From Opitutales bacterium (GTDB lineage: Bacteria > Verrucomicrobiota > Verrucomicrobiia > Opitutales > JABSRG01), in assembly GCA_049599475.1 (NCBI GenBank), contig JBMYOQ010000067.1:1-23102 (forward strand): a stretch of DNA of 23,102 bases, given 5' to 3'. The position numbers and the translations under genes were made by a program. This document shows positions 1 to 23,102 of this stretch, piece by piece. Numbering within the stretch: position 1 is the first letter of the stretch; the number at the start of each line of letters is the position of its first letter. The notes under the pieces are model-generated. The model saw nothing but the letters and a program-made list of their open reading frames with translations. It did not search any database and was not told the origin of the DNA.

Positions 1-52
1 TGGTGCACTTTGACCCGCAAACGAGTGGTGCACTTTAACCCGCAAAATGACA
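1..52. mobile_element. Terminal end of an IS21-family-like insertion sequence (rest lies outside the window)
   Basis: Two 20-nt direct repeats TGGTGCACTTT(G/A)ACCCGCAA at 1-20 and 26-45, followed by AATGACA. The reverse complement reads TGTCATTTTGCGGGTTAAAGTGCACCA. A 5'-TG terminus plus tandem internal transposase-binding repeats is characteristic of IS21-family ends. The adjacent coding frame loses family-like sequence at 52/53. Confidence 0.72.
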
Positions 53-818
53 TATTGCGCAAATCGCCCAATTCCTGTTCGAAAATTCCCGGAAGGTCTC
101 TGGAATTTTCTACGAAATAATAATTGGAGACCGAAGCCTCCGCGAGCGCTATCATCAAGTCCTCATTGTAATCATTGCCAAGACCGACCGTCGTGACACC
201 GACTCCTTGGTCCCTCAGACGTAAGCCCAATCGATGTAAATCACTGGGCTGGCTGGGCCCCTCATTCGCTTGTCCGTCCGAAAGGAGGATTACTCGATTC
301 ACTTTCTCTCGATCAAAGAACCGATCCAGCTGCCGACTGCCTAGCCGAACGCCATCATAGAGCGCAGTGCCTCCTCCCGATCGAATGCGACGCACGATGC
401 GCTTGAGAGCATCACGGTCCTCGATGTGTCTCGGAGAAATCAGAACCTCCGAATCATTCGAATAGGCCACTAAAGAAAAGGTATCCCGCGGCCCTAGCTG
501 ATTGATCAATTCACAGGTGGCGTCAATCGCCTTGGAGATCTTGTCCCCCTTCATCGAACCCGACCGGTCCAACACCACCGAAAGATTAACTGGCAAGCGC
601 TCCTGCTCTCGCTCCGATTGAAGAGGAACACCCTCCACGGCGAGCCGCACCACGACGCGCTCGTTTTTTTCGTGAACAAAGAGTTCGCGCTCTGGCTCAA
701 GCGATAGTTTTACCGATCCGTCGTCCGCTTCAGGCGTTTTTGAAAAAGAAAACTGCGAGAACGAAGCGAGAACTATGGCTCCCGCGCACATAAGGTGAGG
801 CAATCGTTTTTTGATCAT
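53..818 (-). pseudogene. VWA-domain protein (YfbK/Ca-activated chloride channel-like family), 3'-truncated by the IS end; not in the ORF track
   Basis: Manual translation from ATG 818: MIKKRLPHLMCAGAIVLASFSQFSFS (signal-like)...LPVNLSVVLDRSGSMKGDKI (MIDAS DxSxS)...GGGTALYDG...RVILLSDGQANEG...VTTVGLGNDYNEDLMIALAEAS...FVENSRDLPGIFEQELGDLRN. The frame then runs into the IS repeat without a stop codon. Confidence 0.88.
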
Positions 819-910
819 AGGCCCACACTCTAGCTGATACTTCCGCGGAGTGTGTCAGGCTACGGTCAATCAAATGCAAAAGAAATGTAAGTCCTGAAGA
901 AAACCGTTCC

Positions 911-1708
911 TTAGCGCACGAGGATAAAGCGTTTACCGGATTCGTATAATTCTTTTCGATCCTGATAATCTCTCAAGGTCTCCTCGGAGGCCCCTTCCAC
1001 TTTCCCTTCTGCGATAGCTTGTTCCATTGTGCTAATCGCTTTCTCAAACTCTCCGTTACTTGCGTAAGCGGCGGCTAATGTATCTGTGTGGTTATGTTCG
1101 GGTTCAATAATCACAAGCTCCTCCATCAGGCGAATAGCCAGCTCCGGCTGGATCAAGGCATCATCTTCGACAGTGGAAAGAAACCAGGCAGTATTGTTAT
1201 AGGCAAGGGTGTCTTTAGTCGCGACCGCCTTTTGAAACCATTCCAAAGCCTTCTCGTAATCCTGGCTTACATATTCGCCCAACGCATACATTTCCGCGGT
1301 GCGCATCGTAGCATAGGGGTTCCCCATCTTTGCAGCTTTCTCAAAATAGATGAACGCCTGCTCGAGATCCTTCTCGACTCCCCAACCGTTATAATACCGG
1401 ACTCCGGTATTCGATGTCCCAAATACATCACCACCTGCCGCAGCTTTTTTGAACCACCGGAATGCTTCGTCTTCGTTGGGCTCAAAGTAAAAACTACCCT
1501 CGGAAAAATAGACGCCAATACTGTTCTGAGCGGAGGGGTCTCCAAACAGTGCGTCAATATACTCATCCCGTTGATAAGATCCCTCAAGAAATACGAGTCG
1601 AAAGCGCGACTGAGCAAAGCTGAAGGTATTCGATAAGAATCCAGAAGAATACAACACCCAGAGTATCAATAGGGCAGATACAGATATAACAGCTGATTTC
1701 CGACTCAT
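911..1708 (-). CDS. Sel1-like repeat/TPR protein with N-terminal membrane anchor
   Basis: Three Sel1 repeats (AQNSIGVYF...AFRWFKKAA; GVRYYNGWGVEKDLEQAFIYFEKAA; YVSQDYEKALEWFQKA). PVC-style TPR tail NNTAWFLST...DTLAAAYASNGEFEKA...YQDRKELY. Hydrophobic N-terminus. Confidence 0.88.
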   Translation of the reverse strand: MSRKSAVISVSALLILWVLYSSGFLSNTFSFAQSRFRLVFLEGSYQRDEYIDALFGDPSAQNSIGVYFSEGSFYFEPNEDEAFRWFKKAAAGGDVFGTSNTGVRYYNGWGVEKDLEQAFIYFEKAAKMGNPYATMRTAEMYALGEYVSQDYEKALEWFQKAVATKDTLAYNNTAWFLSTVEDDALIQPELAIRLMEELVIIEPEHNHTDTLAAAYASNGEFEKAISTMEQAIAEGKVEGASEETLRDYQDRKELYESGKRFILVR

Positions 1709-2017
1709 AAACCTTCCCCAAATTTCGTAATATTTTTTACCTAAGGTCGCCCTCCAATTGCTGCGGGTACCGGTTGATTAGATTCCTCAAATTGATTAAT
1801 TTTTTCAGCCCTGAAATGAGGGATTTGTCCGCGGTATGTATTCTGATCTCCATGTCGATAGAGTGCCCTCAATAGATGTATGCTGTACAAGCTTTCTTAT
1901 AGGTTTTCGAACACACCCTAAGGGTCATGTTAACAATCGTCTTAAAAAATCGACGAAATCTAATTAAATCAGCATTTATAGGCTTACACTTCAAACCGAG
2001 AGAACTATCCATACAGA

Positions 2018-3964
2018 TCAACGACCACCAACTCGAAAAAACTGCATAGGTGATTCCGTCAATGCTTCACCCTTAAATTCGACCCAACCACTCTCGATGG
2101 TTGCATCAAGCCCCAAAATTTCGTAAACCTGCTTCTCTACGGCAGGATACGCGAGATTCCCATCGGTAAATCCAAGTAAACGCACCCAATTAGTTTCAGT
2201 ATCAAAGTCTCCCATTATATAAAATGAATACACGGGATATTTGTTACCGCTAATTGTCATCAAACGAATTCGCGGTTCGCGTGACTGATACCCTTCACTC
2301 GGAGTCCATCCGAGGAGTGCCTTCGTCTCATTGGACACTCCATCTCCTTTGAAGCTTCCGTTGATAACCCAATCGTCCGGATTATCGGAAGCCGACTCAA
2401 GTTCTTCCTGTAACCAGGTAAACAAATCGCGATCTATATTCAATCGAGATAGCACAGTGGAATTATCACCGAAAAGTGACCCATCGAATAGGGCATCGAG
2501 TTCTAGCGCCACGTTTTCGTCAGTATATCCGGAGTCTTTCAGTTTAGCTGGAATCGCCTTCATTCGAAACACTTCGTTTTCCTCAAATTCAAATTCATAA
2601 TCTAGATCTTCACCAAAGCCGCCGACATTTAGATCAGCATTTCCGAAGTCCGAAACATCCCCTCCTCGCTGTACTCCAAAATGTACTGGGGACTGGTCCT
2701 CATAAACCTCCTCAACAAGAGGATTCATAAAAAAGAGTGAACGGCTGTCCTCATCGGGTGTTCGGAATGAATCTGTAAGCCCAAATCTGATACATTTTGA
2801 AAACTTAACATCAGCCGTCTGCCCATCGACACTCGTCTCACTAAATGCACCAGCTAAATAGACGGCGCCTTCCGGAAAGGTTACTATCGAACCAATCCAT
2901 CGATCAAAAGAAATGGGCGTGACTTCCTGTAAATCAATAAGCCGATTACCAGAGATACAATAGCGGTCGAAATATAGTTTACCATCGGACTCATGGCGAA
3001 ATTCACCAGCCACCAGAAGGTAATCGAAACCTCCCATCGTGATCATCTCCAACTCATACACGCTTCCAGCATAAATCGGACTATCCAACCCCAGATTCTC
3101 CCCCGTATCATCGAGTCGAACCAATACATCTCCATAGGACCCTCCAACCAAGACCGACCCATCTTCCAGTTCAATAATCGCTTCTACATAATCGAAATAG
3201 ACATCTGTTTCGAAACTAGTGTCTAAAGTGCCATCGCTATTCAAGCGAGCGAGGTTGGCGTATCCCTTTCCATCGACTGCAAAGCGCCCTCCCACCATGA
3301 TTTTACCATCGTCCAAAACAGCTATCTCAGAAATGTATGTGTACTCTGGAGTATCCAGTGGAGAGAGTGAGGTTCCTCCCTCAAAGCTCTCATCTAAAGT
3401 CCCATCTGGCCATATTCTGCAGATATAAGGGACTGACACGTCACTGTATTCTGTAAAAGTGCCTGCTATGAGTATCTGACCACTATCCAGGGGCTTAATC
3501 ATCCGAACCATTTCATTCGGCCCACTTCCGGCGTCAAACAGCTCTTCGATAGAACCGTTTGGATTCAGTCGAATCAAGTTAGGGTAATCTAGGCCATCCC
3601 AAGTATTCCACTCACCTCCTGCGAGTATGTCGTCATTCGGGAGCCTGAGCATCGAGTTAACATAATTATATGTCGCACCACCAGGACCATCGCCTACATC
3701 GAAGTCATTGTCCGATTCGTATTCACCGCTATAGTGTGTGGGATCGCCTATTCGCCATCGAAAAATACCTCCATCAAACAATCCCCCAAGAATGACGCCT
3801 CCATCTCGGTCAACGACAACATCATACACTCTCCCAGAATAACTGAAAACCTGATACGGATCTCGCTCGAGTGAAAACCCCGTATCCAATCGAATTTCAA
3901 ACCGATTGCCGCCTGCGAATAATGAACCCAGGAAACAAAAACTGATTAACACACGCAATAGCAC
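2018..3964 (-). CDS. Secreted delta-60 repeat (DUF5122-like beta-propeller) protein
   Basis: Signal peptide; repeated LIRLNPNGSIEELF, ICRIWPDGTLDESF and DGKIMVGGRF...LARLNSDGTLDTSF units; a Calx-beta-like segment; C-terminal ...MQFFRVGGR tail. Confidence 0.8.
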   Translation of the reverse strand: MLLRVLISFCFLGSLFAGGNRFEIRLDTGFSLERDPYQVFSYSGRVYDVVVDRDGGVILGGLFDGGIFRWRIGDPTHYSGEYESDNDFDVGDGPGGATYNYVNSMLRLPNDDILAGGEWNTWDGLDYPNLIRLNPNGSIEELFDAGSGPNEMVRMIKPLDSGQILIAGTFTEYSDVSVPYICRIWPDGTLDESFEGGTSLSPLDTPEYTYISEIAVLDDGKIMVGGRFAVDGKGYANLARLNSDGTLDTSFETDVYFDYVEAIIELEDGSVLVGGSYGDVLVRLDDTGENLGLDSPIYAGSVYELEMITMGGFDYLLVAGEFRHESDGKLYFDRYCISGNRLIDLQEVTPISFDRWIGSIVTFPEGAVYLAGAFSETSVDGQTADVKFSKCIRFGLTDSFRTPDEDSRSLFFMNPLVEEVYEDQSPVHFGVQRGGDVSDFGNADLNVGGFGEDLDYEFEFEENEVFRMKAIPAKLKDSGYTDENVALELDALFDGSLFGDNSTVLSRLNIDRDLFTWLQEELESASDNPDDWVINGSFKGDGVSNETKALLGWTPSEGYQSREPRIRLMTISGNKYPVYSFYIMGDFDTETNWVRLLGFTDGNLAYPAVEKQVYEILGLDATIESGWVEFKGEALTESPMQFFRVGGR

Positions 3965-4124
3965 AGTGCCTTGATAGTATCCTTAAGGGGAATTCCGCAA
4001 GCCTGAATTAGGGCGACACACCAACCATGCGATTGAATAATAGAAGAGCTGTGGTCATGAACGCAAACAGCGCAAACATTGACGGCGAGCAGGCACAATA
4101 GACCTCCACTAACAATGCGTGATG

Positions 4125-4514
4125 CTAAGCAGTTCTATGCGTAAGACAAATCAGATTTCCACAAGTATCTTCGAACATGACAAAGCGCGCCCCGCCCATT
4201 TCTTGGGGTTCACCACGAAACACAACCCCGAGCGCCTGAAGTTTCTCCATCTCCGCATCAAGGTCCGAACTCTCAAACTGCATGGCGGGGACCCCTGACT
4301 CATACAGGGATTTGTAATACTCTTTCGCCGGCGCGAAGCCCAGCGGCTCCAGCAAAAGCTCGACGCCTTCAACGCCCTCTGGCGACGTAAGGGTAAGCCA
4401 TCGGTGCTCGCCCATAGGAATATCTTCCTTTTTCACGAAACCCAGCTTTTCTGTATAGAAAGCCAAGGCCTTGGCCTGATCGTTTACCGGGATGCTTGTT
4501 AGATTAATTTTCAT
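4125..4514 (-). CDS. VOC family (glyoxalase/bleomycin resistance) protein
   Basis: MKINLTSIPVNDQAKALAFYTEKLGF...RWLTL...FEDTCGNLICL is a typical VOC pattern. The gene lies 2 nt downstream of the serine hydrolase stop. Confidence 0.92.
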   Translation of the reverse strand: MKINLTSIPVNDQAKALAFYTEKLGFVKKEDIPMGEHRWLTLTSPEGVEGVELLLEPLGFAPAKEYYKSLYESGVPAMQFESSDLDAEMEKLQALGVVFRGEPQEMGGARFVMFEDTCGNLICLTHRTA

Positions 4515-4516
4515 TT

Positions 4517-5776
4517 CTACTCTATAAGGCTTTGATAGACGGCTGCTTTGACCTTTTCAGCCAAAGGTTGAATTTCTAGGTATCCACGATTCTGTGTGAA
4601 GAAAATGATTACAACATCATGCTCGGGAACCAACCAGAAGTGGGTGCTTGCCGCACCCGACCAGCCCGCTTCGCCGACGCTCGTCAAATTTCCCGCTAGC
4701 TCGGGATTGACCATTACTTTGACCGCGCCACCAAAGCCATAGCCTTTCGCGAACCGCTCATACGGCGAACCGGGCGCTTCGTAAGGCAATTCATCCTCTG
4801 CCAAATGATTGCTCAGCATGAAGTCGACGGACGCTTTCGATAAAATTTTTTTTCCCTTCCACTTGCCTCCTTGCATCAGCATGCGGGCAAATCGCCAATA
4901 CCCTCGGGCATCCCCGACGAGACCTGTTCCACCCCAGGTTACGCGATCTTCTGACAACCAGGAAATGTCCTCGGTTTTTTCTGCATATTCACCAGCCTCA
5001 TTCAATACATACAGATTCATGAGGCGATCCAAGTTGCCCGGCGCCACGTTGTAGCCAAAATCGTCCATTCCCAAAGGCTCAAATAGCTCTCGCCTCACGA
5101 AGGCGTCATAGGGCTCACCTGCGAGATATTCGACCAAACCCGCTAGAACATCCTGCGAGTATCCATAGCTCCACTGGGCACCTGGCTCAAACATCAGGGG
5201 CGCATCCGCGATCATGAGCGCTACCTCAGAAATAGATGCACCTACACCAGGCAATTCCAGGGACTTCAGCTTCATGTGCGCGGGATGATCGCTATACGCA
5301 TAGTAGAATCCAGCTGTGTGCATCATCAGGTCCAACACTGTTGGGTAGCTATCAGGCACCTTGGTGACCATATTCTCCCCTTCACCCGATACATAGACCC
5401 GCAGTTTTTCCATTTCCGGCCAAAGCTCGTTAATCGGATCATCCAGTAAAAAGGCGCCGCGTTCATAGAGAACAAAAGCAGCAGCCACTGTAATCGGCTT
5501 GGTCATCGAAAAATAGCGATACAGGGTATCCTCCTCCACCGGCTGCGAAGCGCCATCCATGGTCCCGTAGGTGGAAAATTTCTCGATATCTCCGCCTTGC
5601 GAAATAAGGACCGCGCCACCAGGAAATTTCTTTTCCTCAATCCATGCCTCCATCATCCCATCGATGCGGTCGAGGCGATCGGAATTCAGCTGCATTTCAG
5701 CGAACGCCGAGACCCCAACACTCAGAGAGAAGATAACTAATAAGCTCAGCGCGCTCCTTCGGAAAACGGTATACAT
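4517..5776 (-). CDS. Serine hydrolase, beta-lactamase class C/esterase family, secreted
   Basis: SxxK motif (FSMTKP), LMMHTAG, FEPGAQWSYG and GWSGAAST. Start reassigned to ATG 5776, which has GGAGGTGG just upstream, begins a signal peptide (MYTVFRRSALSLLVIFSLSVGVSAFA) and removes the overlap with the upstream gene. Confidence 0.88.
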   Translation of the reverse strand: MYTVFRRSALSLLVIFSLSVGVSAFAEMQLNSDRLDRIDGMMEAWIEEKKFPGGAVLISQGGDIEKFSTYGTMDGASQPVEEDTLYRYFSMTKPITVAAAFVLYERGAFLLDDPINELWPEMEKLRVYVSGEGENMVTKVPDSYPTVLDLMMHTAGFYYAYSDHPAHMKLKSLELPGVGASISEVALMIADAPLMFEPGAQWSYGYSQDVLAGLVEYLAGEPYDAFVRRELFEPLGMDDFGYNVAPGNLDRLMNLYVLNEAGEYAEKTEDISWLSEDRVTWGGTGLVGDARGYWRFARMLMQGGKWKGKKILSKASVDFMLSNHLAEDELPYEAPGSPYERFAKGYGFGGAVKVMVNPELAGNLTSVGEAGWSGAASTHFWLVPEHDVVIIFFTQNRGYLEIQPLAEKVKAAVYQSLIE

Positions 5777-5807
5777 ACATCCACCTCCAGCAGATTCCCA
5801 TCCACTT

Positions 5808-6221
5808 TTAAGGCTCCCGAAGCTTACCCTTGGCAACGACACCAGACCGGGCATGCACACCATGCATAACTAGAGTCAAAGCAAGTATGGCGAATGTTTG
5901 GATCCAATAGGGAGCCGTCGTTTGACCTTCGGCGAGTAGATTTTTGAGATCTCCAGAAACGTTCACACTACTCAACCCTAGACAGGTGAGGTACATCAAT
6001 ACAATTGCCGAACTCCGGAGCTGTGGTAGCCGAAACGCTTGAATAAACAAAATTACATATGCGCAGACCGCAAATGATATGATCCGATCTTGGTAGGCAT
6101 AGAACGGCACATCGTAGTAGATAAATAATACCGGGACCTTGATACTGAAAAAGTGCGCCGTTGCCATAAATATAAAGTAGACGGCGTTCATCAAAAACAG
6201 GGTATCAGCTAGCTTTCTCAT
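5808..6221 (-). CDS. Hypothetical membrane protein (about 4 TM segments)
   Basis: 137-aa ORF with four hydrophobic stretches; overlaps the upstream ORF by 17 nt, in the same orientation as its neighbours. Confidence 0.75.
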   Translation of the reverse strand: MRKLADTLFLMNAVYFIFMATAHFFSIKVPVLFIYYDVPFYAYQDRIISFAVCAYVILFIQAFRLPQLRSSAIVLMYLTCLGLSSVNVSGDLKNLLAEGQTTAPYWIQTFAILALTLVMHGVHARSGVVAKGKLREP

Positions 6222-6576
6222 TTCTCTCTGATTCAGTCGTTTCTATCCATTTATTCGTAACAGAGGAAGACTCCCCAGAAATACTATATAAACGCCAGCG
6301 CGATTTTGCTGACCCCGAGCTCTGGCGCTGAAAATATATTTTCATAGTAAGCTCTCGATCCGTCTCCACACGATACCAATGTTTCCTGAGATATCGCTCA
6401 CGCGAGCCATGGCTGCAGCTTCCCAACTCCTTCCAGACTTCTACGACGCGCTGGATCCCATAAGTCTTCCCCTTCCAAATAAAAGCCTCCGGCAACCCCG
6501 GCTCTCCCGTCGCCATCACCGCGGTATTAAATGTATTACCTTTCGGCTTAATACCTTCGCCTACAAACTGTTCCAT
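6205..6576 (-). CDS. DUF6504-like small cytoplasmic protein
   Basis: Pattern P-x-x-F-x-W-x-G...V-x-x-W...KHWYRVET...IYF...W-x-L, recognised as DUF6504-like. Confidence 0.7.
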   Translation of the reverse strand: MEQFVGEGIKPKGNTFNTAVMATGEPGLPEAFIWKGKTYGIQRVVEVWKELGSCSHGSRERYLRKHWYRVETDRELTMKIYFQRQSSGSAKSRWRLYSISGESSSVTNKWIETTESERNEKAS

Positions 6577-6604
6577 CGTGGAGAAACATATTTATTGTGT
6601 GGCG

Positions 6605-8164
6605 CTAGTCCAGGCTTACCATTCGCACATCCTTAAACATAGCGGCATTCTTACTTATTTTAAGAGAATTACCACTTTCGGTCGTGACATTCTTTAAGGC
6701 AACTTCGCGCGTGACTGCGTAAGGATAAGGCCCGGATTCATCAGCATCACCATATGTCGGATTGAAATCTGCGAAGATCACTGGTTCGGCACCCTTAGAG
6801 TCATGAATATGCAATCCATCAATTGTGATGCGTTCTGGCATACTGCATGGGTAGCCGAAATCATGATCCATTAAGTTGCGCCCGAAAACCAAGTTTATAT
6901 TCTTTCCTTTGGGGTAGAAATGGCAGCTTCGGATTACAAACTCACCTTGCCAATTACTTCCGTAATCGGGACGTAGTGAGATAAACTCACGGGCATAAAT
7001 TTTCGTATTCTCGAGAGTAAGCTTTCCTCCTCCGATGACTTTGCAACCCATGTGGCCAAGCGTAGAATTTCTGATCGTAGCGTGAGTGACTCCTTTGTGC
7101 GCATCGAAGCGCGAAAACGAACACCCATCGAGAAGAAGGTTTTTACTATAGTTCGAAGCCATTAATCCCCAGAGCTTCTTATTATGAATATCATTGATCT
7201 GCTTACAATTGATGAAAGAGACATCGATAGAGTTATTCACTAATATATCATAACTACCCATGGAAACAGGCTTCCCTGCGCTACCAATCGTACGGTAAGC
7301 CTTTCGGCCAGACACTTTGCAGTTCTTGATCGTCACGTTTGAACTGTTTGCTATGTTGAAAAATCCTCCGTAGGGCGCCCCCTGTTTTCCCTCATCAGTT
7401 ACATGATGCTCCATTCTTTCAACGACTACATTGGACCGTCGAATCGCTAGATTGCGCTGATGGTAGTTGTATTTTGATTCCGCCTGATTGGCCACGGTTT
7501 TGAAAACACCTCCAGTGATGGTCAGAGTCTCCTCATCGATGGGATACGCGGTCGCCTCTGTAATCTGTTCGAAATCCCAAATCACTGGAGCACTCATATC
7601 TATATTGCCTTCAGCATCGACGAGAAAAACATCCAGCTGAGGACTTCCTGCATTCTGATTTCCTCCCTTGCGAATAAAGTGTTTTACGCGAGAATTTTCG
7701 ACCCGTATCAGCGCGGGCTCAGCGAGGGAGGCATCAATACGCTCTTGGTTTCGCTTCAAGGTGTGGATCGATGATAGCGAGTAGGGTTCATATTTCGACT
7801 GCACGCTAAAGACGTGAGCCTTAATGTTCTCCAATTCCCTATCGTCAATGATGAAGGTCGCAGTGCCAAAATCGGTATCTGTCTGAATGAACGCCGTTAA
7901 GTCGCGCCCACCGATGTAATAGACCCCGCCGTCTTTCGCCTTCACAGGTAAGCCGTGCTGATTCGCATAGGCATGGGCTTTAACAATAGCCTGAAAGTCA
8001 TCTGTTTCTCCATCCGCACGCGCTCCGAAGTCCTCGTAAGAAACGACCCGTTTGCCAGCAGCTGGCACATCATCAGTGGATGCGGAAACAACTGAGCATA
8101 CCGATGTTAGCAGAATAGAGAAAATAGCCCTTTGTTTTATCACAATACATTTAACGAAGCCCAA
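6605..8164 (-). CDS. Secreted right-handed parallel beta-helix (pectate lyase-like) protein
   Basis: Signal-like N-terminus; VSYEDFGARADGETDDFQAI motif typical of Pectate_lyase_3-type N-termini; repeated N-V-T-I-x-N-C beta-helix rungs. The true start may be GTG 8143. Confidence 0.78.
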   Translation of the reverse strand: MGFVKCIVIKQRAIFSILLTSVCSVVSASTDDVPAAGKRVVSYEDFGARADGETDDFQAIVKAHAYANQHGLPVKAKDGGVYYIGGRDLTAFIQTDTDFGTATFIIDDRELENIKAHVFSVQSKYEPYSLSSIHTLKRNQERIDASLAEPALIRVENSRVKHFIRKGGNQNAGSPQLDVFLVDAEGNIDMSAPVIWDFEQITEATAYPIDEETLTITGGVFKTVANQAESKYNYHQRNLAIRRSNVVVERMEHHVTDEGKQGAPYGGFFNIANSSNVTIKNCKVSGRKAYRTIGSAGKPVSMGSYDILVNNSIDVSFINCKQINDIHNKKLWGLMASNYSKNLLLDGCSFSRFDAHKGVTHATIRNSTLGHMGCKVIGGGKLTLENTKIYAREFISLRPDYGSNWQGEFVIRSCHFYPKGKNINLVFGRNLMDHDFGYPCSMPERITIDGLHIHDSKGAEPVIFADFNPTYGDADESGPYPYAVTREVALKNVTTESGNSLKISKNAAMFKDVRMVSLD

Positions 8165-8489
8165 ATCAAAATGTTACAATGTATATTAAGCCACACTATC
8201 AATAGTTATTCCGCGATGGTCGATACTGGATGCTCAGATCAGAAATTCTGAAGGCCTTGTCAGTATTCAAAACTTCGACAGTAAACTCCCTCAGCCTATT
8301 TTCCAGCTCGTTGACTGTCTTTCCGCCCTAAGACATCCATAAATCGCCAGACAGATGAATGACCACCCACTCCCGAGAGCCGGTGTAGTGCAGGGAAGAT
8401 TTCAGACAATCAACACCCCAAAAACCATCAGAATTTGAGATCCTGACCTTTACAAGCGGCTACTCCAGCGCCTTATTCCTAAACCAAAT

Positions 8490-11081
8490 ATGGCGAAGGC
8501 AAAGAGGACCCCAATGATGGAGCAGTGGCACGACATTCGTAGTCGTGTAGCAAAGGATACCCTTCTGTTTTTCCGCCTAGGGGATTTCTACGAGATATTT
8601 AATGAGGATGCGGTGGAAGGCTCGCGAATCCTTGGAATCACTCAGACGCATCGCCATGGCCTACCGATGGCGGGTATACCCTATCATGCCGCCAATGCCT
8701 ATATCGGGAAAATTCTGAATGCGGGCCGCAAAGTCGCTATTGTCGATCAGGTCGAAACGCCCAAAGCGGGCAAGCTGGTAAAACGCGAACTCACGCGCAT
8801 CATCACGCCTGGGACTATCCTGGAGAGCCAACAGCAGGACGAGCGGAGCAGCCAATATATCTTGGCCATTTCAATGAGCCGTCAGGGGATCCACACATCC
8901 TGGATGGACTTGACCACTGGAGAATTTGTCATCGCTCAGCAGTCTCTGTTTCAGGCAGAGCAGTTACTCCCCGTCATCTCTGCGCTCGAGCCGCGTGAAG
9001 TTCTCATCCCTGAATCGGGAATCCAGATAAAGGTCCGTGGCGTCGAACTCGAGGGCCTCTACAGTCAGCTCGACGCCCTCCTCGAAAACCGACTCACCAC
9101 CCAACTCCCAGATTATCAATTTGATCCGGTCTCAGGTCAGCGCACCGTTCTGGAGACTCTGAAAGTGCTCAATCTCGAAGGCTTCGGCATCGAGCACGGG
9201 CACCCCGCACTGGGTCCAGCCGGAGCCCTCGTGGAATATGTCACGGACACCCTTTGCCAACGCCCCAAGCACATCTCGCGCATTAGTGAGCACCGCTCGG
9301 GCAACGTGCTCTTGGTAGATCCGGCGACACAGCGTAATCTGGAGATTTTCCGCGGAGCGGGACAGACCCGACAGGGCAGCCTGATCGAGGCAATGGATGC
9401 CACAGTCACCGCGGCCGGAGCGCGCCAGCTTGAGACCATACTCGCCCGGCCGGTCATGGATCTAGACACCATTGAATACCGCCAGAACGTGGTCGGTGTC
9501 TTTACCGAAGTCCCCTCTTCGCTTTTCGATATCCAACAACTGCTCAAACAAGTCCGGGACATACCGCGCATCTTGAGCCGTTTGCAAAACCGTATCCAAA
9601 ACCCTAGAGAGCTCGGCGGCATCCGGGACACCTTGGATAAACTTCCAGAGATTGTCCACGAACTGGAAACAATCAGCCATCCACTTCTGCGCACGATCAT
9701 CAATCGCATCGAAAACTTCGATACGCTCACCGATCTCCTCGACAACGCCCTCAACGAAGAACTTCCTGGAGCTATACAAGATGGAGGAGCCATCGCCCCG
9801 GGTTACGACGAAGAGCTGGATCGCCTGCGCTCCCTGACGACAGATAACAAAACTTGGCTCGCCGACCTCGAATCATCCGAACAGGAAACCACTGGAATTA
9901 AAAACCTAAAGGTTAAATATAACGGCGCTTTCGGTTATTTCATCGAGGTCACCAAGGCGAACCTTTCCCTAGTCCCGGAGCACTACATCCGCAAGCAAAC
10001 CATGACCAATGCGGAGCGTTTTACCACGGACGAGCTCAAGACTAAGGAAAAGGAAATTCTCAATGCCGAGGAGCGTGCCTTGGCTCGTGAAGAGACGATC
10101 TTCCGCGAATTGATCGAGGAGATCCTTGAGCACCGAGATTCGCTCATGCGAACCTCCGAGTGTATTGCAGAACTGGATATATTTTGCGGCTGGGCGCAAC
10201 TCGCCCGAGAGTGGAATTATTGCAAACCTACCGTAGACAGCTCGGATATTCTCGACATCCAAGGCGGCAGACATCCCGTAGTCGAGCAGACGATGCGCAA
10301 GGAGCGCTTGGGCCTTGCCGGCACCCATTCATTTGTCCCGAATGATTGCCAACTCGAGTCTTCGGGAAGCCAGATTGCCCTAATTACTGGCCCCAATATG
10401 GCGGGTAAATCTACCTATATTCGCCAGATTGGGCTCATCACTCTTATGGCGCAAGTCGGCGCCTGGGTGCCCGCAGATAGCTGTCACCTCGGGCTCGTCG
10501 ATCGAGTCTTCTCCCGTGTTGGGGCGAGCGACGAGCTTTCACGAGGCAACTCGACATTCATGGTGGAGATGAATGAGACTGCAAATATTCTGAATAATTG
10601 CACGAGCCGGAGCCTAATCATCTTGGACGAAATCGGGCGCGGAACGAGCACTTACGACGGATTGAGTATTGCATGGGCCGTCGTAGAACATCTTCACGGC
10701 ACAGATGACGAGGGCCCACGGACATTGTTCGCGACTCACTATCACGAGCTCACCAAGCTCGCAACAGATCTCCCCCGCATGCGCAACTTCTCGGTAGCCG
10801 TCAAGGAGTGGAACGACGAAATCATTTTTGTGCGCCAAGTCGTACCGGGTGCCGCAGATCGCTCGTATGGAATCCAGGTGGCACGCTTGGCAGGTCTGCC
10901 AGATAGTGTGATTTCTCGGGCTAAAATTTTGCTAGATGCGCTAGAGTCCGGAAACGAGCAGATTGAGGTGGAAAAATCTCCCCAAAAGCGCCCCACACGC
11001 AAGAGTTCCGCCCAATCAAGGGTCGAAAAAGTGGAAGAGGTCGCGGACGAAGATCCTACGTCTCAGCTCGAGCTTTTTTGA
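8490..11081 (+). CDS. mutS: DNA mismatch repair protein MutS
   Basis: TPMMEQW, FFRLGDFYE (F-x-E mismatch motif), Walker A TGPNMAGKST, STFMVEM, DEIGRGTSTYDG, FATHYHEL and SYGIQVARLAG; ends in the clamp-binding-like motif QLELF. Confidence 0.98.
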   Translation: MAKAKRTPMMEQWHDIRSRVAKDTLLFFRLGDFYEIFNEDAVEGSRILGITQTHRHGLPMAGIPYHAANAYIGKILNAGRKVAIVDQVETPKAGKLVKRELTRIITPGTILESQQQDERSSQYILAISMSRQGIHTSWMDLTTGEFVIAQQSLFQAEQLLPVISALEPREVLIPESGIQIKVRGVELEGLYSQLDALLENRLTTQLPDYQFDPVSGQRTVLETLKVLNLEGFGIEHGHPALGPAGALVEYVTDTLCQRPKHISRISEHRSGNVLLVDPATQRNLEIFRGAGQTRQGSLIEAMDATVTAAGARQLETILARPVMDLDTIEYRQNVVGVFTEVPSSLFDIQQLLKQVRDIPRILSRLQNRIQNPRELGGIRDTLDKLPEIVHELETISHPLLRTIINRIENFDTLTDLLDNALNEELPGAIQDGGAIAPGYDEELDRLRSLTTDNKTWLADLESSEQETTGIKNLKVKYNGAFGYFIEVTKANLSLVPEHYIRKQTMTNAERFTTDELKTKEKEILNAEERALAREETIFRELIEEILEHRDSLMRTSECIAELDIFCGWAQLAREWNYCKPTVDSSDILDIQGGRHPVVEQTMRKERLGLAGTHSFVPNDCQLESSGSQIALITGPNMAGKSTYIRQIGLITLMAQVGAWVPADSCHLGLVDRVFSRVGASDELSRGNSTFMVEMNETANILNNCTSRSLIILDEIGRGTSTYDGLSIAWAVVEHLHGTDDEGPRTLFATHYHELTKLATDLPRMRNFSVAVKEWNDEIIFVRQVVPGAADRSYGIQVARLAGLPDSVISRAKILLDALESGNEQIEVEKSPQKRPTRKSSAQSRVEKVEEVADEDPTSQLELF

Positions 11082-11134
11082 ATTTTGTGAAATAATTCGT
11101 AAAAAAACTTTTACGAACCCCTTGTTTTCGGGCA

Positions 11135-11162
11135 TCGACACATTCTTCTATTGAACTATAAC
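11135..11162 (+). promoter_or_regulatory. Candidate sigma70-type promoter
   Basis: TCGACA (11135-11140), 16-nt spacer, TATAAC (11157-11162); each hexamer matches 5/6 of consensus. Confidence 0.4.
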
Positions 11163-11291
11163 GTGAAGGCTCCCCTCAATACACCCTTCTACTGGTGGTT
11201 TAATCGCCGTCGCTATACGTTGGGTGCCGGACCCGAGGGGGGGTCCGGCACCGTTCCCAACCCACACTGTACACAAGCGTTTTTAAAATGA
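11163..11291 (+). CDS. Candidate 42-aa leader peptide/uORF (MKAPLNTPFYWWFNRRRYTLGAGPEGGSGTVPNPHCTQAFLK)
   Basis: Open frame from GTG 11163 to TGA 11289-11291, which overlaps the downstream ATG (ATGA). Contains the run TTC TAC TGG TGG TTT. No clear SD sequence. Confidence 0.42.
   Translation: MKAPLNTPFYWWFNRRRYTLGAGPEGGSGTVPNPHCTQAFLK
11219..11261 (+). promoter_or_regulatory. Strong GC hairpin without U-tract in the oxidoreductase leader
   Basis: Perfect 12-bp stem GGTGCCGGACCC (11223-11234)/GGGTCCGGCACC (11241-11252) with loop GAGGGG. An alternative base pairs GTTGGG (11219-11224) with CCCAAC (11256-11261). Confidence 0.75.
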
Positions 11292-12376
11292 GCCCCACCG
11301 ACACACCTATCCTTATAGTCGGTGCGGGGCTCGCAGGTTTGCATTTAGCCTGGTCTCTTCACCTGAAGGGACGCCCGTTCACGATTCTCTCTCACGACTC
11401 CGGAAAACCCGCCTGGCAAGCCTCGGCCGGTATCATAAACCCAGTAACCGGCAAGCGCGTGGTGAAATCCTGGCAAATCGATACCCTCCTGCCATTTGCA
11501 AGAGAACGATACGCCACCATCGCACACATTACCCAGGAACCCAGCGCCTATCATTCCACGCCCCTCGTGCGCTATTTTCGCGGCGATGCAGACGAGCGCC
11601 AGCGCTACCAGGAAAGGCGCAAGCAGGCAGACTATGCCCCTTATCTAAAACAAGAACCACAGGCAGACATAGACGGCTTTGAAATTGCCGAGAGCGGCTG
11701 GGTGGATGTCCAAGCTTTCGTCGAGTCTTCCAGGAAATATTTTAAATCAACCAATTGTCTGGAAGAGACCCCCACCCCCTTTGACGCAAGAAGCATCGAG
11801 TTTGGCGATAATACGATCTCATGGAGCGTTCGAGACTGGAGTCATGTTGTCTTTTGCGAAGGTTATCACGGAGTAAACAATCCTTTTTTCGACTGGCTCG
11901 ATTATCGTATTTCACGTGGCGATGTCCTAGACTTCAAGGTCCCAGGGCCTCTGCCGCAGCACATCTTAAATCGCGAAAAATGGGTATTGCCGCTCACAGA
12001 ATCATCCGGACGCACCGGATCGACCTATGCGTGGGATGATCTTGAATCAGCACCTTCACCCACCGACGCCGATCCACTTTTGAAGGCGTGGCCTGATCTC
12101 CTTCCAGAATTGGAAGATGCCGAAATCAAGCAACACCGCGTGGGTATCCGCCCGGGAACCAACGATTCAAAACCCTACGCAGGCCCCCACCCCCTAGAGC
12201 GACGCATCGCCATTTTAAATGGATTTGGCTCGAAAGGAGCCTCTCAAAGCCCGTGGTGCGCGGAAGAGCTCTCAAAGTTTATCTGTGAAGGCCATTCGCT
12301 TCCTGAAGAGATCAACCCGTCCCGCAGGCTCAAATTTTTGAAACAGCCTCTCGAGGCCCCTAGAGACATACTTTGA
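11288..12376 (+). CDS. FAD-dependent oxidoreductase, D-amino-acid/glycine oxidase (DAO) superfamily, resembling a stand-alone MnmC oxidase domain
   Basis: IVGAGLAG Rossmann motif, ASAGIINPVTGKR, GIRPGTNDSKPYAG and NGFGSKG. Confidence 0.88.
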   Translation: MSPTDTPILIVGAGLAGLHLAWSLHLKGRPFTILSHDSGKPAWQASAGIINPVTGKRVVKSWQIDTLLPFARERYATIAHITQEPSAYHSTPLVRYFRGDADERQRYQERRKQADYAPYLKQEPQADIDGFEIAESGWVDVQAFVESSRKYFKSTNCLEETPTPFDARSIEFGDNTISWSVRDWSHVVFCEGYHGVNNPFFDWLDYRISRGDVLDFKVPGPLPQHILNREKWVLPLTESSGRTGSTYAWDDLESAPSPTDADPLLKAWPDLLPELEDAEIKQHRVGIRPGTNDSKPYAGPHPLERRIAILNGFGSKGASQSPWCAEELSKFICEGHSLPEEINPSRRLKFLKQPLEAPRDIL

Positions 12377-12381
12377 CCCAC

Positions 12382-12422
12382 AAAAAAAGCAGGCCTGGGG
12401 CTCTCACCTCCCAGGCCTGCTT
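12382..12422 (-). terminator. Intrinsic terminator of the MCP gene, probably bidirectional
   Basis: AAGCAGGCCTGGG/CCCAGGCCTGCTT 13-bp stem between convergent genes. A7 on the left gives U7 on the minus strand; TTCTATT lies on the right. Confidence 0.88.
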
Positions 12423-12447
12423 CTATTATCTCTCTCTCCTGATTACC

Positions 12448-14196
12448 CTATCGAAAATCGTCCCATTCCTCTTCATCTACAGTCGAAACTGGAATTTTTT
12501 TTGATTCAGAGGCATTTTTTTTCACTGAAGGCTCTTTTGAGCCAAAAAAGTCGCTATGATCGGAGTCTGATGACCCAGAATTTAAGGAAGGCGATTGAAT
12601 ACTCGATATCGCTTTCTGGTGAGCGTCGTTAGCAATCAGTGATGGGATTTCTCTTTTATCATCGCCGTTATCCTCATTATTGCCGAAATCCCCGATCAGC
12701 CCGATCAACATCTTCACATTCCTGCGCAGAACTTCGGCTTGAGTCGTAAATTGAGCGGCGGCACTCGCGGTCTCTTCAGAGAATGCAGCGTTTGCCTGGG
12801 TCACTTTGTCCATTTCGAAAACAGCTGTGTTCAATTGCCCGATTCCGGTAGCCTGCTCGCTGGATGAGCTATCCACATCGCGAGCGACTGTTGCTATCTC
12901 CTGAATGCGGCCAACGATATCCGAGAGATTCTCGCTCACCTCACCACAAATATTTGCCCCATTTTCGCTCTTGTTTACCGACTCCTCGATAAGGCGAGCG
13001 GTATCACTCGCTGCATTTGCAGATCGCTGTGCGAGACTCCGCACCTCCTCCGCGACGACAGAGAACCCTGCTCCAGCTTCACATGCACGAGCAGCCTCAA
13101 CAGCAGCATTTAGTGCCAGAATATTCGTCTGGAACGCGATCTCATCAATGGTCTTGATAATGTGTGAAATCTCGTGACTAGAGTGCTTAATATCATCCAT
13201 CGCCTTGAGCATATTCGACATACCTTCATTTCCAGTCTCCGCAGCACTCATGGCATCCTCTACGAGATGACGTGCGCGCTCCGAGCTTTCGGCATTTTGC
13301 TTGGTCTGGCTCGAAAGTTCTTCGAGAGAGGCACTGGTTTCCTCAAGAGAAGCAGCTTGCTCGCTCGCACCCTCAGCCATGCTTTGGCTAGCTCCTGAGA
13401 TCTCGACAGCCGCAGCCTCCGCCTCATCTGAAATTCGGTCGAGCTCTCCAATAGTGCCCAATAGAGGACGGATGATGCTGAAGCGGACCAAGAAGAACGC
13501 CGCGACCGCAAATACCAGCGCCACCGGCACGATAAAGGCGAGTGTTTTCATCACCGAAGAGGCGACCGTCGCATTCAAGCCATCCGTCGAGGATTTTAAG
13601 ACAAATGCCCCAGCGAGATCTCCCGTTCTCCAGTCTTCCATTGGAAATCCTAAAATATCTTTTCCGTCCCCCGTCGGGCTATTCGCCGGATCGCCGTGAC
13701 ACGCCAAGCAGTCGCGCGATAGGTGCACTGCACTCGCAAATGTAATTTCCCCCTTATCATGATCGACATGAAAGTAATCATCCTCACCAGCTTTGAATTT
13801 TTGCAGAATCTCAGACTCTTCCGCGTTGGGCGCATGCTCCGGGTTGCGCGGATTCTCGCGAACTACGTGAAAATTGTATCCTTCCTTCTTCGCAACATTC
13901 TTCACCGCCTCCCAAGACGCGACGACAGGAATCGTCTCATACATGAGCGTCTGCGTATAATCATCCGCTTCTGCCGCCTCTGCAGTCAACTCCTCAGTCC
14001 GAAAGGCACCTTCCTGATTAAGATGCGAGAACTCATCGATTACCGAGTGAGCCTGATCCATGATCGCTACAAAGTGTTTGTGAGCTTCCTTCTCACCTTG
14101 GGCGATGATCACCTGACGTTGAACAAGGACAGATACGATACCTGTAAGGAAAATGGCACCTACGGTGACTGCGATTACTTTGGTTCCTACTTTCAT
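12448..14196 (-). CDS. Methyl-accepting chemotaxis protein with periplasmic heme-c (DUF3365/Tll0287-like) sensor domain
   Basis: Two TM segments flank a domain with PRNPEHAP and CLACH (CxxCH). Signalling domain [21 protein letters not shown]...[14 protein letters not shown]; ends EEEWDDFR. Start placed at ATG 14196 ([10 protein letters not shown]). Confidence 0.93.
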
Positions 14197-14234
14197 GCGC
14201 GAAAATTGGGTTAATATTGGAAACGGCGATTGGG

Positions 14235-14261
14235 AATTCGACAGCAGGTTCTCATCGTTGA
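14235..14261 (-). promoter_or_regulatory. Candidate sigma28 (FliA)-like promoter for the MCP gene
   Basis: The minus strand reads TCAA-N15-GTCGAATT, against consensus TAAA-N15-GCCGATAA, about 40 nt upstream of the ATG. A chemoreceptor is a plausible FliA target. Confidence 0.3.
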
Positions 14262-14391
14262 ACAAAACTTTGCGTTTCTACGTTAGAAACCGGACATAAA
14301 CCCATTTTTTACACACCCAATAAGGCCCAAAGAAACGTCACCATAAACAAACCTAATATAAGTAGCGTTACCCAAAAAACATACAAATTAC

Positions 14392-14838
14392 TTATACCCC
14401 CTGAGCACCTTCCAACGCGAGAGTCTGCAAGTATGCCAAAAGCGAATACACGATGTATGCCTCCTGTAATCCGCTTTTAAACTGACCTGGGTCAAATTCT
14501 GCATTTTCTAGGGCCTCATCGGTAACATCCTTCAAAGCAGTCTCACGCAAATGCAGTCTCAGGCATGAGCACGCTTTCATAACAGCAAATAACTCCTCAA
14601 GAGTGAGGTCTATCGCCCCAACACCAAAATCTTCTTTTTTTACGAAGCTGAGCAAGCCTTCCAAAACCTCCAAATTCTCACTCTCTAAGCCTTCAACCCA
14701 AATCTCCAGATCATCCTCGGCCTCCGGGGAATATCCTCGAGCTTTTCCCGTTTCTTGAAGGGACTCGTAGATACCTTGCAACATTCTCCGCAAAAAAGCC
14801 CGGACTGCGGGGTCCATCCTGATATTTAATTCCGGCAT
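14392..14838 (-). CDS. DUF2017 (AosR-like) family protein
   Basis: Lies 3 nt downstream of clpS. AVMKACSCLRLHL and VYSLLAYLQTLALE resemble the DUF2017 motifs (W...LNDLRLAL; VYxWLxxLQExL) of the protein that follows clpS in Actinobacteria. Confidence 0.62.
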   Translation of the reverse strand: MPELNIRMDPAVRAFLRRMLQGIYESLQETGKARGYSPEAEDDLEIWVEGLESENLEVLEGLLSFVKKEDFGVGAIDLTLEELFAVMKACSCLRLHLRETALKDVTDEALENAEFDPGQFKSGLQEAYIVYSLLAYLQTLALEGAQGV

Positions 14839-14841
14839 ATC

Positions 14842-15147
14842 CTATTGCTCCTCCGCCGATTCCAAGACCGCCGTCAATTGCCATTGCTGCAGGGTATAGA
14901 CAAATGCCTCCGCTTTCTCAAAATCACCCGTCCACACGACACTCTTTCCCTGCTCGTGGACTTCCATCATGTGTCGCGTAGCCTTCTCTTTGGAATATCC
15001 AAAAACATTCTGAAAAACGAACACCACGTAATTCATCAGATTTACCGGATCATTCATGACGATCACATTCCACGGTGTCGCTAAATCTGCTTCCGGCTCC
15101 AAGACCGGCGAAGCCAGCGGGTTTTCCTGGGATAAATTCCAATGCAT
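14842..15147 (-). CDS. clpS: ATP-dependent Clp protease adaptor ClpS (NDPVN type)
   Basis: PWNVIVMNDPVNLMNYVVFVFQNVFGYSKEKATRHMMEVHEQGKSVV...AE; start overlaps the sufU stop (TGATG). Confidence 0.95.
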   Translation of the reverse strand: MHWNLSQENPLASPVLEPEADLATPWNVIVMNDPVNLMNYVVFVFQNVFGYSKEKATRHMMEVHEQGKSVVWTGDFEKAEAFVYTLQQWQLTAVLESAEEQ

Positions 15148-15587
15148 CAGACGTCGGTTTCAGATAATGCTTTTTCCAGCACATCCCAGGGTAAACGCGC
15201 ACAGCGTAATCGGGCAGGAAATTGCTGGACGCCGTTGAGTGCATGAAGATCGCCATGCAAGTCGACTTCTAGCGGGTCTCCGCCTTCGAGGCCTTCCAGC
15301 ACTGCCTTTTTCAAAGACACCACCACCTGCGCTGATTTTCCTGATACGGCTTCAACTAACATTGAGGTGGAAGCAGTACAAATCGCACAGCTTGCCCCTT
15401 GGAAACGCACCTCGCGGACGGTTCCAGTCTCCAAATCAATATCTAGCGCCAGCCGCACTTCATCGCCGCATGTCGGGTTGCGCCCCTCGGCATGCACCCA
15501 ATTCTCGGGCGCTTCGCCCTTTCCTATTGGAGCTTTATTGTGCTTCAGGATGATTTCCTGATACAGCGCCTTCAGGTCTTCAGACAT
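15147..15587 (-). CDS. sufU: SufU (NifU-like) sulfur-transfer/Fe-S assembly protein
   Basis: LYQEIILKH, NPTCGDEV, SCAICTAS and FPARLRCARLPW, with the SufU-type insertion before the last Cys. Start reassigned to ATG 15587, 4 nt after the sufS stop. Confidence 0.92.
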   Translation of the reverse strand: MSEDLKALYQEIILKHNKAPIGKGEAPENWVHAEGRNPTCGDEVRLALDIDLETGTVREVRFQGASCAICTASTSMLVEAVSGKSAQVVVSLKKAVLEGLEGGDPLEVDLHGDLHALNGVQQFPARLRCARLPWDVLEKALSETDV

Positions 15588-15591
15588 CGTG

Positions 15592-16851
15592 CTATCCGAA
15601 AAATTTCTGGATCTTGGCAACAGCAGCGACAAAGCGATCCACCTCTTCTTCAGTATTATAGAATGCTAGTGAGGCACGCGCCGTCCCCACGATAGCGTAA
15701 CGCGTCATTAATGGCTGACAGCAATGGTGCCCCGCTCGAATGCATATATTCTCTGCGTCAAGGAATGTGGCCATATCATGCGGATGCACACCATCGATCA
15801 AAAATGAAGTAACACTTACTTTCTTCTCAGCCTCACCATAGATGCGCAACCCAGGTATTTCTTTCAAGCCAGCCTCGAGCCGTACACGTAGTGCATCTTC
15901 AAAGACATGCATTTCTTCTGGATCAAAAGCAAAGACATATTGAATCGCCGTCGCGAGGCCGATTGCGCCGCTAATATGCGGTGTTCCCGCTTCAAACCGA
16001 GCAGGCGCTTTGGCAAATGTAGTGCCATCAAATGACACCTTATCGATCATGTCTCCTCCACCCTGGTAAGGAGGCATGCGCTCTAAATGCTCCGCTTTGG
16101 CATAAAGGACTCCGACACCCGTCGGACCAAATATTTTGTGACTCGAGAATACATAGAAATCGCAATCGAGTGTCTCCACACAAGACTTCATCCCATGAGG
16201 CACAGCCTGCGCGCCATCGAGTAATACAGGGACACCTCGCTCCCGGGCAGCCGCAATGACGGCCTCGACAGGATTGATCGTACCCAAAGCATTCGACACA
16301 TGGCTCACCGCGACCATTGCAACGCCATCATCAAGCTGTTCCGACAGGCCCGAGAGTTCCCACTCTCCGGCATCCGTAACAGGAATACGCAATATCCGAA
16401 GCCCACGCTCTTCCGCGAGCAATTGCCAGGGCACGATATTGGCATGATGCTCCAGCTCTGAGAGCAAGATCGCATCTCCCGCTTTCAAATGCAGTTTTCC
16501 AAATGACTGAGCAACCAAATTAACAGCTTCTGTAGCACCGCGTGTGAAGATAACAGAATTGCTATCGGAGGCTCCCAGAAATTTCGCAATCGTTTCGCGT
16601 GCGGCTTCGTAAGCCGAGGTCGCGGAATCACTCAGATGATAAACGCCGCGATGAATATTCGCGTAACCTGTGGTCAGGAATTCACGCTCGGCATCCAAGA
16701 CTTGGATGGGTTTTTGAGCCGAGGCCGCACTATCAAAAAATACGAGAGGTTTCCCATTTCGCTCAGTCTGCAAAATGGGAAAATCTGTCCGCGCCCGCGC
16801 AAAGGTAGCGCGTGCGCGGTCTAGAAGAGAAATGTCCACAGCGGATTCCAT
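15592..16851 (-). CDS. sufS: Cysteine desulfurase, SufS (class II) family
   Basis: FDSAASAQKP, ANIHRG, EHHANIVPW, DGAQAVPH, FSSHKIFGPTG (PLP Lys), RFEAGTP and RAGHHC (catalytic Cys). Confidence 0.97.
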   Translation of the reverse strand: MESAVDISLLDRARATFARARTDFPILQTERNGKPLVFFDSAASAQKPIQVLDAEREFLTTGYANIHRGVYHLSDSATSAYEAARETIAKFLGASDSNSVIFTRGATEAVNLVAQSFGKLHLKAGDAILLSELEHHANIVPWQLLAEERGLRILRIPVTDAGEWELSGLSEQLDDGVAMVAVSHVSNALGTINPVEAVIAAARERGVPVLLDGAQAVPHGMKSCVETLDCDFYVFSSHKIFGPTGVGVLYAKAEHLERMPPYQGGGDMIDKVSFDGTTFAKAPARFEAGTPHISGAIGLATAIQYVFAFDPEEMHVFEDALRVRLEAGLKEIPGLRIYGEAEKKVSVTSFLIDGVHPHDMATFLDAENICIRAGHHCCQPLMTRYAIVGTARASLAFYNTEEEVDRFVAAVAKIQKFFG

Positions 16852-16954
16852 ATAAGCACTCTAACGCAAAAACACGATCTGTCCACTTCAGCTTAACACC
16901 AAGGAGCGGAGATCTGAGGACATATCAATGTCGCTACTCCCGTAAGTTTTTAGT

Positions 16955-17194
16955 GGTAGCAAGCCGCCGATCTCCGAGCGGTGGACGGAGGCGAAGCCGG
17001 AGATGGCGTAGTCATGTCACAATTTAAATGCGAAATTAGGGGAGTCTAGAGGTAGCGGCGGACGACCCCGGCCGCCATAACTCGGCTTAGCCGCCCCAGC
17101 TTGCGCGCCCATGATCGCCCAGTGGTCGGTCGCTACCCCCCTAAATAAGCGCGCCTAGCTACTCCGGAGTGGCTCACCGAGACGGTTCGCCCAC
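16955..17194. repeat. Cluster of REP/REPIN-like palindromic elements
   Basis: GGTAGC-led hairpin at 16955-16984 with a degenerate partner to about 17011; inverted GGTAGCG... pair at 17051-17078 and 17111-17137; palindrome at 17157-17174; hairpin GTGGCTCACCGAGACGGTTCGCCCAC at 17169-17194. Confidence 0.7.
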
Positions 17195-17238
17195 TTAACC
17201 CTGAATTCGCCTTTACAGTTTTCGTGCTTCTTTGCGCC

Positions 17239-19047
17239 TTACAGGCGGCACACCAGCAGCTCACGCTCGAAGATCATCTCCTTGGGCAGGCGATCAAAGA
17301 GATGCAGGAAGAGCTCGGTGTGTTGCATGGTTTGCATCTTGGTGCGCTCCGGGTCGAAGCTCATCAACGCATTCCACTCCTCTTCACTGAAATCAAGGCC
17401 ACGCCAATCGATCGAATCGTACTTCGGCATCCACCCCAGCGGCGTCTCTGTCGCAGACGAAAGCCCACGGGTGCGCTCAACAATCCAGCGCAGGACCCGC
17501 ATGTTATCCCGGAAGCCGGGCCACATAAATTTGCCATCTTCGTCCAGACGGAACCAATTAACATTAAAGACGCGCGGTGGCTCTTTGAGGCTTTTTCCAA
17601 ATTGGATATAGTGGCGGAAGTAATCGCCCATGTGATAGCCGATAAACGGGAGCATCGCCATGGGATCGCGGCGCAGTTCACCCTGTGTACCTTCGGCAGC
17701 TGCGGTCTTTTCGGAACCAATCGTCGCCCCAAGGTAGACGCCGTAGGAGTAGTTAAATGCTTGGTAGACGAGCGGCACGTCTGTTACCCGACGCCCTCCA
17801 TAAATGAAGGCACGGATCGGCACACCCACCGGGTTTTCCCAATCGGGGTCGATACACGGGCAGTTTTCCGCCGGTGCGGTGAAGCGGCTATTGGGGTGCG
17901 CTGCAAGCGTCCCGCTCTCGGGAGTCCAGTCGTTGCCCAGCCAATCAATCAAATGCGCCGGCTTCTCTTTAGTCATCCCCTCCCACCAGACATCGCCATC
18001 GTCGGTGAGCGCAACATTCGTGAAGATTGTGTTCTTGCTGCAGGAATCCATGGCGTTGGGATTTGTCGCGTAGGATGTCCCCGGGGCGACTCCGAAAAAG
18101 CCTGCTTCGGGATTAATGGCATGGGGGACTCCCTCGTCATCCGGTTTAATCCAAGCAATATCGTCACCCACACAGGTAACCTTCCAGCCTTCCATTTCGT
18201 CGGGCGGAATCAGCATGGCAAAATTGGTCTTTCCGCAAGCACTCGGGAAGGCAGCGGATACATAGGTCTTTTCGCCATCCGGGGATTCCACCCCCAATAT
18301 CAACATATGCTCGGCCAACCACCCTTCGTCGCGGGCCATCACCGAGGCAATTCGGAGCGCCAGGCACTTTTTCCCGAGCAGCGCATTCCCGCCGTAGCCA
18401 CTACCAAAGGAGACAATCGTCCGCTCCTCCGGGAAATGCACGACGTAGGTGTTTTCTGGATTACAGGGCCAGGCAACATCTTCCTGACCAGGCTCCAGCG
18501 GGCACCCCACACTGTGGAGGCAGGGAACGAAGAAGCCGCGTTCACCCAAAACATTCAAGACAGCATCCCCGATGCGTGCCATGATACGCATGTTTACTAC
18601 CACATACGGTGAGTCCGACAGCTCCACGCCGATCTGAGAAATGTTTGAACCAATCGGCCCCATTGAAAAAGGCACGACATACATCGTGCGCCCACGCATG
18701 CAGCCTTTGAAGAGCTTCTTCATCCGGCGGCGCATCTCCCGGGGCTCTTCCCAATTGTTGGTAGGGCCCGCACCGTCTTTATCTTGGCTACAGATAAAAG
18801 TCCGTTTCTCTACCCGAGCCACATCTCGCGGATCGGAGCGAAAGAGGTAACTGCCCGGGCGCTTCTCTTCGTTGAGCTTGATACACATGCCCGACTCGAC
18901 CATCTCGCCAAACAGACGATCGGCCTCCTCCTGGGTGCCATCGCACCAGTAAACGGAGTCGGGCTCGCACATCTCCACCATTTTACCCACCCATTTGAGC
19001 AGGGCAGCGTGTTTGCATTTCGGGTTCGAGTAGTCGGCTAATGGCAT
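17239..19047 (-). CDS. pckG: Phosphoenolpyruvate carboxykinase (GTP)
   Basis: [43 protein letters not shown] (P-loop), [27 protein letters not shown] and [10 protein letters not shown]. Confidence 0.98.
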
Positions 19048-19295
19048 ATGTAAAAACAGTGAAACAAGTTAATCGTTAATAAATCGGAGCATAGACGCTG
19101 CTTATAAGAAATAATCTATTCTCAATAATTTTGAGATAAGCCCAAGGGAAATTTCCTCAACATGTTAATAAGTTTTTCTTAAATTATGGCTTTACATTAT
19201 TTTAAAAACTTATGACATTACCCCTGACCTAAGCGTAAGCGCTTCTACTGCTAGGAAGCGTGCGTGCTTATCTCAGTTAACCGTTTCAACCTGCT
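19048..19295. promoter_or_regulatory. AT-rich divergent promoter region shared by the two PEPCK genes, with palindromes and a 5'UTR hairpin
   Basis: CTTATAAG (19101-19108), TCTCAA-N5-TTGAGA (19120-19136), GGAAATTTCC (19147-19156) and an imperfect hairpin at 19230-19270. Confidence 0.6.
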
Positions 19296-22200
19296 ATGAA
19301 CCAAGCCACCGCATTCGGAATAGATCCTGAAAAGAATAACGGATATGCTCAATCTGAGCACATCAAAGAGTACACTGATTTGAAGCTCGAGGCACTCGGA
19401 CTTCGCGATTCTGAAGAAAATCCTTCACCATTCTCAGAAATCGCCGGCTCTCTTCTAAAGAACTTCCAGGAAAAATCCCGCCTGCTTTCAGATTACCTTC
19501 CACCCGTGGACGCCCGCATCCAGGCATTCATCGACAGCACATTTGGCGATGTGCATGACAAAGAGGACTTACACTTGCCCTCTCAAACCTTTACACTCGA
19601 TCAACATGGGATGGCCCGCCTGGTTTCCCTACCTGAGGTAGGCGATACGTTTGAGTCTCCCATCATGACGAGTTATCGCGTCCAACAGGGCGTCCTGCAC
19701 AATCCACTCAGCGACCGACGCACCACCAAGGGCGTTTTCCACGTCTGCGAAGATGGTTTACCCATCGCTGATGATAAAAAAGCAGTGCCGCGCGTAGCCG
19801 TTGCGCGACTCCTCGCCAAGGCTCTGAAGCCACCCAAGGATATTGCACAACTGCCCTATCTCTCTGGACAAAAAGATTCTCCACCGGTGTGGGTGTCTTT
19901 GATGCTGCGCCCGCTGGTATGCCCTGAAGTGCCTGGATTCATCAAGGAGAAACGCATGGAAGTCCGCTTCTTTGCTCCTGGCACCTTGGTATCAAACCTG
20001 GACTTTGTAGAGTCTATCTTCGGCAACGCTGGCGATCCCACCCTTGCAGACAACGATGCGGGACTCGATATCGACGGCTGGACCGGCACATCTGGCTGCG
20101 TGATCCTGGCACCTCACCTAAACGAGACCACCAAGAAGGAACTCGGCCTACCTCATATCTCAGAAGCGACCGAGCGCCAGAAGCGCGACGGCATGTGCTG
20201 GGAAAAGGAGGACGAGCTCTACAACGAAGGTGGCGCGTTTAAGGTAACCATTCGCGACCAGCAAGGTACCGTAGTCACCCTGATTTCTGACAGTTACTTC
20301 GGCTACTGTAAGAAAGAGGTGAAGACCCAGATCGGCTACTCTGCGAACCTGATGGGCATCTGTGAAGAAGAACACGCAGGCGGAGCCCTCGTCTACTCTT
20401 CTTACGATTTGGGCGAGGAATTCCAATTCGATCACTATTTCGACGCTGTTGAGCATACTTTCTCAGAGGTCGTCGAAAAATGTGCTCCACTTCTCGATAT
20501 CCAGGAAGAGGGCTACGCGATCGACAAGAAGTATCCCGATATCTGGTACGTCCCTGAAGACGTACGCATTTCTTTACTTGAACAGAAAGTAGAATGGAAC
20601 CTGGACGGTAAGACGATCAGCAAGCGTCTTGTACCAGAGACCACCTACGTATTACCTTCTGGATACAAAGTGGAAATGGTAAAACCCGCCAAAGGTCGCC
20701 GCTGGCGCCTGAAGGGCACCGTCTCCGAGGGCCTCTTCTGTCACAAGCCCTGCACCGTTTCTGGTGGGGGTAAATCCGAGATATCTAAATCCATCTCTGA
20801 TGCCATTATCAGCGGGCCCGTCTATATTAAAGACTACCAAGACGATTTCGCCCAGGTAGACACCATCTTCAAGAAGGATGTTAGCAACCGCTTCAACGAA
20901 TTTGCCAACCGTGCACCCGACCCACGCCCCTTCCTCGATGAAGAGCGCTCACTGGGGTCCGTGATCAAGCTGCTCACGCCGTCTCCTATCTACACGGTAG
21001 AATACAACGCCTGGCTCGATACCATTCCTCAGCATATCAAGGATTTGGCCTTCGTCATCAAGCGTTTCTATCGCAAAGATTGGGGCGACAACTGGCAGGA
21101 GCGCTTCAGCGTCGATACCATCGACGGACGCCCTGGTAACGAGTTGCGCTACAAAAGCCAAAAGCTGATCACCCAATTCCTCCGTGTCGGATACAATCCT
21201 GATGGCACCTGGCGGACATTCTCTCTGCGTAAGGACTTCATGCCTGCGATCAAGATATCTCAAGAAGACGATATCAGCGGCGCAGTCGTTGTCCCAAGCA
21301 CAGCGGTCGAAGGCCTGGATCCAGAGACAACCAATCCGTCCATGAAGTTCATCGAGAACTGTGAGTCTCGTTTCTTCCAACGTCCCGACGATGCCATTCA
21401 CCGTGGCTACGACATTCAGACAGAGCTCGATATGGCAGGGCCTGGTAATTTGTTCGCCAATTACGAGCCGCTCACCAAGCAGGACGCAATCGAGCAATTC
21501 GAAGATCCAATCCGTTTCGAGCAATACACTCAACCGGTTCAGGATATGATCAAGGCATTCATCGAGGATGAAAATTCTCCTGAATACTTCTGCTCCCCTG
21601 CGAATCCACGGATAGTCGACGGCAAGCCTACCAAAAATCCACGCTACCAGCAGGTCCGTCCAGACCTTCTGCGCCTCCGCGAAAACTACCTCTGCGACAT
21701 GGGCACGCGCCTGAACCGCAAGCTGAGCGCGGAAGCTCCAGTGCACAACCCTGTAGGAGCGGTTCTTCCAGGGCGTCGTAACAACCCACCTGAGCTATCA
21801 GCAGGCATCCGTTCACTCGCCGTGTATAATCCAATCCACTACATGGAGCTGCCTGAGCTCTTCATGGAATTCATCGCGAGTATCACCGGTAAGTCTCCTT
21901 CCACTACAGGAGCAGGCTCTGAAGGTGCGATGACCAAGGCTCCGTTCAACTGCCTCTGGGCAGTGCACGATCTAAACGCCGCACTCATCTCCTTCGCCAC
22001 GACCCAATACGATGCCTTCCTAACATCTGCGGGTTGCACCGGACCAGATTATCGAGTCGATCACGACGTAAGTCTCCTAATCCCTGAGCTCTGGAGCCGC
22101 ATGCGCCCTGAAGAACGCAAGGCGGACTACCTCATCGAGAAGAGATATATCGAGCCGATCAAGGACTTCGAATACAACGGAGAAACTATCCCAGCAAGCC

Positions 22201-22787
22201 GCCTCGGCTACCGTATTACCGATTCCTTTGTAAGGATATTCTTCGGACGTATCTTCAACAATCCTTCTGCTGTATTCCCTGAGGAGATGCTCAAGCCTGA
22301 GACTCAAGGAATGGATGTCTATGTAGATGGCATTAAAAATATCGCCGACGCACACCAGTGGGTTGCGCAATATTACCTCAATGACGGATCCGTCGAAGAG
22401 GCTCTGCCACCGCTCAAGGCCCTCCTCTACATCATGGCAACCGGCAGCTACGAAGGCAAGGGTCTCACCGATCCTGAAATCCGCGCCATGTTCGAGCCGG
22501 AAGCTATCCTTAACAGCGACTACTACGCAGAGCGCCTAAGCAACTTGCAAACACGCGACGCCCACCTAGTCGAAAAGCAAAAGGCATACATCGCCGAATA
22601 CATCGAGAAAACAGGATTTGCTCAATACGAGCAGACCCTCGCAGATCTCGATGCAAAGAAAGCCGCGATCGAAACCGAAGGCTACACAGCCGGCCTGAAA
22701 GGCACACTCGGTTGCGGGTTCAATTACGCAAATAAAGGCAAAACCAATGACGCAGCACAAAACGAAGACATGCTGCAAACAGTCTAA
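19296..22787 (+). CDS. Pyrophosphate-dependent PEP carboxykinase (PPi-PEPCK, PEP carboxytransphosphorylase)
   Basis: 1163 aa, the typical size for this class. Motifs QGVLHNP-SDRRTTKGVFH, LVSNLDFVESIFGNAGDP, YFGYCKKEVKTQI, EEEHAGGA, HKPCTVSGGGKSEISKS, FQRPDDAIHRGYD and TGKSPSTTGAGSEGA match the family characterised in Entamoeba and Propionibacterium. Confidence 0.92.
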   Translation: MNQATAFGIDPEKNNGYAQSEHIKEYTDLKLEALGLRDSEENPSPFSEIAGSLLKNFQEKSRLLSDYLPPVDARIQAFIDSTFGDVHDKEDLHLPSQTFTLDQHGMARLVSLPEVGDTFESPIMTSYRVQQGVLHNPLSDRRTTKGVFHVCEDGLPIADDKKAVPRVAVARLLAKALKPPKDIAQLPYLSGQKDSPPVWVSLMLRPLVCPEVPGFIKEKRMEVRFFAPGTLVSNLDFVESIFGNAGDPTLADNDAGLDIDGWTGTSGCVILAPHLNETTKKELGLPHISEATERQKRDGMCWEKEDELYNEGGAFKVTIRDQQGTVVTLISDSYFGYCKKEVKTQIGYSANLMGICEEEHAGGALVYSSYDLGEEFQFDHYFDAVEHTFSEVVEKCAPLLDIQEEGYAIDKKYPDIWYVPEDVRISLLEQKVEWNLDGKTISKRLVPETTYVLPSGYKVEMVKPAKGRRWRLKGTVSEGLFCHKPCTVSGGGKSEISKSISDAIISGPVYIKDYQDDFAQVDTIFKKDVSNRFNEFANRAPDPRPFLDEERSLGSVIKLLTPSPIYTVEYNAWLDTIPQHIKDLAFVIKRFYRKDWGDNWQERFSVDTIDGRPGNELRYKSQKLITQFLRVGYNPDGTWRTFSLRKDFMPAIKISQEDDISGAVVVPSTAVEGLDPETTNPSMKFIENCESRFFQRPDDAIHRGYDIQTELDMAGPGNLFANYEPLTKQDAIEQFEDPIRFEQYTQPVQDMIKAFIEDENSPEYFCSPANPRIVDGKPTKNPRYQQVRPDLLRLRENYLCDMGTRLNRKLSAEAPVHNPVGAVLPGRRNNPPELSAGIRSLAVYNPIHYMELPELFMEFIASITGKSPSTTGAGSEGAMTKAPFNCLWAVHDLNAALISFATTQYDAFLTSAGCTGPDYRVDHDVSLLIPELWSRMRPEERKADYLIEKRYIEPIKDFEYNGETIPASRLGYRITDSFVRIFFGRIFNNPSAVFPEEMLKPETQGMDVYVDGIKNIADAHQWVAQYYLNDGSVEEALPPLKALLYIMATGSYEGKGLTDPEIRAMFEPEAILNSDYYAERLSNLQTRDAHLVEKQKAYIAEYIEKTGFAQYEQTLADLDAKKAAIETEGYTAGLKGTLGCGFNYANKGKTNDAAQNEDMLQTV

Positions 22788-22813
22788 GGCAATCGCCTAA
22801 AAGCCCTAACTTC

Positions 22814-22851
22814 AAAGGCCCCACGGACATCCATCCGCGGGGCCTTTTTTT
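22814..22851 (+). terminator. Intrinsic terminator of the PPi-PEPCK gene
   Basis: AAAGGCCCCACGGA-loop-TCCGCGGGGCC followed by T7, 26 nt after the stop codon. Confidence 0.9.
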
Positions 22852-22874
22852 ATTTTGTAAAGCCAGATCACGGA

Positions 22875-23055
22875 GCTCCCACGGCTCGGAGAGCCGCGGC
22901 TACCAGAAACAAAACATGCACACTCACACCTTAGCCCACCTCACAGGTAGCCGATTTCCAAGCGGCTGAGCCTATACGCTCCCACGGCTCGGAGAGCCGC
23001 GGCTACCAGAAATTAAAACAAGCAAACTCACACCTTAGCCCACCTCACAGGTAGC
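22875..23055. repeat. BIME-like direct repeat: two ~77-nt units (period 103 nt), each carrying a GTAG-class REP
   Basis: Units 22875-22951 and 22978-23055 both start GCTCCCACGGCTCGGAGAGCCGCGGCTACCAGAAA and end ACTCACACCTTAGCCCACCTCACAGGTAGC. A degenerate REP in the opposite orientation lies between them. Confidence 0.85.
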
Positions 23056-23102
23056 AACTGTGTTTCTATGCCGAGCATAATATTGATTTTTTCAGTAAAG
23101 AT

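What the first reader, a model, noticed from the sequence alone, without database searches (positions are those of the whole stretch)
17239..22787. Head-to-head pair of GTP-dependent and PPi-dependent PEP carboxykinases: a possible PEP/oxaloacetate flux switch
Seen: intact pckG (minus) and a 1163-aa PPi-PEPCK (plus) diverge from one 248-bp intergenic region. Known: both interconvert oxaloacetate and PEP but share little sequence. GTP-PEPCK is usually gluconeogenic, while PPi-PEPCK in Propionibacterium and Entamoeba is linked to CO2-fixing, PPi-conserving fermentative flux and is often annotated as hypothetical. Inference: sharing one control region suggests reciprocal or joint regulation that sets flux direction or energy currency. 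Run together, the two enzymes would sum to GTP + Pi <-> GDP + PPi, an NTP/PPi transphosphorylation loop. I know of no description of this arrangement.
Basis: partly seen in the sequence, partly recalled or inferred. Interest (0 to 1): 0.8.

Follow-up and report, generated by a model that had tools for sequence, protein, structure and literature searches.

The report
Two carboxykinases, neighbours by inheritance
Two intact genes for enzymes that link glycolysis to the citric acid cycle, one predicted to use GTP and one pyrophosphate, sit head to head in one small bacterial family, most likely as the leftover of an older gene block that lost the repressor gene once lying between them rather than as a dedicated metabolic switch.

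Summary
Observation confirmed: an intact GTP-PEPCK (NF003253, 975 bits; cut-off 504) and a PPi-PEPCK (full-length match to PDB 6K31 and 8E1U) diverge across 248 bp. The link is real but narrow. Of 79 order genomes holding both genes, 5 have them within 1.2 kb, all in this family; 18 more phylum genomes add none. In 2 of the 5, a GbsR/MarR-like repressor gene lies between them. Pieces of a block pckG<-gbsR | PPi-PEPCK->mnmC1-like->mnmM recur in other families, so the bare pair likely arose by loss of the repressor. Its 18-bp operator is not detectable in this intergenic region. Other divergent pairs survive within the family at 35-58%, so retention is weak evidence of selection. The enzymes likely work in opposite directions: GTP-PEPCK towards PEP, PPi-PEPCK towards oxaloacetate plus PPi, which two PPi-phosphofructokinases and an H+-PPase could use. 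A joint loop would run GTP to PPi (about -8 kJ/mol), not PPi to GTP. No co-regulation was shown. My paper searches found no description of the pair. The scan earlier noted PPi-PEPCK beside other genes on other DNA, not this pair.

The parts
17239..19047 (-). pckG, GTP-dependent PEP carboxykinase, 602 aa, intact
   Evidence: (NF003253 974.7 > 504); P-loop and metal-site motifs located (their roles recalled)
19048..19295 (.). 248-bp AT-rich divergent intergenic region; no consensus sigma-70 promoter call, no GbsR-type operator, no motif conserved with the next genus
   Evidence: best operator score 4.3 bits; 95th percentile of shuffles 5.2
19296..22787 (+). PPi-dependent PEP carboxykinase (PEP carboxytransphosphorylase), 1163 aa, intact
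   Evidence: (6K31 1128 bits, 8E1U 1118 bits)
22814..22856 (+). predicted intrinsic terminator after the PPi-PEPCK gene
11288..12376 (+). MnmC1-like FAD oxidoreductase; likely the displaced member of the older block (its orthologue directly follows PPi-PEPCK in G003, G004, G077, G114, G177)
   Evidence: (41% to the G004 copy, only hit in this genome)

Best explanation
The window holds two intact, single-copy PEP carboxykinase genes facing away from each other, which likely serve opposite fluxes and likely sit together because they are the remnant of an older gene block that lost the repressor gene between them. Shown: gene identities, the family-restricted link, the interposed GbsR/MarR-like gene in G002 and G004, and the lack of its operator here. 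Inferred history: an Opitutales ancestor carried pckG<-gbsR | PPi-PEPCK->mnmC1-like->mnmM (complete today only in G004); the clade G003+G000+G001 deleted gbsR and its operator, leaving two back-to-back promoters; most other lineages broke the block. Inferred physiology: GTP-PEPCK makes PEP from oxaloacetate for gluconeogenesis from TCA-cycle carbon; PPi-PEPCK fixes CO2 on PEP to refill oxaloacetate on sugars and releases PPi that PPi-phosphofructokinase or the H+-PPase can spend. Direction would be set mainly by substrate levels and enzyme kinetics, with at most loose transcriptional coupling.
For: Link confined to one family: 5 of 79 order genomes with both genes, next closest 27 kb; 0 of 18 added phylum genomes; 1 of 185 PPi-PEPCK loci has pckG nearby, and none has ATP-PEPCK, PEPC, PFK, PK, MDH or a PPase hit. 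Block fragments in five families: gbsR|PPi>mnmC1>mnmM in G077, G114, G177; gbsR>pckG in G006, G053; pckG|mnmC1>mnmM in G020; gbsR|mnmC1 in G015, G052, G056, G099, G117. RpoB tree: family 98/99, G003+G000+G001 100/100, G002+G004 100/99. Operator TTTCAGTAATTACTGAAA precedes the repressor in 25 of 30 loci, absent from G000, G001, G003 intergenic regions (4.3, -0.6, -9.2 bits). Unrelated tRNA-modification genes (MnmM 198 > 135 bits) stay with the block more widely than pckG does. Background retention of divergent pairs 7/18, 7/12, 6/17. PPi sinks in G000: two PPi-PFKs above cut-off, H+-PPase. Kinetic bias.
Against: Five of five retention across four genera, while flanking genes on both sides turned over, has only about a 0.2 chance under the background rates, and the conserved background pairs may themselves be selected. 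Two enzymes of one reaction being neighbours is unlikely a priori among some 4000 genes. G053 has a second operator (16.2 bits) between the repressor and pckG, so the regulator may really control PEP-node genes. The ancestral block is a parsimony reading of fragments; no formal reconstruction was run. PPi-PEPCK does not replace PEP carboxylase across the order (48 of 113 with it also have PEPC, against 19 of 88 without), and it is reversible in a methanotroph extract, so the anaplerotic role is not proven.
Confidence: 0.6

Rival explanations
1. A selected divergon: the two genes are kept together for reciprocal or joint transcriptional control of PEP/oxaloacetate flux, originally through the GbsR-like repressor and now through another factor or promoter interference.
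For: 5 of 5 family genomes with both genes keep the link despite turnover of flanks. The operator lies 118 bp before the PPi-PEPCK match start in G004 and 222-298 bp in G077, G091, G114, G131, G162, G177 loci; G053 has one before pckG. Synteny segments in bacteria are generally co-expressed (PMC4873041 passages).
Against: 74 of 79 order genomes with both genes keep them apart. No operator or conserved motif in the bare intergenic regions. The operator sits directly at the repressor's own start, as for autoregulation, and in most loci the repressor heads membrane-protein or epimerase genes. G002's operator is weak (8.6 bits); G002, G004, G006 have none between repressor and pckG.
Confidence: 0.25
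2. The pair exists to run as a substrate cycle, GTP + Pi -> GDP + PPi, supplying PPi for PPi-dependent glycolysis.
For: Sum of tabulated values is -8.2 kJ/mol, Keq about 27 (each value carries +/-6 to 7 kJ/mol). G000 has two PPi-PFKs and an H+-PPase and no family I PPase was found in 5 of 5 genomes. NTP-to-PPi cycles are sought in Clostridium thermocellum, and PPi-PEPCK was suggested as a PPi source in Entamoeba and Propionibacterium (PMC8863071 passages).
Against: G000 also has an ATP-PFK and all 5 genomes have a DHHA2 family II PPase candidate, so extra PPi is not obviously needed. A cycle through freely diffusing PEP and oxaloacetate needs no gene adjacency, and 74 genomes with both genes could run it equally. 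H+-PPase was not found in G001 or G003.
Confidence: 0.1
3. The loop runs the other way and harvests biosynthetic PPi as GTP.
For: Both reactions are near equilibrium and reversible.
Against: Uphill by about 8 kJ/mol at equal ratios and by 14-24 kJ/mol at illustrative cellular ratios (ratios assumed); against the reported kinetic bias of both enzyme types.
Confidence: 0.02
4. One of the two genes is inactive or has changed function.
For: No assay is available.
Against: Both are full length with motifs matching solved enzymes and 56-89% identical to orthologues in the family.
Confidence: 0.03

Closest known systems
PPi-dependent PEPCK (EC 4.1.1.38): PDB 6K31 (AiPEPCK) and 8E1U
   Same: Length (1163 vs 1153 and 1131 aa), near full-length match at over 1100 bits, shared GYCKKEVKTQI, EEH, SGGGKSEISKS and EDDI motifs; no Pfam or NCBIfam model hit, in line with the lack of an InterPro family noted in PMC8100219.
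   Different: Comes from an uncultured Opitutales-like lineage (inferred from record titles of close hits); untested biochemically; sits head to head with pckG.
Bacterial GTP-dependent PEPCK (pckG, EC 4.1.1.32; NF003253)
   Same: Above the equivalog cut-off; found in 185 of 201 phylum genomes, so an ordinary core gene here.
   Different: Only its neighbour.
Co-occurrence of PPi- and nucleotide-dependent PEPCKs in one genome
   Same: PMC8100219 states most organisms with PPi-PEPCK also hold ATP/GTP-PEPCK; P. propionicum has both (PMC7650540 passage).
   Different: Neither passage mentions gene adjacency.
GbsR/OpuAR/CydE MarR-type repressors
   Same: The interposed gene in G002 and G004 hits NF047500 (CudC, 51 bits), TrmB and MarR_2 weakly and has a palindromic upstream site.
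   Different: Far below the CudC cut-off (218); not in the window's locus; PMC6207618 passages link the family to osmolyte and cydAB genes and report no consistent context for other members.
Predicted NTP-to-PPi cycles of Clostridium thermocellum (Ppdk-malate shunt, acetate cycling)
   Same: Same net stoichiometry, NTP + Pi -> NDP + PPi.
   Different: A two-PEPCK cycle is not among the passages read; that organism's PEPCK does not use Pi.

Membership tests
GTP-dependent PEPCK | Score above curated family cut-off with N-terminal and P-loop domains | tested here: met
   NF003253 974.7 > 504; PF17297 and PF00821 full length
GTP-dependent PEPCK | PCK-specific, P-loop and kinase-2 motifs intact | tested here: met
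   [13 protein letters not shown] 215, FPSACGKT 267, VGDDIAW 293, HPNSRF 384, aligned to PDB 9E32; motif roles recalled
GTP-dependent PEPCK | GTP-dependent activity | not testable with these tools
   needs an assay
PPi-dependent PEPCK | Full-length homology to characterised enzymes, about 1100-1150 aa | tested here: met
   6K31 residues 48-1148 and 8E1U residues 9-1125 matched
PPi-dependent PEPCK | Conserved metal, substrate and P-loop motifs | tested here: met
   motifs at 333, 357, 483, 656 match both structures; roles recalled, primary papers not held
PPi-dependent PEPCK | Pi/PPi-dependent activity; homodimer | not testable with these tools
   needs an assay; no structure or complex job was run
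Conserved co-regulated divergon | Divergent arrangement kept in distant lineages | tested here: not met
   0 of 74 order genomes outside the family and 0 of 18 added phylum genomes; fragments suggest an older link that was broken
Conserved co-regulated divergon | Retention above the background for divergent pairs | tested here: inconclusive
   kept in G003, G002, G004 against backgrounds 7/12, 7/18, 6/17; joint about 0.2
Conserved co-regulated divergon | Shared conserved operator in the intergenic region | tested here: not met
   GbsR-type site absent; three-way alignment shows no clear motif; only three sequences were available
Conserved co-regulated divergon | Correlated or reciprocal expression | not testable with these tools
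   only assembled contigs of three RNA runs were available
PPi-supplying substrate cycle | PPi-consuming glycolytic or membrane enzymes present | tested here: met
   NF010675 561 > 273 and NF005121 733 > 395; H+-PPase
PPi-supplying substrate cycle | No soluble pyrophosphatase and no ATP-PFK bypass | tested here: not met
   family I not found but a DHHA2 family II candidate is present; ATP-PFK NF005301 585 > 400

The most novel reading that the evidence does not exclude
An ancestral Opitutales PEP/oxaloacetate divergon in which one GbsR-type repressor, binding TTTCAGTAATTACTGAAA, set the balance between a CO2-fixing, PPi-producing PEPCK and a gluconeogenic GTP-PEPCK, and which this family still keeps under selection; co-expressed, the two enzymes would form a two-step GTP-to-PPi converter feeding PPi-dependent glycolysis.
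Probability: 0.2. Interest if true: 0.6.

Novelty: new member of a known kind. Interest (0 to 1): 0.3.

Why it matters
Why many bacteria keep both a PPi- and a nucleotide-dependent PEPCK is open, and the source of PPi for PPi-dependent glycolysis is unsettled even in well-studied anaerobes. A locus holding both genes, with relatives that carry a candidate repressor and a strong predicted operator, gives a concrete place to test division of labour and a GTP-to-PPi cycle. As it stands the evidence points to inherited gene order, so the value is moderate: a missing annotation (PPi-PEPCK found in 113 of 201 order genomes without a family model) and a predicted operator for an unstudied regulator.

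Tried and rejected
1) Claim that the two PEPCKs are this genome's only PEP-oxaloacetate link: PEPC, pyruvate carboxylase/OAD, ATP-PEPCK, PPDK and malic enzyme were not found in G000, nor ppsA, aceA, aceB, fbp, glpX, cydA with E. coli queries. But PEPC is in G001, G002, G003, G006, and the gene near ppc in G001 maps 267 bp from the end of G000 contig C84, so ppc may lie in an assembly gap. Not used as evidence. 2) PPi-PEPCK as a replacement for PEPC: not supported (kin not independent). 3) Expression: three polyA seawater RNA runs of one study held 7-10% of the words; 7 of 9 laid contigs were at least 99% alike, 4 on pckG and 3 on PPi-PEPCK, at depth 2-6. Contigs give no strand, start or level and may be DNA; no conclusion. 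4) Promoter scan: no consensus site in the intergenic region. 5) Distant GbsR regulon in G000: the operator score picks two intergenic sites flanking the genome's own repressor copy on C39; of the other 10 top sites 9 fell inside ORFs; none at the PEPCK locus. 6) First RpoB tree had three wrong-frame ORFs and was replaced; G005 (no rpoB) and G190 (partial) are not in it. 7) First synteny control (7/20, 9/14, 7/20) included shadow ORFs and the pair itself; refined. It covers only about 0.3-0.4 Mb of each of three genomes. 8) ATP-PEPCK or other node genes beside PPi-PEPCK in 185 loci: none; four maeB hits cover only its C-terminal part. 9) Chiba 2015 and 2019 were not held; McLeod and Holyoak 2023 was seen only as a citation. 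No structure or complex prediction was run; the two proteins together exceed the complex tool's size limit.
Full report
Observation. The first is GTP-PEPCK by Pfam, by the NCBIfam equivalog (974.7 bits, cut-off 504) and by solved structures. The second has no family model but matches the two solved PPi-PEPCKs over nearly its full length at more than 1100 bits. They share no significant sequence similarity, each is single-copy, and a strong hairpin with a U-tract ends the PPi-PEPCK gene. The window is a whole contig of a 4.68-Mb, 96.6% complete assembly. Record titles of close homologues are mostly Opitutales, so I infer that order.

How far the arrangement is kept. The family has 7 genomes. 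Five hold both genes, and all five link them: directly in G000, G001 and G003 (gaps about 210-260 bp) and across about 1 kb in G002 and G004. G006 has no PPi-PEPCK match, and G005 (82% complete) no pckG match. In 201 order genomes at least 85% complete, PPi-PEPCK was found in 113, pckG in 137, both in 79; 20 have both on one contig, and after the five family members the closest pair is 27 kb apart. For the 59 on separate contigs I did not check every contig edge; a few, such as G038 and G164, start near an edge and cannot be excluded. A phylum sample of 201 gave pckG in 185 and PPi-PEPCK in 41, with 18 further genomes holding both and none adjacent, the closest at 74 kb. Among 185 PPi-PEPCK loci (79 genome, 80 metagenome, 26 with short flanks), one has pckG nearby, a locus as close as G001; 68 of 79 and 64 of 80 had at least 1 kb upstream.

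What lay between the genes. In G002 and G004 the gap holds a gene of about 180 aa, co-directional with pckG, with weak hits to GbsR/MarR-type models below cut-off. Close homologues occur in 47 of 201 order genomes. Mapping five genes over 24 loci gives overlapping fragments. G004 has pckG<-gbsR | PPi-PEPCK->oxidoreductase->methyltransferase. G003 lacks gbsR and the methyltransferase. G006 has a sensor kinase in place of PPi-PEPCK. G077, G114 and G177 have all but pckG. G053 has gbsR->pckG, and PPi-PEPCK->methyltransferase elsewhere. G020 has pckG facing away from oxidoreductase->methyltransferase. G015, G052, G056, G099 and G117 have gbsR facing away from the oxidoreductase. These lie on both sides of a deep split in an RpoB tree of 28 genomes, in which the family is one clade (98/99) and G003+G000+G001 another (100/100). 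The simplest reading (inference) is an old five-gene block, broken in most lineages, from which this clade deleted the repressor. The two passenger genes are MnmM (198 bits, cut-off 135) and an MnmC1-like oxidoreductase below cut-off: tRNA-modification functions unrelated to the PEP node, yet more widely tied to the block than pckG. In the window the oxidoreductase sits 5 kb away at 11288-12376.

Regulatory signal. An 18-bp palindrome, consensus TTTCAGTAATTACTGAAA, lies just before the repressor's start in 25 of 30 loci. A matrix trained without this family's sites scores G004 at 26.0 bits, G006 at 20.5 and G002 at 8.6, but the bare intergenic regions of G000, G001 and G003 at 4.3, -0.6 and -9.2, within shuffle range for G000 (95th percentile 5.2). 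G000's own repressor copy is on contig C39, flanked by two strong sites, ahead of an epimerase-family gene. One point favours real regulation in a relative: G053 has a second site (16.2 bits) between repressor and pckG. The promoter scan called nothing in the 248 bp, and aligning three intergenic regions showed no clear shared motif.

Control for inherited order. In about 0.3-0.4 Mb each of G002, G003 and G004, neighbouring divergent orthologue pairs other than this one were kept in G000 in 7 of 18, 7 of 12 and 6 of 17 cases. Treating G003 and the G002/G004 clade as two steps gives about 0.2 for retention at background rates. That neither shows nor excludes selection.

Likely physiology. PMC12547629 (passage) states that ATP/GTP-PEPCKs kinetically prefer decarboxylation and PPi-PEPCK carboxylation. 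G000 encodes two PPi-PFKs, one ATP-PFK and MDH above cut-offs, an H+-PPase, pyruvate kinase, a family II PPase candidate, and citrate synthase, 2-oxoglutarate dehydrogenase, NDK, PPK and a heme-copper oxidase by E. coli queries. PPDK, PEP synthase and FBPases were not found. So pckG is likely the gluconeogenic entry from TCA carbon, and PPi-PEPCK likely refills oxaloacetate while yielding usable PPi (inference). Against a neat split: PEPC occurs in 48 of 113 genomes with PPi-PEPCK and 19 of 88 without, its absence from G000 may be an assembly gap, and PPi-PEPCK also ran towards PEP in methanotroph extracts (PMC6860931 passages). The summed reaction, from values in PMC8100219 section 10, is -8.2 kJ/mol towards GDP + PPi, Keq about 27, with errors of 6-7 kJ/mol on each term. 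A loop would therefore spend GTP to make PPi, and it needs no gene adjacency.

Literature. Read: PMC8100219 (passages and all of section 10); passages only of PMC8863071, PMC10441589, PMC6207618, PMC12547629, PMC4873041, PMC6860931, PMC7650540. No supplements were opened. Searches returned 1, 41, 11, 207, 2, 0 and 0 papers; most were seen as listings only. Nothing I read describes adjacency of the two genes, but co-occurrence is known. The primary PPi-PEPCK papers were not held, and they or their supplements could mention gene context. Earlier scan notes record PPi-PEPCK beside other genes in two other genomes and are not support.

Verdict. A real, apparently undescribed, family-restricted arrangement of two known enzymes, best read as the remnant of an older block (0.6), with a selected divergon (0.25) and a GTP-to-PPi cycle (0.1) not excluded. 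Interest 0.3.

Noticed in passing
L109-L138 (upstream of the GbsR/MarR-like gene); G000 C39:4914 and C39:5472: Strong 18-bp palindrome TTTC[AG]-N8-[CT]GAAA before the repressor in 25 of 30 loci, a likely autoregulatory operator of an unstudied Opitutales regulator whose downstream genes vary (membrane proteins, epimerase, pckG).
   Followed up: partly
L105:5066-6729; window 11288-12376: A stand-alone MnmC1-like oxidoreductase followed by MnmM in several Opitutales families, which may together do the job of bifunctional MnmC in tRNA U34 modification.
   Followed up: partly
L396 (G106:C10:14391-19003): pckG and PEP carboxylase lie tail to tail, about 24 bp apart, in one genome of another family: another sporadic pairing of opposing PEP-node genes.
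   Followed up: no
families f4 and f8: Small genomes of about 0.8-1.1 Mb keep PPi-PEPCK (10 of 11 and 11 of 11) while pckG and PEPC were not found (0 of 11 each), so it may be their only PEP-oxaloacetate link.
   Followed up: no
L108:3847-6144 (G006): An ammonium transporter-histidine kinase fusion occupies the place of PPi-PEPCK in the block.
   Followed up: no
window 22875-23055 and 16852-17238: Two tandem copies of a 78-bp palindrome-containing repeat after the terminator, also on contig C100, and REP-like repeats downstream of pckG with copies on several contigs.
   Followed up: partly
window 14392-16851: sufS-sufU-clpS-unknown gene run downstream of pckG on the same strand, kept in G001 only among family loci examined.
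   Followed up: no
window 4517-5863: Beta-lactamase-family serine hydrolase, far below every class C beta-lactamase cut-off; likely an esterase or peptidase.
   Followed up: no
G000 C12:31916-33595: 559-aa DHHA2-containing family II pyrophosphatase candidate, long enough to carry regulatory CBS domains (recalled architecture, not tested).
   Followed up: no
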